Origin: an uncultured virus (IMG/VR IMGVR_UViG_3300024432_002033)
Taxonomy: Duplodnaviria; Heunggongvirae; Uroviricota; Caudoviricetes
Strand: one strand, 5' to 3'
Virus record (IMG/VR): IMGVR_UViG_3300024432_002033
DNA: 64,000 nucleotides
The notes beneath the pieces are model-generated. The model saw nothing but the letters and a program-made list of their open reading frames with translations. It did no database searches and was not told where the DNA came from. Made by a program: the position numbers and the translations under genes. Positions 1 through 64,000 of the stretch are shown here, in pieces (the stretch's first letter is position 1; every line of letters starts with the position of its first letter).

Positions 1-204
1 ATGACTGAAGAAACTAAGGCCAAGATCCTCAAGGTTTTCGAGGATGCCTATCCTCAAGATCTCTCAATCAGTGAGGTCTCTAGAAGGGCTCAGTTTTCCG
101 AGGTGACTGGTGCCACTTATGTGAGGATACTAGAGGCTGAGGGTAAAATCGAGTTCGCTAGGTTAGTTGGAAGGGCAAAGATGTTCAAGTTGAAACGTGT
201 ATAA
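1..204 (+). CDS. small winged-helix DNA-binding protein
   Basis: 67 aa with HTH 'LSISEVSRRAQFSEVTGATYVRILEAEGKI' and a wing. Confidence 0.75.
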   Translation: MTEETKAKILKVFEDAYPQDLSISEVSRRAQFSEVTGATYVRILEAEGKIEFARLVGRAKMFKLKRV

Positions 205-454
205 ATCTTAACGAGTCGAAGGTCGATGAGCCGTCCTAAATTCATGATCCCTCGGCCTCCATAATCGATTCCGTCTCCTTCCTCAGCGATGGCGTCGCGC
301 GCACGCTGGGTCGAGATGTCATTAGGATTGAGGATTGGATAAGAGTTGGATCTCCACATTTAACGACCTCCCACTCACCCAAACATGGGTTCCATTTTTA
401 TCATCCCCCACTTGCGCCTTACTCGTGACCGACTCCCTCAACTGCCGTCCTTGT

Positions 455-1704
455 AGGCGTAAGGTCCTAGCTGATCTTTAAGAACTCGTATGCGTGATCT
501 TAATGTTTTATCGGACGTACAGGTATCGGCTGTATCCAAGCAAGACTCAGACGATGATTCTGGAAGAGCAGCTGGAGCTGTGCAGGGCGGTCTATAATCT
601 TTTACTTAATTATTGCAAGCAACAATACAAGGAGACGGAAAGAACTCCAACAGAGTTTGACTTGAATAATCTTCTCGTCACCATGAAACGGCTGAGACCT
701 GAGATATCCCCAGTCTTTTCCCAGGTTCTCCAGAACATCGCCAAACGGATCAGGAGCGCCTACACGGGGTTCTACGCTAGGCGCAGAGCGGGATTGAAGG
801 CTGGCCTCCCCCGATTCAAAAAGCATGGGCGATACAAGAGTATCACCTATCCTCAGCGTGGTTTCAAGATTGAAGGGAATAGGTTGATTCTCTCCAAGAT
901 AGGGAACATACGGATAAGGCAGCACAGGGAGCTCCCGGAGAAGACCAAGACCCTCACGGTCAAGCGGAATCCCTCGGGGAGGTGGTATGCCTGCTTCAGC
1001 TGCATAGTGGAAGCCCAGCTCAGGGAGAAGCCCCTCGAGGATGTGGGAATAGACGTGGGGCTCCACAGCTACGCGGTGCTCAGCGACGGAACCAAGATTG
1101 AGAACCCCCGGTTTTACAGGGAGTCGGAGAAGAGACTGGCCCACCTGCAGAGAGGGATGTCACGAAAGGAGAGGGCGAGCCGGAACTGGGTCAAGGCGAA
1201 AGCCAAGGTATCTCGGCTCCACGGGAGAATTGGGAACCGGAGAACCGACTTTCTACACAAGAAATCAAGGAAGATAATGGACACCTATGGAACCGTATAC
1301 TTTGAAGATTTAAAGATCAGAAACATGGTCAGGAACCACTGTTTCGCCAAGTCGATAAGCGATGCTGGCTGGGGACGTTTCATCGGGATGATAGCCTACA
1401 AGGCTGAAAGTGCTGGAGGCAGAGTCATCCAGGTGAACCCCAGAAACACCACCCAGACATGTTCTCGATGCGGAGAACGGGTAAGTAAAACCCTATCCGA
1501 TAGAATCCATGAGTGCCCATCTTGTGGGTTGGTGATGGACAGGGATCTGAATGCGGCGCTCAACATCCTCGCGAGAGGACGAGAGATACGGCGGGAACCG
1601 CCGGAATCTAGGCCTGTGGAGGACAAGGCCACTACACCATCTACAATGGTGCAAGCCTATCCAGCGAAACAGGAAGCCTCCCTACTTGTAGGGAGGTAGT
1701 TCAC
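455..1704 (+). mobile_element. IS200/IS605-family (IS1341-type, tnpB-only) element
   Basis: tnpB followed by right-end hairpin GAAG-CCTCCCTAC TT GTAGGGAGG-TAGTTCAC ending at 1704; left end inferred after TTGT (451-454); no tnpA. Confidence 0.75.
494..1699 (+). CDS. tnpB: RNA-guided endonuclease TnpB (start may be ATG 503)
   Basis: YRYRLYP N-terminus, RuvC residues GIDVG / FEDL / DRDLNAA, CxxC-CxxC zinc finger. Confidence 0.95.
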   Translation: MILMFYRTYRYRLYPSKTQTMILEEQLELCRAVYNLLLNYCKQQYKETERTPTEFDLNNLLVTMKRLRPEISPVFSQVLQNIAKRIRSAYTGFYARRRAGLKAGLPRFKKHGRYKSITYPQRGFKIEGNRLILSKIGNIRIRQHRELPEKTKTLTVKRNPSGRWYACFSCIVEAQLREKPLEDVGIDVGLHSYAVLSDGTKIENPRFYRESEKRLAHLQRGMSRKERASRNWVKAKAKVSRLHGRIGNRRTDFLHKKSRKIMDTYGTVYFEDLKIRNMVRNHCFAKSISDAGWGRFIGMIAYKAESAGGRVIQVNPRNTTQTCSRCGERVSKTLSDRIHECPSCGLVMDRDLNAALNILARGREIRREPPESRPVEDKATTPSTMVQAYPAKQEASLLVGR

Positions 1705-1857
1705 AGACCATTACGAAGGGCTCTACTTCAAACTCTCTGAGTTTTGAGAAGCGATGATAGTCCTGTTCATGGCTGGTGTTGAATCCGACGAGCAGATAGA
1801 CCATGATCCGACCAGGGTAGACGCCGACGTCGCATTTTTTGGATGCCGCGGAGAACT
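1705..1857 (-). pseudogene. fragment of a second copy of the radical SAM gene, cut by the tnpB element
   Basis: RIMVYLLVGFNTSHEQDYHRFSKLREFEVEPFVM nearly equals the C-terminal part of 1870..2826; frameshifted at its 5' side; another relic (TPSLRKETESIME) at about 258-297. Confidence 0.8.
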
Positions 1858-1869
1858 CATTTCTCGTTC

Positions 1870-2826
1870 TCAACGAGTAGATGATTTTTCAGTCTCCAGA
1901 ATCGATTCCGTCTCTTTCCTCAGTGACGGCGTCAAACGATCATAGTCAACAAAGTCGAAATTCTTGTAGAACCAGGGCCTGTTAACCCACCGGGCGAAAT
2001 AGCGTATCCAGGGGTCATCCCTTCGATTGTTGTAGATCATGACGAAAGGCTCTACGTCAAGCTCCCTGAGCTTGGAGAAACGATGATAGTCCTGCTGATG
2101 GCTGGTATTGAATCCGACAAGTAAATAGACCATGATCCGCTGAGGGTGGATACCGGCATCAATCATCTTCTGGATGCCACGGAGAACTGGCTTTTCGGTC
2201 TCAACGAGATCCCATGCGAAATAATATTTTCTGGACGTGAAATGGGAATTATACGATTGGGTCTCAGCGAGAGCGGACGCCTTCTCATCATCTACGAGCC
2301 GGGCATCCAATCCCTGGTTGAAACTGACCTTAAGGCCATGATCCCGGATATACTCGAGTTTCTCCCTCCAACGAGCCGATGCCAAGAAATTGTTATCAAA
2401 TAACATCAATTTATCGAAGCTCGGGTTATGAAACTCATTTATCGGGGCGTGCTCCCTGAATTTCCCCTCAATCTCCGGGACGATGCAGAACGGACAGTCC
2501 CTGATGCAGCCCCTCGTCGAGAAGCCCATACTATAATCCATATCGGGATAAAGCCCGTAATCGGGCATACTATGCTCCATCTCATCGGGAAGAAAATTTG
2601 GGCGTCCAAGGGCTGGCCCCCCAATCCTGACGTCAGCATCAGGATAGAATTTGGCCACGCCCCGAGCATTAGGCAGGTTCTCAGAAAAGATGCAGCTGAT
2701 ATAGACCCTGTCCGGCTTCGCCCACGCCCATCCAACCTCATCCCCCTCCCGTTTATGATAGGCACTTATCTTCATCAGAGCCAGATTCGGCATCTTCGAA
2801 TCAATATCAACCAATAGCACCTTCAA
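1870..2826 (-). CDS. radical SAM protein (virus-associated type)
   Basis: TRGCIRDCPFC CxxxCxxC motif, DNN and QGLD motifs, N-terminal PNLALMKIS. Confidence 0.9.
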   Translation of the reverse strand: MKVLLVDIDSKMPNLALMKISAYHKREGDEVGWAWAKPDRVYISCIFSENLPNARGVAKFYPDADVRIGGPALGRPNFLPDEMEHSMPDYGLYPDMDYSMGFSTRGCIRDCPFCIVPEIEGKFREHAPINEFHNPSFDKLMLFDNNFLASARWREKLEYIRDHGLKVSFNQGLDARLVDDEKASALAETQSYNSHFTSRKYYFAWDLVETEKPVLRGIQKMIDAGIHPQRIMVYLLVGFNTSHQQDYHRFSKLRELDVEPFVMIYNNRRDDPWIRYFARWVNRPWFYKNFDFVDYDRLTPSLRKETESILETEKSSTR

Positions 2827-2831
2827 CCAAC

Positions 2832-4395
2832 TCAGCTCCCGAACGGCGTGACGCCTTCCGGAGGCTCACGGTACTTGCCTCCCCGGATCCTACGCAGCGA
2901 CATCTCCACGTATTCGGGCACAATGTCTATTCCGATGAAGCGCCTGCCGAGGCGTCGCGCCACCCTGAGAGCGGTCCCGCTGCCACAGAAGGGATCGAAG
3001 ACAACACCTCCAACCCACGGCTCTCCACATCCGCAGTCAGACCAGCCGACCGTGACATATTCTGCATCGAGGACCTTATCGTAGCGCATGCCTCTCTTCA
3101 GGTCATCCTTATGATTATGAACGGACTTCCCGAGGCTCTCAGCATATCTAGGAGATGGCTCGGAGATCCGCGTCCTTGCCTCTCCACACTTACTGCATAC
3201 CCACCTAGGACAACCAGCCTTCACCATAGGCTCAACGAGACTCGGAGGAAACGTGGAGAAATGAGCCGCGGGAAACGGCATAGTCGGGACGCTCCATAAA
3301 TCCGCGGGGTTCTTCCCTCGTGGATCATGTTCCTTCACATGAAGCGGGTCGGCGTAGCTGCGATCACTCCTTCCCACCGCTATCTCATGTTTCGTCAATT
3401 CTTCCTCAACATCACCGAATTTACGGGATAGGCCTCGGGCTATGTCGATAGGCCTGTTAGCGTTACGGGATTCAGACCTCTCCCCCCTGAGAGCCAGCGT
3501 CTTAGGGCCACCCGGCTGATTTTCGATATTTTTCTGCCTGATCCTCAGCAATGTCCCTTTTGAGAGGGGCTTCCTGATCGCGTCGAGGTCGAAATAGTAC
3601 CGCCTCTGCTTGACGAACAGGAAGACGTGCTCATAGGAATTGGTGAGCCTGTCTTTCACGCTTGAAGGCATGTGGTTTTTTTTGTACCAAATTAGATCAT
3701 TTCTTAGGGTCCAGCCATCGTGTTGGAGGGCGATGGCTACTCGCCAGGGGATTCCGAGAAGCTGCTTGGGCTGAAGCCAGTTGGAACGAGACTTGGAGGA
3801 TTGTCGATAGTGGGCTGGTTGCCCCTTGTCGGGCATGAACTTCTCATATTGCCCGCCTTTACCACCTGAGCCATAGTAAGTATCTCCGAGATTGAGCCAA
3901 AACGTGGCCCCTGGCTTCAGAACCCGTTTGATCTCCCGGCATATTCCCACCATGTGATCCACGTACATCTGTGGGTGGGGTTCGAGTCCGAGGCTGCCCC
4001 GCCAGGCCCCGCATTCAGAGCAGAGTTGGCCGGCTTCGGAGGGATGATGTTTCTCAGCGATTGTAACCTTCTTGTGTCCACCCCCGATATAGTCCTCCTT
4101 AGACCTCTCGGCGAACCCTATGTTTCTATGGTCATCTTTTGCAGCTGGGAGCGATTCCCCCCATTCATGTTCACATTCAGGGAGGCCTCCCCAAATCCGA
4201 ACCGAATCGGTGCCATAGTCGCGGAGGCCCCATTCCACGAAGTGAGGATAATCCTCGACGTTATCCTCGACTTCTATATGGTGGGCTCGTGACCACGCAG
4301 TCGACGAAGTCGGCGGGCATGCGCCGCATTAGGTCTACGCAGTCTCCGCAGAGAACTTGGTTGTGCCAGTCCAGGGCCTCACCTCCTAACCTCAT
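2832..4395 (-). CDS. N4-C/N6-A DNA methyltransferase (beta class), split by an intron: exon 1 4395 (or CTG 4374)..4276, exon 2 4232..2832
   Basis: exon 1 NQVLCGDC...VDCVVTSPPY; exon 2 WGLRDYG...LNLGD...DPFCGSGT; GGAGGTG SD before CTG 4374; Cys-rich insertions. Confidence 0.9.
4233..4275 (-). other. 43-nt bulge-helix-bulge-type intron in mRNA
   Basis: AGAAGTCGAGGATAACGTCGAGGATTATCCTCACTTCGTGGAA; central helix CCAU/GUGG, bulges AU^A and AA^U, inner stem GAAGU-GAGGAUAA/UUAUCCUC-ACUUC. Confidence 0.85.
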
Positions 4396-4409
4396 TTACC
4401 ATGTTGTCG

Positions 4410-4799
4410 CTATCTCCAGACTTTGATTCCTCTTTGATGCTGTAGGTATCGTGCCATCAGCTCCGCAATGTCGCCGGCAACGAAGAGTACGCGTCGATCC
4501 TTCACGAAGATTAGGATCTCTCTTTTGGTGATCTCCTTCAGCCCTCTGGGTTCAATGTACTCATCAAGAAGTATCTGGGCTAACTCCTCGGCTACTCTAT
4601 ATTTTGGACTCAGTAGCTTTCGATGCAGTGTTATCGCGTCGTTGACCTGGACGATATCGGCATCAGGTACTTTGTAAACGGTGGCCCTGGGTCCTCCCTT
4701 GGAACGCATTTCACTTGGCATTCTTACTGCGGGCTCGATGATGTCCAGGTTTTTCAGTTTCGTAATATATCGATAGACCTTGGAATCATCTATTTTCAA
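4410..4799 (-). CDS. winged-helix protein; frame stays open upstream to about 5053
   Basis: YYFLDYGAATSLILQQKLKIDDSKVYRYITKLKNLDII HTH begins upstream of the listed TTG. Confidence 0.65.
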   Translation of the reverse strand: MKIDDSKVYRYITKLKNLDIIEPAVRMPSEMRSKGGPRATVYKVPDADIVQVNDAITLHRKLLSPKYRVAEELAQILLDEYIEPRGLKEITKREILIFVKDRRVLFVAGDIAELMARYLQHQRGIKVWR

Positions 4800-5019
4800 T
4801 TTTTGTTGAAGAATGAGGGAGGTCGCCGCCCCGTAGTCTAGGAAGTAGTAAAGGGTGTTTCTAAGATCTTCGAGCCCTAGGATCCCACCTAGTTGAACTA
4901 CATCTAGGTTAGTTGCATTTTTTAAGATTAGCTTGTCGAGTTCCTCGTGTATTAAATTGTGGTTGATTCCGCGTAGACGTACAACTAACCTAATGAATCT
5001 AATTAGATAGTATAGAGAG

Positions 5020-5445
5020 TTAGTTCCAAATTTTAAAGATAACTTCCTCCTTGGTTAAATGTTCACACAATGCCTTGCCGAAGAGAATCGGTCGACCATC
5101 ATCGTCTTCCATAGGCCCCTTAGGCTCATCGCGGGCTTTCATCCAGATCTGGGCGGTGTGGCATGGCTGGGTGCAGGAGTTGTATCCTCGACAGCTTATG
5201 CAGCAGACGCCGTCCGGTCCACCCATCTGGCAGAGATGGCCTGCGTTACACAGATATCTGCGATGGAATACGGGCTTCTCCATTTTTGGAGGTTCCTTGC
5301 GCGCGCGCAGGCAGCCTGGACACATGGACAGTGTCCCTGAGTACGTTGCTCCACAATGGGGACATACCGTAAATCCATCTGCTGTCTTGAATTCCACACA
5401 TTCACCCCTTGAGCCTAACCTTACCATCCACGACTTCGATGTCAA
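5020..5445 (-). CDS. Cys-rich zinc-ribbon protein
   Basis: CPHC/CPGC plus a further Cys cluster. Confidence 0.6.
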   Translation of the reverse strand: MTSKSWMVRLGSRGECVEFKTADGFTVCPHCGATYSGTLSMCPGCLRARKEPPKMEKPVFHRRYLCNAGHLCQMGGPDGVCCISCRGYNSCTQPCHTAQIWMKARDEPKGPMEDDDGRPILFGKALCEHLTKEEVIFKIWN

Positions 5446-5623
5446 GGAGATGCAGCCGAGGTCGTATCGTTTCCTTCATGTAGCCCTTTTTCCTGAGATA
5501 TTCCAGGAGTTCCTCTAAGGGCATCTCACCCTCGTTGGTCTGTAAGGTCTTCTTTATGAGGCGTCTAAGGGACCCCTTGCCCCTGAGGGTGTCCCACTTA
5601 CCGCGCACTTTCATCACTTCCAT
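5402..5623 (-). CDS. small wHTH-like protein
   Basis: 73 aa, overlapping operon packing, MPLEELLEYLRKKG. Confidence 0.5.
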   Translation of the reverse strand: MEVMKVRGKWDTLRGKGSLRRLIKKTLQTNEGEMPLEELLEYLRKKGYMKETIRPRLHLLDIEVVDGKVRLKG

Positions 5624-5981
5624 CCTTCAGGAGCTCTATGAGGGCGTTCGTCAGGCGTCGGGCGTCGAGAATGTCCATGCAGGTGAAGTTGACGAGCTCG
5701 TCGAGCTTGGGAATCAGGTATGTGATGGGCTCTCTACATTTTGGGCAGAGAATGGTTTTCTCGACCTGATCGGGTTTATGGTCCCATTCAAGGTTGAAAT
5801 CCTCAAGGTTTTCGTAGGTCCCCCCTATCTGATGGAAGACCAGGTGTTCGCTCTCCCTTGGATAGACAATTCTCTCGTTGTCTGGAAACTTATTTCTACT
5901 AAGTAGGATCGTTGTATCCATGCCTGAGATCGTATCCTTGATAGTCAGGAACCTATTCCTTTTCTCACTCATCCCCCTCAA
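5598..5981 (-). CDS. hypothetical protein with CPKC motif
   Basis: operon-packed ORF. Confidence 0.55.
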   Translation of the reverse strand: MRGMSEKRNRFLTIKDTISGMDTTILLSRNKFPDNERIVYPRESEHLVFHQIGGTYENLEDFNLEWDHKPDQVEKTILCPKCREPITYLIPKLDELVNFTCMDILDARRLTNALIELLKDGSDESAR

Positions 5982-6107
5982 CCGCCTCAGTCGACATTTT
6001 ATCGAGAAGCTCCAGAAACTTCATTGCCACCCCTAAGCCATCCAGCGTGAAGGGCACTACGAGAGACCAGGGGCCCACGTAGATCGTCAGCTGCTCCATT
6101 CTAGTCA

Positions 6108-6455
6108 TCATCCTCCTAACGGTCCTCGATCTCCCTCAATCTCTGGCAATTCCCCTAGGCCTTTATCCTGGAGGCGTCGGAACCTGATAGCCACATTATC
6201 CCCCGTTCGATAGACCCTTCCCTCTATTTGCCCCTCGAGGGACAGAGCCACAAGCCGACGGAAATACCAGTTATCCGTGTGGGAGATCCCCGTCGTCAGG
6301 GCGACCTCGTAGATCATCCTGAAGAATACGATGTAACCGAAGGCCGAGTTCACGTGATTCAGGATAGCCTGAGACACTGGCCCGAGCTCGCTCATAATTT
6401 TAGGCTCCCATCGACCCTCTTCAGGAGGTCGTATTTTTCGATGAGCGTCTTCCAA
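6108..6455 (-). CDS. hypothetical protein (likely start MSELG at about 6395)
   Basis: operon-packed ORF. Confidence 0.5.
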   Translation of the reverse strand: MEDAHRKIRPPEEGRWEPKIMSELGPVSQAILNHVNSAFGYIVFFRMIYEVALTTGISHTDNWYFRRLVALSLEGQIEGRVYRTGDNVAIRFRRLQDKGLGELPEIEGDRGPLGG

Positions 6456-6575
6456 GCCGGATGCAGGATTTCCTCGTTCTCCTTATCTGCAAGAAGATAG
6501 GCATCAGCGAAGGCCTTCAGAAATGATCCATAGTCACCATTGTAGACGCGCACGGCGACGGTATGCAGCACTTCC

Positions 6576-6692
6576 TCAACCTCCAGTCTTCTCCCTCCTG
6601 AGGCGCGCCCAGCAAACCGGGCCTACACCGCGCTCAACGCTCACCGGATTGGATAGTCTACGACCACAGATTCGACAATTCGTTGAATTCAT
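6576..6692 (-). CDS. 38-aa DUF6011-like zinc finger (not in ORF track)
   Basis: MNSTNCRICGRRLSNPVSVERGVGPVCW, AAGGAG SD. Confidence 0.75.
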   Translation of the reverse strand: MNSTNCRICGRRLSNPVSVERGVGPVCWARLRREKTGG

Positions 6693-6693
6693 G

Positions 6694-7020
6694 TCAGTTC
6701 TCCTTGTAGAACTGGAGAGCCTCATTGAGCGAGTCGACGAGATGACGGGTCCCGAGTTTCACCAAGGTTATCGAACTGTATAACTTCTCATCGCCCTTAT
6801 CGCGCTCATCGCGCTTTTTGTAACCTAATTCCAATCCCTGAATAACGTATTCTCGGGCGTCCTCGAACTCCTCTTGAGAGTCGTACTCTCCCTCGAGGGC
6901 CTTTATCCAAAACAAGGTCTCTCCGCCCATTGGGGTGAAGGTATCCACGAAAATCGTTAATGGCTCATGGGTGATTGGATCAGTCACCGTGAAGAGCTTG
7001 CTGTAATTTTCAGTGGCCAT
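6694..7020 (-). CDS. hypothetical protein, first gene after promoter repeat A
   Basis: 108-aa ORF. Confidence 0.65.
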   Translation of the reverse strand: MATENYSKLFTVTDPITHEPLTIFVDTFTPMGGETLFWIKALEGEYDSQEEFEDAREYVIQGLELGYKKRDERDKGDEKLYSSITLVKLGTRHLVDSLNEALQFYKEN

Positions 7021-7025
7021 CTAAC

Positions 7026-7097
7026 TTCGATAAAACGAGTTCTGGCTTTCGTACTCCCCTTTTAAGGTTTACTCTAGTTTGGTTCGTATCTGCGAAC
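7026..7097 (-). promoter_or_regulatory. promoter repeat A, copy 1
   Basis: GTTCGCAGATACGAACCAAAC...CTTAAAAGGGGAGT...CGTTTTATCGAAG. Confidence 0.75.
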
Positions 7098-7793
7098 AAA
7101 CCAGGCAGGCGAGACAGCCTGATATAGTACTCCAACCTTCCTCACGAGATTCACCCTAAGGAGTTCATTCAGGGTATCGCTCAGTTTCCCCTTTGAGCAA
7201 CCGACGATGCGGCGGATATCGGTGTGCCTCTGGGCTCCACCGGCTTCCCATAGAACGAACCAGATCCAGGTCTCTAAACTCAGGGCGCAGAGGGAGTTGA
7301 GGAAATCCTTGGTGATCTCCTCGGGCTCGGCGTAGGACTTTAGGAGCCCGCGGAGTTTTTCAACTATAAGATCTTCCTGACCGAGGAGCAGCAACTCATC
7401 GAATCCGCTCTCCGCCATCATTTTCTCCCACTTCAGGCCGTCAGGTTCACTAATGCGAATCAACCAGGCGGGCGACACAGCCTGATATAGTACTCCAACC
7501 ATCTTCACGAGACCCACCCCATGGAGTTTTTTTTTCAGGGTATCGCTCAGTTTCCCCTTTGAGCAGCCGACGACGCGGCGGATATCGGTGAATCTCTGGA
7601 CTCCACCGGCTTCCCATAGGATGAACCAGATCCAGGACTCTAAACCCAGGGCGCAGAGAGACTTGAGGAAATCCTTGGTGATCTCCTCGCGGCGGTTGAA
7701 TTCGGCGTAGGACTTGAGGAGCCCGTGGAGGGTTACGACTGTGAGATCTTTCTGACTGAGGATCTGCAACTTATCGAAGCCGCTCTCCGCCAT
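7074..7793 (-). CDS. tandem-duplicated winged-helix (HxlR/ArsR-like) regulator
   Basis: two near-identical units with TDIRRxVGCSKGKLSDTL. Confidence 0.8.
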   Translation of the reverse strand: MAESGFDKLQILSQKDLTVVTLHGLLKSYAEFNRREEITKDFLKSLCALGLESWIWFILWEAGGVQRFTDIRRVVGCSKGKLSDTLKKKLHGVGLVKMVGVLYQAVSPAWLIRISEPDGLKWEKMMAESGFDELLLLGQEDLIVEKLRGLLKSYAEPEEITKDFLNSLCALSLETWIWFVLWEAGGAQRHTDIRRIVGCSKGKLSDTLNELLRVNLVRKVGVLYQAVSPAWFVRRYEPN

Positions 7794-8203
7794 CCTCTTC
7801 CTCCACTTCAGGCCTGTCCCCAGAGGCTGAGTGCGCCAGCGTAGATTTCGAGTACGCCAACAGTAGATTTCTAGTGGACTTCCAGCACCCTATTTGGTCC
7901 AAGTCGTATATTGTGCTTTGTTTACGTGGATTTGGAATTCAGCGGGCCCAGTCTACCATGAAACGTGTCCTCTTAACACGGAAATGTCAAATTAACATGA
8001 GACATTCCCAGCCTGAATGGACATTACACAAAGGAGGCAAAAAACCACAGCCTGCGCCCTCAAATTGATGCGCGCGAATATATGGGTGCATGAGCGCGCA
8101 CCTAGTGTCGCATGAACGTCGCACACAGGAAAATGTTATAAGCATTATCATTTAATATTATTCACAAGTATCGTATCCGCCGTTAATTCCTGGAGATATG
8201 TAA

Positions 8204-9265
8204 TTGGTTCGAAAAAGTTTACACGAAACGACGTTTCCCAAAGTCAAAAAATACATGTCCGAATCAGATAGAGCAGTAACACCGAAGGATGTGGCTCAAT
8301 TTCTTGGGATGTCAATCTCGGGAGCCAGTAGCGTCCTGCAACTGATGGAAGTATTTAAAATCGTCCAGAAGGTGAAGAGGGGAAGAAACCATTACTTCGT
8401 CCTGAAGGATGTCTACGACGATGAGCAAATTTCAGCCATGCTTCCTCCCGAGAGAGTCGCCTATATACCTAAACGCCGACGCTCTATTTCGAGGCAATAC
8501 TCACCGCCAGCTGACAACGGCCTGGAGGAATACCTGTTTGCCGTCAGATCGCAACCAGGTTCAGGTGATGGTCTCTCCGCCTTGTCGATGATCGGTTTAT
8601 CCCAGCAAGAGACCGCTGAGGAGGTTACGTCGACAAAGGAATTGCCTGTGGACCTAGGTATAAGCACTCTAGATGATCTAAGCATAGACATCGAGGTCGA
8701 GGAGAGGAAGTTTGGAGTCCCAATAAGGAAGGAGGCCTTCGCTACGGTAAAGTATCTTCCCAAGGATGTGCGGTTATTGAATAGCGGTGAGGCAAGGTAT
8801 CTCAAGAAACAGCTGAGGATTTTGGATGGATACGAGGATATCGAGGAGTTCAGAACAGTGTTCGCCAAATTCTCAGCCCTCGAATACGGGAGATACGGTA
8901 ATGAACTGTACTTCTCCATGGGAACGAACCAATGGGACTACGTTAAGAAGGTCACGATTGATCGGTCTATATCCGATTTCATAATGTTACCCATTATCGA
9001 GAGGAAAAGATGGTCTTCATGGAACCAATTCCTGATGGGCCTCAAGGAAACTAGGGAAAAATATGGCAAAGAAGAGTACGACAAGATAATCGATCAGTTC
9101 ATGGAATCTGGGCATAACCTCGTTGAGATGACTGTTGAGAACAGGAAGGCAAACTATGTCAAGAGCGTCCTTAGAAAGAGAATAAGCGAAAGAGGGCTTG
9201 AGGGACAGATCAAGGCCTCACATGTAGATGAATGGATTTACCTAGAAAGAGTTGAACAAAACTAA
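8204..9265 (+). CDS. N-terminal wHTH protein with C-terminal domain paralogous to the next ORF
   Basis: VTPKDVAQFLGMSISGASSVL HTH; YDKIIDQF...VEMTVE...YLER. Confidence 0.7.
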   Translation: MVRKSLHETTFPKVKKYMSESDRAVTPKDVAQFLGMSISGASSVLQLMEVFKIVQKVKRGRNHYFVLKDVYDDEQISAMLPPERVAYIPKRRRSISRQYSPPADNGLEEYLFAVRSQPGSGDGLSALSMIGLSQQETAEEVTSTKELPVDLGISTLDDLSIDIEVEERKFGVPIRKEAFATVKYLPKDVRLLNSGEARYLKKQLRILDGYEDIEEFRTVFAKFSALEYGRYGNELYFSMGTNQWDYVKKVTIDRSISDFIMLPIIERKRWSSWNQFLMGLKETREKYGKEEYDKIIDQFMESGHNLVEMTVENRKANYVKSVLRKRISERGLEGQIKASHVDEWIYLERVEQN

Positions 9266-9325
9266 TTTCTTCATAAAGGGGTGCGCTGACGTTACTCTAA
9301 AGCGACTTTCACGCAAATGTTATAA

Positions 9326-9622
9326 ATGATTGGCATAACTGAAAGTGGACTCAAGATGAGCGAAATAAAGTTTGAGATGAGACGAGTCGATGAGAAGCGC
9401 AAAAAAACATACCTGAAGAAAAGCAGATACGATCCGATAATTGACCAATTCATTGCGGGTGGAGAGGAACTTGTGGAGATAACCGTTGAAGATAAGAAGG
9501 CACCTTACGTCGCAACTCAGCTAAAGAAGAGGATAGATTTGAGGGAACTTCAAACCGAGATCGATGCTTCAGCTGCTGGAGGATTCGTCTACCTGGAGAA
9601 GATAACCACCGAATCAGTTTAG
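9326..9622 (+). CDS. small archaeal-type protein, paralog of the C-terminus of 8204..9265
   Basis: YDPIIDQF...VEITVEDK...VYLEK. Confidence 0.7.
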   Translation: MIGITESGLKMSEIKFEMRRVDEKRKKTYLKKSRYDPIIDQFIAGGEELVEITVEDKKAPYVATQLKKRIDLRELQTEIDASAAGGFVYLEKITTESV

Positions 9623-9674
9623 GGTCAGGACGGAAGGTTAATTGGTCCATTACTACAAAGAAGACCGAGATTAA

Positions 9675-10232
9675 ATGTTAAGCCCTGAGGACCTGGACGA
9701 GGTCAATCAGCCCGCAAACCCGAAGCTGAATGAGACAGTACACCAATTTCTCCTAAGGCAGAAGCGACTAGCCGATGAACGGAAATACCCCCCGGGAACG
9801 ATTTTTCAATGTATCAGATGCGGGGACTGCTGCCGCTACAATTACTTCCACATGAACATCGAGGAAAAGAGCCTCCTGGACCAACTTCATATGCTCGGAA
9901 AAAACCCGCATGGATACTGGGCACTCATGGACGACGGCAAGCTCACCTGCTACATGCCATTATGGAATAACCATAAATCTAACATGCTCTCCTTCGAAGG
10001 ACCCCTGCCCGAAAGACATATAGATTTCCTGATGCAGACGAAGAGACGCCACGGATATTGGATCCTCGCGACGGAAATAGACGAGATAATAGTCTACAAT
10101 CCAACTCCCTGCATGCATCTGATCGACGGCACACTGGCATCATGCGCCATATACGACGACAGACCTGAGATATGCAGAACGTATATCTGCAGGCGGTATC
10201 CTTTAAAAAATGAACTAGATCATTCGAGATAA
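9675..10232 (+). CDS. YkgJ-family CxxCxxCC cysteine-cluster protein
   Basis: CIRCGDCC...CMHL...CAIYDDRPEICRTY. Confidence 0.85.
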   Translation: MLSPEDLDEVNQPANPKLNETVHQFLLRQKRLADERKYPPGTIFQCIRCGDCCRYNYFHMNIEEKSLLDQLHMLGKNPHGYWALMDDGKLTCYMPLWNNHKSNMLSFEGPLPERHIDFLMQTKRRHGYWILATEIDEIIVYNPTPCMHLIDGTLASCAIYDDRPEICRTYICRRYPLKNELDHSR

Positions 10233-10429
10233 CCCAGCTTTCGGAGGCGTTCTTTGATGATTTCCTCCTCTTCCTCGGTATAGGTGGGTTGTTCGAGTTC
10301 ATGGAATCTCTGCATGACGAGAGTTTCGATGAAATCCTCCACACTCTTAAAGCTGGTTCCCTTAATGTTTGCCTGAATCTCCCTGATGAGGTTCTCGGGT
10401 AGCCTGATCTGTAGCAAACGAGTTGACAT
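10220..10429 (-). CDS. ribbon-helix-helix (CopG-like) regulator
   Basis: IRLPENLI...FKSVEDFI...EEEEIIKERLRKLGYL. Confidence 0.85.
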   Translation of the reverse strand: MSTRLLQIRLPENLIREIQANIKGTSFKSVEDFIETLVMQRFHELEQPTYTEEEEEIIKERLRKLGYLE

Positions 10430-10515
10430 GGAAAAATCATGGATGGCGTTCTAAATTAGTTTAACCCCTCAAATTGTGATGGTATGGAGCGCGGTATGGA
10501 AAGCTTTTCATATTC

Positions 10516-10534
10516 GGTTGTCGTCAGTATAACC
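10516..10534. promoter_or_regulatory. operator B copy directly before gene 10537
   Basis: tcGGTTG-TCGTCAGTA-TAACCga. Confidence 0.6.
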
Positions 10535-10536
10535 GA

Positions 10537-10800
10537 TTGGCCTTGGTGAGAAGTTTCGTCCTGATCGAGGAAGAGAGGGAGACGATCAGGGACTACATTG
10601 AGAACCTGCCGGAGCGCATGCCGGGGAGGGTCAGACGCATGAGGCACTGGCTCTTCAAGACCGACCTTGATGAGATGGAATCGGATATCAAGCTGCTTAG
10701 AGTCTTGAAGGAGCTAGAGGTGCCCATAGGCCGGACGAAAGGGGCAGGTTGGACCGATCAGAGAGGTAAATTCGTCGTGCGTAGAACCGAGGGCGGATAG
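10537..10800 (+). CDS. hypothetical protein, candidate regulator
   Basis: 87-aa ORF behind operator B. Confidence 0.55.
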   Translation: MALVRSFVLIEEERETIRDYIENLPERMPGRVRRMRHWLFKTDLDEMESDIKLLRVLKELEVPIGRTKGAGWTDQRGKFVVRRTEGG

Positions 10801-10809
10801 CTGATCCAC

Positions 10810-11160
10810 TCAATGAGAGATGTTGGATTCTATCTTGGGATTGATCGTTTCCGTGGTCTGAGGTTCGACGGTTTCGACGGTCCTCAGCTTCTCTTCGAGC
10901 GTGGTGAGTTGCTCGGTTTTAACGTTAAGTTCGTCGGTCTTGACGTTGAGCTCATTTCTGAGCATCTCAACTTCCTGCAATAGAGCTTCGTCGGCTTTCA
11001 GGTAGACCTCTTCCAGGCTCCGGCGCGGGCAGTCGTTGTAACTGCAGTTTCTGCCGATCCACATGCAGAAGACTCCTCCCGGACCGGCCGCGGCACTGCA
11101 AGCCTTCTTCACTATGTTCTTCCACTGATTGAATTTCTTTATCCAGATATTAGTCTCCAA
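10810..11160 (-). CDS. Cys-motif plus coiled-coil protein
   Basis: GGAGG SD, C-terminal heptads. Confidence 0.6.
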   Translation of the reverse strand: METNIWIKKFNQWKNIVKKACSAAAGPGGVFCMWIGRNCSYNDCPRRSLEEVYLKADEALLQEVEMLRNELNVKTDELNVKTEQLTTLEEKLRTVETVEPQTTETINPKIESNISH

Positions 11161-11318
11161 TTTTGACCTCCCTCTGCCTATTCTTCCTGACGGTGACCTT
11201 CACCTTGGGCGCCTTCGTCGGGTATATCTCCTTATACTTCATTCGTTTATCTATGTCAGCTTCCGTCGTCAGCCCGCTGGCCTCGGATTCCTCGCTCATC
11301 ATGATCATCAACTGCTGC

Positions 11319-14183
11319 TCATTTATTTACCCTTGTCTTCGAGCGGCCTAGGCCCAAGTTTCTGAGTTGCCTATCATGGGCGTCTAGGAGGGAGAACTCG
11401 GTCAGCTCTCGGCTTCGCCTGTCCCCCTCGCCGAGTAGGAGGGTGATCCTGAGGTCTAGATCGGGCCCCAGCTCGTATTGGATGTCATCGATGAATGTTG
11501 AGACGTTGTCGAAGGGATCGACGTTCAGATAAAGTTGTGAGCTGTAGCCCGCTTCAAAGCGGGGGTCCCCGTCGATGAGAGCCCTCACGGGTCTCATGGT
11601 TTCCTCCTCCTGTGCGATTATTCCTTCGGCTCGGGCTACGGCCTCGTTGAGATTCTCCATCTCCTTCGAGATCATCATTCTGTATCGGTATGGTGGGGTG
11701 GGCGCGGTGGCGCTGGGCTCGTATCTCAGTTTCCTTTCGAAGTGGAGTTGGCTGAAGCATATCGTCCAGCCCCCCTTCACGGATACTGTCGCTCCATGAG
11801 GATCGGTATAATAATCATTTATCACGCCTTTGTCGAGCTCGAGGTTATCGAGGCCCCAGAGGCCGACGACTCTGATTCGCACGTCCTCCGAGTCTCCGCT
11901 GTCCTTGAGTATGTATGTGTTTGGAAACTGAAAGGTCTTCCTCGTGCTGCCGCTGGCGAAGTATTCGGGATGTAAGACCCTCAGATATTCCTCGCCGGCG
12001 AGGGCAGGGGCTAGGAGGGGTTGGCCGGGACCATGGCCTGGATTTGATTCGTTACATGACACGAATATGGAGACCCAGTTGATATCAGTCGGATCCGGAG
12101 GCACCCAGATCCCATGTATCACGTCCCAGGCATCGTGTGCAGTCCAGCCGTTGAGATTGGTGACGTTGCCGTTTACGTCTACTTCGGGCAAGAGAAGCTC
12201 GATCTCGATCCACTCGTTGCTGTCGATGGTGTCTATCTCCTGGATGCCCCGTCCGAAGTAATATTGGTACCGATTGTTGAAGAATGCGCCTCCGGTGAGG
12301 TCCACGCCGCCAGTATGGAGCTGCAGGCGATATATGTTTCCGGTTCCGGGCTCGATCCTAGTGGCATGGCGGAATCTAAATTTGAGCTTCTGCCATTCCC
12401 TTAGGTCTAGGTGTAATTGACCGTATTGAAAGTCTCCGGATGCGTCGCGGTAAATGGATAGATTGAGATCAAAATTGTGAGCTAATTCGTTTTGAAAGCA
12501 TAGGGCAGATGCGACCTCATCATCGAAAATAAGGGTGGGATCGGCGTAAATATTGTCGGCTGGATTAGCAGGGGCAGGCATTGATGCCGCCGAGTATCCC
12601 CTCGGATTATTCGACAGATCGGGCCAGGTATCGGGGTTTTCGCACCAGGCATCTATGTCTGGGGGGATCGAGGATACCGTGGCATCGGTGACTATCACGT
12701 GGGTTATCCTTTCCGTCGTGTCCCCCATCACTATCTCGGGGAGATCGCGGATATTCGTGGTGAAACGAATACTGGGGGCAGGGGGAGCCGAGGTCCTCGG
12801 GTAGAGCATGACCCGTCTCCTGTAATCTATCCGCCATTCGTATGAGGCCTCGTCGCAGATATCGGTCATCACGTTATCCGCAGCTTCCTGATTGAACTCT
12901 TTCTTCCATTCGACGCCGATGATCTGAGCTATCTTCGCGTTGTTGCCAACCCAGTAGTCGTCTATCTCCTGGATCGGCGAGCCCACAAAACCGATGTCCG
13001 TGTCGAGGGGGGGAGGAGGAAGGTCTGTTATCGTCACGATCTCACCCGGGGAGACGTCGTCCCATATGAAGGCGGGGCCCGTCCAGAAGGGCGAGTTATC
13101 CGCTACAACGCATATCGTGGCCCAGTAGCCGCAATTCTGAGTGAGGGGGGCGGTCGCTGGAAAATAGGTCGGGTGCGCCGAGTATGTCCACCCCAGAGGC
13201 TTGGTGGCTCCTGGTACAAGCAAAAAGGCATTGACGTCGTCGAGAATGTCCTCCGCTATCCAGCGGAGGTCCGTGGCCTCCGTATAATTTCTAGGCAGAG
13301 AGGGACTTCCAAATATCTGGTCTTTCCATACATCCATGTAGTCTTTCCCAATTATCGCCGCGGTGATCTTGCCGTTTGCCCCATATCGGTAATAGCGCTT
13401 GCTGATGTATCCGCCCATCAGCCATTGGCGGCCAGCGCCTTCTCCATCGCCTCCTCCCGAGGGATTCCAGGAACCGTGGGGCTCGTTGCCGCCCGGGTCT
13501 GGGCCTCGCTGGACGCCCACCCAGAATTCGTCGTTGTCCTGGATCCAGATGGTGCCTTCTCTCAGCAGCTCCATATCGACACGGCCTTCGGGATGCGTAT
13601 CATCCGTGGCGTTGTCATTAATTTGGGACCGCATGACGCCGCTTTTCTCGGTAAGACCAGGCGAGAAATTGAGATCATCCAACAGGAATATGACGGGGCC
13701 TCTGTTAGTCAATCTCAGACCATTAGGGTCGATGCATAGGAGACCCCCGTAGGTATCTGCTTCGATGTCGACGGGCACCCTCCATTTGGAGATCCAGAAT
13801 CGCGCCGGAAGCTCTTCTTCACTGGAGCAGTATTGGATCGTGATCGTCGTGAAGGTCTGCTGGGGAGGGTATGGTGCCATTCCCGCGAAATTCGCAGTGA
13901 GGGTATGTGATCCGACCTCGACGATCCAGCCGATGGAGGACGTTGGATCTGGGTTGGGAATCGAATAATAACCGGTTTCATCCGTCGTGTCCGTGCCGAG
14001 GGAATTCCCATTATATGTTACGTCGATCGTTGCACCAACGATCGGACCCGAGTCGATCTTGACTCCGAATTCGTCATATTGATCGTATTCCAGATATCCA
14101 TAGACGGGAGGCGTGATCGCTTGGCAGGCGGGGTTGGTGCTCGGCGCGGAGATGCTGATGCGAGTTTCATACCAACCGGGCAT
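11319..14183 (-). CDS. tail tip / baseplate hub-like protein
   Basis: follows tape measure; N-terminal Ig/carboxypeptidase-regulatory-like domain; hub-like motifs GYISKR, YEWRIDY, FIDDIQY. Confidence 0.65.
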   Translation of the reverse strand: MPGWYETRISISAPSTNPACQAITPPVYGYLEYDQYDEFGVKIDSGPIVGATIDVTYNGNSLGTDTTDETGYYSIPNPDPTSSIGWIVEVGSHTLTANFAGMAPYPPQQTFTTITIQYCSSEEELPARFWISKWRVPVDIEADTYGGLLCIDPNGLRLTNRGPVIFLLDDLNFSPGLTEKSGVMRSQINDNATDDTHPEGRVDMELLREGTIWIQDNDEFWVGVQRGPDPGGNEPHGSWNPSGGGDGEGAGRQWLMGGYISKRYYRYGANGKITAAIIGKDYMDVWKDQIFGSPSLPRNYTEATDLRWIAEDILDDVNAFLLVPGATKPLGWTYSAHPTYFPATAPLTQNCGYWATICVVADNSPFWTGPAFIWDDVSPGEIVTITDLPPPPLDTDIGFVGSPIQEIDDYWVGNNAKIAQIIGVEWKKEFNQEAADNVMTDICDEASYEWRIDYRRRVMLYPRTSAPPAPSIRFTTNIRDLPEIVMGDTTERITHVIVTDATVSSIPPDIDAWCENPDTWPDLSNNPRGYSAASMPAPANPADNIYADPTLIFDDEVASALCFQNELAHNFDLNLSIYRDASGDFQYGQLHLDLREWQKLKFRFRHATRIEPGTGNIYRLQLHTGGVDLTGGAFFNNRYQYYFGRGIQEIDTIDSNEWIEIELLLPEVDVNGNVTNLNGWTAHDAWDVIHGIWVPPDPTDINWVSIFVSCNESNPGHGPGQPLLAPALAGEEYLRVLHPEYFASGSTRKTFQFPNTYILKDSGDSEDVRIRVVGLWGLDNLELDKGVINDYYTDPHGATVSVKGGWTICFSQLHFERKLRYEPSATAPTPPYRYRMMISKEMENLNEAVARAEGIIAQEEETMRPVRALIDGDPRFEAGYSSQLYLNVDPFDNVSTFIDDIQYELGPDLDLRITLLLGEGDRRSRELTEFSLLDAHDRQLRNLGLGRSKTRVNK

Positions 14184-14184
14184 C

Positions 14185-15342
14185 TTAGTAGCGGCTCCTT
14201 CCCCTTCGTCTCTGTAATTCTAGTCGGCGGATCTCCTCTCTGGCGGCTTCACCGCCCCTTCTGAGGGTGCCCTCGAGGTCTTGGACTCCGCTGATGTTGG
14301 CCCCCGCGAGGCTGATGCTGATGGAGATCTGGCCCTGGCCTCCGCCGGCCATCATCATAGCGACCTGCTCCCTCTGCATGATCACCTCACCAGCCTCCAC
14401 GCCGACGATGCCTCCTCGTCTCACCTCTCCGCCGAGCTGTTGTTGTCCTACATCGGCATAGCCTGCGGCCGCGCCACGGTATTCACCTCCTCCGAACCAG
14501 ACTTCTGCTGCGCTCTTCCGGACTTCGTCGATAGCCTCCCTGTAATCCTCCATGGAATCCGTGCCTTTGAGTGCTTCGTATCCTAGTTCGGCGCTTTCCC
14601 CTCGGGCGAAGGCGAGGCTCACTCCGGTATCAGCGGCCTGTGATTGTAAGGCCTTTAGTCGTGTCGTTAGCATACCTGTTGGATCCCCCGTCATCTCGAT
14701 TTCGCGTTTAACCGCCGCTATCTGGGCTTGTTGCTGAGCGCTCTGGACATTCAGGGCGGCCATTTCGACGCCCAAATTCCTTATATCGCCTTGAAGCACT
14801 TGGAGCTCGAGTTTTAGATCTTTAATCTCGCTTTTCCAGCGGCTGATGGGTGTTATCTGCTCGCCGATCCATGTGCCCAATTGCAGGCCGATGATCGCGC
14901 CGACCACAACTCCGAAGACATGGCCGGCGGCCGTTCCTGTCGTTAGGGCCGTCGATAGATGTTTGAATTCCTTCGCGAGGAAGCTGGTACTATCAGTCGT
15001 AGTGGCTATGAGGCGATCCGTCAATCTCATGGCTCCTATGCCGGCGCTGAGTGCCGCGGAGAATACATAGAGTCCCATGATTGTAGAATCGAGCGCTGGG
15101 CTCAACCCGCCAAATTCTCTCTTCAGGACAGATAATCCGATCGTCATCATCCTGAGGTCGAGAGCCAGGCCTCGCATGCTCGAGGAATATCCTCGAGCTG
15201 CGTTCGTTGCCTCTTTGTTGATTACGATGTTGTTGGTCTGCTGTACGTTGATGTCCCGTATCGCCTGCTGGGTTGCATCCGTGCTCCCCCTTTCGAGGAG
15301 CTGAATTAGGATCTCAGCGTTGATGGTGAAGCGTTCACCTAT
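14185..15342 (-). CDS. tape measure protein (probable ATA start at 15342, 385 aa)
   Basis: Ala/Gly-rich hydrophobic segments and coiled coil; frame open 55 codons upstream of ATG 15177; follows chaperone. Confidence 0.7.
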   Translation of the reverse strand: MGERFTINAEILIQLLERGSTDATQQAIRDINVQQTNNIVINKEATNAARGYSSSMRGLALDLRMMTIGLSVLKREFGGLSPALDSTIMGLYVFSAALSAGIGAMRLTDRLIATTTDSTSFLAKEFKHLSTALTTGTAAGHVFGVVVGAIIGLQLGTWIGEQITPISRWKSEIKDLKLELQVLQGDIRNLGVEMAALNVQSAQQQAQIAAVKREIEMTGDPTGMLTTRLKALQSQAADTGVSLAFARGESAELGYEALKGTDSMEDYREAIDEVRKSAAEVWFGGGEYRGAAAGYADVGQQQLGGEVRRGGIVGVEAGEVIMQREQVAMMMAGGGQGQISISISLAGANISGVQDLEGTLRRGGEAAREEIRRLELQRRRGRSRY

Positions 15343-15886
15343 TTCGGGGTTCCCCCTTTTTCTGCTTCCTTCCTCAATGTCTCCTCAACCCACGTAAGCG
15401 TCTCCAGCATCTTCGCGTCCTGCTCCCAGACGGGCTTATTCGGGTCGGGGAGCGTCGTCAGGTTTTTGCACGCCCAGAGCAGGGTTAAGTACGGGTGGCT
15501 TCGTCCTGTTCGGATTGCAGTAAAAAAATCCTCTTCTCCTTCTCCGTTAGCCCGTTGAGGACTCTACCCGCCTCGCGGAGGATGTCTCCAACATCGGGAT
15601 CGAGGTCTTTTTTGATGAAGTCGAGAGACCATACTATGGACTCCGGGCATTCGCGGACGGTGACATGCAGCATTCCCGCGTAGTAATCCTCTATCAGCAT
15701 CTTGATTATGCCACGTTTCTCGTCTATGACCTCAGATGATCTGGAGACGACGGCTTGTTTCTCATACCAACTCCAACGTCTGAGAGTGTATTCGCCGAGC
15801 TGCTCCTCGGGCGCGAAGGGAGCATCCTCCTTCGTTATGACGACGGTCTCCTCGCGATTGAAGGAGGGCGATTCTAGATCAGACAT
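15339..15886 (-). CDS. tail assembly chaperone (15485..15886) with -1 frameshift extension to 15339
   Basis: T TTT TTA heptamer at 15527-15521; -1 frame open to TAG at 15341-15339; lies between tube and tape measure. Confidence 0.8.
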
Positions 15887-15902
15887 GCTTTCATCTCTCT
15901 CA

Positions 15903-16712
15903 CTATGTAGGCCATGGAGGCCCTGTCGTGTCTATGGCCGTGAAGGGAAATCTTTTCGCCTGCAGGTCCTCGGGTCCAACCGGCGCCTCTAGGCGGCCCC
16001 AGCGGCAGGCATCTTGGTTGATCAGGTCCACGCTGTCGACCTCGATCGTTATGTTGAATTTAACCTGCTCAGACATGAGGTCGACCCATTCGTCGAAACT
16101 TTCGAGGTCCTTCACGATCAGCCCGGTCACGTCCCTGTGTCTTGCCTTGATGTCCCTAGTGGCACCGCTGGCGACGTTGCCGAGGCGCTGAAGATTGTTG
16201 TTGATCTCGTATCTCCAGCTCCACCACTTAGTCTCGGGATCCACCGCCGGGCCGATTGTCAGGCTGGAGTCGGACCAGCGGTAGGGCGTGACATTGTGGT
16301 CGCCCCAGCTAAACGAGACAAGGTCAGTTACGTTTTCGGCCCACAGCTCTATCGTGGCCGTTATCGCCTCGTTATGCCTCGCCTCTACGCTTACCCTGTT
16401 GAAGCGGGGCCACTCGAAAGAGAGGCCGTCGGCGCCATCATTATAGACGTAGTGGAGATATTTTGGCATGGTCTGCCCGTCCTGGTACGATTCGATGAAG
16501 TTTATGTTGGTGGGCAGAATATCCATTGTGAACTGTGGCTGCCTCATGCCGAGTAATATGTTATACAGCCCCCTCCTGCCGGTGCCCCGGATGTTGATGT
16601 TGCTTGTATCGAGGATTGGATTGAGTCTGGTCGTGATCCCGATGGCTGTGGCGGCACCAGTGTTACCGCTCGTGTAGATTACCTCTTCGAATCCACCGTA
16701 TATCGAGGACAA
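15903..16712 (-). CDS. major tail tube protein
   Basis: position, beta-rich 269 aa, WRYEINNNLQR...RDVTG motif. Confidence 0.75.
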   Translation of the reverse strand: MSSIYGGFEEVIYTSGNTGAATAIGITTRLNPILDTSNINIRGTGRRGLYNILLGMRQPQFTMDILPTNINFIESYQDGQTMPKYLHYVYNDGADGLSFEWPRFNRVSVEARHNEAITATIELWAENVTDLVSFSWGDHNVTPYRWSDSSLTIGPAVDPETKWWSWRYEINNNLQRLGNVASGATRDIKARHRDVTGLIVKDLESFDEWVDLMSEQVKFNITIEVDSVDLINQDACRWGRLEAPVGPEDLQAKRFPFTAIDTTGPPWPT

Positions 16713-16776
16713 ATGGTTACACCCACCCTAACTATTTACAAGGGTGCTTAAAACGGTTACACCCACCCTAACTATT
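16711..16776 (-). promoter_or_regulatory. two tandem operator B copies (40-bp period)
   Basis: AATAGTTAGGGTGGGTGTAACC twice. Confidence 0.75.
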
Positions 16777-16798
16777 ACAGGGGCGTTCACAGATTTTT

Positions 16799-17239
16799 TC
16801 AGGCCGTCGGAGTCGCATATCTCTGGAAGTTGATGACCTCCCATTCCCCGGCTATTCCGACATACGTCTGTCCACCATACTGCAGTAATCCGGGATCCCA
16901 ACTGCGGGGCAGGGCCTTCCAGCATGTGCCGTCATGTGTAATATCGGCCATGAGCGCGTCATAGGCAGGGGACATCTCCTTCCGCAGGTCCGCGGGAGAC
17001 ACCCCGGTCTCCGTTGTCAGGATCAGGACGAAGATTGTAACCCGGTGCTGAAGATTTTGCATACCCACGGAGGTAATTTTATCCGTGCCCGCAATGACCA
17101 TGGCCTTCGTGCCTTGTCCCTTGTATACGTTTTCTCCCTCATCTATCTCGTCGAAGAGCCCCGTATTTTCAAGCTCCTCCTTGAACTTCGCGATCACCGG
17201 CTCGAAAATGTCCTCAAGATCAGGAGAATAACTCGACAT
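16799..17239 (-). CDS. tail terminator / completion protein
   Basis: size and position upstream of the tube gene. Confidence 0.6.
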   Translation of the reverse strand: MSSYSPDLEDIFEPVIAKFKEELENTGLFDEIDEGENVYKGQGTKAMVIAGTDKITSVGMQNLQHRVTIFVLILTTETGVSPADLRKEMSPAYDALMADITHDGTCWKALPRSWDPGLLQYGGQTYVGIAGEWEVINFQRYATPTA

Positions 17240-17778
17240 TATCCCTCGACCTCCCAGAACCAAGCGCCAGGCATATCGGGAGTATCCTCCTTCGCCTTCG
17301 CCTCCCGGAAAACTTCATCCGCGGCCTCACCCGCTTTCTCAGTGAATAAACGTATTGTCACCTGCTTCATTGCGTTGGCGGATTCGGTGATGAAGGGATG
17401 GTCCACGGTGAAGGCCTCCCGCATACCTATGAATCTCCACCTTCCCTCCATTATCTTAACGACATGATTGATCGGCGTCTGAGCTGTGAACGAGCGAGCC
17501 GCGTGACGGGCATGTTCCAGGGGACTCCCGACTCGGATCCAATATTCGCTATCGCTTAGCCGCGTCACCCCTCCATCGATTGACTGCTCGAGAGCTCCGG
17601 TGCTCTTCTCGCCGACGGAGCCTCGAATAGAATCCTTCATGCTATCGACGCCGACCTTCATCACCTGGTTGACTATCCTGCCAACCACAGGCTTCCCCAT
17701 CCTCACGGGAAGTTGCGCGACGAAGTACTGAGCAGCGCCTAGGCCCTTCGACGTTATCCTAACTTCGGTTTCAGCCAT
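17239..17778 (-). CDS. HK97 gp10-like neck protein
   Basis: STGALEQSI...VGSPLEHA...HPFITESA pattern. Confidence 0.7.
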   Translation of the reverse strand: MAETEVRITSKGLGAAQYFVAQLPVRMGKPVVGRIVNQVMKVGVDSMKDSIRGSVGEKSTGALEQSIDGGVTRLSDSEYWIRVGSPLEHARHAARSFTAQTPINHVVKIMEGRWRFIGMREAFTVDHPFITESANAMKQVTIRLFTEKAGEAADEVFREAKAKEDTPDMPGAWFWEVEG

Positions 17779-18755
17779 TATTGCGTCCTCCTCATAAGCC
17801 ACAGATACCAGGGAGTGTAATCGGTTGGCTCGGGCGGGATGTCTTCCATGCTGAATACAGGCTCCTCGTCGTCCGTGCTCGTGATCATTACGTCTCCACC
17901 CTGTGAGGTTACGTAGAATTCCAGTGCCTTATCCATTTTTTCGCGCCAGTGATTCATAGCCCTCTCCTCGTCGCCGATGGCGGTGATAGTTACTGGGGCC
18001 ATGGTGGGGATCACGCGGGTGGTAAAGGTCTTGGCTTTCCGCGCGTAGAGGGCGGCAACGGTGCCGTAGGTCGTTGCGCGCCTGATAAGTTTCGGGGTGA
18101 GGACGATGTCAGTCCATTCCGAATAATCAAGCCCAGCGTTTATCAGATAGCTCTGGATGTCCTGCATGACGCCCTCGATGACGTATTCGAAGATGGCGTT
18201 CCCGATGAGGCTCTCATTCAGCTCCACGACGCCGTTGACATAGCGACGATTAGTCCACAACCGGTATGCTTGTCGGGCCCAGAATAAAGCTGGGAGGTCG
18301 AGGCTCGTAGAATGCCTCGTAATGAAGACGCCGCCCAGGTCTTCCCAGTGGCAGATCTCGACTCTCGCGTTTAGATCCCTCGAAGTGGTGTGGCGTATGA
18401 CAGACCGACCGAGGATCTCCCGTGGGATCCCCGTATGCCTGATGACTGATCGATTGAAGAGCTCAACGGGGACGCCGTCGTGCCTTGTGACGCCTTTGCC
18501 GAGCAGCTCAGCGGTGGCCTGAGCCTCGAATCTGCCCAATAGCTCAGCGGTGGCCTGAGCCTCGAATCTGCCCAGTAGCTCAGCGGAGCCCTGGCCGACC
18601 TCGGCCTTGCCCAGTAGCTCAGCGGTGGCCTGAGCCTCGAATCTGCCGAGTAGCTGCCGCGAGAAGAGATTCCTGATGATCCCCCGGGCGGGGAGACCAG
18701 CCGAGTCCTGTCCCACTTCGAGTTTGGCATAGAGGTCTATGGATCCATCTGCCAT
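17778..18755 (-). CDS. putative head-tail adaptor with N-terminal ELLG repeats (paralog 1)
   Basis: starts MADGS, TGATG-coupled to the upstream stop; C-terminal TPKLIRRATTYGTVAALY domain. Confidence 0.65.
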   Translation of the reverse strand: MADGSIDLYAKLEVGQDSAGLPARGIIRNLFSRQLLGRFEAQATAELLGKAEVGQGSAELLGRFEAQATAELLGRFEAQATAELLGKGVTRHDGVPVELFNRSVIRHTGIPREILGRSVIRHTTSRDLNARVEICHWEDLGGVFITRHSTSLDLPALFWARQAYRLWTNRRYVNGVVELNESLIGNAIFEYVIEGVMQDIQSYLINAGLDYSEWTDIVLTPKLIRRATTYGTVAALYARKAKTFTTRVIPTMAPVTITAIGDEERAMNHWREKMDKALEFYVTSQGGDVMITSTDDEEPVFSMEDIPPEPTDYTPWYLWLMRRTQ

Positions 18756-21025
18756 CAGCCATTCCTCCTCTGAAGCCAGACTCGCCAGGAAACGAATTCC
18801 GTTACCTCCTCGGGGATGTCCTCCATGCTGAAGACCGGCTCCTCGTCCTCCGTGCTCGTGATCATTACGTCTCCGCCCTGCGAGGTGACGTAGAATTCGA
18901 GCATCTGATTCATTCGATCCTCCCAGTAATTCATGGCCTTCTCGGCGTCGCCTATGACGGTTACTGTGACGGGAGTTATGCTGGGGATCACCTGGCTTCG
19001 GAAAGTCTGGGTATGCCTCGCATAGAGGGCGGCAACGGTGCCATAGGTTACCGCACGCAGTATCTGCACGGGTACTAAGGTGATATCGGTCCACTCCGAA
19101 TAGGGTAGACCAGCATTATCGAGGTAGCCCTGCGTGTCCTCCATAACGCCCTCGATGACATATTCGAGGGAGGCGTCTCCGAGGAGCTTCTCGTCGAGTT
19201 CAATGACGCCATTGACATAGCGACGGCTCGTCCAGAGTCGGCTTGGCCACCGCGCCCAGAATATGGCGGGGAGATTGAGCGTGGCCGTATGACGGATTAT
19301 GGACTTGCAGTATAGATCTTTCCAATGGACGATGTTCACGTTCGCGTCTAGATCCTTCGTGGCGCTATGGCGTATGACGCACTTGCCAAGGAGTTCGATG
19401 GCAGCCTCGTGCCTGATAATGCCTTTGCCGAGTAGATCAACGGAATGGGTGATATTCGCCTTGCCAAGTAGGTAAACGGAATGGGTGATATCCGCCTTGC
19501 CAAATAGGTCGACGGAGTGTGTGATATCCGCCTTGCCAAATAGGTCGACGGAGTGTGTGATATCCACTTTGCCCAGCAGATCAACCGAATGGGTGACATC
19601 CACCTTGCCCAGCAGGTCAGCGGAATCCTGTCCTACCTCGAAGCGGGCATTGAGATCAGTCGAGGTTAGCTGCCTTACGTCGAGTACGCCCTTCAGGGAC
19701 GCGATAGAGTATTCTATTAGGATGCCCCAAGCCGCTGCACAGGGCGTCGCTGGCGCTGTCTCGCCTATCCAGCATATTGGAACGGCCTCGCCACTCGGGA
19801 TTGAATCAGGCGTTTGCAACTGTGCGACCGTGCTTGTGTCTATAACTGCCTCAGTGGTGGCGTCGAATGTCAAGGGGTCATTCGCGAGCAGGGGAAACCA
19901 GACCTCGGGGTCACAGCTGTGTGCCCGGTATTCAATCTCCGCGTATAAATGCCCCCAAATCGCCCAGAGCCAGTTCGAACCGTGCTCGACGATGCCAACT
20001 GCATGATGCGACGCGTGACCTGTGTGCAGCTGAACCCCAGCCGACCAAGCCGCATCGCCAGAGTCCCTCTCCTTCCATTGGATTGAGCCATCGGCGTCGA
20101 CGTAGATGATGTGGCCCATATTCATCCCGGCGATGTCCCCGTGCTCGAAATCGAAGTTGCTATATCCGGGGAGCGTCGTGGTGTCGATGTCATCTATAGG
20201 GTCATCCCAGTCCCCGTCGTAGTACCGGGACTTCAACTCGACGCCTTTCTTGTAGACGACCATCACGTCGTTCTTCAGGCCGCCGGCTTCGCCCATGGAC
20301 CTCACGGAGCACCCGTATATGGTGGCCGTGTTGTCTACGTCGCTGATGTCATCCTCGGGATCCCAGTTGGCGAGGTTTCCCCCGGCGCTCTGCCTCGACG
20401 CCTTCACCCATTGTTTAGTCGTGCCGTCGTCGTAGAAGACGGCGACGGCCCAGAGCCTCGGGGTGGGCGTCGTCCTGTTGGCGCCTAGGTTGACTTTCCG
20501 GTAGGTATCGCCCCCGCCGCCTGTGAAGACCGTTTTTAGATTCTGCCAGGCCCAGCCGGTGAGGCTGGCCTCGTCGCTCTCGGCGACATGGGAATTTACT
20601 CCATCTGAGTAGTGGATGGTCGCGGGTATGCCGGATTCTCCGCCTCTGACCGTGAAGTCGGCCATAATCCGATCCGCCGCCCAGCCCAAACAATCTATGG
20701 AGGCACCGACAGCAACATTTTTCGTCCATACGTTGCCTGCCAGGCCGGCTGCTGCGATGTACTCGAATATGATCTCCTGAGCTGCCGGGTCGCATCTGCC
20801 CCGCCAGTAGTAGGTGCCGTCGAACCACATTTTCCTCTGCCAGTTGTCTCCCATGCGCCTGGGGCAGGAGACGCGAAAATTGGAGAGCAGATCAGCAGAG
20901 TCTTGTTTTACGTAGAACTTGCCGAGGAGCTCAATGGAATCTTGTCTTATTTTGGCCTGGGCGAGGAGATCAACAGAGTCCTGACCCACCTCGGCTTGGG
21001 CGAGTAGCTCGACCGCTCCGGACAT
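18755..21025 (-). CDS. putative head-tail adaptor fused to a beta-propeller-like domain and repeats (paralog 2)
   Basis: Trp-rich domain, ITHSVDLxGK repeats, same C-terminal domain. Confidence 0.65.
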   Translation of the reverse strand: MSGAVELLAQAEVGQDSVDLLAQAKIRQDSIELLGKFYVKQDSADLLSNFRVSCPRRMGDNWQRKMWFDGTYYWRGRCDPAAQEIIFEYIAAAGLAGNVWTKNVAVGASIDCLGWAADRIMADFTVRGGESGIPATIHYSDGVNSHVAESDEASLTGWAWQNLKTVFTGGGGDTYRKVNLGANRTTPTPRLWAVAVFYDDGTTKQWVKASRQSAGGNLANWDPEDDISDVDNTATIYGCSVRSMGEAGGLKNDVMVVYKKGVELKSRYYDGDWDDPIDDIDTTTLPGYSNFDFEHGDIAGMNMGHIIYVDADGSIQWKERDSGDAAWSAGVQLHTGHASHHAVGIVEHGSNWLWAIWGHLYAEIEYRAHSCDPEVWFPLLANDPLTFDATTEAVIDTSTVAQLQTPDSIPSGEAVPICWIGETAPATPCAAAWGILIEYSIASLKGVLDVRQLTSTDLNARFEVGQDSADLLGKVDVTHSVDLLGKVDITHSVDLFGKADITHSVDLFGKADITHSVYLLGKANITHSVDLLGKGIIRHEAAIELLGKCVIRHSATKDLDANVNIVHWKDLYCKSIIRHTATLNLPAIFWARWPSRLWTSRRYVNGVIELDEKLLGDASLEYVIEGVMEDTQGYLDNAGLPYSEWTDITLVPVQILRAVTYGTVAALYARHTQTFRSQVIPSITPVTVTVIGDAEKAMNYWEDRMNQMLEFYVTSQGGDVMITSTEDEEPVFSMEDIPEEVTEFVSWRVWLQRRNG

Positions 21026-21029
21026 GTTT

Positions 21030-21386
21030 CTAACCCTCTATTTTCACGTTCGGGGGGAGGTTAGTTTGGTTGATATATGGTCTGACCATGTCGACGACTA
21101 TGAAATCGAAGTAGGCAGCATCCCATACGCCTTCATTCTCCCACTCGAAGTTTGCGATCCAGTTGCCCAGCGTCATCGAGGCGGATAGGGCTACATCCGC
21201 GTACCAATAACCAGCGGCCCTCTCCGAGCAGGCGTATGGTCCCTTCGGGGAGTCGTAGCCGTATTCTCCCTGTTTAATTAGCGTGACAGTGCACGAATCC
21301 GGGAACCCTGGAGTTGGAGTTCCCTCAAGAGTTGTGATGTAGACCTCGAATCTCTTGAGGGTACCCCGGGTGACCTTTTGAGCCAA
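21030..21386 (-). CDS. small beta-rich virion protein
   Basis: GYWYADV...GNWIANFEW Ig-like pattern. Confidence 0.55.
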   Translation of the reverse strand: MAQKVTRGTLKRFEVYITTLEGTPTPGFPDSCTVTLIKQGEYGYDSPKGPYACSERAAGYWYADVALSASMTLGNWIANFEWENEGVWDAAYFDFIVVDMVRPYINQTNLPPNVKIEG

Positions 21387-21424
21387 TCTTCTTCAAGAGA
21401 TTAGAACGCATCAAGGTATTAAAG

Positions 21425-21443
21425 AGTTAAAGGCAGAGTAACC
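21425..21443. promoter_or_regulatory. operator B between divergent genes
   Basis: AGTTA-AAGGCAGAG-TAACC. Confidence 0.7.
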
Positions 21444-21470
21444 ATTTGGGTAATATCGGAGTCCGCGTCC

Positions 21471-23417
21471 ATGGCGATATGGGGCACGTCTCGGGATCTT
21501 CTAGCACCATTCGAGGTGGGTCAAAACTCCGAAGGTCTTTATGCCCAATGTGAAGTGGGACAGGATTCCGCCGAGCTCCTCGGCAGGGCCGAAGTTCAGC
21601 AATCGGGTTCCGTTGAGCTATTCGGTGAAGCCGATGTCACCCATTCGGTCGACCTGCTCGGCAAGGCTGAGATTCAGCAATCAGGCTCCGCTGAATTCCT
21701 CGGCAAGACCGAAATCCAGCAGCCTGGTTCTTTTGAACTACTCGGTGAATGCAATATCGTACATTCGACTGAATTGTTGTGCAACGCAATCATCAAAAAC
21801 GTCGGCTCGGCTGTACTTTACGCCCAGGCTGAAGTGGGGCAGAATAGCAGGGATCTTTTCGCGAAATTCGAAGCTCAAGATATTCAAGTTCTCTATGCAA
21901 AAGTTGTAGTCAGGCAAGCTGATCTCCGTGATCTCTATGCTAGAGCTGAGGTAGGGCAGGGCTCCAGTGAGCTCTTCGCCAAGGGCGAGGTAGGCCAGGG
22001 CTCAGTTGAATTACTCGGTAGGGGCATTATCAGGAACGTAGCTTCGTCCGAGCTCAAAGGCACAGTAGATATCACGCATTCGATCGACCTCCTTGGGAGG
22101 ACAGTTATTGGGCATCCCGCCTTTCCCGCCTGGCTCAAGGCGATTTTCTCGATCGGCCTGACGAACACCTACCGAGATTTAGGTTCAAGTTTAGAGATAG
22201 GGAGATCAGCCTTCGCCGAATTGCTCGGCAGATTCGAGGCTCAGGCCACCGCTGAGCTCCTGAGCAATGCTGACATCAGACAGCCGGGCTTCGCTGAGCT
22301 GCTTGGCAAGGCAGTCATCAGACATGTGGGTATTCCTGAGTTACTCGGCAAGGCCGATATCAGGGGGCTGAGCTCCGCTAATTTGAAGGTTAGACTGATG
22401 ATAATCGGCCTGGCGAAGGACTCGGATGCATACATTTCCTTCTTTGATCCCTCTGACTGGATAAACGAGGTAGTAGGTGTGGGGCAGGGCTTCATCGCCA
22501 TCCCCTGGGTTGAAGCTGACGCCGTCGTGAAGACGTCTGGTAACTCAAGCGCTAGGTTGACGTCTACCTATACATCAAATCAGTATAAGGAAATCAGATT
22601 CGGCTGGGGTGGGATGAACTGGGGTGTCGAGGCGGCTGTGTCTCCCGAGGTGGTTCCGACGCCCATAGATACGGATGGGCGTGGCCCCAGGAGGGGATCC
22701 AGGGCTTCGCGGGACTGGAGACGGGAGGTTCCGCAGTCAAGTTATAAGGAGCTAGAGGGTATTTTCACGGTGAATGAATTGGCTGGACTAGTTAATCAGT
22801 TAAGGGACATCACGGATGCTCGCGGTTGGTGGCAGCATGCGTATGACGATGGATCTGCCTTTCTGCTGGTCCCCAATGAGGACGGCACTTTAACGGTCAG
22901 AGCTCATTTCGCTGTAGGAACCCCCGCTATAGGTGGGGGCGCCTACGGAACGAATAAGTCGTTCTTACCCACAGCGGGGAACCCCGTCACAATAGAGTGG
23001 GAGCTCCAGTGCAGCAGCCCCGTGGGCCCGGGAAGCAGCACCTTTTCGGTGCACTATTTGGGAGGCTTGACAGATGGCAGAGCAACTTCAAGCGGAAGCA
23101 ATGAGATATCCCTTTATTATGATGGTGAGGCGATGGAACACGTCCTCGAGGTCTATGAGGAAGGGGTAAATAGTTACAATGCCGCCTGGACAACAGTAGA
23201 TATTACAAATAAAATCAAGTTCAAGATAATATGGGAGCATCCTGATGACGTCGCTCCAGATGGCAGGATCCGAGTATACGTAGATGACGTTCTCAGATTA
23301 ACCGAGACCACGGTTGTCCCAGAAACCGAGCTATGCTTCTTCTTCGGTATCATGCTCGTAAGAGCCTCTGGCACTCCAACGGCGGATGCGACCCTCCACT
23401 CAATCACAGAGTTATAA
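21471..23417 (+). CDS. repeat-rich virion adhesin with C-terminal lectin/LamG-like domain
   Basis: more than 20 ELLG repeats; FKIIWE...RVYVDDVL. Confidence 0.7.
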   Translation: MAIWGTSRDLLAPFEVGQNSEGLYAQCEVGQDSAELLGRAEVQQSGSVELFGEADVTHSVDLLGKAEIQQSGSAEFLGKTEIQQPGSFELLGECNIVHSTELLCNAIIKNVGSAVLYAQAEVGQNSRDLFAKFEAQDIQVLYAKVVVRQADLRDLYARAEVGQGSSELFAKGEVGQGSVELLGRGIIRNVASSELKGTVDITHSIDLLGRTVIGHPAFPAWLKAIFSIGLTNTYRDLGSSLEIGRSAFAELLGRFEAQATAELLSNADIRQPGFAELLGKAVIRHVGIPELLGKADIRGLSSANLKVRLMIIGLAKDSDAYISFFDPSDWINEVVGVGQGFIAIPWVEADAVVKTSGNSSARLTSTYTSNQYKEIRFGWGGMNWGVEAAVSPEVVPTPIDTDGRGPRRGSRASRDWRREVPQSSYKELEGIFTVNELAGLVNQLRDITDARGWWQHAYDDGSAFLLVPNEDGTLTVRAHFAVGTPAIGGGAYGTNKSFLPTAGNPVTIEWELQCSSPVGPGSSTFSVHYLGGLTDGRATSSGSNEISLYYDGEAMEHVLEVYEEGVNSYNAAWTTVDITNKIKFKIIWEHPDDVAPDGRIRVYVDDVLRLTETTVVPETELCFFFGIMLVRASGTPTADATLHSITEL

Positions 23418-23484
23418 TTTTTACAGACTATGGCCTCATCGACCGCTCCTCGTCCGGGGGCGGAAGCTGAATCTGGAAGAAAAG

Positions 23485-23514
23485 GGTTAAGGGTAGGGCA
23501 ACCGTTTTTTTAAG
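23485..23514 (+). promoter_or_regulatory. operator B plus TATA
   Basis: GGTTA-AGGGTAGGG-CAACCGTTTTTTTAAG about 25 nt before ATG 23540. Confidence 0.75.
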
Positions 23515-23539
23515 CCCTTATCCTAATTATACATCAAGA

Positions 23540-26500
23540 ATGGTCTCCAGGTCCGTCGTCAGAACGATCAATGAGCTTGCTTTCACGCAGTACATTGCTC
23601 GGCGAAATTGGAGGGCGGTTGGCAGGATCTGGCTCTGGTACTGGGACGGCACGAACATCGTCTATCAGTCAAGGCCAGCAGGTGGAGGGTCTTGGACGAG
23701 CCCGGAAGCCGTGAGATCCTGTAACGCCGCTCTTGAATTTGCGACCTGGTTTGATGGAACATACTTCCATTACGCATACTCCCAAGGACAATTGAGTACC
23801 CCGGATACCACCGTGTTTTACCGTCGTGGTCTGGCGAATGCAGATGGAAGTATAACATGGTCCGCAGCGGAGCAGACGGTTCAAGCTCATCTCTCTTCTT
23901 ATAGGCGAAGAAACCTGTCCATCTGCGTTGACGATGGTGGCTATCCATGGATTGCATGGCATAGATCTTTGAGGACCGGCTCCGCCAACTATTATCCTTT
24001 TGTGACTACATCTTCAACCAATGACGGAACTTGGACAACTGCCACGGGTTATCCCTTTCAGGTCATAGGCAACACTGTGTCGTGGTATGTGAGCCTCGTT
24101 CCCATGACGAGCGGAAAGGTGATGCTCTTTTACGGCGGAAATTGGCGCCTCTATGGGCGGGTCCTCACCGCCGTCTCCAAAGGCAGTCAGACTCTTATCT
24201 CCGGTTATCAGGTGAGTAACCGGCAGCTTCGGCATAACGCAGTAGCAATCGGTGACATCGTTTACCTCTGCTATCAATGGGGCACAGCCGCCATCAGATT
24301 CCAAGTATATAATGGAGGCTGGGGCGCGATCTCAACTCCGGTTACACCCGCGGATCGACCGGGGCTCCTGGCGAAAAAGGACGATTCAACCCTAATGCTA
24401 TTCTGGGAGAACGCTGCAAGCATCATCAAGTACAAGGAATACACGATTTCAGGGGGATCGTGGGGAAGCGAAGAGACCCTCCAAGACGAAACCACGGACA
24501 CAATCCTTTCTTGGAGCGTTATGCAGGCATCCTATGATGGAGGGGGGCGCCCATTCCTGCATTACGCCACGAAGGCGGGCGCTCCCTATGACATGATCTT
24601 CGCGGAGTGGGAACCTCCCCATGCGGACCTGCTAGGCGAGTTTGTGGTCACCCAGTGGCAGGAGGACCTCCCCGCTTCATTCCACGTCGGCCAAGATTCC
24701 GCTGAGCTTCGGGGCAATGTCGGTATCAGACATGCGGGCACTCCAATTGAGCTGCTGGGCAACGCGGTCACCAGACATGTGGGCACACCAGTCGAATTAC
24801 TTGGCAACGCAGTTCTCAGACAGCCGGGCTCCGCTGAGCTGCTGGGCAAGGTCGACGTGGGCCAAGACTCCGCCGAGTTACTTGGCAACGCCGCTATCAG
24901 GCAACCGGGTTCCTCTGAGCTGCTTGGGAAATTCGCGGCTCAGGTCACCGCTGAGCTGCTAGGCAACGCCGAAATCAGGCAGTCGGGCCCTAAACCCTGG
25001 ATTGTCGGTTGGAACTTGCGGAAATCGCATACGATTACAGGAAGCGTTGCTGGAGCTCAAACCAATTATCCCATAGGCATAAAGTTTTATTATGGCTCGG
25101 GGACAGATGGCACCGAGACTATCGGCGGAGCCACCTTCGGGAAGGTTTACTGTGACTCAAAATGCCGGACCGACTTCGGGGATATCCGGTTCACCAAATC
25201 TGATGAAACCAGTCTACTCGACTTTTGGATAGAAGAACAAGTAAATAGTGATTATGCGATAATCTGGGTTGAGATCGATAGCATACCGGCGAGCCCGGGC
25301 ACGACTGACATTTATATCTACTATGGAAACGCGGGCGCTACGACGACAAGCAACGGAGACGACACATTCCTCATCTTTAATGATTGCATAACTACAACGG
25401 GTTGGTCCATACAACTTATAGTGGGCAGCCCCGCCTGGGGGACGGCTATAATGGACGGAGCGACCACGATTTACATAGAAGCCAATAACCATAACGAGAA
25501 ACTGAGAATACAATATGATACCATACTTAGCACGGGAAGAGAGAATAGGCGTGCCCTTACAAGGGTGAAACACACAAGCTGGAATGCGGATGGTTATTTC
25601 AACTGGTATACTCCTCTAATATTAGGCCCCACTCAATATGATTCTTTACGGTATTCGTCTTACTTTGATTATTACACAATATACGCATCAGTTGGTGGGG
25701 TTTCAGACACCACAAACTATAATGCGGGGCATCCAAGTGGCTGGTATAGATACGAGAAGAAAACAAATGCTGCTGGCGCGGTAACAGGGTACAGAGACGA
25801 TACTGAGCTAGGAACTGCAACGGTTGACGGCGACTATTCCGGCGGGAAGGTCACATATTATGTCAATGAATGGAACGCGGGCCTCACCAAACATTACATT
25901 GACTGGTTTGCCATAGGTAAATACGTCGACCCCGAACCCACTCACTCCACGTGGGGACCGGAAACCACCGCCGTAGGTGGTGTTCTCCCCGCCCAGTTCG
26001 ATGTCGGCCAAGACTCCGCTGATCTTCTCGGCAAGGTGGATATCACGCATTCCGCTGATCTTCTCGGCATAGTGGATATCACGCATTCCGCCGATTTGCT
26101 CGGCATGTTTGACGTCGGACAGAATGCGGTGGATCTCAAAGCAACCTTCGATGGCCAGGTCTCTTTGAATCTGCCTGCCCAATTCGAGGTGTATCATAGA
26201 AGAGCGAATCTTAAAGCACAGTTCACGATCCGTCACTCGATTCCGGGCCCAGTCGTTTTCGGTCCCATTCTAATCGAGGCAGCGACGTCAGACGCAGTCA
26301 GATTCTCCTTCCAGAGAAAGAGCTTTCGCGCATTGGGTAGGATATGGGTATTTTACACGGATGGCACAAATATCCGGGTCTCTTCTAGTAAGGATGGTTT
26401 TACATGGAAGGCCCCCGTCACAGTCAGAGTCGGGGATGATGGAGAGGACTTCAGTGTAGTGGAGCAGAATGGCTATGTCCATTACGCTTACGCCTCAAAT

Positions 26501-28666
26501 GAGCTCGGGGGGGATCTATACTATCGCAGGGGCTTACTCGCACCTGATGGAAGCATAAGCTGGGATCCGGAACAGACGGCTCAGACGACCTCTAAATATA
26601 TCAGAATGCCCTTCATCGGCATCGACTCTAGCGATCATCCGTGGATAGGATATCGCTACAATTTAGGCTCCGAAGGGTCTAACTATATGTATAGGTTCAG
26701 AAGTTCCTCAACGAATGACGGAACCTGGGTCACGGACGTAGATGTGGAACCTTCCGGTGCCCTGTACGCTATATGGGCTGGTTCCGTTTCCCCTATTTCC
26801 GGAGACCGGATGCACATCTTCTACGGTTATGATATTGGCAACCTATACACCAATTTATGGGATGGCTCTCTAGGCGGTATTTTACTTCTGGGGAAGATAA
26901 GAAGTCGACTTGCTCATTCCGTAACTTCAGTGGGTGACGTCGTCTACGTTGTTTACCAGAAGAGAACAACTAACGATCTGGTCTTCAGAAAGTGGGATGG
27001 AAGCTGGGGATCAGAGGTAATAATACAATCTGCTTTCCCATCTATCGGCCCAGCCATCTGTGCCATCGACGCCAACGAGCTCTACGTCTTCTACGTCGAC
27101 GGTACCATGATAAAATACTTCAGGAGCGAGGATGCGGGAGCAACTTGGACAGGGCCGTTTGACCTGAAATATGTCAACGGTCTGCCTTCTTACTGGGAGT
27201 TCAATGTTTTCAGTAACTCAGGTAGCCCCATAATCGGGATCCCCGTGAATGTGGGAACCGACGCCAGCTTCATTCTCTATGACCTTGACTGGGCTCCTGA
27301 ATTGCCAGCAGAATTCGAGGTTGGACAAGGAAGCGTGGAACTGCTGGCTGAATTCGTAGTCAAACAATGGTTCGGGGATTTCCTGGGTAAGTTCGATGTC
27401 GGTCAGGGCTCCGCGGAGCTCCTCAGTAAGGTGGGCATCACTCACTCAGTCGACCTGCTCGGCAAATTCGATGTCGGTCAGGACTCCGCGGAGCTCCTCA
27501 GTAAGGTGGGCATCACTCACTCAGTCGACCTGCTCGGCAAATTCGATGTCGGCCAGGGCTCCGCTGATCTGCTGGCGCTTTTTCTCATTCCCCGAGCTTA
27601 CGACTTCTCCGGCGGAATGGGCATTTCGTTTGACTGGTGGGGCAGCGGAGGCGTCGATCAGAACATCGACTTCGAGATGTGGAGCCTGACGGGTGGATGG
27701 GTCGGCAGATTTCCCGATGGAGCTGCTGAATGGAGGCAGGTCCAGCTCTCGTGGGACGATCTCACCCCAGTGGATCTCGATGGCACCATGCCTGATAGGA
27801 GTCAAATCATAGGGATATACTGGACCTATCACACGCCAGGGGTCAGGCGTATCGACGGGATCCGAGCATGGATGAGGCAGGACCTCCTCTGCAAAGTCGT
27901 TATCAAAAATGCAAGTGCCTCGGATCTGCTTAGCAGGTTTGAGATTCAGGCCAGCCAAGACCTGCTCTGTAAATTCGAAACTCAGGCTACTCAAGGTTTT
28001 AATGATCTAAAGGCAGGGTTCTATGTAGAGATGGTTATCCTCCCAGGTGGGCTTTGGGACTATCAGTACGTGTGGCAAAACCTCGCCGCAGAACTCGAGG
28101 TTGGTGCTCAGCAAGGCCAGATCGAGGTAGATCCTGCAACTGGAGCTATAACGGCGAGACAGAGACACGCCATAAATGAACGAAACATTATCACGATGTG
28201 CGGTGGCTACAGAGCCTACAGCAAGGGCACCTTCATCTTCGACGCTGAGGCCAGCATCTACAGCGGCGCGAATCCCGTGTACACTCCTGCCTTTGGCCTT
28301 GTGGAAAATAAATATGATTGGTTTACAGGAGCCAGCGCCCATGCAGCAATGCTATATTCAGATGGCGCGGGAGGTTGGAATTTCTACACAGAAGATGACG
28401 GAGACACCGAGTCAACCGCCATTATAGGAATAGACTTCACGACGCAGCACACCTTCAAGATCATCTGGGAGGATGCCAGTGAATATCCGGCAGGGCCCGG
28501 AAGGGTCCGTCTCTACATAGACGACGTCCTCAAAGCCACCCACGAAACCGCGGTTCCCACACATCCTCTGCTCTTCTTCCTGCTGATGGACTCGTATATA
28601 GTGGCATATTCAACGGACAATGTATGGACGAAGCTATACTCCTTTAGCGCCACAGGAGTTGCCTGA
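23540..28666 (+). CDS. 1708-aa multidomain adhesin / tail fibre (two BNR-like propellers, DUF2341, lectin-like domains, ELLG linkers)
   Basis: duplicated GRIW..Y.DGTNI domain, SEDAGATW Asp-box, DFGDIRFT...WIE, C-terminal FKIIWE...LYIDDVL. Confidence 0.85.
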   Translation: MVSRSVVRTINELAFTQYIARRNWRAVGRIWLWYWDGTNIVYQSRPAGGGSWTSPEAVRSCNAALEFATWFDGTYFHYAYSQGQLSTPDTTVFYRRGLANADGSITWSAAEQTVQAHLSSYRRRNLSICVDDGGYPWIAWHRSLRTGSANYYPFVTTSSTNDGTWTTATGYPFQVIGNTVSWYVSLVPMTSGKVMLFYGGNWRLYGRVLTAVSKGSQTLISGYQVSNRQLRHNAVAIGDIVYLCYQWGTAAIRFQVYNGGWGAISTPVTPADRPGLLAKKDDSTLMLFWENAASIIKYKEYTISGGSWGSEETLQDETTDTILSWSVMQASYDGGGRPFLHYATKAGAPYDMIFAEWEPPHADLLGEFVVTQWQEDLPASFHVGQDSAELRGNVGIRHAGTPIELLGNAVTRHVGTPVELLGNAVLRQPGSAELLGKVDVGQDSAELLGNAAIRQPGSSELLGKFAAQVTAELLGNAEIRQSGPKPWIVGWNLRKSHTITGSVAGAQTNYPIGIKFYYGSGTDGTETIGGATFGKVYCDSKCRTDFGDIRFTKSDETSLLDFWIEEQVNSDYAIIWVEIDSIPASPGTTDIYIYYGNAGATTTSNGDDTFLIFNDCITTTGWSIQLIVGSPAWGTAIMDGATTIYIEANNHNEKLRIQYDTILSTGRENRRALTRVKHTSWNADGYFNWYTPLILGPTQYDSLRYSSYFDYYTIYASVGGVSDTTNYNAGHPSGWYRYEKKTNAAGAVTGYRDDTELGTATVDGDYSGGKVTYYVNEWNAGLTKHYIDWFAIGKYVDPEPTHSTWGPETTAVGGVLPAQFDVGQDSADLLGKVDITHSADLLGIVDITHSADLLGMFDVGQNAVDLKATFDGQVSLNLPAQFEVYHRRANLKAQFTIRHSIPGPVVFGPILIEAATSDAVRFSFQRKSFRALGRIWVFYTDGTNIRVSSSKDGFTWKAPVTVRVGDDGEDFSVVEQNGYVHYAYASNELGGDLYYRRGLLAPDGSISWDPEQTAQTTSKYIRMPFIGIDSSDHPWIGYRYNLGSEGSNYMYRFRSSSTNDGTWVTDVDVEPSGALYAIWAGSVSPISGDRMHIFYGYDIGNLYTNLWDGSLGGILLLGKIRSRLAHSVTSVGDVVYVVYQKRTTNDLVFRKWDGSWGSEVIIQSAFPSIGPAICAIDANELYVFYVDGTMIKYFRSEDAGATWTGPFDLKYVNGLPSYWEFNVFSNSGSPIIGIPVNVGTDASFILYDLDWAPELPAEFEVGQGSVELLAEFVVKQWFGDFLGKFDVGQGSAELLSKVGITHSVDLLGKFDVGQDSAELLSKVGITHSVDLLGKFDVGQGSADLLALFLIPRAYDFSGGMGISFDWWGSGGVDQNIDFEMWSLTGGWVGRFPDGAAEWRQVQLSWDDLTPVDLDGTMPDRSQIIGIYWTYHTPGVRRIDGIRAWMRQDLLCKVVIKNASASDLLSRFEIQASQDLLCKFETQATQGFNDLKAGFYVEMVILPGGLWDYQYVWQNLAAELEVGAQQGQIEVDPATGAITARQRHAINERNIITMCGGYRAYSKGTFIFDAEASIYSGANPVYTPAFGLVENKYDWFTGASAHAAMLYSDGAGGWNFYTEDDGDTESTAIIGIDFTTQHTFKIIWEDASEYPAGPGRVRLYIDDVLKATHETAVPTHPLLFFLLMDSYIVAYSTDNVWTKLYSFSATGVA

Positions 28667-28835
28667 GATATTGAAGGCAGGGATGGAACGAAGAAAAAGT
28701 ATGAGAGAGCTAACCCAGAGAATTGCAGAACTACGAAGCCATAGTTCAATACCTGAGAGAGAACTGAGGCAACTAGAAGCAGAACATGAAAAACTGAAAG
28801 CTAAAGGAAAGAAACTCACCAAACACTCCACCTGA

Positions 28836-29272
28836 TTATTTTATTCTCATTCTGCGTTTTATTCCGCCTATCACCATTTCTCGATCCAAGCCACCCAAGT
28901 CCATGCGCCTGTCACGGCCTCCTATCAGCATTTCAACCGCGGTCAGATACCAGGGGCTGACATAGAGGCTGAATTTAAGATCCGAGGATGCGGAATGTCT
29001 GATAACTCCCCTTCCCAGGAGTTCCTCGGCATCCTGGCCGACTTCAAATCTCGCGGGGAGATCGATGGAATTCTGGCCAACTTGTAAATGGCTGAGTAGA
29101 TCTGCGGAATCTTGGCCAACTTCGAATTTACTTAGGAGCTCGGCGTGGTCAGAATACCTTGTGACGAATTTCCCGAGGACCTCAACGGTGCTTACATGTC
29201 TCCCCTCATGATATCTTTTACTGAATATCTGTTGTTGATCGAAGCAGAATCATATCCGAAGGTGAAGGTCAA
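28836..29272 (-). pseudogene. ELLG-repeat virion gene interrupted near 29203-29219 (frameshift or mini-intron); absent from ORF track
   Basis: MTFTFGYDSASINNRYSV, then in another frame RHVSTVEVLGKF...AELLSKFEVGQDSADLL. Confidence 0.7.
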
Positions 29273-29300
29273 GGCTGGATCTCAATATTAATTACGGGGA

Positions 29301-29337
29301 CGGTTTAAAAAACGGTTGCTCTACCCTTAACCATTTT
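29301..29337 (-). promoter_or_regulatory. operator B plus TATA
   Basis: AAAATGGTTA-AGGGTAGAG-CAACCGTTTTTTAAACCG. Confidence 0.75.
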
Positions 29338-29932
29338 ACTCTAGATTCAGCTTCCGCCCGCGCTGCCCGAATCCGAGAAGGACGTTGCTCCCCTGCACCA
29401 GTATTTCGGCCCGGACACTGGGCTCGACCAAGGTACACCCCAGGCCGCTAGGCGTCGCGAAGGTCTTCTCGATCAGAGGCGACTTGATGATCCCGTGCAA
29501 GCTGTCCGCGAACTCCCTCTGAAACACCTCGACCACCCCCCTCCTCCCACCATCGATACGGCGGGCCTTGATGCCCTCCGCCGCCTTCCTATGTACCTCG
29601 AAGAATTCGACCAGCGTGTTACATGTCCTCGGATCCATCGAGAATTGGCATTGGATGGGGGGCTCGCTGTCCTTAACATAGCACCCCAGGATCCGCTTTA
29701 GGGTCTCCGCAGCTGAACCCGACCCCGCGCCGCGGCCCATCATCATAAAGTCGACGCTCGCCTCGGTGCCGACGAAGAAGTCCTCGACAAACGGGGACTT
29801 CTTGATGGTCATCGTCCTGCCCCTGACGACGCGTTCGACGCTGGTTATCAGCTCGGAGTCCACTTCGTGGGGATAGACGTCGGCGTCAGTTAGGGTGGAT
29901 CCGTCGCGCAGGTGGATCATCCATAGAGGCAT
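29336..29932 (-). CDS. hypothetical protein
   Basis: 198 aa from MPLWMIHLRDG. Confidence 0.6.
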   Translation of the reverse strand: MPLWMIHLRDGSTLTDADVYPHEVDSELITSVERVVRGRTMTIKKSPFVEDFFVGTEASVDFMMMGRGAGSGSAAETLKRILGCYVKDSEPPIQCQFSMDPRTCNTLVEFFEVHRKAAEGIKARRIDGGRRGVVEVFQREFADSLHGIIKSPLIEKTFATPSGLGCTLVEPSVRAEILVQGSNVLLGFGQRGRKLNLE

Positions 29933-29957
29933 GTCGAGAAGAGTAAGTTTTTTCGGC

Positions 29958-30575
29958 CTAATAAAGGGTCGCGCGTGCGCCACATATGCGTGGCCTGTAA
30001 GCGACGCTCGTGCGCGAAACGCTCCCATCCAGATCTCCCAGAAAGACCAGGATATGGTCCGACGGCTCGAGATCCCAGTCAAGGATCTCGGATTGATTAC
30101 GGTTGGAGCGGGGACGCCGCTTCGTGCAGTTCATGTGACTGCGGAGGTAGACCATGTCGAAGATCCGCTGTCTCGTCCATTTCCGAGGTCCATTCCACGA
30201 GGTCATGGCCTTCACCTCCTCGAAGATCTGAAGGGCATATTCCCAGATCAGGAAATCTTGGTATTTTTTAGAATACCATTTTAACGGTGCGAATAGCTCG
30301 GCCAATTTGCGGCATTGCCCCACGCCACGCACGGTTAACAGTAAGGATTGGTTTCGTTTCAATCGGTTTTTTCTTTTGTATCCATCGTCGTTAAGAAGAG
30401 TTTTGACACCGTGTTTTTTGAACAGCTGCCCCATCGTCTCAAGAAGGGACCTATCCCCCTCATGCAGGGAAACAGCAAACCTCGGTCTGAGATACCATCC
30501 AGCCCGATTCCGGGTGATCGCTATGAAGAAACTCCCCTCACCCTCAAGAAAAGCCAGTGCCCACATGAGATCCAT
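29958..30575 (-). CDS. single-motif LAGLIDADG homing endonuclease
   Basis: WALAFLEGEGSF motif, LRPRFAVSL, KKYQDFLIW. Confidence 0.9.
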   Translation of the reverse strand: MDLMWALAFLEGEGSFFIAITRNRAGWYLRPRFAVSLHEGDRSLLETMGQLFKKHGVKTLLNDDGYKRKNRLKRNQSLLLTVRGVGQCRKLAELFAPLKWYSKKYQDFLIWEYALQIFEEVKAMTSWNGPRKWTRQRIFDMVYLRSHMNCTKRRPRSNRNQSEILDWDLEPSDHILVFLGDLDGSVSRTSVAYRPRICGARATLY

Positions 30576-30601
30576 GTTGTATACTTAGCTGGGGGATGCA
30601 T

Positions 30602-30636
30602 AAAAAAACGCTCCGGCCCTGAGCCCACGGCCGGAG
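30602..30636 (-). terminator. hairpin plus U-tract
   Basis: CTCCGGCC/GGCCGGAG stem followed by T7 on the minus strand. Confidence 0.6.
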
Positions 30637-30675
30637 GGAAAGATTCAAGCGATAGCTGGCCCTAGTTGAGGGCAC

Positions 30676-31110
30676 CTATCCTGCGTAGTCGTCGTCGTCC
30701 CCCGTATATTGGTAGCGATGGTGAAGGTAGAAGGTGACGGCTCCTGCTGTTGCGGCTCCGCTTGGCACGATGATGTTGGTGCGGACGTGTACGGATACCT
30801 GTGAGGTTGCAACGGAGCGTCCAGCTACGACGGATCCGATTGATGCTTCGGGTCCTGTGCCGACGCTTCCTATGTGTATTGAGGTGCCTGTGAGTGCTGT
30901 TGAGACCCAGACCCAGCTTTCTTTTCTGGCTTCTGAGGCGTTTGTGCCCTCCTTGAAGGAGATGCTCATGTGGATGGCTTCGGTCATGGTGTTTGAGCGC
31001 TGTGACAAGTAGATATTGTAGGTCTCCGTGGTGGTGCTGGCGCCTACGTCTATGGTTCCGTAGTTGATGGATGTAACGGAGAAGCTGACCTGGGGTGCTG
31101 ATCTGACCAT
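30676..31110 (-). CDS. Ser/Thr-rich beta-sandwich protein, probably structural
   Basis: INYGTIDVG...VPSGAATAG. Confidence 0.6.
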   Translation of the reverse strand: MVRSAPQVSFSVTSINYGTIDVGASTTTETYNIYLSQRSNTMTEAIHMSISFKEGTNASEARKESWVWVSTALTGTSIHIGSVGTGPEASIGSVVAGRSVATSQVSVHVRTNIIVPSGAATAGAVTFYLHHRYQYTGDDDDYAG

Positions 31111-31207
31111 GTGGTGTTGCTCCCGGGCTATTTTTGATATGAGGGGAATATAAGAGTATGGTGGGAAAGGTTTCTATACCGAGTAAAGAAAGGGGGGAGA
31201 GGGGGGT

Positions 31208-32359
31208 TTATTGGGCGGAGACAACGTCGCGGAGGACTTTGACTACTTGTTGTGCCTCGAGATTGATATCGAAATATTTTTCCGCTAGGTTTCGGCATCG
31301 TCGTGCGACTCCCTCGCGGTCGTCGAGGACCTCGCCGTAGACTTCCATGATCCCCTGAGCTAGATCGTCTATGTCAAAGGCCCGGGCGTACCTGTAGGGA
31401 TGGCTTTCCTTGAATTGATCTGTATCCCAGCAGATCGTCGGGCAGCCACAGGCCATGGCTTCCTGGTGGACTCTGGTGACATCGCCATAGAAGCTGGGAC
31501 TCACCAGCACGTCCCCTCGAGCGTAGTAATGCTCGGGGTAGTCGACTATGCCCTTCACCCCTCGTTTGCCAAGGAATTCGTCGAAGCGGAGAGCTTTTAA
31601 CATGTTTGTCCAGAATGCATGTTTCATATTGCAGCCCCAGACATTCATTCGAATATCCGGGTTTTCCTTGTATATTTCGCTCACGGCATAGAAGAGGTGA
31701 AGTGGATGTTTTATGTCGCGCCATATCTCGCCGTAGAGCACGGACGGGTCACCGTCGACGTCCTGTCTGGTGCTTGTTCGCTGCCACCAGTCGAGATCTA
31801 TTCCCTTGTTAACGCGGTGTACTTTCTCGCCGCTGTAATCAAATTGACTCCAAAACCTTCGGGATCTTTCATTTACGACGAAGGTTGCATCGGACTTGGC
31901 GATATATCCGCCCGCCGATGAGAAGCTGGCAAACTTGTCATTTGGGAGCAATTCGCCTTGTATGCAGCTTTCCACGGTGCCGTGTATGAAGAAGGCCCTG
32001 GGTTTGAGCTCTCCTATGTTGCTCAGACGGGTTGAGTGTATCACGTGTATGTCCGCGAATTTCATTGCCCATCCCCAGCCTTGGCTACGAAATTCGGGGT
32101 GCATGGAATCGGCTCGTCCGCCCTCGGCGCTTTGTTTGATCTGTTGTTGTGGTGCGCCCATGCCAGGGGTTTCGCAGAATCCGGCGAGTACTCCTTCGAT
32201 CTTGTTTTCGGCCATGATGAGCTCTCTGGTTGTTTCATACATGCCTGAGAAGTGGGGAGCCCAGTTACACCAGTGTGCAATCCTCAGATCGATTTTCTCA
32301 TCTTTTTTAGAGGGCGGGACACCTCCAGACTCGCCTTTAGCATATCTTCGTTTTGCCAA
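31208..32359 (-). CDS. GT4-like glycosyltransferase
   Basis: NKGIDL; DVLVSPS...EAMACGCP. Confidence 0.85.
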   Translation of the reverse strand: MAKRRYAKGESGGVPPSKKDEKIDLRIAHWCNWAPHFSGMYETTRELIMAENKIEGVLAGFCETPGMGAPQQQIKQSAEGGRADSMHPEFRSQGWGWAMKFADIHVIHSTRLSNIGELKPRAFFIHGTVESCIQGELLPNDKFASFSSAGGYIAKSDATFVVNERSRRFWSQFDYSGEKVHRVNKGIDLDWWQRTSTRQDVDGDPSVLYGEIWRDIKHPLHLFYAVSEIYKENPDIRMNVWGCNMKHAFWTNMLKALRFDEFLGKRGVKGIVDYPEHYYARGDVLVSPSFYGDVTRVHQEAMACGCPTICWDTDQFKESHPYRYARAFDIDDLAQGIMEVYGEVLDDREGVARRCRNLAEKYFDINLEAQQVVKVLRDVVSAQ

Positions 32360-32421
32360 ATCAAGCTACTCCGCCTATATCGGTTACTATGAAGATCTCG
32401 CTGTAATTTGCAGCCATTTAT

Positions 32422-32495
32422 CCTCGATAAGACGGGTTCGGGTTCCAGAACTCCCCTTTTAAATTTTACGCCGGTTTGGTTCGTATCTGCGAACC
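32422..32495 (-). promoter_or_regulatory. promoter repeat A, copy 2
   Basis: GGTTCGCAGATACGAACCAAACCGGCGTAAAATTTAAAAGGGGAGTTC...ATCGAGG. Confidence 0.8.
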
Positions 32496-33530
32496 GCTAA
32501 CCCCTACGCTGGCTTCTATCAGACTTCGGATCTTTTTAGCTGTCTCCAGTTGATCGTACTTCTCCACGTGTTTTCTCATGAGCCGTCTTGAATGTAATTT
32601 CTCATCGTCCGAGAGTCTGCCCCACTGTATCGTCTTATCGACGAGCTCGCCGGGCGATCTGCATAGATTGGCCTGAGGGTAGAGGCGCTCAGCCCCGTAA
32701 AAGTGATTGAGGAAGGGGTAGGCGCCGGAGGCGCAAGCCTCTGCCATGCTGGCCCCGAAGCTCTCGCGTCGACTGAGGCACCAGTAAAGATCCTGGGATT
32801 GGAGGTAATTTGCCCAGTCGTTTTTGCTCAGATTCCCATCGTAATGCCTGAATCGTTTCGAGCTGAAGTTGAGCTCTTCAAGTAGCTCCTGCACGCACAT
32901 TACATATTCCTGCCTCTGTGACCAATTCCAGCCGCCCTCGCCTTGGGCGATAAGTGTGAGGTGCCAAGGGTTTTCTCCGTCCTTCTCGATGAGTTCGCCG
33001 AAGCATTGAAGGGCCGTGTAGATTCCCTTCGTCTGACGGATGACGTTTGAATGCAAGATTATGTTGAATCCAGGTTTCCGTTTCGCGTTAAGCCTGAATC
33101 GATCGAGATCGATTCCCGTGTAACGTTTCAGGGTGATTGGAGGCAGGGGAAGTTTTCTCTGCGGAAATCTTTTGTGATGGATGCGTCTCAATCTCATCAA
33201 CTGTTTTTCCTGTGTGGGTCCGAGAATGAGGGCTGAGATCTTCGTCCAGTTGATGTCTGCGTAATTGAGGATGTCGATGCCAAGCATACGAGCTACTACG
33301 GGTTTGTCGAGCCATTGCAATTTGGTTACCCAGGGCAGAGGATGTTGAATGAAATCGAAATAGGCTATGTCACACCAGTTGAGTAAACCCGTGAGATTCG
33401 CGTAATCTAGGGAATCGTTCTTAGTATAGTTGAAGACCTTGACGGTATGATGCGCCCGTAGCTCCTCGAGGATGCTGCCACAAAAATTCAAATTTAAGGA
33501 GAAGATTCCTATCTTCAATTCGATCTCCAC
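32466..33530 (-). CDS. GT4-like glycosyltransferase
   Basis: TGIDLDRF; ESFGASMAEACASG. Confidence 0.85.
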   Translation of the reverse strand: MEIELKIGIFSLNLNFCGSILEELRAHHTVKVFNYTKNDSLDYANLTGLLNWCDIAYFDFIQHPLPWVTKLQWLDKPVVARMLGIDILNYADINWTKISALILGPTQEKQLMRLRRIHHKRFPQRKLPLPPITLKRYTGIDLDRFRLNAKRKPGFNIILHSNVIRQTKGIYTALQCFGELIEKDGENPWHLTLIAQGEGGWNWSQRQEYVMCVQELLEELNFSSKRFRHYDGNLSKNDWANYLQSQDLYWCLSRRESFGASMAEACASGAYPFLNHFYGAERLYPQANLCRSPGELVDKTIQWGRLSDDEKLHSRRLMRKHVEKYDQLETAKKIRSLIEASVGVSGSQIRTKPA

Positions 33531-33683
33531 CGTATGGTAACTTCAGGCTTCATGGGCCCCATCTTTTCAACGTGTCTATAATAGATGATCTTATAATCCA
33601 ATAAAGCCATTCCTTCCAAGAAAGAAAAGGAGAAATATGGAATAGAGACCGTTAAATATTCACAATCAGAGGTGGATTAGAGG

Positions 33684-34556
33684 ATGGAGCATTCTAGGGA
33701 ACGAGAAGGAGGGTCGCCCGTCTATTCAATTGTAATACCAATTACGCATGGCGAAGGAAAAAGAGCATTGAACCCACGTCTGCGAAACTGCATGAAAAGC
33801 ATAGAGGATCAGACATTACAACCACTTGAGATTATAGTCGCCGATTATGGCTCAACTGAGGAGGGGCACGAGGAAATTATGAAATCCCTCGAGGATTTCG
33901 ATTGCTCGGTCTATTATTATCCTACAACAGATGGGGTATGGAATCTCTCCAAGGCACGCAATATGGGGATCAGGCGCTCGGATGCGCAATGCGAGATCGT
34001 CGCAGCCGTCGATGCGGATATTATCTTAGAGCCGAGGGTAATGGAGGTGCTCTCAGAGGCGCATGCCTCGAGGCCCCGGAGTTACATATCATCCTTCGTC
34101 CGCTTCCTCATGCCGGATGCATGGCCTGGGGGACCAGAGGACCTTGACTTTCCCGAGGGTTTCCTGAAACTTAGGAAAATGAAGTTCTGGGCGTCAGCTG
34201 GTTGGGGGACGCTGACAAGCGCGCCGCGCTCATGGATGTTTAAAGTCAGGGGCTTCGATGAGAGGATGAAATTCTGGGGTGCGGAGGACATCGATTTGTG
34301 GAAGAGGGCGGGTCTGGACGGGATGGATTGTTATCGCATCAACGATTTGGAGAAGGATGGTACGGAGATCTATCACCAGTTTCACGATGACTGTCTCAGC
34401 TGGGATCAGAGTAAGCTCACGAAGGAGGAAGCGGCTCAGATCGCGTGGAATAAAATGATTGCGGCTGGAGATAATACGTTAATGCGTAATAATGATAACT
34501 GGGGGCTCTGGCAGATTCGGAGTAGGGCAGGCGACGATTTCATTCATGGTCCATGA
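33684..34556 (+). CDS. GT2 glycosyltransferase
   Basis: ADYGS, ARNMG, DAD, GFDERMKFWGAED. Confidence 0.9.
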   Translation: MEHSREREGGSPVYSIVIPITHGEGKRALNPRLRNCMKSIEDQTLQPLEIIVADYGSTEEGHEEIMKSLEDFDCSVYYYPTTDGVWNLSKARNMGIRRSDAQCEIVAAVDADIILEPRVMEVLSEAHASRPRSYISSFVRFLMPDAWPGGPEDLDFPEGFLKLRKMKFWASAGWGTLTSAPRSWMFKVRGFDERMKFWGAEDIDLWKRAGLDGMDCYRINDLEKDGTEIYHQFHDDCLSWDQSKLTKEEAAQIAWNKMIAAGDNTLMRNNDNWGLWQIRSRAGDDFIHGP

Positions 34557-34710
34557 AGCCCTACCAGCGAATTTCATTGAATATATTTACTATATAGTCT
34601 AGGTGCTTCTCCTCCAGATATTGGTGATGCACTGGAAAATACGTGTTGTTTTTGGATGATGATGAATATTTAAGTTCAATGACCACTTGTTTTGTTGCGA
34701 GGCGAATACC

Positions 34711-35454
34711 ATGAAAATTGGAGTAACTGGAGCATCAGGTTTCATCGGCAAACACCTATGCACTAAACTTGAAAGCATTGGATATTCAGTTATACGGTTA
34801 ACCCACGAAAAATATGACATTACACAACCTTTCAGTCTCCCAAGTCTTGATGTTATCTTTCATTTAGCCGCGAACAGCAAAGTGTACTTAGCACGGCAAC
34901 AACCATATTTTGATTTTAGAGTCAACGCTCTCGGCACACTTAACCTGTTAGAAGCAATACGCAGAGCAGGTATTCCAAAAATTATTTATGTTTCTAGCAT
35001 TTACGCTGCATCTCATGGTGAACCGTATGGCTTTAGCAAATCCATCGGTGAACGGTACATCCAGTTTTACAGTGAGCTTTTCGGTTTAGAATATGTTATT
35101 TTGAGGGTTCCAAGTCCGTATGGTGTAGGAATGAGAAAAGGGGCACTCTATGATTGTATAACTGGGTTTCTAAGTGGAAAAGTGGAGTTGCACGTAAGCA
35201 TAATGTCAGCATACAATTTTGTTTATATCGACGATGTTGTGGATGCACTAGTAGAATCGTTAGCATTGAGAAATGAAAGCTTCAATCTTACTGGTGAATA
35301 TATTAGGTTGGATAAAGTTTATAATTTGTTGGTGAAAATAATGGGGGGAAAAGTACCGTTGGAAACCATAGAAAATCGTGCAGTTATCTCTCGGGATTTC
35401 GAGAATCATTTAAGGTTTACAATAAAAAATTGGAGAAAACCAAATAAGTCTTAA
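34711..35454 (+). CDS. NAD-dependent epimerase/dehydratase
   Basis: VTGASGFIG, HLAA, YGFSK. Confidence 0.9.
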   Translation: MKIGVTGASGFIGKHLCTKLESIGYSVIRLTHEKYDITQPFSLPSLDVIFHLAANSKVYLARQQPYFDFRVNALGTLNLLEAIRRAGIPKIIYVSSIYAASHGEPYGFSKSIGERYIQFYSELFGLEYVILRVPSPYGVGMRKGALYDCITGFLSGKVELHVSIMSAYNFVYIDDVVDALVESLALRNESFNLTGEYIRLDKVYNLLVKIMGGKVPLETIENRAVISRDFENHLRFTIKNWRKPNKS

Positions 35455-35847
35455 AGTAACACCCAATTGACTTCGACGCGCACGTGCGCACGCTAGCGGA
35501 GACTCTATACGAAAATCCGATATCCCAAAAAATTGAGGGTGATGAAAAATCCGAGCCAATGCGCCGTTGAAAAGAGAACGGAGACGAGAGACGATAGACT
35601 ATTGCGAACACCCGAAAAAGGCGCAGGTTTATTTGAAGAATGGGAGCGTGCACTGTAGTCGATGTGGGAAGACACGCAAACAGGAAACCAAATAATTTAA
35701 GAGTTCTAATTATTCATGAATGACGGGTGAAGGGGCCGCTCCGAAGGCGAGACAGGGATGACCTTGAGCCAGGGGCGAAGCCTTCTTCCCCATCCTGTCT
35801 ATTATCTGTGGACTTGCGCGCTCGAAGCCAGCGCATATGAATTGGCT

Positions 35848-35921
35848 GGTTCGCAGATACGAACCAAACCGGCGTAAGCCTTAAAAGGGGAGTTCTGGAA
35901 CCCGAACCCGTTTTATCGAGG
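35848..35921 (+). promoter_or_regulatory. promoter repeat A, copy 3
   Basis: GGTTCGCAGATACGAACCAAACCGGCGTAAGCCTTAAAAGGGGAGTTC...ATCGAGG. Confidence 0.8.
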
Positions 35922-35926
35922 TAAAA

Positions 35927-36007
35927 ATGGCTGAGGACGAGTCTGGAGAAACTCTGTCTGGGAAGAAATGCCTTGTGACGGGCTCGTCAGGATTTATCGG
36001 CAGTCAT
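35927..36007 (+). pseudogene. N-terminal relic of an SDR epimerase
   Basis: LSGKKCLVTGSSGFIGSH, then unrelated sequence. Confidence 0.75.
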
Positions 36008-36044
36008 AGGATTGTCTTTGCGGTGATGGTCGCGGTAGGTACAG

Positions 36045-37151
36045 GTGAAAACAAAAATGAAGGAATGGTCAAGCCCATTTAACGAATTCAACTCAATGAA
36101 AGCATTATTATGGAATAACCAATGGCAACAAATAGTAAAAGGCAACTTCCCTCCACCTCTCGGCATAGACACTGACCCCTCTAACCTATGCAATTTCAAT
36201 TGTATATGGTGCAACTCCGCAGGGTTCAGAAGACAGTCACCCGAAAAAATGCCTTCTGGACACTTGCTGAAACTTGCAGACTTCTATAAAGAATGGGGAG
36301 TCAAATCCACTTGTATAGCTGGCGGCGGTGAACCTTTGCTAAATCCTGATTTCTCCGCGTTTCTTTATCGGCTAAAAAAGAACGGGATAGAATCGGGAAT
36401 AATAACTAACGGATCATTAATGACTCGGAAACACATGAAGGCGATAGTAACGTGTAGTCGATGGTGCGGTTTTTCTGTGGATGCAGGAACAAAAGAGATT
36501 TATTCAAAGGTGCATGGCTTAAAAGATAACGGAAAAACCTTTGAGAAGGTTCTTCGTAATATCAAGGCGTTAACCAAACTCAAAGCCAAATTAAGTTCCG
36601 ACTTGGAAGTTACATTCAAATATTTATTACATCCGTTAAACGCAGAAACGATTTTAAAAGCTGCAAAAACCGCGCGGTCTATTGGCGTGAATACTTTTCA
36701 TTTAAGACCGGTCTGCACCGATAACTTATATGGTTTAAATCGTGAACCCATAGATTTCACGGATTGCCTAGACATCATAGACAAGCAGATGGAACAAGCC
36801 CTTAAACTAGAAACTGAAACCTTCAAGTTTTACGGTGTACGACACAAATTTAAAAATGACTTCAGCCGCAAAGTAGCTTTCAAAAAATGTTTAGCCACTC
36901 CATTAATGAGTACATTCGGTGCGGATGGTAACGTTCACTTATGCTTTGATCTTCGAGGAAAACCCGACTGGATTCTATGCAGTCATTATCCTGACCCAGC
37001 TGAAGTATTGAAGGTTTGGGGCGGTGAAAGGCATAAGCGGATGATTGCGGAGATTGATCCGAGTAAGTGTCCACGTTGCACTTTTGGTTCATACAATGAG
37101 ATCATCGAAAAAGTTATAGTTGAAGATAGAATGTACAAGAACTTTCCTTGA
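36045..37151 (+). CDS. radical SAM protein with SPASM/Twitch-like C-terminus
   Basis: CNFNCIWC, GGGEP, C...GNVHLC...CPRC. Confidence 0.9.
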   Translation: MKTKMKEWSSPFNEFNSMKALLWNNQWQQIVKGNFPPPLGIDTDPSNLCNFNCIWCNSAGFRRQSPEKMPSGHLLKLADFYKEWGVKSTCIAGGGEPLLNPDFSAFLYRLKKNGIESGIITNGSLMTRKHMKAIVTCSRWCGFSVDAGTKEIYSKVHGLKDNGKTFEKVLRNIKALTKLKAKLSSDLEVTFKYLLHPLNAETILKAAKTARSIGVNTFHLRPVCTDNLYGLNREPIDFTDCLDIIDKQMEQALKLETETFKFYGVRHKFKNDFSRKVAFKKCLATPLMSTFGADGNVHLCFDLRGKPDWILCSHYPDPAEVLKVWGGERHKRMIAEIDPSKCPRCTFGSYNEIIEKVIVEDRMYKNFP

Positions 37152-37459
37152 GGTGAGCTAGTACTCGTCGCATGTTTTACCTCCATTTTCGTATTTAGGG
37201 AAGCATTTTTTGAGCATTGGACAGCGTTCGAAGGAGCAATTCTCTCCTTCACCCAATATGCAGAGAACTATTGTATCCTTCTTGTCTTCATTGTACCTTT
37301 TATTGTTCAGTTACCTTCAACCCTAGTGCAGGTGATATTTGATGTGCAGGTCGCATATTCTTTCCTCCATTCTCGCATTTCATCCTGTAATAAATATTCT
37401 CTCCAGCAGGGATATATTCTCTGGTAGAGCTTTACGTTGTTTCCGCTGTGGTGTATCGC

Positions 37460-37625
37460 TTGGTTGTACCCAAGGCCGTTATGTTGCCTGTGACTCAGGT
37501 ATCTGGAAACTAACGCCGACGTGGGATTGGGCGCCTAGGTTGTATATCTCGTCGGGTTTGAACAGATCTCACATCATCTACGATATCAATGTCGGATAAG
37601 TCGCCGTAGCGGAGGAATAGGCGAG
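37460..37625 (-). pseudogene. gmd: fragment of GDP-mannose 4,6-dehydratase
   Basis: LFLRYGDLSD / KPDEIYNLGAQSHVGVSF / NITALGTT with frameshifts. Confidence 0.75.
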
Positions 37626-37691
37626 CCCGACAAGTTGAGTCGAAAAAGATTTTATCCCTTAGATACTTAAACTCCTTCTGAGTCGGTTGAT

Positions 37692-38795
37692 GTGAAGATT
37701 CTCTACGTAGCTTTAAAATACAACTATGGTCAGCCTTCGCAAGGGTATAGTTATGAACATAATAATTTATATCACGCCTTGGTCCACATGAGCCATGACA
37801 TTCTCTATTTCGACATGATGCTTATGCAGCATGGGCGAGATACGATGAATCAACGATTACTAGAAATTGCTAGAAGGGAGAAGCCGGATCTTATGTTTAC
37901 TGTCCTTCACACGAACGAGCTCGATCAATCGGTGGTAAGAGAGATCTCAGAGGATTCTGACACGGTTACCCTGAACTGGTTTTGTGATGATCATTGGCGC
38001 TTCGATGATTATTCTCGTTATTGGGCTCCTTGCTTCAATTGGGTAATTACTACGGCTCCAAGTGCTTTGCCAAAATATGTCCGTCTCGGATACAGTAGCG
38101 TTATCAAGAGCCAGTGGGCATGCAATCACGTTCTACATCGAAAATTGGATTTGCCGTTAAAGTATGATGTTACATTTGTCGGTCAACCACACGGTAATCG
38201 ACGCGAAATTATCCAGTCGCTCCGTGATGCTGGGATCAATGTCCATGTATGGGGAAATGGCTGGGAATCAGGGTACCTTTCACAGGAGGAAATGATTCGT
38301 GTATTCAACCAGAGCCGTATTAATCTAAGTCTGACGAAGGCCTCAACTGGTAGCCAAGGCTTACAATATGCGCGCGCGCATGAGCATCGCCAGAACCCTG
38401 ATCAATTAAAAGGGCGGAGTTTTGGGATTCCTGGTTGCGGGGGTTTCCAATTATCAGGATCAGTAGAGGACCTGAACGAGTATTACGAAAATGGTAAAGA
38501 AATTGTTTGCTACGAAGACGTTGACGAGCTTCTGGAAAAGATAGATTATTATTTATCCAATGAAAACGAGAGAGCTGCTATCGCACAAGCTGGCTATCAG
38601 CGGACTTTACGCGAGCATACATATGTGCATCGGTTCGCAAATATCTTCAAACGGTTAGGATTACCGTCTAAGCCTCCTCATGAAATCCTTAAGGGAGATG
38701 TGCATTTGGGTCGAACAATGGAGTTTAGTAAGCGCATAATTGGAAAAGAGCGTGAATTGGAGCGGCAAAGGAACGAATATCAATTCATTTATTGA
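37692..38795 (+). CDS. CgeB-like glycosyltransferase
   Basis: WFCDDHW, TFVG, IPGCGGF, EHTYVHR. Confidence 0.85.
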   Translation: MKILYVALKYNYGQPSQGYSYEHNNLYHALVHMSHDILYFDMMLMQHGRDTMNQRLLEIARREKPDLMFTVLHTNELDQSVVREISEDSDTVTLNWFCDDHWRFDDYSRYWAPCFNWVITTAPSALPKYVRLGYSSVIKSQWACNHVLHRKLDLPLKYDVTFVGQPHGNRREIIQSLRDAGINVHVWGNGWESGYLSQEEMIRVFNQSRINLSLTKASTGSQGLQYARAHEHRQNPDQLKGRSFGIPGCGGFQLSGSVEDLNEYYENGKEIVCYEDVDELLEKIDYYLSNENERAAIAQAGYQRTLREHTYVHRFANIFKRLGLPSKPPHEILKGDVHLGRTMEFSKRIIGKERELERQRNEYQFIY

Positions 38796-38807
38796 GGATG
38801 TCGGGGC

Positions 38808-38880
38808 GGTCCCGAAATACGAACCAAACACACGTAAACCTTAAAAAGGGAGTTCGAAAACCTGAACCCGTTTACTGAGG
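38808..38880 (+). promoter_or_regulatory. promoter repeat A, copy 4 (diverged)
   Basis: ATACGAACCAAACACACGTAAACCTTAAAAAGGGAGTTC...GAACCCGTTT. Confidence 0.75.
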
Positions 38881-38883
38881 TAC

Positions 38884-39669
38884 ATGAGGAATATCCTATT
38901 TATCTGCCTCGATAGCGCCCGATACGACACATTCGAGGCCTCCGATGCTGGAAATATGAAGTCTATGGGCGCCCTCAAGAAAGTGCATTCTACAGCGGGC
39001 TGCACTGCCCCGTCCATGGTCGCATACCTCTCCGGTTCTCCTCCGTTTGGGACAGGGCGTAGGGATCTTTTCCGCCGAGGAGCGGAGGGACAATATTCGT
39101 GGGCCCCGAAATTTTTCTCCGAGCTAGGCTGGGCGACGGCCTGGCTCTCCAGCAATCCGAGGATGCTAGCGCTGGATTCGGGTTTATCCGGTGGATTCAG
39201 ACGTCATTTCAAGCATTTCAAATCGATAGGATATCTGAAGAGATTCGTCCGCGACGGTTTCATCGTCCATGTTGATGGCCTTGGGCCGGGACATTTTTCG
39301 GCCACGCCCGAAATCGTAGCCGATGTCGAAGAAATCATGATGATGGAAGAGGGCCGCTCCGTCTTCATGACTATTTTGGCGATGGACACGCATACCCCGT
39401 ATAACTTCGCTGAGGGTTGCTGTGATATCGATCCAGAAGATCCGGATAAGAACTTCAGAAACCAGGTCAGAGCCATTGAGTACTTTGACGGTTTCTTCCC
39501 AATGATAGTAGATCAATTCAGAGGAAGGGGTAAGACGGATGTCATTATCACAGCTGATCATGGAGAATTATTCGGGCCAGGTTATTGGAGTCATGGCTCG
39601 ACTGCACTCCATGTCAAATTTGACGAGAAACTGTATGAGATTCCCTTCATAGTCGGCGAGATTTCGTGA
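38884..39669 (+). CDS. sulfatase/alkaline-phosphatase superfamily enzyme
   Basis: ICLDSARYD, CTAPS, THTPY, TADHGE. Confidence 0.85.
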   Translation: MRNILFICLDSARYDTFEASDAGNMKSMGALKKVHSTAGCTAPSMVAYLSGSPPFGTGRRDLFRRGAEGQYSWAPKFFSELGWATAWLSSNPRMLALDSGLSGGFRRHFKHFKSIGYLKRFVRDGFIVHVDGLGPGHFSATPEIVADVEEIMMMEEGRSVFMTILAMDTHTPYNFAEGCCDIDPEDPDKNFRNQVRAIEYFDGFFPMIVDQFRGRGKTDVIITADHGELFGPGYWSHGSTALHVKFDEKLYEIPFIVGEIS

Positions 39670-39747
39670 TTATGGAGAGCGGTGCAAACATGTATGGCTT
39701 CTGGTAGGCACGGGCCTTCTTTGATATATATATAAAAAAAATGGGGA

Positions 39748-40161
39748 TTATCCGATTATAGACTTGGCGATGTAGGCTTCTATTGATACACCTTGGATTA
39801 TCCAGTCGGGCGCGCCTACCCTTAAATTGCAGAATAGCTCAGCGGGATGTGTGATCCCTACCTTGCCAAGCAGCTCAGCGGTGGCCTGAGCCTCGAATCT
39901 GCCCAGTAGCTCAGCGGAGCCCGACTGCTGAACCTCAGCCTTGCCCAGGAGCTCAGCGGTGGCCTGAGCCTCGAATCTGCCCAGTAGCTCAGCGGAGCCC
40001 GACTGCTGAACCTCAGCCTTGCCCAGGAGCTCAGCGGTGGCCTGAGCCTCGAATCTGCCCAGTAACTCAGCAGTGGCCTGAGCCTCGAATTTGCCGAGTA
40101 GATCCTGGCTGTTCTGGCCCACTTCGAAATAAGCGTCGAGGTTTTCTGATCCGGAGGCCAA
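39748..40161 (-). CDS. virion protein made almost entirely of ELLG repeats
   Basis: AELLGRFEAQAT and AELLGKAEVQQSGS tandem units. Confidence 0.75.
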   Translation of the reverse strand: MASGSENLDAYFEVGQNSQDLLGKFEAQATAELLGRFEAQATAELLGKAEVQQSGSAELLGRFEAQATAELLGKAEVQQSGSAELLGRFEAQATAELLGKVGITHPAELFCNLRVGAPDWIIQGVSIEAYIAKSIIG

Positions 40162-40824
40162 CTATACCATCTCCCCTATCTCGGCTATTTTGAAGAGTAC
40201 GTGGAAGTCGCTGGCGGTGCCTCCGGTCTCATTGACGAGGGCGCAGTGCAAGTTGTATTCATGGTCCTCGCCGGGGTCTTTCCTATCTTTGTAGAGTATC
40301 AGGTTGTTGACGAGGCTCTCCCCATACCAGCCGCCCTGGATGCTGGTGAGGACTATGTTGCGCCTTATGACGTTTTTATACATCTCGATCCGGTTTCCCT
40401 CGTAGACGGGCAGCTCCTCCCAGACCTCGAAGGTGATCTCCATACTTCCCGCTGCCAGCTGCACGATCTTGATCTGGGCGATCTTGCACCAGCGGCTCTT
40501 GATGGGTATGTCGAATTCTACGCGTTCGCCCAGCGTGAGGTTTGCCTGGTAGAGGTTTCCGCTGAGCTGCCCCTTGTAGCTGTTTGTCAGGCCGGCGTCT
40601 AGGACTAGGGTGGTCGCTGTCTTGCTGTTTATCGTGATGGTCTCGGTATTCCCGCGGAGCCCCGTGTCCGGATCGATGCCCGCGGTATCGTCGTAGATTT
40701 CCGCGGTCGCGCCCGCCGCGGTGAAGTGGGTCGTATCCGCCACGTAGAGGATCAGGGCGTCGACTGCAGCATCCTGAGTGAGATAGCTGCCCTTGACGTA
40801 GTCCTTCTCAACGATGTACGGCAA
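40162..40824 (-). CDS. putative virion protein
   Basis: co-oriented downstream of capsid gene, GGAGG SD. Confidence 0.6.
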   Translation of the reverse strand: MPYIVEKDYVKGSYLTQDAAVDALILYVADTTHFTAAGATAEIYDDTAGIDPDTGLRGNTETITINSKTATTLVLDAGLTNSYKGQLSGNLYQANLTLGERVEFDIPIKSRWCKIAQIKIVQLAAGSMEITFEVWEELPVYEGNRIEMYKNVIRRNIVLTSIQGGWYGESLVNNLILYKDRKDPGEDHEYNLHCALVNETGGTASDFHVLFKIAEIGEMV

Positions 40825-40836
40825 CTTGGGGGCCTC

Positions 40837-41397
40837 CTAGATGGTGAACTTGCAATATAGATCCACAGAGGGCCAAGCGATTCTTGCGACTCGGGTGCCG
40901 CCGATCAGCCATCCGATGAGTTTTATGGTATAGTCGAGGGTGTTAGCTCCGGAAGCTGTTGCTTTGTAGACTATGCTGAAGTCCGTGCTCATCTCCACCG
41001 TGATGAGGCGGGAGCTTATACGATCATTCACATCACCGCAGTAGACAATTTCCGTGTGTCCTACGAGGATTCCTGGCTCCGCGGCTCCATGCTCAGGTGC
41101 GGCGAATTCAAGTTGACCGTCGGTTGGGGTAGAGATGTCTGAGTCGTTGACTGCGACGTCGAGGATCACGGCGATGGCGTCTTGGGGGATGGTGTGGCCT
41201 GCGGTTGTCACGAGAGGGGCGAGTTTCAGTGGGGTCCAGTTGGTTGTGCTGAGGCCGGTCCCAACGCTCCCTGAGGTTAGCACGGCGTCGAGGGTCATAA
41301 GATGGATTCCTAGGATGTCAAGCTGCTGGCTGCCCATGAAGAGGCCTTTCTCGATCCGCTCCGGGTGATGTCGATATCTTGTTTCCTTCTCCACCAT
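40837..41397 (-). CDS. putative minor capsid/decoration protein (paralog)
   Basis: RHHP.RIE.GL.MGSQQLDILG...GWLIGGTRV shared with 41425..41955. Confidence 0.65.
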   Translation of the reverse strand: MVEKETRYRHHPERIEKGLFMGSQQLDILGIHLMTLDAVLTSGSVGTGLSTTNWTPLKLAPLVTTAGHTIPQDAIAVILDVAVNDSDISTPTDGQLEFAAPEHGAAEPGILVGHTEIVYCGDVNDRISSRLITVEMSTDFSIVYKATASGANTLDYTIKLIGWLIGGTRVARIAWPSVDLYCKFTI

Positions 41398-41424
41398 TTT
41401 TTTTCCTCCTAATCATGGTGAAGG

Positions 41425-41955
41425 TTAGCGGACGAAGAGTTTGCCGAGTAGATCTTCAGCTATGGGTGTAATCTTGGATACGCGGGTGCCGCCGATCAGC
41501 CATCCGAGGAGACGTATGTTGTAGTTTAAACCGGTCTGTGCTGCAATTTTATAGTAGATGCTGTCATTCGTGGTGAGCTCCACGATGACTATTCGGGAGA
41601 AGACGCGTTCATTTACGTTGGCGCAGTAGACGAAGCTGACTTTACCGGAGGTCTCGGGAGTAAGAGCGGTGAATGAGCCGGTGGGGCAGAAAGCTATGTA
41701 GCACTGCCCAACAGATGAGGTATCGTCGTCGATGTCGACATCAAGGATAACCGCTATAGCATCGTCGGGGACGGTGACTAGGTTGCTTAGAGTCAGCTCT
41801 TTCCATTCTGTAGTGGTAGCTACGGCTGTTTCTGTTACTATAAGGGCGTCTTGCAGATCAGCGCGGTATCCTAGGATGTCGAGCTGTTGAGAGCCCATGT
41901 AGAGCCCATTCTCTATCCTAACTGGGTGATGTCGGAACTTGGTTTCCTTAAACAT
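41425..41955 (-). CDS. putative minor capsid/decoration protein (paralog)
   Basis: paralog of 40837..41397, directly after the capsid gene. Confidence 0.65.
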   Translation of the reverse strand: MFKETKFRHHPVRIENGLYMGSQQLDILGYRADLQDALIVTETAVATTTEWKELTLSNLVTVPDDAIAVILDVDIDDDTSSVGQCYIAFCPTGSFTALTPETSGKVSFVYCANVNERVFSRIVIVELTTNDSIYYKIAAQTGLNYNIRLLGWLIGGTRVSKITPIAEDLLGKLFVR

Positions 41956-42117
41956 TTCTCTTTTTTTTCCTCCTAACCTTTTCTGTTTCTCCCCCATTTA
42001 TTCTCCGGGGAAGCGTCCAGAGAGGTCCGTAACCGTCTTAAGGGGCGGTCTCCGGGCCCATTGTCCCTCCAACCGTTTTTAATAAAAGTGGCGGGTTGGC
42101 CGCCATTTCAAGGGGGA

Positions 42118-43161
42118 TTAGAACGTGATCGTATCCGGACTATCGTAGGTTGCGTCTGCTGTGATTTCCATTGCCGCTCCCGCGCCTCGGTGGCATACGG
42201 CCATGTCGAAGCGGTGGGAGTAGTAGGCTTCCTGCAGGGGATAGGCCGAGTATGGGCCTTCCCAGAGCTTGAGTCCCTGAGCCGTTTTGTTGAGGGGCAG
42301 TCGCATGGTGATGGGTCTGATCTTCGCCTCGATGGCGAGCAGGTAATTCTCGGGGATCCAGTCGTCCTGGATTACCGTGAAGCCCTGGAACTGCTTGATC
42401 GCTTCGAAGCCCTGTGTCGCGACGGTCTCGACGATGGTGTTGGGGGTCATGGCGGTGGTCCAGCCTGCGAGGTCTTCGCATTCCTGGACCTGGAGCGAAT
42501 TCATGAAGAGGAACAGCGGTCCCGAGTAGCCGTGCTCTCGGATATTCCTCTTCAGTGATGTGAGGTCGTTGAGGGCGATGTCCGCGGCCCCGGATGTGGT
42601 GTAGTGTTGGTGGGTTACTGTGAATGAGTTGCCCTTCCATGAGGGCGGTGCGGCGCCGTCTCCCGCTGCCATGTTGGCGTCCCACCAGCCCACTGACGCG
42701 GTAGCTCTCAGGGCCCCCGTGCCTGGGATCAGGCTTCTGAAGAAGAACCTCTTGGCAAGGAGCCTCTGGTCGGCGCGTAGCGCCTCGGCCTGTGTCTCCT
42801 TCAGCTCGCCGGCCGTCGAGTCCTGAATCGCCTTCTTGGTGAAGGCGAAGCCGATCTCGAATTCCTCGAGCGGAAGCATTATCTCGGTGGCCCTGATCTT
42901 CTGCCAGGTCTCAAGGTAGCCCTCGGCTGCGGTCACGAACTCCATGTTTCGCTGCCAGATGCGCACGCTTTCCTTCGATGTTTCCCTCACGAATCTCTTG
43001 AGCAGGCCCCACTCGACCTCGTTGTACATCTGGACGCCCTGCTGGAACTCCTTGTAGAGCATCCGGCTGTCCACGTCGTCGGAGGTGAGGAGCCCGTAGG
43101 TGGGGGCAACTAGTCTGTCGTATCCCGCTGTCCCTGTTACGTCGGTTAGATATTCAGGCAT
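42118..43161 (-). CDS. major capsid protein (HK97 fold inferred)
   Basis: 347 aa after scaffold and cement; FQGFTVIQDDWIP, RFDMAV pattern; followed by a hairpin. Confidence 0.85.
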   Translation of the reverse strand: MPEYLTDVTGTAGYDRLVAPTYGLLTSDDVDSRMLYKEFQQGVQMYNEVEWGLLKRFVRETSKESVRIWQRNMEFVTAAEGYLETWQKIRATEIMLPLEEFEIGFAFTKKAIQDSTAGELKETQAEALRADQRLLAKRFFFRSLIPGTGALRATASVGWWDANMAAGDGAAPPSWKGNSFTVTHQHYTTSGAADIALNDLTSLKRNIREHGYSGPLFLFMNSLQVQECEDLAGWTTAMTPNTIVETVATQGFEAIKQFQGFTVIQDDWIPENYLLAIEAKIRPITMRLPLNKTAQGLKLWEGPYSAYPLQEAYYSHRFDMAVCHRGAGAAMEITADATYDSPDTITF

Positions 43162-43167
43162 TTCATA

Positions 43168-43554
43168 TCACTCCGCTGCGCTCAGGTTGTCGATGTGGAT
43201 GAAGAGTAGATATTCCTCGATAGCCCATCCACATGGGTTTCCTGTGAGAATAGTGTCTGGAGTGCAGCCATCGGCGTCCGTTCCACCATAGGCTAGATCA
43301 CCTATGGTATCCTGGGCGTGCACCGTTTTGAGGCGTCCATGTGTGACGATCACGAGCTTATCGCCGGGGTTGGCGTCGGTGAGGGCGAGGCCGTGTACTC
43401 TGTCGTCTCCGCTGAGGTCGACGATGATTTCACCGCTGGAGTTGATCTGGCAGGCGTAGCCTTTGTAGACCTTGACCACATCGGCATTGACCGTTGCCTT
43501 TATGGTCATTCTGGGGTCGTACATGTCCCAGCCTACTGATTTGTAGTTGGCCAT
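43168..43554 (-). CDS. capsid cement / head decoration protein
   Basis: VHGLALTDANPGD.LVIVTHG; position before the capsid gene. Confidence 0.75.
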   Translation of the reverse strand: MANYKSVGWDMYDPRMTIKATVNADVVKVYKGYACQINSSGEIIVDLSGDDRVHGLALTDANPGDKLVIVTHGRLKTVHAQDTIGDLAYGGTDADGCTPDTILTGNPCGWAIEEYLLFIHIDNLSAAE

Positions 43555-44597
43555 TAGCTAGCCCTCCTCTTTGTGCCCTTTTCGAAGATGAGATCGTCGA
43601 TTCCGTGCTCTTTTAGAAGTCTCATTCTGGTTCCCTCGTCTAATTCCGGGAGCTCGCCGGGTCGTCTCACATCGGTCTGTCCGACATCCTCAAAACCTCT
43701 GAATTTCTGCGTCGCGAAGGTGCTCAGGAGCTCGTCGTGGTAGGTCTCAGGAAGTTTGGCCATCAATTTGATCACGTGATCCCTCTGCTTGGGGGCTAGA
43801 TGCTTCTCATCGATCTGCTCATCGACTCTCTGAGCGATCTCGGCGAGGCGTCTCTCCTCCTTGAGGCGTGTAAGTTCAAGTTTCAGTTCGTCTAATTCCT
43901 CGCGGCCCTTGGAGAGCTCACTTGCCTTTTCCCTCAGTTCGTCTAATTCCTCGCGGACCTTGGAGAGCTCACTTGCCTTTTCCTTCAGCTCGTCGAATTC
44001 CTTGCGGAGCTCGGGGGCGAGCTCGCTTGCCTTCTTCTCGGGGTACTCGTATTCGTCCTTTTTCTTTTTCTTGGCCAGCTCGATCTCGTCCTTCCACTCG
44101 GATTCAGCCAGTTGCTCAACCTCGGATTCCTCCTCCTTCTTGGGTGCGGGGTATTTTTCCTTGTATTCCTTGGCGCACTCGCCCATGGATTTGCCAGCCT
44201 TCATGCATTTATCCATGAAGTCTTTGTAGGAGGGGCCTGCGGCCTTCTCCTCCTCTTCCTCGAGTTCCGCGACCTTCTCGGAGGCCTTCTTCTCCTCCTC
44301 CTCTTCCTCGTCTTCCTCGGCCTTCTTCTTGGCGGCCTTCTTCTCCTCCTCCTCTTCCTCCTCTTCCTCGTCTTTCTTCTTCAGGAGGAGCGTGACGGCT
44401 TCGAGGAGTTCGACGTTGGACATGTCGTCGCTGATTCCGAGGATCTTCATGGCTTCGGAGTACTTGTCTGGCTTTAGGGATTCTTTCAGGAAGCTCTGTA
44501 GCTCTGTTATCGTGTTGGAGCCCGATGTATCTTCATCGAGATCCAGAGTGTCAAATTCGATTATGTCTTCTGCGTTACCTTTTCCATTTTCGGACAA
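43554..44597 (-). CDS. capsid scaffolding protein
   Basis: Glu/Lys-rich coiled coil, 17-aa EKASEL repeats; likely TTG start 44597. Confidence 0.75.
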   Translation of the reverse strand: MSENGKGNAEDIIEFDTLDLDEDTSGSNTITELQSFLKESLKPDKYSEAMKILGISDDMSNVELLEAVTLLLKKKDEEEEEEEEEKKAAKKKAEEDEEEEEEKKASEKVAELEEEEEKAAGPSYKDFMDKCMKAGKSMGECAKEYKEKYPAPKKEEESEVEQLAESEWKDEIELAKKKKKDEYEYPEKKASELAPELRKEFDELKEKASELSKVREELDELREKASELSKGREELDELKLELTRLKEERRLAEIAQRVDEQIDEKHLAPKQRDHVIKLMAKLPETYHDELLSTFATQKFRGFEDVGQTDVRRPGELPELDEGTRMRLLKEHGIDDLIFEKGTKRRAS

Positions 44598-44621
44598 GGT
44601 GTTTCTCCCACCGTAGAAAAC

Positions 44622-44640
44622 GGTTAAGCTGTATTTAACC
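44622..44640 (-). promoter_or_regulatory. operator B
   Basis: GGTTA-AATACAGCT-TAACC followed by GTTTT. Confidence 0.7.
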
Positions 44641-44681
44641 AATACCGACAGGGCTACCGACAGGACTGTTATCGTGCGCGA

Positions 44682-46964
44682 CTATCTGGCCTTGATCTTG
44701 AATGGATCTTCAGAGTAGAAGGGTATATCCTCCAAGCTGAAGACAGCCTCCTCGTCCTCGGTATCCACAATCATGAGCCTGCGGCCCCCGCTAGTCAGGT
44801 ACAAGCTCATCATTTTTTCCATACGAGATTCCCAGTAGTCCATCGCCCTCTCCTGGGCTGACCTAATCTCGGCAGCTCGAATCCTCATGGGTCTCAGGCC
44901 TAAGACTATGCGGCGATTGGGGTCGTTAATATCTCGAGAGTAGAGGCTTGCTACCGTCCCATAGGTCGTGGCTCTCCTGATCAGCTTCGGGGTCTCGGTT
45001 ATATCCGTCCAGGAATCGTAGACCAGCAAGTTTTCGTTGATCAGCCAGGATTTGATATCATCCATGACCCCCTGGATGACATATTCGAGCAGGGCGTCAC
45101 TTAATTCGGTCTCGTTAAGCTCCACGACTCCATTGAGGTAATGCCGATTTGTCCATAGTCGGTAGGGGTGTCTGATCCATAGCTTGGTGAAGAGGCGTTC
45201 CGAGTGTGTGACCTGGAATTTCGCCGACAGATCCGTCGCTGTCGAGTGGCGAACGGTGAATGTGCTGAGGAGTCTCTCCCAATGTAGTACCCTGAGTCTA
45301 CCAAGCAGGTCCCTCCAGTGGCATACACTCACGTAAGCGTCAAGGTCCCAGACAGCGGAGTGCCTTACCACGAATTTACCGGGGAGAACCACTGAATGCG
45401 CGCGCGGCTGTCTGATATCCGCTCTACTGGGCAGTTCTACGGGGATACCCACATGTCTGATATTGGTCTTTCCGAGCAGCTCTACTGGGATCCCAGCGTG
45501 CCTGATGATGCATCTCCCGAGAAGATCGACGCTCGTCGAGTGCCTGATCCTCGATCTCGCGAGGAGCTCGGTGAGGCTTGAGTGCCTAATGCCTGCCTTC
45601 CCGAGTAGATTGGAGGATGTGGAATGTCTGACGGTGAACTTACAGAGGGGGGCGAAGGTGGCGATATGCCTTACAGAGAAACTTCCAAGCAGATCCGCGC
45701 TCGCCAGATTACTGATCTCTGATGTCGAGAGGAGATCGACGCTATCGGTATGTCTTATGATCGATTTCGCGAGCATGCCGGCGCTCGCGGAGTACTTAAC
45801 GGTCAGTTTTCCGAGGAGCTCCGTTGATCCTAGATTTCGTATCTCCCCATGGCAGAGGAGTTCCACGGAGGAGGATGATCTTACGACAAGCGTTCCGAGG
45901 ATCTCGATAGAGCCCGAGTGCCTAATCTCAGTTTTAGCCGAAATCTCAGTGGATCCCGGTTGCCTAATATCGCCCCTACCGAGCAATTCGGCCGTGGTTG
46001 AATGTCTGGCCTCGAATTCCCCAAGTAGCTCAGTGGAGGAGGAGAGTACCCCGACCGTGAGTTTGCCGAGCAGATTCACTGAGGTTTCATGTCTGACGAA
46101 GAATTTTCCGTGTAGGTCCACCGAGCTAGAGGAGAGTACCCCGACCGTGAGTTTGCCGAGCAGATTCACTGAGGTTTCATGTCTGACGAAGAATTTTCCG
46201 TGTAGGTCCACCGAGCTAGAGGAGAGAAGTCGATCCTCCGCTGAAATCAGGACTAGGTTTGTGCTTACCGAGACCTCCCCTTTATCCACATCGGAGCGAA
46301 GATACAGATCCAGTTCCGGTCGTCCCGGTTGTCGTGAAATAAAATTGGCCAGCAGCTCCTGTGAGCCATCACGCCTGATAATAAATTCTCCAAGAAGCTC
46401 TTGGCTGCCGGACGGTCCTACAACTTCGAATTCTGCGAGTAAATCCGCGGTGCCCATCTGCCTGACGATGAACTCTCCAAGAAGATCTTGGCTGCCGGAC
46501 GGTAAAGTATAGTAGACAGTTATCTCAACGAAGTCTACGTACATGGTGTTTGCTTTGCCGGTACTCGCGTACTGGATCGCGCACTGGAAGTTCGCGGAGT
46601 TAATGTGAGCGGCTGTATATGTTCCGAACCAAAGATCCCCGTCCCCTCCCGCAGAGGCCAGTGAGGCGTCGGCGCAGCCGTGAACAGGCGGTGCTCCCTG
46701 ATATCCATCAAGAACTCCAAAAACGTCTTTCAGGGCAATTTTAAATATGTCGCCGCCATCCCCACCATATCTAAAAAGGGCGTAAAGCCCGGTAATAGTC
46801 GCCCCGTCGGGTATGGTGAAGGGATTGTTAGTGAAGTTATAGGTGTTAACGTCAGTGTCCGTACTCGTGGATGTGCATGCATCGTCATCCACGAAGGCGT
46901 TATCGGGGTTAGCCCATTCTGAATCGACTGTATTGTTGACGAATCTCGTCTGTGAGGCCATCAC
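44682..46964 (-). CDS. adaptor-domain paralog 3 with N-terminal jelly-roll-like domain and long ELLG repeat array
   Basis: C-terminal TPKLIRRATTYGTVASLY domain; exact 90-bp tandem duplication about 46039-46226. Confidence 0.7.
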   Translation of the reverse strand: MMASQTRFVNNTVDSEWANPDNAFVDDDACTSTSTDTDVNTYNFTNNPFTIPDGATITGLYALFRYGGDGGDIFKIALKDVFGVLDGYQGAPPVHGCADASLASAGGDGDLWFGTYTAAHINSANFQCAIQYASTGKANTMYVDFVEITVYYTLPSGSQDLLGEFIVRQMGTADLLAEFEVVGPSGSQELLGEFIIRRDGSQELLANFISRQPGRPELDLYLRSDVDKGEVSVSTNLVLISAEDRLLSSSSVDLHGKFFVRHETSVNLLGKLTVGVLSSSSVDLHGKFFVRHETSVNLLGKLTVGVLSSSTELLGEFEARHSTTAELLGRGDIRQPGSTEISAKTEIRHSGSIEILGTLVVRSSSSVELLCHGEIRNLGSTELLGKLTVKYSASAGMLAKSIIRHTDSVDLLSTSEISNLASADLLGSFSVRHIATFAPLCKFTVRHSTSSNLLGKAGIRHSSLTELLARSRIRHSTSVDLLGRCIIRHAGIPVELLGKTNIRHVGIPVELPSRADIRQPRAHSVVLPGKFVVRHSAVWDLDAYVSVCHWRDLLGRLRVLHWERLLSTFTVRHSTATDLSAKFQVTHSERLFTKLWIRHPYRLWTNRHYLNGVVELNETELSDALLEYVIQGVMDDIKSWLINENLLVYDSWTDITETPKLIRRATTYGTVASLYSRDINDPNRRIVLGLRPMRIRAAEIRSAQERAMDYWESRMEKMMSLYLTSGGRRLMIVDTEDEEAVFSLEDIPFYSEDPFKIKAR

Positions 46965-47386
46965 CCGACACCGACCATTCGATAGCCGCAGCCCTCAAGG
47001 AGCTCATGCCTAGGAGGACAGTGAGCCGGGTCATCCGGGTTCGGATAGTTCAGGCACTCCCGAAGATAGTACTCCCGAACACGCTGCGTCAAACCGTCTA
47101 GGTCAAACTCGCCAGACCTGATGAGACACTCGTAGCGGCCATCGGGCAGTTCAGAGAGATATAAACATCCAAAGGTTCTAGGTCCCTTCATGGGGTCGTA
47201 GCCTGTCATGAACCATTCTGAGACGAAGGTCTTACAGCACTCCCCGCAGCGCTTGCAGTCACCCGTTTTTCGCCATCGAGCCGACATCGCGGAATCATCC
47301 ATAAATTGGTTCACCAAATCCTTTGGGGCAGACATCATGATGCCTCTAAGCTGATTCCACTTCATTATCAGTTGTATCGAAGACAT
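46961..47386 (-). CDS. YkgJ-like CxxCxxCC protein
   Basis: CKRCGECC...CLYL...CLNYP. Confidence 0.7.
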   Translation of the reverse strand: MSSIQLIMKWNQLRGIMMSAPKDLVNQFMDDSAMSARWRKTGDCKRCGECCKTFVSEWFMTGYDPMKGPRTFGCLYLSELPDGRYECLIRSGEFDLDGLTQRVREYYLRECLNYPNPDDPAHCPPRHELLEGCGYRMVGVG

Positions 47387-48809
47387 TGGGGCTTCCGTCT
47401 TTCTGAGCTCGCACGAAGTACTTTGTCTTGATCAGATTCGTGAAAGAGTAGTCGCCGTTGCCGTCGCTCATACCCGATTCTATGAAGAGATAAGTGGGAG
47501 GACTGCCAATCATCATCCTGAAGAGCGCGACCTCACAATTGCCCAATCTGTTTCCGGCCCTATCCTTCGTTATCCCGGTGATGCTGTAGATGGCGGGGAT
47601 GACGAATTCGCCGAGCAGATCGGCAGTTCCATCTTCGAGGGGCGGTTCTATGTAGCAGACGAGGCCCCAGTAGGCGTCACGGATAGTAGGTGAAGAATCT
47701 GGATCGACCTCTAAACTCACATACTCGTCGAGAGCCACAGTGTCCTCAAGCGCCCCCGAATTCCCAGTGGTGGCAGCCTCAGCGATAGTTGTGACCACAT
47801 TACTATCTGCGCCAGCCAGCCTGATGGTGAAGTCATATTTGTTCCCAGCCCCGGGGGAACCAGCCAGTAAAACATAGAACTTCTTAAGGGTGCAGACTTG
47901 GCCGAGCTGGTAGCACTCATTCTCGTTGGCGATCCAGAGCTGAAGATCTTGTCCTGGTAAGATGGAGTTGTACTCTGTGTCAACCTGGGGAAGGTTGTTA
48001 GAGGTCGCTCCGAGTATGATGCTCTCGCCATCGGTGTCGGCGACGAATGTCATACCCCAGATAGCGGGGGGTGACACCGAAGGCCCGTTAAGAGGCTCGA
48101 TCATCATGGTGAGAATGTCGTCCGCAACAACAACCAGATTATGGACAAGGTCGTTCCCAGTGGTGTCATTCGCTGTGATTGTGACGATTAAACTCTGGGC
48201 AACCGTCGCCCCGTTTAGCCTCACCGTGAATCTGTAGGCATCTGGATCCGTCCCAGGGTCAAGCTGAATCCAAACATAGAAATTCTTGATCGTCCCTGAA
48301 GTAGGGACAACCTGACGATAATTAAGCTCGGTGATGCCGTAATTACTTCCGCCCATTACCTGACAGTATTCAGTAGCTGAATTGCTTAAGGCAAACCCCG
48401 ATCCTCCCTGTATGAGACTTTCCGCAGCCGTATCACCCTCAAACACACAGCTCCAAGTAGCATACACTGGGGTAGGTGTATCTGTAGGAATGCACCGAAG
48501 AGAAACGAGATCGCTACCGGTGACGGTGATCTCATTAACCATGTTGCTGCCAGTGGTGGCGGCACCAACAATATCAAAGGTTAAAGCAGTTGGGTTCTCA
48601 TTGAGCATCAGAGTGAAAGTATATTTATCGGTACCCCCAGGGGCACCACTCAGTTTCACTCGAAGGTGCTTGATTACACCATCGGTGCTAACAATTTTAG
48701 CACGCCAGGTCTCCGTTGCGGTCCAAAGATACCCGCCGACTAGCGAATTATACTCAGTGTCAGTGTCATTTAGAAGGTCATAGTAGCCGCCGAAAAGCAC
48801 TTGCTCCAA
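47346..48809 (-). CDS. virion protein with three internal beta repeats and C-terminal Ig-like domain
   Basis: repeated TEYN...IK.F.V.L...PG..KY.FT units. Confidence 0.65.
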   Translation of the reverse strand: MEQVLFGGYYDLLNDTDTEYNSLVGGYLWTATETWRAKIVSTDGVIKHLRVKLSGAPGGTDKYTFTLMLNENPTALTFDIVGAATTGSNMVNEITVTGSDLVSLRCIPTDTPTPVYATWSCVFEGDTAAESLIQGGSGFALSNSATEYCQVMGGSNYGITELNYRQVVPTSGTIKNFYVWIQLDPGTDPDAYRFTVRLNGATVAQSLIVTITANDTTGNDLVHNLVVVADDILTMMIEPLNGPSVSPPAIWGMTFVADTDGESIILGATSNNLPQVDTEYNSILPGQDLQLWIANENECYQLGQVCTLKKFYVLLAGSPGAGNKYDFTIRLAGADSNVVTTIAEAATTGNSGALEDTVALDEYVSLEVDPDSSPTIRDAYWGLVCYIEPPLEDGTADLLGEFVIPAIYSITGITKDRAGNRLGNCEVALFRMMIGSPPTYLFIESGMSDGNGDYSFTNLIKTKYFVRAQKDGSPNVFDTTDNEVESA

Positions 48810-48856
48810 CTAGAACATCCTCCTGTACCTAATCCGGGATATTAATTGCGGGGTGT

Positions 48857-48885
48857 TTTAAAAAACGGTTGCCTTGTGCTTAACT
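48857..48885 (-). promoter_or_regulatory. operator B plus TATA
   Basis: AGTTA-AGCACAAGG-CAACCGTTTTTTAAAA. Confidence 0.7.
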
Positions 48886-51800
48886 ATTCGAAGTTTGCCT
48901 TGACATCGTGAATGAATGGGGTTTTGGTTTCGGGTGGATCGTATTTACTAGCGGGGTCGGCTTTCTTGATGATTCGTGGTTTGTAGATCCATACTTTCTC
49001 GGCGTCGCCGATTTGATTTTGCCATTCTTCGTCACTCATCCCGTGCTCGCTACGCATCTCCGTCTTGACTTTGGCAGCGTCATAGGGACCCTCGGGGTAT
49101 CCTTCCACGTAGAGACCGAGGACATCGGTCTCGCTGAGGAGGTAGATAGCCTGTTTCGCATATTCCGAATAGGGCTTAGCCCGCACTATCATTATCCGTT
49201 TTCCCTCGAGCAGATCCTTGGCCACGGGGGTGGGATGTCTCGCCCCTGGGGCGGAGCCTCCTAAACTTATCTCGGCCCCATCGAAGAGTGCCTGGGCATT
49301 GGGCGCCATCTCTCGGAGGACATCGTCGAGGTCTGCGTGAGTCTTTCCTACGTGGCCTATCTGCGTGAAGTAGATCCGTGGGATCTCGGTTTCCTGCGCC
49401 CACTTGATCTGTTTCTCGATACTGGTATGACCGAAGGGAGTTTTCCCTCCACGTTTCTGCACGATCTCGCGTTTCAGCGAGGCCCCGTCTCCAATGAATA
49501 TGTCGACGTCCTTGAGCACCTTCTTATAGTTGGGGATCCTGTAGACATCGCTACAATGCCAGAGGACCTTGGAGCCCATATTGATCCTGAAGCCGAGGGC
49601 CTTCGGATCTCCGGGTTTCGCGTGCTGTACCTTCACGCCCTTCACCGTAAAGGGTCCCAACCGGAAAGGTCGATCTTTGATAACGTATCGCTTGAAGGGA
49701 TAGATATCCTCGAATCTGCCCTTCTCGCCACTTAAATCTCTATAGTGCCTCCTTAGGTAATCCCATGCCGGCTTCGTTGCGAAGACCACGGGATTCAGTG
49801 GCCTTAGCTCGTGAAGGCCTCCCATGACATCGTCGTGCACATGCTCGAGCAGGACGTAATTTGGCTTGACCTTCTTCAGACCAAGCATTCCAGATATGCC
49901 CTTTGGAGCGTTAACGAGCAGGTGCTCATTTCCGATGCTGAGGAGCGTCGCCGTGTGGTTGCGCTTGCTCTTTCCACCCGCTCTGGCCTCCTTGCACTGG
50001 GGGCAATCGTCCCTCGGTATGTCGGTAAATGCTCCTGTGCCAAGGGCGGTTATGGTGGCGCGACCCCCAAACTTCCTGACCTGATCATCCCTTATCATGC
50101 GGAGCTGACGGGCCTCCTCGAGGCTTCTTCTGGGGATATCCGCTTTTTCCATCCACATTTCTACAGTGCTGCGTGGGCGGCCTATTTCATCGGCTAGATC
50201 TTGGGTACTCCTGCCTATCCTCCAGTATTCCTGGTTTAGGTACTCCTCGAGGGGTAGGCCGAATTTGAAAACTTGTCCGGGCGAGACCTTGATCTGACCC
50301 ATGACAGCTGCGTCGATGTTGCAGGTGGCGCAGGCTCCCTTTGGCACTGCGCTCAGGCCAATGCACTTCCCGCCGATGACGTGATCATGTTTGTGCTCGG
50401 CATCCCATATGGTTTCGGGTATGACCTCGATGCTGAAGTCGGGGAGCTTCTTCTCGAGTATGAGCTTGATTCCCATCGGATGCCAGATGATCCCCTGATC
50501 TATGACGCCCCAGCCCTTCCCCTCGTCGTAATGAAGTTTGTTGACGAAGCCAATCACGTCGCCCTTCAGGTCGCCGTGCATAGCCACGATCGGCTGTCTG
50601 TGCATGGAGGGCCAGAATTTCTTTATACCACTGGCGGTGAAATAGGCGGGCTTGCCGTCCATGCCTATGACCTCACCCGGCTTGATGCCCACGCCACCAA
50701 TGAATAGGAGCTCCCCGACAAGCTTGGAGCTAATGTCTGCGGCTGCGAGATGTATAATATTTGGCGAGCTGAGAAGCATCTCTTTCTTTGGTTTCGGTAG
50801 CTCCGACTTCTGGAAGATCCACATTTCACCGCTTGGATCTTCCTTCATGAAGACGTAGAGGCCCTTCAGTCTCTTGCCGTCTAGCTTGGATCGGACGAAG
50901 TTATTGCTATCAGCTATGATCTGAACGCTACCCGAGTCGCTGGTATCAAAGTGGTTTTTCAATCGCTTCGTTAGGCTGGCTGGGTGGCCGGCGGGTATAT
51001 CTCCTGTAGTCGCTATCAGATCCTCAAGCCCTCGTCCGCTCTTTCTCCTAGCAGTTATCCGGTCTTCCTCAGTAGGATCGTGGCTCTGACCGAAGTCCCA
51101 TGCATCGAGCACTTTTTTCCCATCATGGATTATGATCCAGTATCGGACTATGGGGACTCCCCGCACCACTTCGGGGCCTTTGTGCCAAACTCGTTTGACG
51201 GCGAATCTCAGACCTCTCCGTAGTTTGATCGGGACCTGGCGTTTCCTCATCGCCTCGACGAGGTCGTCCCTCACTTTCTTGGAATTGAGTTTTTGCCAGT
51301 ACTGATATTCCTCAGGAATCTGTTGCCTGATCTCCTTCGGTATCGCCGATATTCCCTTCGGCGGCATCCAGCCCCTGTCCACGGCACGCTTCGATATAGT
51401 ATATGGTCTCTCCATCGGCTTGCCCCTGAAGGTCATCCATGCGAAGGGCTGCTTAATCTGCCACTTCGGCCTAGTCGCTAGGCGCCTAACGAAGAATCTT
51501 CCGTTGAGATGCTTGCCGTGGAGGAAGTACTCATGATAATACGTTTTCTGTGCGCCGTATTCGATTGTGCCCTCATCCATTATCACGAATTGGCCTTCGA
51601 GCTCCGCGGTGGCTCCGACTGCTCCCGCCGGGATCTCGCCTTCGTAATCCAGCCATTCATGAGGCTCCGGAGCCTTCCTCTGGGTGAGAATCTTCCTTTT
51701 TGGATCTTTGAGTATGGGTTCGACTTCCTCGCGCCAGAGTTCCCAGCACATCGTCCTCAGCTGTTTCGGGGTGAGGTCCTGGGTTTTCAGTGAGAGGGCC

Positions 51801-54800
51801 TTCCTGAGCTTCTTGCCCTCAGTGGTGGAATTCAGCTTTGCCGAAATTTCGCTGATCGTCATTGAGCCGATCTGCTGTTTCGTCAGTCCGACCTGGGCGA
51901 GGATTGCGGGCTTTACCCTTCTCAGCATCGGCTTTATGAGGCTCTTGCCGAGGTCCCATGTCCATCCGATCAATTGGGTCTTACTTATCTCTGCTCTGAA
52001 GTCCGCGTGAACGCTCAATCCCCTGATGTGGAACTGAAGGACGAATTTCCAAATCTTGTTCTCATCCGGGTAAGTGAGGTAAGGATCGCCAAGAAGCATC
52101 GGCTTCTCTAAATGTATGAGGGCGCCGCAGTCCAGTTTCAGATGAGGAATTGGTTTGCATCTAATTGAAGCGTAGAACGCTCTCAGCTCGCTAACATTGA
52201 CAGCGATCTCCGAGGGCAGATCCGGCTCTTCCAAGAACGCTGATGTCCCTCCCTCTATCGTAGCGCCCTCTTCGCAATGGAAGATCATGCCCTCCTCGAT
52301 CAGGCCCTCTAATAGCTCGCGGGTTATGCTCGTGCCAGTGATCGATTCTACGCCCTCTTCCCTGAGTTTCACCCAAGGGGACTCATTGTTGAGGAAATAG
52401 TCCCAGCCTCCTGCCTTCGAGAGGGCAATCCAAGATGACGAAGAGGAGGAGAGCGTCGATTCGAACCCATAGCGAGTGTCCACGAAGTAAGCCTGGGGCT
52501 CCGCCATCCGCTTCAAGCCCGTCTTTCGGATCGTCTCGGCGGTCCGGAGGGAATCTGGCGTCGTCTTATCCTCCCTGACTTCGAGGACTGAAGGGTGGAA
52601 CCAATGATAGACATTGGGGGCTATTTTCCGGATGTTAGCCACCTTCACGCGGAGAATGTCGCCGAGGCCCGCCTTCAACTTCGTGTTGAAGGTCTTCCCG
52701 AGGACGCTGTAGGTCTTGCCCTTGTATTTCACGAATTTCTTGCCCTTCGCCGTCTCAAGAGGTGCAGATTCGGCCTCCTTCACGCCACTGACTGGCCCTA
52801 TGGCGCAAATGTAATTCACGACATCGGGCGGTAGCTTGGGAGGCTTGATGATACCGACAACGATCGGATCTATTTCGAATGTCCTCTTCATCTTGGACCA
52901 CAGCGGGGTTCTTCCGCTGAGCCTGTACTTTGAATCTGCCTGTTTGTACATGGCACCCTCGCTGCCACGGACGTTGGCTACCTGATTCGAGGCCTTCACC
53001 ATCTGCTCCGCGCTGGTCGCCCAGTGGATGTTGTTTTCCCATAGGTGATTGCGGAAATCGTCCTTCTTCTTGGGTAAATCTCTAACGGGGAGCTCTACTC
53101 CTCGGAGCCGCTGTCTTCGCTCCTCATATGGAAGGTCGTGGATATCCTCTCCGTCAATGTACAGGAGGTCGAAGACATGGGCAACCCAGAGGCTGTCGTC
53201 AACGGGTTTCTTAGCTCCCTTCGCGAAGGCCGGTGCCGCGAGGGCGGGGGCTGCGCCGGGTCTTCCGAGGGTGCGAAGTTCCTCGTCGTAGGGTGTTATC
53301 TCCGAGTCGAAAACTGCTTCCTTGACGGGCAGACTTTTGACGGAGGCTGTGATTCCAGGAATCCTCTCCTCGACGGAATGTCCACCTTCCGTGAAGATCT
53401 TTACTTCGTCGCCTTTCCTGTGAATCTGGACTCGGAAACCGTCGAATTTCACCTCAATAGCCTGCTTGTTGGGTACCTTGAAGATGCCTTTGGCTAGGGC
53501 AGGCACTGACTTTAGACCGAAGACCTCGCGCTCGGCGTAGCCCTTCTTGGTTGTCTTGAGCTGGGCGAAGGGATACAGGACATCGACACGCTTACGCTTC
53601 GTCATAAGCTTGAAGCGAGTATCAGCCTTCATATCCTCCCATTCGCCGGAATCAACTAGTTTCTTTATCTCCTCATCGGAACCTGCGGTGAGTTCCAGTT
53701 TCTCCACATTGAAAAGATTCCAATTGGGCTCATCTGAAACCATGTAATGTGAGGATCCCGGGATTACAATATAGTCGCGATCTCCGCCCCGAAGGAAGTC
53801 AACTGTGTCCCGTCTGTCGTTGAAGAATCGGTATAGGGATGGTCTGAGGTGGGGGCTCTCGGGCAACTTTAGCATAAAGACGCGCCGGGTTTCCGCTGAT
53901 AACTGGATCAGCTCTGTGCCCCGCCACCAGGGCATATCAATCATGTGGAATACCGGTCGATCATCGACTTTAGAAAGAAAGCCGTCGATTATGAAGGATT
54001 TCGGATCTTCTATGGATCCAACGGCTTCGATTACCGGATCGGGGAGGGCATACTCATCGCCGTCCTTGTCGAACGCGGTGACTTCGGGTCCGTCACGGTG
54101 AATTGCTAACCTCACGCCCCTGATCGGCTCGATAAAATAGGTATCCTCGGCCAGATCGCAAACGTCATCCAGGCTCGTGGCCGTTGGCAATGGGAAACCC
54201 GCGAGGGGACTGAGCTTGTATTCCGGCTGCTTCACCGAGAGATCTTTCTTCGGGATCGCCCACAGCTCATATCCGGGTATATAGGGTCCAGTGGGGCCGA
54301 TCTTCGACCATATGATGCTATGCTTATCCCTCAGCTCCAGGGGCATCGTACTGAGATAGTTATCATCCCATACGCCTACTCCGCCACTGCGGAAAACCAC
54401 ATCCACATCTCGGGGTGCCTGCTTATCGGATACGGAGCTTCCGACGTAGTCGATGAATTCAGGATCAATCAGGAAGGCCTTTCGGCTCTTAAGGACCTCC
54501 TGGAAGGTTGGGCTCATCAGCTGCATGACGCTGAATGCAAGGGGGCTCTTATGGTCGAGACCACGCCGACCAAATTCCTCTACATAGATTTTATGGAGTT
54601 TTTCGAGTTGCTCGCGGCTCAAGAAGAGCTTCTTTTTGTCCACGAGAGCCTTCGCCCACAAGTGGATCCACCGATGATCGTCGATGATGGACGAATCTGA
54701 ATCTTTTCTGATCGTTGCAGGCGTCTTCAGGATGGCGTTTGCATGTTGCTTGGTAAGCAACCTCAGGACAGGCATGAGTGCTTTTGAGCCAAATTTAAGG

Positions 54801-55213
54801 GGGGTATTATGTTTGAGGCCGCGTTCCTTGAATTCACTGACATAAATGCTGTGAAGGGTTCTCAATTGACGCCTCGAGAGCGGGGGCTTCTCGGCTTTGA
54901 CCCACGCATGGGTCCATCTGTGATCGTCGACGACCCGGTCCCTCGAATCACTTTTCAAGAGCTCGGGGTTATCGAGGAGATTCAATGCATGTTCCTCGGT
55001 GAGAAGGCTCATGATACCCGTCGTCTCACCCAGATAGAGGGCGAAGAGAGCTTCCTCGTTGCCCGCAAACATGGAGATTGAGGGATCCTCACCCTCGATC
55101 TTCTCCTCAATCCATTTGCAATAGGCATGTGGATCTGTGGGGGGGTTCTTCCTGTGGCTAACCACTCTGACGCAGTGTGAATGACTCTTATACGGTCCAA
55201 ACGGCATTATCAT
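48884..55213 (-). CDS. polyprotein: NTase-like, ATP-dependent DNA ligase, LigD-type phosphoesterase, prohead protease, HTH, MBL hydrolase, ASCH-like
   Basis: VGSS..DVDV; EVKFDGFR, FDLLY, EGAMYK, WSKMK; FVLQFH..HADFR; AMHG..FSIE..GLSAV..GA; HVHDD, SDVY, GHTS. Confidence 0.85.
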   Translation of the reverse strand: MIMPFGPYKSHSHCVRVVSHRKNPPTDPHAYCKWIEEKIEGEDPSISMFAGNEEALFALYLGETTGIMSLLTEEHALNLLDNPELLKSDSRDRVVDDHRWTHAWVKAEKPPLSRRQLRTLHSIYVSEFKERGLKHNTPLKFGSKALMPVLRLLTKQHANAILKTPATIRKDSDSSIIDDHRWIHLWAKALVDKKKLFLSREQLEKLHKIYVEEFGRRGLDHKSPLAFSVMQLMSPTFQEVLKSRKAFLIDPEFIDYVGSSVSDKQAPRDVDVVFRSGGVGVWDDNYLSTMPLELRDKHSIIWSKIGPTGPYIPGYELWAIPKKDLSVKQPEYKLSPLAGFPLPTATSLDDVCDLAEDTYFIEPIRGVRLAIHRDGPEVTAFDKDGDEYALPDPVIEAVGSIEDPKSFIIDGFLSKVDDRPVFHMIDMPWWRGTELIQLSAETRRVFMLKLPESPHLRPSLYRFFNDRRDTVDFLRGGDRDYIVIPGSSHYMVSDEPNWNLFNVEKLELTAGSDEEIKKLVDSGEWEDMKADTRFKLMTKRKRVDVLYPFAQLKTTKKGYAEREVFGLKSVPALAKGIFKVPNKQAIEVKFDGFRVQIHRKGDEVKIFTEGGHSVEERIPGITASVKSLPVKEAVFDSEITPYDEELRTLGRPGAAPALAAPAFAKGAKKPVDDSLWVAHVFDLLYIDGEDIHDLPYEERRQRLRGVELPVRDLPKKKDDFRNHLWENNIHWATSAEQMVKASNQVANVRGSEGAMYKQADSKYRLSGRTPLWSKMKRTFEIDPIVVGIIKPPKLPPDVVNYICAIGPVSGVKEAESAPLETAKGKKFVKYKGKTYSVLGKTFNTKLKAGLGDILRVKVANIRKIAPNVYHWFHPSVLEVREDKTTPDSLRTAETIRKTGLKRMAEPQAYFVDTRYGFESTLSSSSSSWIALSKAGGWDYFLNNESPWVKLREEGVESITGTSITRELLEGLIEEGMIFHCEEGATIEGGTSAFLEEPDLPSEIAVNVSELRAFYASIRCKPIPHLKLDCGALIHLEKPMLLGDPYLTYPDENKIWKFVLQFHIRGLSVHADFRAEISKTQLIGWTWDLGKSLIKPMLRRVKPAILAQVGLTKQQIGSMTISEISAKLNSTTEGKKLRKALSLKTQDLTPKQLRTMCWELWREEVEPILKDPKRKILTQRKAPEPHEWLDYEGEIPAGAVGATAELEGQFVIMDEGTIEYGAQKTYYHEYFLHGKHLNGRFFVRRLATRPKWQIKQPFAWMTFRGKPMERPYTISKRAVDRGWMPPKGISAIPKEIRQQIPEEYQYWQKLNSKKVRDDLVEAMRKRQVPIKLRRGLRFAVKRVWHKGPEVVRGVPIVRYWIIIHDGKKVLDAWDFGQSHDPTEEDRITARRKSGRGLEDLIATTGDIPAGHPASLTKRLKNHFDTSDSGSVQIIADSNNFVRSKLDGKRLKGLYVFMKEDPSGEMWIFQKSELPKPKKEMLLSSPNIIHLAAADISSKLVGELLFIGGVGIKPGEVIGMDGKPAYFTASGIKKFWPSMHRQPIVAMHGDLKGDVIGFVNKLHYDEGKGWGVIDQGIIWHPMGIKLILEKKLPDFSIEVIPETIWDAEHKHDHVIGGKCIGLSAVPKGACATCNIDAAVMGQIKVSPGQVFKFGLPLEEYLNQEYWRIGRSTQDLADEIGRPRSTVEMWMEKADIPRRSLEEARQLRMIRDDQVRKFGGRATITALGTGAFTDIPRDDCPQCKEARAGGKSKRNHTATLLSIGNEHLLVNAPKGISGMLGLKKVKPNYVLLEHVHDDVMGGLHELRPLNPVVFATKPAWDYLRRHYRDLSGEKGRFEDIYPFKRYVIKDRPFRLGPFTVKGVKVQHAKPGDPKALGFRINMGSKVLWHCSDVYRIPNYKKVLKDVDIFIGDGASLKREIVQKRGGKTPFGHTSIEKQIKWAQETEIPRIYFTQIGHVGKTHADLDDVLREMAPNAQALFDGAEISLGGSAPGARHPTPVAKDLLEGKRIMIVRAKPYSEYAKQAIYLLSETDVLGLYVEGYPEGPYDAAKVKTEMRSEHGMSDEEWQNQIGDAEKVWIYKPRIIKKADPASKYDPPETKTPFIHDVKANFE

Positions 55214-56871
55214 TCCTCCATATTATTCGAATTTGAATCCAGGACGACCCGCTTTATGTATACTCGAACACCTTCGGGGGTGTCGTAATCTAACGGTGGG
55301 TCGAATCTCTTCACGATCTTAGGCTGCCAGACCCAGAATTGGGTTGTCTCCGGCCACCAAGCATCCCATTCTGATGAGGAAATCCTGTGAAGGTTACGAT
55401 ATTTTTCCCGCACGCGACTAGTGAGGGGCCCCTCCGCCTCGCCTTCAACCATGATCCCGTGGATCCCATCCTCGCCCACTATGTGGATCTGCTGGTCGCT
55501 GTATTTTCCGTATGGCTTCGTCCCGACGATGATCTTCTTATGCCCACTTGCCAGCCATTCCGCGTGTTTACCGGCTAGGCATCGGCCTGGCAGCGGGACC
55601 ATCATTTTCTTGATCTCCTTCAAGGGGAAGCCGAGCTCATCTCTTATCCAGGTCTCATCCGGTGAGACGATCCCCTTGTCTATGGATTCCATTATCGTAC
55701 TCCGGATCGCGGCCATGTCCATGGTAGTAAGAGGCGCAAAGGTGAGCTTCGGAGGGATTTCAAGCTCCCAGTTTAATCCGGCCACGAATGCGAGCATCTG
55801 GTTGAGAACGTCGGTCAGCTCAAGTCTGAAATCCTCGAAGCGCATGAGAATTATGTCGAAAGGTACTTTGGGTCCATAGACACCCCCGCCACCCTCGAAG
55901 AGCTTCTGGCCTATGAGCATGCGCCGCAAGATCATTTCGTCCTGGTATCGGATGTAGCCGTCATAGGGCATTTGCCTGCGCCTCGATTCGATGACCTCGA
56001 TTGCGGTGGGATCTTTTTCATGTCGTTTCAGAAGGACGCCCTGGCTTCGGGCATAGAGATGCTCTATGGTATCGAGTACATTATCCATATCTCCCGGCGT
56101 GGGCGCGATTCCCAAGAGAATGGGGCTTCCAAACCTCTCATAACCAATGTTGGCGAATTTGAGCATGGCGTCCTTAATAAACCAATTTTTGTAACACGCG
56201 TTCAGGAGTGATTGACCATACCAATTACCGAATTCGCTGTTATGACTCCAAATCAGCATCCGATCTAGGGGCAGATCTATTCTGCTTCCGCCTATGCGCT
56301 CCTCTATTTTCTTCAAGTTTCCAAATGGATCGCTGAAGAATTTGATATATTCTGGATTGAGCGTTTTCAAACCATTTGAGGTTCGAATGAGCCATTTCCC
56401 CTTATAATCCTCGAAGACAATCTCGGTCACGCTGAATCCATAGGAAATGGCGCTGATCATCCCCTTCATGGCATTTCTGAAGCTTGGATAGATGAGTCCG
56501 TCAAGATTTCTTGTGAGCGTCTCCACGACTTCCTTGTCAGGATGCCGGATTTTCCAGGGCTTCATAAGCACGCCCATCACTATGAGATCGAAGCCGGCTC
56601 TTACCTGGGCGTCATTCAACATCTTCGCGTATTCTGAGAAATCAATGAGGTCTGGGTTCATATCCCCGACCGCTAGGTAAGCCCATTGGTCGCCCTTGTA
56701 GAGCCCCACGTCCTGGGTCAGTTTGTCTCGTTGCTGTGTGACGCGCTGAAGTCTGAGCGCTAAATCAGTGTAATTATCCAGTGCCTCGGTCATGCCGGGG
56801 AACAGTAGCTTGGCTGCCCTTTCCCGCGCCGATCGGAGGATGGATACTCTCGGCTGATCTATTTCTCCCAT
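55210..56871 (-). CDS. portal protein (DUF935-like) with C-terminal ASCH-like extension
   Basis: YGFSVTEI, YGQSLL...ERFGSP; directly after terminase. Confidence 0.85.
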   Translation of the reverse strand: MGEIDQPRVSILRSARERAAKLLFPGMTEALDNYTDLALRLQRVTQQRDKLTQDVGLYKGDQWAYLAVGDMNPDLIDFSEYAKMLNDAQVRAGFDLIVMGVLMKPWKIRHPDKEVVETLTRNLDGLIYPSFRNAMKGMISAISYGFSVTEIVFEDYKGKWLIRTSNGLKTLNPEYIKFFSDPFGNLKKIEERIGGSRIDLPLDRMLIWSHNSEFGNWYGQSLLNACYKNWFIKDAMLKFANIGYERFGSPILLGIAPTPGDMDNVLDTIEHLYARSQGVLLKRHEKDPTAIEVIESRRRQMPYDGYIRYQDEMILRRMLIGQKLFEGGGGVYGPKVPFDIILMRFEDFRLELTDVLNQMLAFVAGLNWELEIPPKLTFAPLTTMDMAAIRSTIMESIDKGIVSPDETWIRDELGFPLKEIKKMMVPLPGRCLAGKHAEWLASGHKKIIVGTKPYGKYSDQQIHIVGEDGIHGIMVEGEAEGPLTSRVREKYRNLHRISSSEWDAWWPETTQFWVWQPKIVKRFDPPLDYDTPEGVRVYIKRVVLDSNSNNMEE

Positions 56872-58427
56872 GGTAAACGGGTCAACTCCTCTTTTCTATT
56901 CCGCCAGCTGATCGGCATCCACGCATTGCCCTCAGATCGGAAGGATTCCCAATCCGTCGCTGGAGATTTTGGGGTCGTTTCCGGTCTGGGCGCTCGAGCG
57001 GCTCTCCTCGATTCCTCATAATAGATCGGATCCCATCCGCCTAGTAGGAGAAGGAACCCGTCAACTGCGTGATCGAATTTTTTGACGGGCTTTCCGTCCG
57101 CGCCTCGGCGATACGCGAGTATCTGACTTTTAAGAGGCGCGAAATCCGGGGTATCTGGGATTGTGATCATGTCATTTTGAAGCCAATAATATGTGACCCC
57201 GATCAGCCACTCCTTTCCCTCGGTTTTACTCTGGAAGGCGCGACGCATCACTCGTAGACCGCGGTCTTCAAGTTCCCTGTTTTCAAAAGCTCCGGCGGCG
57301 TCGCAGTGCCATTCGAAGATATTATATTTTTTCCAGTCCTCTTCAGCGCGATTAGACCAATCTGTAGCGCTCGTATTATTCTCGATCAGGAGCTTCATCA
57401 CGACGATCTTCTTATTGGTCCCTCGATAGCCCTCGATCATAGCCGTGTCATGATCGAAACCCCAATCAAACGCTCCTTTGGATTCGCCCCTGAACTCTAG
57501 ATTTTCAGGATCATAGGGGGTCCCGTCTATGAGGAAGCCCGGATTATTGGGATCGGGGGCTTTGAATGCCCTTCTTATGAGGGTCTTGGGAAAAATTCGT
57601 CCCGCTCCGCGGGGAAGTGTTCCCACGTATTGAGTGCGAAACATTTCGTCGCTGAGGAAGAGTTGGGCGATCTCCGAGTCCCTCTTGGCTGTATCGGTCT
57701 GTAGGAAAGGGCAGTCCTTCGCGAGCCATTCGAATTTCTCGAACCCCCATTTCTTGGCATCGTCTAAAATATCGAGAAAGGATTCGGTGCCCTCTTTTCC
57801 TGGCACCGCAGTGCTGAGGAGGAAACGTCTTGGATCCTCGCTTCCACGGATCATGGGCCACGCCTCCTCCCTGATCCCCATGGGAATGAGGACGTATTCA
57901 TCCATCAGAAGCGCATCCGCGGTCGGAGCGTTGACCTGCTTAGAGCTTGCAGCACTATACCTTATCCACCCTCCAGCCTTGTACAGGGTCCTAGTCTTCA
58001 TTGGCTCCCCAGACAGGAACTGGGAGAAGAAATCCCGCGTGGCTTTTCCCTCAGGCCCGGAGGGCCAGAGGATCTTCCTGCAGTAATCGTAGAGCCATTC
58101 AGCCTGAATTTGGCTGCCGGAGAGGATGAAGACCCGGTATCGTTGATCCCTCAGCGTGAGCCATACTGCTATGATAGCGACACAGATTGTTTTCCCACCT
58201 TTTCGGGGAGCCCTTATAACGAAGTACCTCTTTCCGTCCTGCACCGCCTTGAATAATTTGAGCTGTTGGGGCGAGGCCTTATCCAAGTCGAAGAGTCGTC
58301 TCGGGACGAAATGGCGGATGAAGGCGAGAATGTTCTTGAGGGATTTCTGCCACTGAAGGTCATTAATCAGGGTCTGACCTTGGATCTTGAACTTATCAAG
58401 TTCCCTGAGAAGCGCTCCTCTTTGCAA
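56859..58427 (-). CDS. terL: terminase large subunit
   Basis: APRKGGKT, LLMDE, FLLST, DWGF, DHAVDG. Confidence 0.92.
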   Translation of the reverse strand: MQRGALLRELDKFKIQGQTLINDLQWQKSLKNILAFIRHFVPRRLFDLDKASPQQLKLFKAVQDGKRYFVIRAPRKGGKTICVAIIAVWLTLRDQRYRVFILSGSQIQAEWLYDYCRKILWPSGPEGKATRDFFSQFLSGEPMKTRTLYKAGGWIRYSAASSKQVNAPTADALLMDEYVLIPMGIREEAWPMIRGSEDPRRFLLSTAVPGKEGTESFLDILDDAKKWGFEKFEWLAKDCPFLQTDTAKRDSEIAQLFLSDEMFRTQYVGTLPRGAGRIFPKTLIRRAFKAPDPNNPGFLIDGTPYDPENLEFRGESKGAFDWGFDHDTAMIEGYRGTNKKIVVMKLLIENNTSATDWSNRAEEDWKKYNIFEWHCDAAGAFENRELEDRGLRVMRRAFQSKTEGKEWLIGVTYYWLQNDMITIPDTPDFAPLKSQILAYRRGADGKPVKKFDHAVDGFLLLLGGWDPIYYEESRRAARAPRPETTPKSPATDWESFRSEGNAWMPISWRNRKEELTRLPWEK

Positions 58428-58459
58428 GGCCTGTTCGAATTAAGAATAAGCTAACAACG

Positions 58460-58486
58460 ATAAAAAGAGTTTAGGTTAGCGTAACC
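58460..58486 (-). promoter_or_regulatory. operator B plus TATA upstream of terminase
   Basis: minus strand GGTTA-CGCTAACCT-AAACT-CTTTTTA. Confidence 0.65.
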
Positions 58487-58541
58487 GTTTTTACTTGGTG
58501 CGACCCCCTCCCCGTCCTATTCTCGTTTGTGGCTGATCCGG

Positions 58542-58826
58542 TCAATACTCTTCTTTGATACCCAGGAGATCGAGATATATCTTAAATATGGCCTTAGTAT
58601 CATCACTGAATCCCTCCGCTTCTACAGCCGCTATGAAATCGGCGAATGAGGATCTCCCGCGATCAAGGGTCAAATCCATTACTATCTCATTCAACTTATC
58701 CCTGTCTTCGAGCGTGTCTTCCGCTGTAAGCGCGATCTGCTGTGATATAAGAGAAAGGATAATGTACCTGTTTATGAGATTCTGACGCTCAACCATCTGC
58801 CCTATTCCAAAGCGATCTCTACTCAC
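58542..58826 (-). CDS. hypothetical helical protein
   Basis: 94-aa ORF upstream of terL. Confidence 0.55.
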   Translation of the reverse strand: MSRDRFGIGQMVERQNLINRYIILSLISQQIALTAEDTLEDRDKLNEIVMDLTLDRGRSSFADFIAAVEAEGFSDDTKAIFKIYLDLLGIKEEY

Positions 58827-58860
58827 CTGAAATCGCCCTTCCTGTCACGAACATGTTGAT

Positions 58861-58931
58861 CAATAAAACGGGTTTGGGTTCCCGAACTCCCCTTTTAAAT
58901 TTTACGCCGGTTTGGTTCGTATCTGCGAACC
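58861..58931 (-). promoter_or_regulatory. promoter repeat A, copy 5
   Basis: GGTTCGCAGATACGAACCAAACCGGCGTAAAATTTAAAAGGGGAGTTCGG. Confidence 0.8.
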
Positions 58932-59285
58932 AGTTAACCCTTTTTTTTCAAGCTTCGGTCCGCGCGTATCTACACGTCTGCGATTAATCTCTTGTGTTGA
59001 CTTTTGGCCTCGTATTCGTTGTTTCGAGGGCAGAGATAAAGTCCTATCTTCGCCTCCCCGTCGGGCTCAAGGTGCTTCGGACACCTGAATTTACAGAGCA
59101 ACGCATCGCAGACATGGTTTTTGCCAAGAGCGAAGCTACAACCAGATAAATCGACGACGGTCCCGAAGCCCGAGATACGGGCCCTCCATGGCTCTCTCTC
59201 CCCCGGCAATCTGCACCTCTCCAGTCGCAACACGCAGAGTATGGAACGCGGTCTATATTATCTTGTCGGTTGGTGAAAAAAGGGA

Positions 59286-59609
59286 CTATCCAAGGATATT
59301 TTTCAGCAGGTATTCCACGAGCAGAAGCGCGATGGGTCCAGATATGCCGGCAATTGCGGCGACGTAGGCGATCAATCTCTTGGTACTCAGCTGGTTGGAG
59401 GCGGCTATCACCTCTTGCTTCTCCTTGAGAGATTTCTCGATGGAGGCGAGGGCTGAGCTCATCTTGGATATGTCTCTTTGTATACCTCCACGTCCGTCCT
59501 CCCCGTAGAGGGCAAGCCCGTGCCTCGCCAGTTCATCGAAGATCCGACCAGAGGTGGCGGCGCATTCGGCTCTGGTCACGTAGTTGTCACCGTTATCCTT
59601 GTTCGACAT
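59286..59609 (-). CDS. coiled-coil protein with C-terminal TM helix (lysis-like)
   Basis: hydrophobic C-terminus. Confidence 0.6.
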   Translation of the reverse strand: MSNKDNGDNYVTRAECAATSGRIFDELARHGLALYGEDGRGGIQRDISKMSSALASIEKSLKEKQEVIAASNQLSTKRLIAYVAAIAGISGPIALLLVEYLLKNILG

Positions 59610-59618
59610 CTGAATACC

Positions 59619-59933
59619 TCATTCCGTTGGCGGCAAATCCCGGTGTCGAATGTTATCGATCGGCCTGTTCATTATGTGATTCAGCATGAAGCCCAGGGCA
59701 AGACTGGATGCGAAGACATAGCCTTGGGATCCGGTGGGCATATTCTGATAGAGGGAGGGAAGGGATACGAGACCCACAATGATGGAGATTGCAATAGAAG
59801 CTATCATCGTCAGGAGGTAGCGCCTATCGAATACATCGGGATTATCCCTTATAGTCCAGAAGAAATCATAGAGAGTCCTTGCGACAGGACCGCAGAGAAA
59901 ACCGATGATCGCGATCGTTTCCGTCGATAGCAT
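59619..59933 (-). CDS. small 3-TM membrane protein (holin-like)
   Basis: three hydrophobic segments; degenerate operator B and TATA at 59955-59983. Confidence 0.6.
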   Translation of the reverse strand: MLSTETIAIIGFLCGPVARTLYDFFWTIRDNPDVFDRRYLLTMIASIAISIIVGLVSLPSLYQNMPTGSQGYVFASSLALGFMLNHIMNRPIDNIRHRDLPPTE

Positions 59934-60062
59934 GTACTATCATTCACACAAAGAATTTAAAAAGGATTCCACTCAGATTAACCAATGGAGGACCTTTGAC
60001 CTAAATAACGGCGTCCCTGAACCTATCCGAATTCTTTTTAAGGCAACACATACAATTTCTGT

Positions 60063-60320
60063 ATGGTTTTATGTATGGTAGATCTCCACGTTGAGATGAC
60101 CGTTGAGGAGAGGGAGCTCCTTAGGAAGTGGAAGGGGAGAAAAAAATGGAAGGAATGGTTGCTCTCCATCCCGCGACTGCTCAGGGAAGCCGCCGACGCG
60201 AGGGAGATTGCGGAATTAAAGCTGGAAAAAGCGATGAGAGATATCAAGGAGTTGGAGGAGCGGTGCCAACATCTTCAAAAGGAGCTGGGGAAATATGAGC
60301 GAGATTCGACTCCCATTTAG
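60063..60320 (+). CDS. RHH-like plus coiled-coil protein
   Basis: LHVEMTVEERELL...; heptads. Confidence 0.55.
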   Translation: MVLCMVDLHVEMTVEERELLRKWKGRKKWKEWLLSIPRLLREAADAREIAELKLEKAMRDIKELEERCQHLQKELGKYERDSTPI

Positions 60321-61296
60321 CGCGCTCATACCCTTTTTCCCTCCGATGCGGCTCACGAGAGACGCGGACGAAGATCGGGACTTTCAGGAATCACTGCGGG
60401 AACATGGAATTCGCCGACCACTACTCGTCCGCCCGCATCCCATTCACGAGGGGAAATTCGAGGTCGTGGACGGCAATCGGCGTCTGGCACACGGCCAGGT
60501 AGTTGGACTTGAGGATGCTTCCTGCGAGGTCAGGGAGATGAGCGACGAAGAGGCGTTCACGGTCGCCCTGGTCTTAAACGTGCAGAGATCGAATGTGCCA
60601 AGCATCGGAATCGGAAACTGGTTACAGCTGATGCAGATGAAGTTCGGTTATTCTCAGGAGAAGTTAGCTGAGAAGGTGGGCAAGAGTCAGTCCTGGGTCT
60701 CCAGACACCTGAAGCTCGTGAAATCGGAGATTGAGGAAACGAACTCTTATGAGAAAAGGGGTGATATTCCTGGAGAAATTATGTCCCGGGGCATAATCTT
60801 TGAGAGCGAGAGACAAATGCGCGCCCTCAGATCAGCCCCGGAAGATGTCAGACGGAGCATCCTGGAGGGAGCCAGTGAGACGGGCGAGCTTCCATCAGGT
60901 CGCGAAATCGAGCGGAGGGCAACGGCTGAGATGTCCGCGGGTGAAGTCCTTGAGATATATTCTCCGAATCGTTATGACGAAGAATTCGTCGAGCATCAAC
61001 TTCAGAAATTGTCCGGCGTCACTCTGACGGAGGCGAAGGAAATTCTTTGGAATTTTGGAAATCGGCGCATCAAGCCACGAGGGAAGAGAGACACCGTGGA
61101 TAGGAATGACGCGGCTGTACGCGTATTTCAGCAGCTTACTCGCTATTATCCCACGAACCTGATAGATATCGTCGGGAAGCATACGAGAAGCACAAACTTG
61201 GAAACCTTGATCAGGTACTGCAGGATGTTGACGCAGCGGATGTTTGAGATTGCACCCGAAGATTTGAAACAATCTGCCTTGCAGGACTTCATCTGA
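60295..61296 (+). CDS. ParB/Spo0J-family protein
   Basis: GIRRPLLVR, VVDGNRR, NVQR, SQEKLAEKVGKSQSWVS HTH. Confidence 0.9.
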   Translation: MSEIRLPFSALIPFFPPMRLTRDADEDRDFQESLREHGIRRPLLVRPHPIHEGKFEVVDGNRRLAHGQVVGLEDASCEVREMSDEEAFTVALVLNVQRSNVPSIGIGNWLQLMQMKFGYSQEKLAEKVGKSQSWVSRHLKLVKSEIEETNSYEKRGDIPGEIMSRGIIFESERQMRALRSAPEDVRRSILEGASETGELPSGREIERRATAEMSAGEVLEIYSPNRYDEEFVEHQLQKLSGVTLTEAKEILWNFGNRRIKPRGKRDTVDRNDAAVRVFQQLTRYYPTNLIDIVGKHTRSTNLETLIRYCRMLTQRMFEIAPEDLKQSALQDFI

Positions 61297-61456
61297 GATG
61301 GAAAAACGATCAGTATTTCATTCATGAAGCATTCTTTCCTCATGGAGGGAGGAAGATCCCAAAGAAATGGAAAGAGACGGCATGCCCGCTATTTCTTGTG
61401 GCGTTGATAATGTGCGGAGGGGAGATTAAGGTCCTCTTGGAGGAGAGAGAGGCGCT

Positions 61457-61714
61457 ATGTATCGGCCCCGAATGCCAGATGTACTCTTCCGGAACCAGAT
61501 CGTGTGGATTGAGATTCAGATGAGTGGGATTGAAGCGGGAGGAACGATCAACGAGGACAATATGAAACGGATAAGGAGCCTCGCTGATACAAGACCGGAG
61601 ATAATCCTATTCATTCTTGAGGATCTCATGTCACACCTCCTGAATGAGGAGGAGAAAGGACAAATAATTCGGGGAGCACTCATTCGATGGAGAGAGGCGG
61701 GGAAGGAAACATAA
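61457..61714 (+). CDS. hypothetical protein
   Basis: operon-packed ORF. Confidence 0.5.
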   Translation: MYRPRMPDVLFRNQIVWIEIQMSGIEAGGTINEDNMKRIRSLADTRPEIILFILEDLMSHLLNEEEKGQIIRGALIRWREAGKET

Positions 61715-62208
61715 GCATCGAGGCCAGACTCAGGGAAGCTCAGGAGCTTGCCGCGAAACCCATCGACCTCAGCGAACCCGAGAAGGAGAGATTGACCCAG
61801 ATAATCGAGCTGATGAAGGACAGCTTAGATAAAGTGCTTGAGGATGCGTTGTCGAAACCCAGAGACGAGGCCTTCAAGACCGTCAATGGATATCTAATTG
61901 CGATGCAAGAAGGCGGGAAGGTCGGAGGGGAGGCCAAATCGGAGATGAAACCGCCGGCCAAACCTATCATCCATCCTAAACTCGAGGACATATTCGCTGT
62001 TCTACCCGAGAATATATGCGCAGGGGCTCGTAAACGTCTCAGCTGCGTGAAGAGCTACATGAGGCTGGAGAAGGAGGGCGAGGATGGGAGCCAAGTTCTC
62101 TGCCTTGATTGCAGTCCGGAAAAAATGATCATCTGCCTCCGCGTTGAGGATCCGACGATAGTCGATGAGCTGGATGATGAGCTCAGGAAGGCCGGTGTGA
62201 TACGGTAA
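61687..62208 (+). CDS. hypothetical protein
   Basis: operon-packed ORF with C-terminal Cys residues. Confidence 0.55.
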   Translation: MERGGEGNISIEARLREAQELAAKPIDLSEPEKERLTQIIELMKDSLDKVLEDALSKPRDEAFKTVNGYLIAMQEGGKVGGEAKSEMKPPAKPIIHPKLEDIFAVLPENICAGARKRLSCVKSYMRLEKEGEDGSQVLCLDCSPEKMIICLRVEDPTIVDELDDELRKAGVIR

Positions 62209-62225
62209 CAGAGGAGCCCAACCTC

Positions 62226-62684
62226 TTGGGCTTAGCGATTAAACAGCTGCTCCAAGGGGGCGTGAAATACGAGCGTGAGATGAGGCCTCGCAGGACGGTG
62301 CATGGAATTATGATGAGACAGCACCTTCAGCCCTTCATACTCATAACGAAAACGGGCGAATTCGGAAGTTCAGCTGAAACCGATTTTGCGAGGGCACATC
62401 GCTTTCTGGTCGAAACAAGTCTCACGCATGAGCAGCCTATCGTCCTCGCCTATAAACGGAATACGCGAATCAAATTTTATGCCCTCGATCCATGGAATAT
62501 CAAGAAGGAATCCAGCTTAGTCCGAATCGAAGATTACATTATGATGCGCTTCCCGCTGAAATTGGGCTGGAGATGGTATCCTTCGAGAGACCTTGCGGTT
62601 CTCTGGACAAGAATGAAGGCGTCTAGATATAGCAAAACGAAACTCGAATATTTTCATACATTCAGTCAATGTACTGAGGTCTGA
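62226..62684 (+). CDS. hypothetical protein
   Basis: GAGGAG SD, 152 aa. Confidence 0.55.
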   Translation: MGLAIKQLLQGGVKYEREMRPRRTVHGIMMRQHLQPFILITKTGEFGSSAETDFARAHRFLVETSLTHEQPIVLAYKRNTRIKFYALDPWNIKKESSLVRIEDYIMMRFPLKLGWRWYPSRDLAVLWTRMKASRYSKTKLEYFHTFSQCTEV

Positions 62685-63195
62685 TGGCATATAGAATTCT
62701 GAGATCCGGTTTCCCCCCTGAGCGATCCTCGATGATGGTGTACTTGTTTGCACGGCACTTCTTTTTCATGATCCTGTAAAGCTGGATTGAATGCGTCTCT
62801 ATGAGATATTCGGGAATCCGTGAAAATATCTCATTGGGAATTTGGAAGAGAAAGGCCTCGCAACCCTCGCAATCTATTTGCATTAGATCAGGCGACCACC
62901 GTTTTATGAGATCTATAAAGTCGTCCGGATGTCGTATTGGGAGGAAGATGGGAATCATATCTGGCAGGAGTTTCGCATTTTCTTTGAGTTTTTCGTAAAA
63001 GACGGGATCCCCTTCGATCGCGATAACTCCCTTCGCGCCTTTTTGGAGGAAATAATCGGCAGTACGGCCCCAATCCGCGCCCACATCCATTACCTTCTTG
63101 CCTTCGTAATCGACGAAGCCGTATTCAGCCTCCCAGGAATCGAGGGGCACGAAAGCCCAGCCCAATGGTCGGAGGTGATTAATCCTATACTTCAC
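62662..63195 (-). CDS. FkbM-like SAM methyltransferase
   Basis: VMDVGADWG, IAIEG, QIDCEGCE, IETH. Confidence 0.85.
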   Translation of the reverse strand: MKYRINHLRPLGWAFVPLDSWEAEYGFVDYEGKKVMDVGADWGRTADYFLQKGAKGVIAIEGDPVFYEKLKENAKLLPDMIPIFLPIRHPDDFIDLIKRWSPDLMQIDCEGCEAFLFQIPNEIFSRIPEYLIETHSIQLYRIMKKKCRANKYTIIEDRSGGKPDLRILYAIRPQYID

Positions 63196-63212
63196 GCCCA
63201 GACCCTCAGCTT

Positions 63213-63860
63213 CTAAATCGGGCTTGCCTTTATGAAGGTCATTAAAAGTCTCCTTCCCTCCACAATGAAGCGCCTCCACTGTTTCGTGATATGTGGTTTA
63301 ACGGGAGAGGGAAGGATTTCGCAGCATAACTCGGCTTCTTCTACTTTGAAGAAGGGATCGAGCATTTCGAATGCTTCATCATGAGTCCATCTGCTGAGAA
63401 CGTTTGCATTGTCTCTGTAAGCGCTGGCGATAAACATCACTAGTAGTACTCCATTTGGCTTTAGGACGCGCTTGAATTCAGCTAGGGCTGATCTGTGATT
63501 GGATAAGTAGTATAGAAGCCAGTAAGCGATTATACAGTCCTCGCTATCAGTCGGGATCTGCGGCATATTCTGCACATCGGCGATTATGACATCCCTCCGC
63601 TTTCCAGGCCATTGTTCTGGAGTTTTCAAGTCTAATAGCCGATATCTGCTACAGTTCGAGAAAAAGCGCCAATAGCCATATAGATCATTATTACTCCCAC
63701 AATTTAAGACGCTGCCTGTGATATCCTCCCCATGTCTATATAGGAACTCCATTGAGGTCTCCCTGTGTCCAATATCGGGATGCCTTCGATGAAGTAATCC
63801 CTCGGTCCATTTCTGCGAAAATTCTTCATCCAGAAGTCGGACCTTGAAGGGGATCATCAA
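63213..63860 (-). CDS. class I SAM methyltransferase
   Basis: VLNCGS, ADVQNMP, EFKRVLKPNG. Confidence 0.85.
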   Translation of the reverse strand: MMIPFKVRLLDEEFSQKWTEGLLHRRHPDIGHRETSMEFLYRHGEDITGSVLNCGSNNDLYGYWRFFSNCSRYRLLDLKTPEQWPGKRRDVIIADVQNMPQIPTDSEDCIIAYWLLYYLSNHRSALAEFKRVLKPNGVLLVMFIASAYRDNANVLSRWTHDEAFEMLDPFFKVEEAELCCEILPSPVKPHITKQWRRFIVEGRRLLMTFIKASPI

Positions 63861-64000
63861 GAAAATGTAGCAAGCCTCACGGATATAAAAATTTCCGCGC
63901 CGTACTGTGGCGCTCGCGTCGCTCGTGCGCGCGGTTTAAGTGAGAGCCATTGATATTATATTGAACGCCATGAAGGTAGCTAAACTTGCGGCTCCCGGGA

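Follow-up and report, generated by a model that had tools for sequence, protein, structure and literature searches.

How can an enzyme be made from a gene that carries a stop codon and a frameshift directly behind its catalytic motif? We explored this question for a DNA methyltransferase gene (PF01555) on the minus strand of a tailed virus from sediment, in a stretch of 64,000 nt that is referred to here as the window. The gene reads ...VVTSPPY, then 43 nt (4275 to 4233) and then WGLRDYG, the codons being GTC ACG AGC CCA CCA TAT before the 43 nt and TGG GGC CTC CGC GAC TAT GGC behind them. We take SPPY to be the catalytic motif and the FxGxG-type sequence to be the SAM-binding motif. The parts of the gene are as follows.

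4276–4395, minus strand: exon 1, 40 codons (MRLGGEALDWHNQVLCGDCVDLMRRMPADFVDCVVTSPPY), with the catalytic SPPY at its end; its start codon is the one predicted in the ORF list.
4233–4275, minus strand: the insert of 43 nt, a candidate bulge-helix-bulge (BHB) intron, in which the exon-1 frame continues with RSRG and then meets TAA.
2832–4232, minus strand: exon 2, 466 codons and a stop, which begins with WGLRDYG and holds the rest of PF01555, with the presumed SAM-binding FDPFCGSGT near the C-terminus.

Since 43 leaves a remainder of 1 on division by 3 and a TAA lies at 4263–4261, the stop and the frameshift (+1) are both brought by the insert. A preliminary description of this DNA had placed such an insert between VVTSPPY and WGLRDYG, and the minus-strand reading and the ORF list confirm it. 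The ORF list divides the gene into an upstream ORF of 44 aa (4261–4395, minus strand) with the C-terminus VVTSPPYRSRG and a downstream ORF of 468 aa (2832–4238, minus strand) that starts with MEWGLRDYG at a GTG within the insert. The 468-aa ORF matched the PF01555 profile (N6_N4_Mtase) with 127.1 bits (cut-off 26.7, E 1.2e-36) over profile positions from 26 of 221. The match begins at position 26 because the start of the domain, including SPPY, sits in exon 1; the listed product therefore lacks the catalytic motif, as had been stated. By translation, SPPY of exon 1 and DPFCGSGT of exon 2 fall on one polypeptide only when the insert is removed.

Comparison with uninterrupted homologues located the junction. 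Exon 1 aligned with residues 6–34 of the homologue P0003 (E 2e-11) and exon 2 aligned with it from residue 35 (W35) at 76% identity, so that the exon ends correspond to Y34 and W35 and the junction is exact to one residue. Intact homologues read SPPYWGLRDYG unbroken. Among the best 120 homologues, the motif is contiguous in 102, and 7 are annotated as a truncated form with the start (M/V)EWGLRDYG. The same 43-nt insert was found in locus L102, a separate metagenome record, and a contig from a sequencing run of a different study covers 4005–4290 without a gap. These two observations rule out an assembly artefact, a check that the preliminary description had asked for.

The insert and its exon flanks were examined for RNA structure. 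The minimum free energy (MFE) fold of 4215–4295 on the minus strand has −32.4 kcal/mol, compared with −21.3 ± 2.9 kcal/mol for 200 shuffled sequences (z −3.79), none of which was as stable. This fold is a succession of helix, 3-nt bulge, 4-bp helix, bulge and helix built from both the insert and the exons, and it is the fold that had been drawn in the preliminary description, with its GCCC/GGGC outer helix, A mismatch, CCAU/GUGG pairing, AUA bulge and 13-bp inner stem. Its elements are listed in 5' to 3' order of the transcript.

4282–4286, minus strand: 5' strand of the outer helix, GCCCA, from the Ser-Pro codons of exon 1; GCCC pairs with GGGC and the A stands opposite a G (alignment columns 10–14).
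4278–4281, minus strand: 5' strand of the central 4-bp helix, CCAU, from a Pro codon and base 1 of the Tyr codon (columns 15–18).
4275–4277, minus strand: 5' bulge, AUA, unpaired in the MFE fold and in the RNAalifold consensus and identical in all 9 sequences; the first predicted cut falls between 4276 and 4275.
4239–4274, minus strand: inner hairpin with a 5' arm (4274–4261), a 9-nt loop (4260–4252) and a 3' arm (4251–4239), 13 bp (5 + 8) with one bulged C; it holds a direct repeat of GTCGAGGAT.
4235–4238, minus strand: 3' strand of the central helix, GUGG, located in the intron; gene callers begin the truncated ORF at its GUG.
4232–4234, minus strand: 3' bulge, AAU, unpaired along with the next G in the MFE fold and in RNAalifold; predicted cut between 4233 and 4232.
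4227–4231, minus strand: 3' strand of the outer helix, GGGGC, from the Trp-Gly codons of exon 2 (columns 66–70).

In the available text of PMC5829648, a BHB is defined by two 3-nt bulges with a 4-nt helix between them at the exon-intron boundary, and the chemistry takes place at bulge nucleotide 2. The MFE fold of the window and the consensus that RNAalifold gave for the 9 alleles both show the bulges and the 4-bp helix, along with the flanking helices h on the outside and h' on the inside. Cuts behind base 2 of each bulge would join 4276 to 4232, which is the junction between Y34 and W35 of P0003. The PYWG product foreseen for these cuts thus has the same junction as the intact homologues, and the cleavage position agrees with the part of PMC5829648 available to us. 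The 3' side of the window structure is imperfect in that the A faces a G, which leaves the 4 nt AAUG unpaired opposite 1 in both the MFE fold and RNAalifold. The A-G mismatch behind the AAU bulge, a relaxed form, is found in the sequence family of the window, and a U-G pair takes its place in the families of L052 and L153. A strict endonuclease might reject this relaxed 3' side. In the same available text, relaxed BHB forms are cleaved by (alpha-beta)2 and epsilon2 enzymes. The window structure would thus require a broad-specificity enzyme of the (alpha-beta)2 or epsilon2 type and not a strict alpha'2 one, judging from excerpts of PMC5829648 and PMC12397907.

A loose BHB pattern is frequent by chance, with 142 matches within the 64-kb window. 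Seventeen of these 142 join open frames of at least 40 codons, and the methylase match is the only one that restores a recognisable gene; no second BHB intron was found in the window in this way. Rfam and ARAGORN searches of the window gave no matches.

We consider it likely, though well short of assured, that the 43 nt at 4233–4275 on the minus strand form a tRNA-type BHB intron that interrupts the pre-mRNA for an N4/N6 DNA methyltransferase encoded by the virus. In the structure that we propose, exon 2 contributes its Trp-Gly codons and the intron its 3' end as pairing partners for the Pro, Pro and Tyr codons of exon 1. These pairings would form the outer helix and the 4-bp central helix, two bulges would flank the latter, and the body of the intron would form a hairpin. 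The splicing endonuclease of the host (EndA) would then cleave behind base 2 of each bulge and a ligase of the RtcB type would seal 4276 to 4232. Ligation would make the catalytic motif contiguous again and bring exon 2 back into frame, and a circular 43-nt intron would probably be released. Since unspliced mRNA would give the 44-aa peptide only, active methylase would be made only in a cell with the EndA/RtcB machinery, that is, in an archaeon. The virus thus probably depends on the tRNA-splicing machinery of its host for this enzyme. The cleavage, the ligation, the archaeal host and any regulatory or protective role of the intron are inferences. One of the 20 runs listed was of RNA (share 0.08), and the sole metatranscriptome contig covers 4535–4799, outside the junction. 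Contigs of four of the runs were mapped to the region, and no 43-nt skip at the insert was seen in those of the DNA runs.

If the insert is an intron, its structure should be visible in related inserts. Inserts of 30–43 nt were found at the same junction in ten further metagenome loci and, with the window, they amount to 9 distinct sequences in 3 families, in a census biased by the sequence pattern with which the loci were gathered. The 4-bp helix and the 3-nt 5' bulge appear in the MFE folds of 9 of the 11 loci, the exceptions being L123, where a C faces a U in the central helix, and L153, the MFE fold of which is not a BHB. Covariation was examined in an alignment (A1) of the 9 distinct sequences with 14 pairs, or 126 cells. 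The cells were paired in 95.2% of cases, compared with 76.1 ± 2.7% in shuffled alignments (0 of 500 reached the observed value) and at most 57.9% with slid partners. The covariation score of A1 was 0.540, compared with 0.184 ± 0.036 for the shuffles (again 0 of 500) and at most 0.196 for the slid controls. Both sides have changed in 6 of the 14 pairs. The central helix is 97.2% paired and the outer helix (columns 10–14/66–70) 88.9%; pairing reaches 100% in the first five inner pairs, 4 of which have changed on both sides. Pair 17-60, between the wobble base of a Pro codon and an intron base, is AU in 5, CG in 3 and UA in 1 of the 9 sequences, and pair 10-70, between the Ser codon and the wobble base of the Gly codon, is CG in 6 and GC in 3. 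RNAalifold arrived unprompted at the same BHB as the consensus of the 9 alleles. As the 9 sequences belong to only 3 families, the number of independent compensatory events is small. The alignment of homologues called for earlier thus showed both that intronless alleles exist and that the inserts keep their BHB by covariation, and a family of BHB introns in virus methylase genes is very probably real.

This family has at least three sequence types at one codon junction, and it comes and goes among close relatives. Presence of the insert is patchy on the protein tree (57 rows), with at least 5 state changes, 3 of which are forced by well-supported branches. The introns are more conserved than the genes around them: the introns of the window and L102 are identical (43/43), as are those of L052 and L119 (32/32) although the proteins of the latter two are 63% identical. 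Patchy presence combined with introns more alike than their host genes, a feature of mobile introns, was therefore observed, and it fits a remnant or a member of a mobile intron family. No intron-encoded homing endonuclease was found, and 30–43 nt are too short for an ORF. An HNH ORF adjoins the L058 allele and an intein-like LAGLIDADG_3 lies within the L103 allele, both outside the intron; these neighbors are circumstantial evidence for the idea that the insert shields the gene from a nuclease. Of the preliminary interpretation as a whole, the structural reading stood and the idea of a mobile family fits, while splicing and an archaeal host keep the rank of predictions, as do the suggested roles of a regulatory switch and of a shield against a homing nuclease or CRISPR. 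Short inserts of 3–18 nt, all containing a stop, occur at this junction in 44 other loci and comprise 19 distinct types.

Every long insert blocks translation, with an in-frame stop within 3–8 codons of its start in all 11 loci, and the gene could therefore be dead, disrupted by a small palindromic mobile or repeat element and with no product other than, at most, an inactive C-terminal protein that starts at the GTG of 4238. The stop and the frameshift are what such a reading expects, gene callers annotate the truncated form in the 7 homologues mentioned above, and the insert of the window contains an internal tandem duplication, as does that of L103 relative to L052, of the kind seen in sloppy repeats. 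The pattern of substitution argues otherwise. The dN/dS ratio of exon 2 is 0.108 for the window and L102 (dS 0.46) and 0.103 for the window and L088, and it is about 0.10 among intron-bearing alleles over a dS of 0.46–0.86. In each of the 11 loci, exon 1 is conserved and keeps its frame as far as SPPY, and the downstream ORFs of L052, L102, L119 and L123 are open over 390–473 aa. Exon 2 is under purifying selection and the gene is alive. In addition, a protein without SPPY would presumably be one without a catalytic motif, the insert ends covary with exon bases, and three unrelated insert sequences at one site each have the same bulge geometry. A start codon (ATG, GTG or TTG) between the last stop and the W is absent in 4 of the 11 loci, namely L052, L119, L123 (with TAA right before the W) and L153. 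We therefore consider a dead gene very improbable.

These start codons also bear on whether the 44-aa peptide and an exon-2 protein started at the GTG of the insert might assemble into a split enzyme that requires no trick of RNA or ribosome. Exon 1 has its own stop, and a GTG stands two codons ahead of the W in 6 of the 11 loci, as such an enzyme would need. The four loci just named offer no canonical start, the GTG lies inside the central helix with no Shine-Dalgarno sequence at a working distance, and the conserved bulge geometry and the covariation are left unexplained. It is extremely unlikely that the gene works in this manner.

A third possibility is that the mRNA keeps the 43 nt and the ribosome bypasses them, leaving at the Tyr codon, sliding with the aid of the hairpin and resuming at the Trp codon. 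Ribosome hopping occurs in gene 60 of phage T4 and in the mitochondrial "byp" elements, and bypassing of the gene 60 type involves matched take-off and landing codons and a stop directly after take-off. A stable hairpin does begin just past the would-be take-off codon of the window, and bypassing would work in a bacterial host, with several named relatives of the window proteins being bacterial. The short inserts at the 44 other loci are incapable of being BHB introns, and 11 of their 19 distinct types show matched TGG...TGG around the stop, the classic signature of a hop. The long inserts are different on each count. Their take-off codon UAU is mismatched with the triplet before Trp, which is GAA (GCG in L153), and no stop follows the Tyr codon directly, 2–7 codons being read first; the features of gene 60 are thus absent from the long inserts, with matched codons confined to those 11 short types. 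Bypassing also gives no reason why the two bulges should lie exactly 4 bp apart or why the borders of the gap should coincide with EndA cuts in three unrelated insert sequences, and it assigns no role to the covariation between the Pro wobble base and an intron base that lies 2 nt ahead of the 3' border. Bypassing of the 43 nt is, in our estimation, improbable, and we continue to favor a BHB intron.

The long and the short inserts might nevertheless be read together. We tentatively raise the possibility, which is less likely than the intron itself, that the junction between SPPY and WG in DNA methyltransferases carried by viruses is a hotspot for small elements that call for non-standard decoding. 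The codons for Pro-Pro (CCNCCN) and Trp-Gly (UGGGGN) are naturally complementary and so provide a ready-made outer helix. In archaeal viruses, the site may have been colonised at least twice by mobile tRNA-type mini-introns, which would make an anti-restriction methylase dependent on the EndA and RtcB of the host. Other, probably bacterial, viruses may have "coding gaps" of 3–18 nt that begin with a stop and would be crossed by hopping or frameshifting. Inserts of both kinds may be retained as a way of disrupting a highly conserved DNA sequence that homing nucleases or host defence would target, or as a brake on a toxic enzyme.

That the host is an archaeon is hinted at, and no more than hinted at, by several features of the window. 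Ten gene starts have a T-rich TATA-like box 29–55 nt upstream of them, with 16 occurrences compared with 2.7 expected. Intrinsic terminators show no excess (16 compared with 15.9 expected). In codon use, AGR accounts for 52% of Arg and ATA for 28% of Ile. Against an archaeal host, sigma-70-like sites are somewhat enriched (26 compared with 14.7 ± 3.8). The named relatives of the window proteins are mixed and mostly bacterial, and the bins that hold viral contigs are unreliable, which cuts both ways. For TnpB, the closest named relative is in a Bathyarchaeota MAG (79%) and another in Ca. Desulfaltia (73%); the methyltransferase relative P0003 (76%) is assigned to a Dehalococcoidia MAG and a relative of the portal protein (58%) to Patescibacteria. 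The portal is just 29–33% identical to those of Bacillus phages in a phage collection, in which TerL had no match, and it has one distant relative only in IMG/VR. Atlas searches led to "Viruses" and Cyanobacteriota clusters, and the members of the protein clusters added a sole name, "viral metagenome". NCBIfam searches of the window returned no family diagnostic of a domain, and a Pfam search found neither EndA nor RtcB encoded in it. A search of 401 Dehalococcoidia genomes, run with no positive control, did not detect the portal. The methylase family is present in 10 of 401 Thermoplasmatota genomes, where all junctions examined are contiguous except for one frameshift in a C-run; no BHB-type insert was found in these homologues. 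A scan of genome contigs gave no methylase insert among the 120 loci listed, the matches being an unrelated conserved element of Rhodanobacter, Dyella and Lysobacter.

How the proposed intron relates to known systems was considered from the portions of the cited papers that were available. The closest likeness is with the BHB introns of 16–44 bp in the pre-mRNA of crenarchaeal cbf5, which encodes a pseudouridine synthase (Watanabe 2002; Yoshinari 2006; Yokobori 2009, PMC2738675). These are also short (16–44 bp compared with 30–43 nt here), lack an ORF, interrupt a protein gene, form a BHB-like structure from exon and intron bases, are gained and lost in a lineage-patchy manner and are removed by what is held to be EndA, as predicted here. 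However, cbf5 is a cellular housekeeping gene, the splicing of which was demonstrated experimentally, whereas here splicing is predicted in the genome of a tailed virus, the catalytic motif of a DNA methyltransferase is split and three unrelated intron sequences occupy one site. With the BHB introns of archaeal pre-tRNA and pre-rRNA, as described in excerpts of PMC5829648 and PMC12397907, the inserts share the two bulges, the 4-bp helix, the helices h and h' and the cuts after bulge base 2; unlike them, the substrate would be an mRNA that has no tRNA body, and the 3' bulge of the window is relaxed by the A-G mismatch. In an archaeal rudivirus, 12-bp putative introns were noted in protein genes (Peng et al., cited in the accessible portion of PMC2738675). 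They too are small, lie in protein-coding genes of a virus, in their case an archaeal one, and were proposed as introns, but they are 12 bp long, keep the frame, have no demonstrated BHB and are perhaps not spliced according to that portion of PMC2738675, in contrast to the translation-blocking inserts of 30–43 nt with a covarying BHB described here. The HVO_1309 mRNA is a non-tRNA substrate of the Haloferax splicing endonuclease, in the available part of PMC7714728, and it illustrates that mRNAs are targets of EndA both in vivo and in vitro, although this mRNA is cellular and the restoring of a coding frame is not described there. The unconventional, IRE1-dependent splicing of HAC1/XBP1 mRNA, as excerpted from PMC4090602, is alike in principle, with an endonuclease and a tRNA ligase that remove a small mRNA intron, change the frame and so switch expression; it differs in being eukaryotic and in its endonuclease and stem-loop motif. 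Circularisation of the TnpB omega-RNA was considered as a related case and set aside, as it is reported not to depend on a BHB.

T-even phages carry group I introns, which are self-splicing, and a coding gap in gene 60; these elements interrupt conserved, catalytically important codons and are often mobile and patchy. Here, too, virus genes are interrupted by elements that have to be removed or skipped. Group I introns differ in being ribozymes of several hundred nt that are independent of host splicing enzymes and have no BHB, and gene 60 differs in relying on ribosome bypass, again with no BHB. Full-text literature searches turned up neither a report of a BHB intron in a virus methylase nor one of bypassing in phage DNA methylases. 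The word "intron" is absent from the Bathyarchaeia virus paper, and the only methyltransferase mentioned in the recoding review is a yeast tRNA methyltransferase.

BHB introns of protein-coding genes are very few in print, comprising cbf5 and one Haloferax mRNA substrate, and none was found in a virus. For annotation, the inserts mean that gene callers report a truncated methylase devoid of its catalytic motif, as in the 7 of 120 noted above. The short stop-containing inserts at the same junction suggest that recoding of phage methylase genes is far commoner than recognised. If the proposed intron is true, it would represent a new kind of virus-host dependency in which a gene is expressed only via the tRNA-splicing enzymes of the host. 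It would also mark uncultivated viruses, from within their own genomes, as having an archaeal host range, and it would offer a natural test case for the spread of mini-introns that have no endonuclease of their own.

The DNA methyltransferase gene of the window is read from two ORF segments on the minus strand that are separated by 43 nt:

4395-4276, minus strand: exon 1, a 40-codon ORF segment ending ...VVTSPPY (ORF reading)
4275-4233, minus strand: the 43-nt insert between the two ORF segments
4232-2835, minus strand, stop at 2834-2832: exon 2, a 466-codon frame starting WGLRDYG (ORF reading)

The exon 1 frame continues into the insert as RSRG followed by TAA, and 43 is not a multiple of three. 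Because of this stop and frame change, ORF calling gives a 468-aa ORF from a GTG inside the insert, which PF01555 matches only from profile position 26 of 221 (127 bits). Among the best 120 of 2761 homologues, 102 carry [ST]PP[YF] within their first 120 residues, and SPPYWGLRDYG was contiguous in those inspected. Exon 1 aligned with residues 6-34 of the uninterrupted homologue P0003 (E 2e-11) and exon 2 with the same protein from residue 35 (76% identity), such that excision of exactly 4233-4275 restores the catalytic motif with zero residues gained or lost. The ORF reading, the truncated profile match and these alignments confirm the preliminary description, in which the insert splits the methylase motif. 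Seven of the 18 motif-less homologues begin (M/V)EWGLRDYG, an artefactual start as in the window; one begins MVW, one VSRDW, and nine start further downstream or elsewhere. P0002, of the first type, appears to be the product called at metagenome locus L102, where the insert is identical to that of the window and the protein start matches. An assembly error was dismissed, since a DNA contig assembled in a different study from that of the run richest in the region runs gap-free through 4005-4290 and the insert is therefore real DNA. No 43-nt skip at the insert was found in the DNA or RNA runs with the region.

The folding of the insert and its flanks was examined by minimum free energy (MFE) prediction. 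The minus-strand segment 4215-4295 gave -32.4 kcal/mol as compared with -21.3 ± 2.9 for 200 dinucleotide shuffles (z = -3.79), none of which was as stable. Its MFE structure, the same bulge-helix-bulge (BHB) that the preliminary description drew, consists on the minus strand of:

outer helix GCCC/GGGC
single unpaired A facing AAUG
central 4-bp helix CCAU/GUGG
3-nt bulge AUA
13-bp hairpin with one bulged C

The available text of PMC5829648 defines the BHB by two 3-nt bulges with a 4-nt helix between them at the exon-intron boundary, and puts the catalytic tyrosine at the second bulge nucleotide's 2'-OH. The window structure, as modelled, is a BHB by this definition with its 3' side relaxed. The cuts predicted from the structure, 4276/4275 and 4233/4232, fall where first proposed and coincide with the borders given independently by protein homology. 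The insert also holds GTCGAGGAT twice, 12 nt apart (4239-4274, minus strand), a duplication by which it exceeds its 30-32 nt relatives by 12-13 nt.

Those relatives came from scans of IMG/VR and a metagenome collection for WGLRDYG codons preceded by anything except a Tyr codon. At least 164 loci matched, although the query leaves out ordinary intron-less SPPY-W alleles and the scans thus give no frequencies. A methylase-like downstream ORF was present by BLASTP in 63 of those listed, a count that omits loci shortened by contig ends such as L058. At least ten loci have inserts of 30-43 nt precisely at the junction of the window (all are metagenomic, with none from the 45 IMG/VR pattern loci):

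L102: 43 nt, identical to the window
L088: 31 nt
L058: 30 nt
L123: 30 nt
L141: 32 nt
L052 and L119: 32 nt each, identical to one another
L134: 32 nt
L103: 41 nt, the L052 type lengthened by a 9-nt duplication
L153: 33 nt

Among the matches listed, nine different insert sequences, that of the window included, fall into three families whose hairpin bodies are unrelated. The 4-bp helix and the 3-nt 5' bulge were found in the MFE structures of nine of the 11 loci (window plus ten); L123 has a C-U mismatch in the central helix, and the MFE of L153 differs from a BHB though the BHB pairing is available. The 9-nt duplication that separates L103 from L052, CTGGCAAGG, lies in the arm corresponding to the GTCGAGGAT repeat of the window, and intron length seems to vary through tandem duplication of the 5' arm.

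Covariation was scored in a MAFFT alignment of the nine sequences with their exon flanks over 14 pairs, five in the outer helix, four in the central helix and the first five of the inner helix; pairs deeper in the inner stem were omitted as their registers differ among the three families. Of the 126 cells, 95.2% were paired as opposed to 76.1 ± 2.7% in shuffles that ignore kinship among the sequences (0/500 reached the observed value); sliding the partners by 1-3 columns reduced pairing to 34-58%. Both sides changed in six of the 14 pairs, with few independent events behind this as there are only three families. Most telling are two pairs with coding wobble positions in them. Between the second Pro codon's third base and an intron base, the pair is AU in five sequences, CG in three and UA in one; between the Ser codon's first base and the Gly codon's third base, it is CG in six and GC in three. 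RNAalifold without a supplied structure arrived at this arrangement too, with its outer, central and inner helices and the 3-nt bulge. Both intronless alleles and covarying inserts, which the preliminary description had looked to in homologues, occur at this junction.

The methylase gene is functional and the insert blocks its translation. For exon 2, dN/dS was 0.108 between the window and L102 (dS 0.46), 0.103 between the window and L088 and 0.107 between L102 and L088. A pseudogene is contradicted by these ratios and by the covariation. The exon 1 frame meets a stop 3-8 codons into the insert at all 11 loci, and L052, L119, L123 and L153 have no ATG, GTG or TTG from the last stop to the Trp codon. 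Re-initiation is therefore unable to rescue exon 2 at these four loci, and the missing start codons likewise contradict an enzyme made in two pieces.

Ribosomal bypass over the insert is the serious rival because the same junction elsewhere carries short hop-like inserts. At least 44 loci from IMG/VR and metagenomes (for example L006, L007, L012, L014, L038, L041, L057, L067, L080 and L082, within L004-L167) have 3-18 nt at the Tyr|Trp junction, with 19 distinct sequences among the matches listed. In these 19 types the stop comes directly after the Tyr codon in eight and directly after Tyr-Trp in 11 (TGG-stop-N0-4-TGG); matched TGG codons flanking a stop classically mark a ribosomal hop. Every residue modulo 3 is represented in their lengths, several types recur with differing flanks, the 18-nt type contains a Shine-Dalgarno-like AGGGGAG, and the downstream methylase ORFs, where sequence is available, stay open for hundreds of codons. 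Inserts of 3-18 nt cannot form a BHB and are ruled out as such introns. From their sequences they look like sites at which phage methylase genes undergo programmed hopping or frameshifting of the ribosome; no paper on this was found in the full-text literature. The long inserts, however, have neither matched take-off and landing triplets nor a stop directly after Tyr, and bypass leaves unexplained why bulges 4 bp apart sit at the borders of three unrelated sequences. The short inserts suggest a general hotspot of elements requiring non-standard decoding at the Tyr|Trp junction, whose Pro-Pro codons are by nature complementary to its Trp-Gly codons.

Two further groups matched the pattern. One is a non-methylase element, ...CTCTCCAGAGT...GGTA TGGGGCCTGAGCGATTACGGGCGT (L051, L055, L059-L063 and many of L168-L287), which is strongly conserved in Rhodanobacter, Dyella and Lysobacter genomes and soil metagenomes and looks like a structured RNA or leader. 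The other (L075, L090, L114, L129 and L155) has tandem 18-nt repeats, CGGATCCTCCGCGAAGCC, just upstream of a WGLRDYG-coding match that arose by chance, and was rejected as unrelated to the methylase.

The preliminary reading of the insert as a BHB intron is well supported by structure, exact borders, covariation and selection, and is unproven at the RNA and host level. The RNA consists of one metatranscriptome with a small share of the region, its sole contig (4535-4799) covering the upstream gene only. We consider it rather probable that the insert is removed by an EndA-type splicing endonuclease and an RNA ligase in an archaeal host. In the available text of PMC2738675, crenarchaeal cbf5 mRNA has EndA-dependent BHB introns of 16-44 bp that were gained and lost, and protein genes of one archaeal virus have 12-bp putative introns whose splicing is not demonstrated there; that of PMC7714728 speaks of "one mRNA" before its Haloferax substrate is added. 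Full-text searches found no closer match for a BHB intron in a virus methyltransferase, an archaeal-virus intron with a splicing endonuclease, or Bathyarchaeia viruses.

The archaeal host is the weakest link of the case. In its favour, 10 called starts have a T-rich box, TTTT(T)A(A/T), 29-55 nt upstream (16 occurrences vs 2.7 expected if uniform). In the genes starting at 23540+, 30575-, 59933- and 63860-, the centre of the box lies some 30 nt ahead of the start codon and a Shine-Dalgarno is lacking, a layout that we read as archaeal TATA promoters on leaderless mRNAs. Intrinsic terminators showed no enrichment in the window (16 vs 15.9 ± 4.1). At about 52% G+C, 52% of Arg codons are AGR and 28% of Ile codons are ATA, a usage we take to be weakly archaeal-like. 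The DNA runs with the region are subsurface and sediment metagenomes, and the closest named relative of the window TnpB among those listed is from a Bathyarchaeota MAG (79%). Against an archaeon, the intron-less methylase P0003 (76% identical) is filed under a Dehalococcoidia MAG and "viral metagenome", a portal relative (58%) under Patescibacteria and a TnpB relative (73%) under Ca. Desulfaltia, bin names of viral contigs being unreliable in either direction; sigma-70-like sites are also mildly enriched (26 vs 14.7 ± 3.8). The window portal was not found among 401 Dehalococcoidia genomes, a search without a positive control that carries no weight. Of 401 Thermoplasmatota genomes, 10 have members of the methylase family, none with a BHB insert. 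One of these homologues (L295; genome G107, contig 1) has a run of eight C across its Ser-Pro-Pro codons that shifts the frame just ahead of Tyr-Trp. Either the sequence is in error there or the run is a slippery one at the SPPY motif.

The window looks like part of a tailed-virus genome. ARAGORN and Rfam searches returned nothing, and Pfam gave:

window: Mu-type portal (PF06074, E 6e-39)
window: large terminase (PF03237, E 2e-5)
window: tail tube (weak match)
window: glycosyltransferases, a ParB-like protein, TnpB and a LAGLIDADG ORF

The TnpB (494-1699, plus strand; guided_TnpB, 338 bits) is matched by a 100% identical copy on a second metagenome contig and by at least 120 relatives at 67% identity or more. 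A 2109-aa ORF (48884-55213, minus strand) between the portal gene and the structural genes brings together three domains, those of an ATP-dependent DNA ligase (84.7 bits) and an MBL-fold hydrolase and a weak one resembling LigD 3'-phosphoesterase. In a block of virion genes, a giant repair-type protein of this sort is unusual. The LAGLIDADG_1 ORF (29958-30575, minus strand; 41.2 bits), with its own TATA-like box, overlaps a 248-aa ORF (29336-30082, minus strand) in another frame; the pair may be a frameshifted two-domain homing endonuclease, and no interrupted host gene was recognised around it (29336-30575). Near-identical upstream elements of 35-40 nt, GTAAACCTTAAAAGGGGAGT... at about 7035-7070 (minus strand) and GTAAACCTTAAAAAGGGAGT... 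at 38836-38870 (plus strand), precede two unrelated genes (6694..7020 and 38884..39669) and are probably a common promoter or regulatory box.

The distribution of the inserts was examined on two trees. In a FastTree tree of the window and 56 of the first 60 homologues (P0038, P0044, P0045 and P0051, without a W-x-L-R motif near the start, were dropped), the insert state of seven rows, inferred from the N-terminus, requires at least five changes, of which well-supported branches force three; P0012, with the insert, has the contiguous P0017 as its sister. On a tree of 49 locus-encoded proteins from a short alignment, the eight BHB rows require only two changes (0/500 shuffles as low), seven falling in one weakly supported clade (88) and L153 separately. 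The intron is more conserved than the gene: those of the window and L102 are identical at 43/43 nt at dS 0.46, and those of L052 and L119 at 32/32 with proteins 63% identical. The 30 adjoining nt on either side of shared introns are 100% identical, with identity falling outward. Such sequence patterns would fit lateral spread with short co-converted flanks, and are no more than suggestive, because the same flanks hold the protein's best-conserved codons as well.

Nuclease-like sequences accompany two of the interrupted genes. The BHB-bearing methylase of L103 (L103:3-1559, minus strand) has a LAGLIDADG_3 match at ORF residues 396-447 (25.5 bits, cut-off 22.5) that is probably an intein; its identity to L052 is about 100% over some 480 nt past the intron and collapses at this stretch. 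At L058, an HNH endonuclease ORF (L058:155-967, minus strand; 39.4 bits) ends where exon 1 of the intron-bearing methylase begins. Such a layout, a free-standing nuclease beside an interrupted target gene, would be expected of an insert that protects against a homing nuclease or travels with one.
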